A stretch of DNA of 654 nt from the NCBI RefSeq assembly GCF_003334255.1, contig NZ_QOWU01000203.1; one strand, given 5' to 3'. Of this stretch, positions 1 to 654 are shown piece by piece. Under the pieces are notes generated by a model. It saw nothing but the letters and a program-made list of their open reading frames with translations. It had not been told where the DNA came from and did no database searches. Positions within the stretch are counted from its first letter, which is position 1. The number at the start of each line of letters is the position of its first letter. This DNA is from Escherichia coli (GTDB lineage: Bacteria; Pseudomonadota; Gammaproteobacteria; Enterobacterales; Enterobacteriaceae). The translations under genes and the position numbers were made by a program.

Positions 1-105
1 TCTCAGATTCAGATTATGTCGCTCAATGCGCTGAGTGTAACGCTTGCTGATAACGTGCAGCTTTCCCTTCAGGCGTGATTCATACAGCGGCCAGCCATCC
101 GTCAT
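1..105 (-). pseudogene. insB: Downstream continuation of insB in the same frame, after the internal stop. It runs off the window edge and is the remnant of the transposase C-terminal portion.
   Basis: The minus-strand frame continues directly after the TAG as ATG ACG GAT GGC TGG ..., giving [35 protein letters not shown], which matches the recalled InsB segment [36 protein letters not shown]. It is open to position 1. Confidence 0.7.
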
Positions 106-402
106 CTATACCACGACCTCAAAGGCCGACAGCAGGCTCAGAAGACGCTCCAGTGTGGCCAGAGTGCGTTCACCGAAGACGTGCGCCACAACCGTCCTCC
201 GTATCCTGTCATACGCGTAAAACAGCCAGCGCTGACGTGATTTAGCACCGACGTAGCCCCACTGTTCGTCCATTTCAGCGCAGACAATCACATCACTGCC
301 CGGTTGTATGCGCGAGGTTACCGACTGCGGCCTGAGTTTTTTAAGTGACGTAAAACCGTGTTGAGGCCAACGCCCATAATGATGCGTGCACTGGCGCGAC
401 AT
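106..402 (-). CDS. insB: IS1 InsB (transposase catalytic part, insB' frame), ending at a premature in-frame TAG. The ATG at 400..402 is nominal, since the frame is normally entered by -1 frameshift from insA.
   Basis: The six-frame ORF translates to [98 protein letters not shown], which closely resembles the N-terminal ~100 aa of IS1 InsB. It stops at TAG (reverse complement of 106..108), where canonical InsB has ...DVVIWMTDGW... Confidence 0.75.
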
Positions 403-596
403 CCGACGCCATTCATGGCCATATCAATGATTTTCTGGTGCTTACCGGGCTGAGAGGCGGTGTAAGTGAACTGTAGTTGCCATGTTTTACGGCAAGGAGA
501 GCAGAGATAGCGCTGATGTCCGGCAGTGCTTTTGCCGTTACGCACCACGCCTTCAGTAGCGGAGCAGGAAGGACATCTGATGGAAATGGAAGCCAC
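318..596 (-). CDS. insA: IS1 InsA: transposition inhibitor / DNA-binding N-terminal part of the InsAB' transposase (92 aa, GTG start)
   Basis: The six-frame ORF 318..596 (-) translates to [92 protein letters not shown]. It has a CxxC...CxxC zinc-finger arrangement (CPSC...CSPC) and the IS1 InsA C-terminus LKNSGRSR. The start is GTG at 594..596 and the stop is TAA at 318..320. Confidence 0.9.
336..342 (-). other. Programmed -1 ribosomal frameshift site (A6C slippery heptamer) joining insA to the insB' frame
   Basis: The minus strand reads ...CAC TTA AAA AAC TCA GGC CGC AGT CGG TAA in the insA frame. AAAAAAC is the reverse complement of 336..342. The -1 frame after the motif reads [18 protein letters not shown]..., which is the InsB-type continuation. 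Confidence 0.85.
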
Positions 597-651
597 GCAA
601 GCACCTTAAAATCACCATCATACACTAAATCAGTAAGTTGGCAGCATTACC
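597..651 (-). promoter_or_regulatory. insA promoter / operator region within and adjacent to IRL, with a Shine-Dalgarno-like AAGGTG
   Basis: Established IS1 biology places the weak insA promoter partly inside IRL, where InsA binds and autorepresses. In the sequence, a candidate -10 TATGAT lies at minus strand of 617..622, and AAGGTG at minus strand of 602..607 sits 5 nt upstream of the GTG start at 594..596. No convincing -35 was identified. Confidence 0.4.
629..651 (-). repeat. IS1 terminal inverted repeat (IRL, 23 bp), the InsA/transposase binding site
   Basis: The minus strand of 629..651 reads GGTAATGCTGCCAACTTACTGAT. This matches the recalled IS1 IRL GGTGATGCTGCCAACTTACTGAT with one mismatch (GGTAATG, as in the recalled IRR). 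It lies about 55 nt upstream of the insA start. Confidence 0.85.
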
Positions 652-654
652 GAA

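Follow-up and report, generated by a model that had tools for sequence, protein, structure and literature searches.

An amber codon truncates the transposase frame of the IS1F element beside the ferric-citrate genes of Escherichia coli

Results

The window holds a chromosomal IS1F at the edge of the fec module

The stretch of DNA analysed here (654 bases, hereafter the window) is nearly all IS1 element, lying on the minus strand (Table 1). Its alignment with the IS1F of E. coli K-12 covers IS1F positions 1-651 and contains a single 3-bp indel; the final 117 bp of IS1F, including the right inverted repeat (IRR), fall beyond the window edge. Identity to the full-length K-12 IS1F is 99.6% with this indel as the sole difference, which places the element in the IS1F isoform. 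The inverted repeats are also of the IS1 type, as the left one (IRL) is present in the window and the IRR was seen in the matching full-length loci. The IRL is identical to the corresponding end of K-12 IS1F, in agreement with the earlier note on this DNA, which had described it as intact. A consensus scan further detected a promoter-like site in or next to the IRL, at what we take to be the expected position of the IS1 P-IRL promoter.

Table 1 Features of the 654-base window (positions on the plus strand; IRL and IRR, left and right terminal inverted repeats; HTH, helix-turn-helix).
Feature	Position	Strand	Remarks
IS1F insertion sequence	1..651	-	IRL end at 651, running towards IRR
Host flank, 3 bases, ykiE/fecI side	652..654		Common to all fec-linked copies
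Left terminal inverted repeat IRL, GGTAATGCTGCCAACTTACTGAT	629..651	-	Identical to K-12 IS1F end
Promoter-like site CTGCCA, 16 nt spacer, TATGAT	617..644	-	Consensus scan; in or next to IRL
insA ORF	318..596	-	GTG start, 92 codons, TAA at 318-320; from the ORF list
3-bp tandem duplication CAT-CAT	~378-384	-	Extra Ile (I72/I73), first HTH helix
A6C slippery motif AAAAAAC	336..342	-	Direct sequence reading; programmed -1 frameshift from insA to insB'
Still-translatable part of insB' after the frameshift	109..335	-	Translations; NCBIfam transpos_IS1 match
First catalytic Asp, GAC (EMDEQW)	268..270	-	Upstream of the stop; inside Pfam DDE_Tnp_IS1
In-frame amber TAG (TGG/Trp in intact siblings)	106..108	-	Plus-strand T107 is the changed base
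ATG right after the stop	103..105	-	Ordinary Met of the W-M-T-D motif; sometimes called as a start
Second catalytic Asp, GAT (T-D-G-W)	97..99	-	Three codons downstream of the stop
Catalytic Glu, GAG (QRIERHN)	22..24	-	24 residues beyond the second Asp

At 100% identity over its entire length, the window matches the IS1F locus beside ykiE/fecI in strains ATCC 11775, S88, and TW10722, as well as dozens of further complete genomes. At these matching loci the ykiE-fecI neighbour is the start of the ferric-citrate (fec) genes, and the flank on the IRL side, ...GGGGATTTC, is the same in every fec-linked copy. The window is therefore a chromosomal IS1F beside ykiE-fecI, at the edge of the E. coli ferric-citrate (fec) module. 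The insA plus insB' organisation of IS1 is present as well: the conceptual fusion obtained in the -1 frame is collinear with intact IS1 transposases, and the RefSeq/PGAP annotation at the matching loci reads "IS1-like element IS1F family transposase", a pseudogene with "programmed frameshift; internal stop".

The closest described element is the K-12 IS1F itself (MG1655 4518472-4519239; insA7, b4294, and the pseudogene insB7, b4576), for which X52538 is listed as the reference accession (PMC8867978). It shares with the window the ykiE-fecI locus, the ends, and the TAG at IS1F 541-543, with zero substitutions across 651 bases; however, the indel makes the InsA of the window 92 aa long instead of 91 aa and the element 771 bp instead of 768 bp. 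The canonical IS1A and IS1E, which represent the K-12 consensus IS1 and are active in cis (PMC12428005), have the same layout (IRL, insA, A6C, insB', Zn ribbon, HTH, and DDE_Tnp_IS1) in 768 bp, but their identity to K-12 IS1F is only about 90.5-90.8%, and they read D V V I W at the site described below.

An in-frame TAG separates the first catalytic residue of InsAB' from the other two

On the minus strand, positions 120-91 read GAG GTC GTG GTA TAG ATG ACG GAT GGC TGG, that is, E V V V * M T D G W. The earlier note had reported that a TAG interrupts insB within positions 100-114, and this is confirmed, as these positions span GTG GTA TAG ATG ACG. By the K-12 annotation of insB, the TAG is codon 98, which matches the note's estimate of roughly 100 codons. 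Apart from it, the insB' frame has no stop and stays InsB-like between the A6C site and the window edge, and the translation thereby bears out what the note had claimed of the frame. The canonical D V V I W M T D G W, which the note had given for this point, is indeed seen in the co-resident IS1A (GAC GTG GTG ATA TGG ATG ACG). In contrast, the Ile-to-Val change beside the stop, although real, is not a lesion; it is an isoform difference found in intact IS1F-type copies and IS1X2. The TAG lesion itself is already annotated, as the pseudogene insB7 (b4576) in K-12 and as an "internal stop" in RefSeq, and our literature search found nothing relevant on insB7 or on an IS1 insB pseudogene beside fecI.

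A conceptual InsAB', built via the -1 shift at A6C and with the stop replaced by Trp, was used for domain scans. Pfam recognised Zn_ribbon_InsA at residues 1-36, HTH_Tnp_IS1 at residues 43-87, and DDE_Tnp_IS1 at residues 103-233 (E-values: PF03811, 1.9e-18; PF12759, 2.1e-24; PF03400, 3e-73), and NCBIfam NF033558 scored 236.6 bits against a cut-off of 100, so that the domain content is that of the IS1 family. The stop is residue 164 of InsAB' and lies inside DDE_Tnp_IS1. On its two sides, the N-terminal piece matches positions 1-153 of the 199 positions of the NCBIfam transpos_IS1 profile, and the piece after the ATG matches this profile from position 156 onward.

The DDE residues were assigned from the family alignment together with Pfam/NCBIfam. 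In this alignment of 22 IS1-family DDE domains, which includes members as distant as about 40% identity, the D-E pair is conserved (E20 in at least 90%) and T75, D76, W78, E101, R102, and R108 are near-invariant. The window has no uninterrupted InsAB' with all three DDE residues, since the stop precedes the second Asp and the Glu. The earlier claim of a truncated InsAB' thus holds: the product is about 163 aa long, compared with 233 aa for the full-length protein, and ends three codons before the second catalytic Asp. This truncated protein keeps the zinc ribbon, the HTH, and the first Asp and lacks the second Asp and the Glu. Because these two residues are missing, it should be unable to catalyse transposition; from general knowledge of DDE transposases, we infer that it is catalytically dead.

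The residue replaced by the stop had been described as a conserved Trp. This is true among close enterobacterial IS1 (IS1A, IS1X2, and IS1F-type), but not across the family. Among 21 divergent homologues, obtained by a representative search of 1.84 billion proteins and then aligned, the column holds mostly Tyr, followed by Phe/Trp, with a single Ile, Val, and Gly. The column is hence an aromatic/hydrophobic position, on the strand that runs up to the second Asp, and not an invariant Trp.

The ATG directly after the stop had raised the idea of termination-reinitiation at UAG-AUG, by which a 69-aa C-terminal fragment (MTDGW...) would be made that either complements the N-terminal piece or has a function of its own. 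The adjacency of stop and ATG, a GAGG 11 nt upstream of the ATG, and the database ORFs P0083, P0086, and P0096, which were set by gene callers and begin with MTDGW..., fit this idea. However, such ORF calls are artefacts that result from splitting of the frame; every intact IS1 has this ATG as its ordinary W-M-T-D Met, so it did not evolve as a start; and the GAGG is found in intact siblings too. The fragment would also be devoid of the DNA-binding domains and the first catalytic Asp, and the element is immobile on its own (PMC12428005). Reinitiation is thus unsupported, and we consider it extremely improbable; truncation of InsAB' at the stop remains our reading of the locus.

The stop is shared by all fec-linked copies examined

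The exact 76-mer centred on the TAG occurs in 2755 E. coli records, and the same 76-mer with TGG in its place occurs in 2308. As the former are independent complete-genome records and include K-12 MG1655, we rejected a base-call or assembly error at T107, under which the real gene would be intact and to which we assign next to no probability. The six IS1 sequences of K-12 MG1655 have, besides, been re-confirmed by sequencing (PMC12428005).

A query composed of the IRL and the fec-side flank detected the IS1F-fec junction in 2604 records, equal to 2600 of 5426 complete genomes. The TAG is present in every fec-linked copy examined, namely those of K-12, NEBExpress (a B strain), Sanji, ATCC 11775, S88, TW10722, and a plasmid-labelled K. 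oxytoca fragment. Across the examined strains, the fec-side flank is 99.6-99.98% identical (divergence 0.02-0.36%), the fec-linked IS copies differ by 0-5 substitutions (0-0.65%), and 1-3 substitutions separate the copies in the frame downstream of the stop. Judged by these comparisons, the fec-IS1F block appears to be a single module that spread recently, with the stop already in place.

A recent mutation private to one strain was rejected, as all the examined fec-linked copies share the TAG and the junction is found in 2600 genomes. The earlier note had called the nonsense mutation recent; this is right in terms of divergence, as a single G-to-A change separates it from intact siblings, but the mutation is not private and is fixed at fec in strains from diverse parts of the phylogeny.

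The surroundings of the element differ on its two sides, being constant on the IRL side (ykiE-fecI) and variable between strains on the IRR side. There, K-12 has yjhU, whereas the neighbours in ATCC 11775, S88, NEBExpress, and Sanji are a short ORF of hypothetical product, remnants of IS3, and a gene resembling ariR/ymgB (locus L004 from 5241 onward, compared with L001 up to 3880); the strains matching the window have an IS3 remnant and an ariR-like gene at this side. Target-site duplications (8-9 bp) reflect the history of a copy, not its membership in the IS1 family. The TAG copies examined, whether fec-linked, on hly plasmids, or at yjiA-mdtM, all lack such a duplication, and their flanks were probably rearranged after insertion. 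The differing IRR flank, together with the missing duplication, suggests an IS1-mediated deletion or rearrangement on the IRR side.

TAG copies were also seen in two contexts besides fec. Three of them, 770-771 bp in length, are located about 1.5 kb upstream of plasmid hlyC (L009-L011, ~2381-3151), on the IncF plasmids p1046-3E9, 2014EL-1346-6 unnamed4, and pHH107-2, which carry alpha-haemolysin operons; the pHH107-2 copy has an extra 1-bp deletion. The other context is the interval from brnT/yjiA to mdtM in E. coli 30602_6#35 (L069, 1827-2524), where the copy has two extra substitutions (positions 501 and 571). These non-fec copies are haplotype mosaics of the variants seen at fec, and they were either moved by an intact relative or received the TAG by gene conversion. 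Given these two further contexts, the TAG may have originated either at fec or on the element before it came there.

A 3-bp duplication in insA marks the sub-lineage of the window

The indel that distinguishes the window from K-12 IS1F is a tandem duplication of CAT, which affects the HTH of both InsA and the truncated InsAB'. A single CAT is present in K-12 IS1F, the intact siblings (including the O157 copy), IS1X2, and IS1A. The exact 76-mer with CATCAT occurs in 66 E. coli records, compared with 3943 records in the 95-99% band, and all the sampled members of this band stand at 96.1%, which corresponds to the 3-bp gap. The duplication is found on two IS1F haplotype backgrounds, the fec-linked ATCC 11775 type and the hly-plasmid type; this distribution suggests that slippage recurred or that gene conversion was at work. 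InsA, which the earlier note had regarded as intact, is so in its open reading frame; its function, however, is doubtful in view of this rare extra Ile in the HTH.

These data bear on whether the damaged element is retained for some use, with the truncated InsAB' and InsA serving as a repressor or poison of intact IS1F-type elements, or with IS1F serving as a regulatory sequence for ykiE/fec. InsA is known to repress and inhibit IS1, the N-terminal DNA-binding domains are still encoded here, and the copy has been kept at one locus in 2600 genomes; insA7 (b4294) is, moreover, transcribed in K-12 (PMC6462304). On the other hand, the divergence of the IS copies is not below that of the flank and gives no sign of extra constraint, the further HTH insertion in the sub-lineage of the window looks like ongoing decay, and linkage to a recently spread module accounts for the retention without selection. 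Such usefulness therefore seems very unlikely to us, and we favour passive inheritance of the interrupted element with the fec module.

Near-identical intact siblings read TGG

Intact IS1F-type elements (WP_094106546.1, e.g., in E. coli EBJ003 and USVAST219; WP_226209016.1 in O157:H7) are 99.0-99.3% identical to K-12 IS1F, share its ends and the Val before the site, and read TGG where it has TAG; both are annotated as a complete transposase with programmed frameshift. IS1F position 542 is A in all the TAG copies examined (fec-linked, hly-plasmid, and yjiA-mdtM), whereas it is G in the intact copies L007, L008, L070, and L071. Compared with K-12 IS1F, L070 and L071, which encode WP_094106546.1, show 5 differences in 768 positions, including position 542 (G for A); their transposase bears the "programmed frameshift" note and no pseudogene label. 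Since the fec-linked copies also vary at the other four positions, the TAG base is nearly all that sets some of them apart from the intact element. A perfect 9-bp duplication, TATTATGCA, brackets L071 and indicates true transposition, and the intact L008 likewise has a 9-bp duplication. The O157:H7 copy (99.0% identical) and an IS1X2 copy (95.6%) read TGG as well. By these alignments, the stop is one G-to-A transition away from an active element.

The O157:H7 copy (L007, 2312-3079, strain E32511) adjoins an OspG-family effector gene and prophage tail-fibre genes. It has three private non-synonymous changes in InsB' (F to L, L to P, and V to D) and no target duplication, and may be functionally impaired despite its open frame.

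Species-representative genomes were scanned with a 30-mer around the site, using R at the variable base, and gave TGG 58 times and TAG once; the E. coli representative was not among the matches although ATCC 11775 does hold the TAG pattern, so these counts carry no information on E. coli. The sole TAG match is a 547-bp contig (L043) in the assembly of the myxobacterium Archangium violaceum Cb vi76, which is probably E. coli IS1F contamination. Dozens of the TGG copies come from Mixta sp. Marseille-Q2659 and Mixta mediterraneensis (L015-L038 and L044-L062), so that an IS1F-like element seems to have undergone a large and recent expansion in Mixta, outside Escherichia.

The stop would suffice to explain IS1F immobility

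Published mobility data on the K-12 copy can be set against these findings. In BW25113 only IS1A and IS1E transpose, and no IS1 insertions could be detected in a strain left with IS1B, C, D, and F alone (PMC12428005). When InsAB' was over-produced in such an IS1B/C/D/F-only strain, IS1F accounted for 44% of 48 sequenced insertions, a value that applies to the K-12 copy, which is without the extra Ile of the window, and the K-12 IS1F IRL was found to work in trans (PMC12903888). Mobilisation in trans, which the earlier note had considered feasible, is thus supported by both studies, as K-12 IS1F moves under InsAB' over-production and no movement was detected without it. Consistently, IS1F is single-copy in MG1655, W3110, DH10B, BL21(DE3), and REL606, where IS1A-type elements have 6-28 copies (PMC6462304).

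The two 2025 K-12 mobility papers either give the cause of IS1F immobility as unknown or put it down to amino-acid substitutions, and the nonsense codon of IS1F is mentioned in neither (PMC12428005, PMC12903888). The TAG would be a sufficient and simpler explanation; against it as the cause, IS1B, C, and D are likewise immobile in the same assays, yet have no stop (PMC12428005). The occurrence of TAG copies in three contexts is, at the level of sequence, consistent with a non-autonomous element that can be mobilised in trans.

Alternatively, ribosomes could pass the amber codon, through basal read-through or with the help of a suppressor tRNA. Some full-length InsAB' would then be produced, and the autonomy of the copy would be weak or conditional. 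In favour of this, the frame beyond the stop has stayed open with hardly any change, and the Trp column accepts Tyr, Phe, Trp, and some aliphatics, which means that an enzyme restored by a Tyr-inserting suppressor would probably be active; moreover, many cloning hosts carry supE44. IS1F has also been found in Addgene plasmids, in at most five of them (PMC8867978), but these insertions are explained equally well by mobilisation in trans by IS1A. Against read-through, the full-length product would require a rare frameshift and a rare read-through event together, and amber suppressors are rare in natural isolates. Furthermore, IS1F remains single-copy in the K-12 and B lineages (PMC6462304), and no insertions were detected from the IS1B/C/D/F-only strain (PMC12428005). 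We accordingly hold read-through to be very improbable in general, suppressor-carrying laboratory hosts being a possible exception, and continue to regard IS1F as non-autonomous. A further proposal is that the amber IS1F is active conditionally, in hosts with Tyr or Gln suppressors, or that the 163-aa fragment is dominant-negative on intact siblings. Regained autonomy in suppressor hosts is conceivable, since across the IS1 family this column most often holds Tyr, and intact IS1F-type siblings are found in many genomes that also carry the amber IS1F; we nevertheless think this proposal unlikely.

Discussion

Taken together, the window is best explained as a fec-linked IS1F with an inherited TAG and a truncated InsAB', which is non-autonomous but can be mobilised in trans, and we hold this explanation with high confidence. 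A single G-to-A transition would have turned a TGG (Trp) codon of insB' into TAG shortly before the second catalytic Asp. Following the -1 frameshift at A6C, the ribosome would then make a protein of about 163 aa that is predicted to be unable to catalyse transposition. Because this product is without the second Asp and the Glu, IS1F would be non-autonomous; because its ends are intact, InsAB' from an intact IS1 could still move it. With regard to the order of events, we infer that the TAG predates the spread of the fec-IS1F module through E. coli and was then inherited with the module, and that the window represents a small sub-lineage which gained the 3-bp duplication in the insA HTH later.

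As a general class, trans-mobilised non-autonomous IS copies likewise combine functional ends with a defective transposase gene. The IS1F in the window is, however, a full-length element with one point lesion and a small in-frame duplication, and not an internally deleted miniature element.

The finding is ordinary and already known, and its value is mostly that of bookkeeping. It has a modest use in that the nonsense codon offers a simpler reason for the immobility of IS1F than those given in the 2025 papers. In addition, the TAG copies and their near-identical intact siblings constitute a natural non-autonomous IS1, which has perhaps been moved or gene-converted by its active relatives.

Follow-up and report, generated by a model that had tools for sequence, protein, structure and literature searches.

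The IS1 copies of Escherichia coli K-12 are the closest described systems to the element studied here. IS1A and IS1E, which are of the IS1R-type consensus, carry 23-bp terminal repeats, insA, an A6C slippery site and the insB' frame within about 768 bp, and the present element has the same layout. InsA binds the inverted repeats via a zinc finger and a helix-turn-helix, and a rare -1 frameshift at A6C gives the DDE transposase InsAB' (PMC12428005). The transposase frame of IS1A is uninterrupted, and it is copies of this type that move in K-12 (PMC12428005). IS1F of K-12 has 73 mismatches from the consensus, and after deletion of IS1A and IS1E from K-12, transposition of the non-consensus copies was not detected (PMC12428005). 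When InsAB' was overproduced, the non-consensus copies were mobilised in trans, and IS1F accounted for 44% of the insertion events (PMC12903888). The authors ascribed this share to the better-matched inverted repeats of IS1F (PMC12903888). In these papers the immobility is put down generally to mismatches, and the amber codon that interrupts the insB' frame of IS1F is mentioned in neither PMC12428005 nor PMC12903888.

The window, which is the whole stretch of 654 nucleotides analysed here, contains with high probability the left 651 bp (the IRL side) of IS1F beside ykiE and fecI, in a rarer 771-bp allele that is unable to transpose by itself because of the amber codon. An IS1F pseudogene copy beside the fec genes is already known; it is annotated in K-12 and in RefSeq, and it has been characterised experimentally.

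Identity and layout of the element

The IS1 element fills positions 1-651 of the window on the minus strand. The features are as follows.

652-654, minus strand: host flank of three bases (minus-strand TTC) towards ykiE/fecI, matching the fec-locus flank that ends in GGGGATTTC and is followed directly by GGTAATG
629-651, minus strand: IRL, GGTAATGCTGCCAACTTACTGAT, read from the sequence
644-617, minus strand: promoter-like site CTGCCA-16-TATGAT from the promoter scan, overlapping the IRL
318-596, minus strand: insA from the list of open reading frames, with a GTG start at 596 and a TAA stop at 320-318, encoding a 92-aa InsA
382-384, minus strand: 3-nt in-frame CAT insertion, the placement of which is ambiguous within CATCAT at 384-379
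336-344, minus strand: A6C slippery site TTAAAAAAC for the programmed -1 frameshift from insA to insB', the same as in IS1A
109-338, minus strand: insB' frame between the frameshift site and the premature stop, holding the N-terminal part of DDE_Tnp_IS1 and the first candidate catalytic Asp (EMDEQW)
106-108, minus strand: amber codon TAG in place of TGG, W163* of InsAB' in IS1A numbering and codon 164 of 233 here
1-105, minus strand: insB' frame 3' of the stop, now excluded from the translated fusion, with MTDGW (second Asp, 99-97) and a stretch of ten residues, not spelled out here, that contains the Glu (24-22)

According to a megablast search of 5,426 complete genomes of E. coli, the window is present over 654/654 bases with 100% identity in many E. 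coli chromosomes, including those of the type strain ATCC 11775 and of S88. Every match is annotated as 'IS1-like element IS1F family transposase'. The 771-bp copy of ATCC 11775 is the same as K-12 MG1655 IS1F (4518472-4519239; insA7 b4294 and the pseudogene insB7 b4576) at 768/768 aligned bases and has a 3-nt insertion in addition. Thus, when the K-12 sequence is taken as the reference, the near-identity that defines the IS1F isoform is observed. The identical loci also agree with the earlier view, formed from the sequence alone, that the element is truncated by the edge of the window, that about 650 bp are present and that the other end lies beyond position 1: 651 of the 771 element bases are inside the window, and the remaining 120 (the 3' end of insB' and the IRR) lie past position 1.

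The full element has 73 mismatches to IS1A over 768 aligned positions; within the window there are 65, together with the 3-nt insertion. The identity to IS1A is 90.5%, below the value of about 98% or more expected of a canonical IS1A/IS1R copy. The sequence-only reading had proposed a divergent IS1 isoform distinct from IS1A/IS1R, and had named near-identity to these as the finding that would speak against it; at 90.5% the proposal holds. It had further stated that the element is not the canonical K-12 IS1, which is right with respect to the IS1A-type copies and wrong in that K-12 itself has IS1F at the same site. The many third-position differences that it had seen were counted here as 51 of the 67 coding mismatches. 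At the codon level, 45 changes are synonymous and 18 are nonsynonymous, and this mostly synonymous pattern indicates that the IS1F lineage was functional for a long time.

A relationship to Shigella copies had also been suspected, and a near-identical intact copy was found on pSB4_227 of S. boydii Sb227 (99.35%). A second intact IS1F-type copy is present in an EDL933 record (99.6%). Both siblings (L005 and L006) have the same IRL and belong to the same lineage, and they are 768 bp long and have TGG, not TAG. The pSB4_227 copy is bounded by a 9-bp target duplication, CAAGCTTCT, and retains His34 and Thr52 as in IS1A.

insA, the CAT insertion and the frameshift site

The IRL, insA and the A6C site are all intact in the window. 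The IRL begins with GGTAATG, and not with the GGTGATG of IS1A (G4A), just as had been read before the alignment was made. In the full-length copy at an identical locus, 20 of 23 positions are shared by the IRL and the IRR, which corresponds to the IS1-type terminal repeat of about 23 bp beginning with GGTRATG. In IS1 the insA promoter sits in the IRL, and the promoter-like site found by the scan overlaps it. No terminator was detected by a scan of the window. An Rfam scan of the window returned nothing at E <= 1, that is, no curated RNA family, frameshift elements included.

The product of insA matches the Pfam domains Zn_ribbon_InsA at residues 1-36 (E = 1.9e-18) and HTH_Tnp_IS1 at residues 43-87 (E = 2.1e-24). 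NCBIfam models for the IS1/IS1595 zinc-binding domain and the IS1 transposase match, and NF050000 scores over its cut-off. Compared with the InsA of IS1A, seven substitutions (V4I, S7R, D15E, H34P, T52K, T69S and I80V) and one inserted residue (Ile72) were identified. Five substitutions had been listed from the sequence: S7R, D15E and T52K are confirmed, the supposed S4I is V4I and the supposed H35P is H34P, and T69S and I80V had escaped the list. In the same way, the description of both proteins as differing by scattered substitutions is correct as to the divergence, and it missed the amber codon in insB' (108-106) and the 3-nt insertion in insA (384-382).

The CAT insertion is the sole difference from K-12 IS1F. 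InsA and InsAB' thereby gain an Ile that follows Arg71 in their helix-turn-helix region, so that the element is 771 bp long and encodes a 92-aa InsA, whereas K-12 IS1F is 768 bp long. The 61-mer centred on the insertion has exact matches in no more than 75 of the 20,395 E. coli records, the type strain included. The window is from a minority sub-lineage of the fec locus. The insertion is a usable marker of this one sub-lineage of the fec island, which is represented by no more than 75 complete-genome records. Downstream of it, the A6C motif is identical to that of IS1A through the insA stop codon, and the PGAP annotation carries the remark 'programmed frameshift'.

The amber codon in the insB' frame

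The insB-frame entry in the list of open reading frames (106-402, 98 aa) ends at the TAG codon. K-12 IS1F has the same amber codon, and its insB7 carries a pseudogene annotation. Beyond it, the insB' frame runs through the window and 102 nt further to a TAA inside the IRR, as seen in the rest of the element at an identical locus (L001, 6655-6774). The uninterrupted InsAB' frame expected of an autonomous element is therefore absent; the interruption is at 108-106. When the stop is repaired in silico, the Pfam domain DDE_Tnp_IS1 (PF03400) is recognised in the fusion at residues 103-233 (E = 3e-73). Even when truncated, the product reaches 165 bits on NF033558, the NCBIfam model of the IS1 transposase, which has a cut-off of 100. 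Of the 131 positions of the DDE domain, roughly the initial 61 precede the stop.

D109 (EMDEQW), D166 (WMTDGW) and E191 (in the ten-residue stretch mentioned above, with an Arg seven residues after the Glu) are candidate catalytic residues, assigned from the generic DDE signature. The stop is located three codons ahead of the TDG motif (D166) and 28 codons ahead of the E-x7-R signature. A sequencing error as the origin of TAG was ruled out, since the 61-mer centred on it is present exactly in 2851 E. coli records. The counterpart 61-mer with TGG is present exactly in 4233 records. Being amber, this stop would be read through in supE laboratory strains.

The stop abuts directly on the native ATG of Met164, giving TAGATG at 103-108 of the window. 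This arrangement could allow termination followed by re-initiation, and a separate C-terminal fragment could be produced.

The fec locus

The ykiE-IS1F junction, scored at a coverage of at least 80%, was found in 2600 of the 5426 complete genomes (about 48%). As an allele, the amber codon is real and common, and it is linked mostly to the fec locus. In five of the five 100% matches examined, IS1F and the small gene ykiE, which adjoins fecI of the ferric-citrate system fecIR-fecABCDE, are 31 bp apart, and in all five PGAP records a pseudogene and adds the remark 'programmed frameshift; internal stop'. The 3-nt flank in the window agrees with the fecI-proximal site. K-12 IS1F has the same ykiE/fecI site and the same left flank. 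No usable literature on a link between fec and insertion sequences was found, and the link of IS1F to fec thus rests on genome annotations.

The flank ending in GGGGATTTC and followed by GGTAATG is common to the fec-locus copies of ATCC 11775, S88 and K-12. On the other side of the element, K-12 and ATCC 11775/S88 diverge from the first base after the IRR. In ATCC 11775 the right end of IS1F reads GTCATTACC and is followed by the flank TCCTCCCGAACTC. To the right of the 771-bp allele (L001, 6770-7181) there are pseudogene fragments of a hypothetical protein and IS3-family remnants, and then a ymgB/ariR-like gene. This context is kept in all five of the examined 100% matches, and yjhU is present there in K-12. 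On the far side of fec, remnants of IS3-family (IS911), IS30 and IS600 elements and the leuX tRNA gene are located in both ATCC 11775 and K-12, and no second IS1 was found beyond fec in either genome.

A target duplication, typically of 8-9 bp, had been expected from extension of the window. At the fec locus it is absent in the two genomes compared: GGGGATTTC on the left faces TCCTCCCGA in ATCC 11775 and GACCATGTT in K-12. A missing target duplication is frequent after rearrangements mediated by insertion sequences, and an element without one can still belong to IS1.

An empty pre-insertion site was also sought, and no clean one was obtained from L015 or from the Klebsiella plasmid L016. In L015 (1703/1704), the ykiE flank ending in GGGGATTTC is joined to DNA of a plasmid integrase region exactly where IS1F starts elsewhere, and IS1 is absent. 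Junctions of this type represent a rare rearrangement onto an IncF backbone, seen in seven genomes. In L016, the fec plasmid pKPN80_1 of Klebsiella pneumoniae, a perfect hairpin GACATCCTCCCCGCCC-TTTA-GGGCGGGGAGGATGTC is located at about 1665-1712, downstream of the ykiE-like region. The right arm of the hairpin is degenerate in E. coli (L001, 5970-6003), and the homology between L016 and E. coli stops 4 nt (TTTC) short of the IS1F end. According to the end of the homology and the degenerate arm, the original IS1F insertion probably removed or replaced neighbouring DNA.

Copies on plasmids

The exact 61-mer with TAG was found on only 39 plasmid records. Seven of these plasmid copies were sampled. 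Six are full-length, each at a different site, on plasmids of E. coli, E. fergusonii and Enterobacter, and TAG is present in 6/6; neither a target duplication nor the CAT insertion was found in the six. When target duplications were sought around nonsense copies at other loci, they were detected in 0 of 9 plasmid copies. A clean duplication there would have directly indicated that such copies are mobilised in trans in nature.

The combination of the CAT insertion and TAG occurs in a 771-bp IS1F upstream of hlyC on IncF alpha-haemolysin plasmids (L009, 2502-3272; L010, 2502-3272; L011, 2502-3271). The flank of these copies ends in GATTAC, unlike that of the fec locus, and they differ from the window allele at P34H and K52T. 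No target duplication was found around these three copies, and L011 has an extra 1-nt deletion.

One of the six sampled full-length copies, on pS65EC (L020, 990-1757), is a mosaic IS1. It has an IRL of the IS1A type (GGTGATG), an identity of 94.8% to IS1F and a TAG segment of the IS1F type. Judging from this mosaic, recombination between isoforms, or gene conversion, can spread the nonsense segment without transposition. An IS1F-type copy on pTB211 (L019, 1046-1757) has lost about 50 bp internally (reference positions 419-468), and there is a short overlap where the two sides of the deletion meet.

Mobility and alternative explanations

The following course of events is proposed for the window element. 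The promoter region would be supplied by the IRL, and the insA product would bind the inverted repeats and repress. A -1 frameshift at A6C would join InsA to the insB' frame to form InsAB'. The fusion frame would then meet the amber codon at codon 164, and the predicted product would retain the first Asp together with the DNA-binding domains, and would lack the second Asp and the Glu. Such an element would be incapable of self-transposition. Because its ends are intact, the transposase of other IS1 copies could act on it as a substrate. It may in addition serve as a site for homologous recombination, and an InsA-like protein with the extra Ile in its helix-turn-helix could still be expressed.

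The immobility of IS1F is explained most simply by the amber codon. This lesion provides a simple molecular reason why K-12 IS1F does not move on its own, yet moves well when transposase is supplied. The published absence of self-transposition and the published mobilisation in trans concern the K-12 768-bp allele, and we infer that the 771-bp allele would behave in the same way. Non-autonomous elements that are mobilised in trans, such as MITEs and defective copies of insertion sequences, likewise have intact ends and no working transposase, and mobilisation by a related transposase has been shown experimentally for K-12 IS1F (PMC12903888). Unlike the MITE-type miniatures with their internal deletions, the window element is of the full-length type with a single nonsense lesion. 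The result matters little beyond annotation: the element should be labelled as the pseudogene copy of IS1F that borders the fec module, and not as a new or active isoform.

A bolder reading regards the amber IS1F as a successful non-autonomous parasite, which would be either unusually well mobilised in trans or weakly self-sufficient via re-initiation. We consider it improbable. If true, it would account for the finding of the same nonsense allele not only at fec but also at many unrelated sites on plasmids of E. coli, E. fergusonii and Enterobacter.

There is a slim chance that the copy is retained as a regulator, with intact insA supplying the InsA repressor in trans and damping other IS1 copies. 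In every fec-locus copy examined insA is open and insB' is broken, and one fixed site is occupied in about 48% of the complete E. coli genomes, which favours this view. However, the linkage to the fec module and the very little change since insertion give a simpler account of the persistence. The extra residue in the helix-turn-helix region of the 771-bp allele and the P34H and K52T differences of the hly copies are unlike tight constraint, and the substitutions are too few for a selection test.

Slimmer still is the chance of a split transposase, in which translation would stop at TAG and restart at ATG, and a DNA-binding N-terminal fragment with the first Asp and a 69-aa C-terminal fragment with the second Asp and the Glu would rejoin into a weakly active enzyme. 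The adjacency of the stop and the Met164 codon (UAGAUG) and the occurrence of the nonsense allele at many loci on plasmids of several species are consistent with it. On the other hand, IS1F did not transpose in K-12 without the consensus copies (PMC12428005), and the frameshifted ribosomes that would have to re-initiate are already rare. The sampled nonsense copies have no target duplication, and the mosaic L020 indicates that spread by recombination is possible without transposition.

An autonomous, active divergent isoform, both proteins of which merely carry scattered substitutions, was implied by the sequence-only reading and has next to no probability. Every part of an IS1 is recognisable, the 45 synonymous codons outnumber the 18 nonsynonymous ones, and TGG siblings with a 9-bp target duplication exist. 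These features are outweighed by the in-frame amber at codon 164 of the fusion, by the pseudogene annotation in RefSeq and by the failure of K-12 IS1F to transpose detectably by itself (PMC12428005).

The sequence-only reading had raised a composite transposon, and IS1F does lie exactly at the conserved edge of the fec module, with K-12 and ATCC 11775 differing from the first base after the IRR and with the junction recurring on some plasmids, but an arm of such a transposon with the fec genes as cargo is equally close to zero in probability, and the Tn9-like arrangement was ruled out, because no two IS1 copies bracket fec in ATCC 11775 or K-12, where the far side holds the IS911, IS30 and IS600 remnants and leuX, and because no target duplication surrounds IS1F or the fec module.

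The ykiE-IS1F junction is also present on a few real plasmids. Several PLSDB 'plasmid' records with the fec-IS1F junction (hits H38, H40, H43 and H56) are 0.65-4.9 Mb in size, and they appear to be whole chromosomes, or parts of them, deposited as plasmids.
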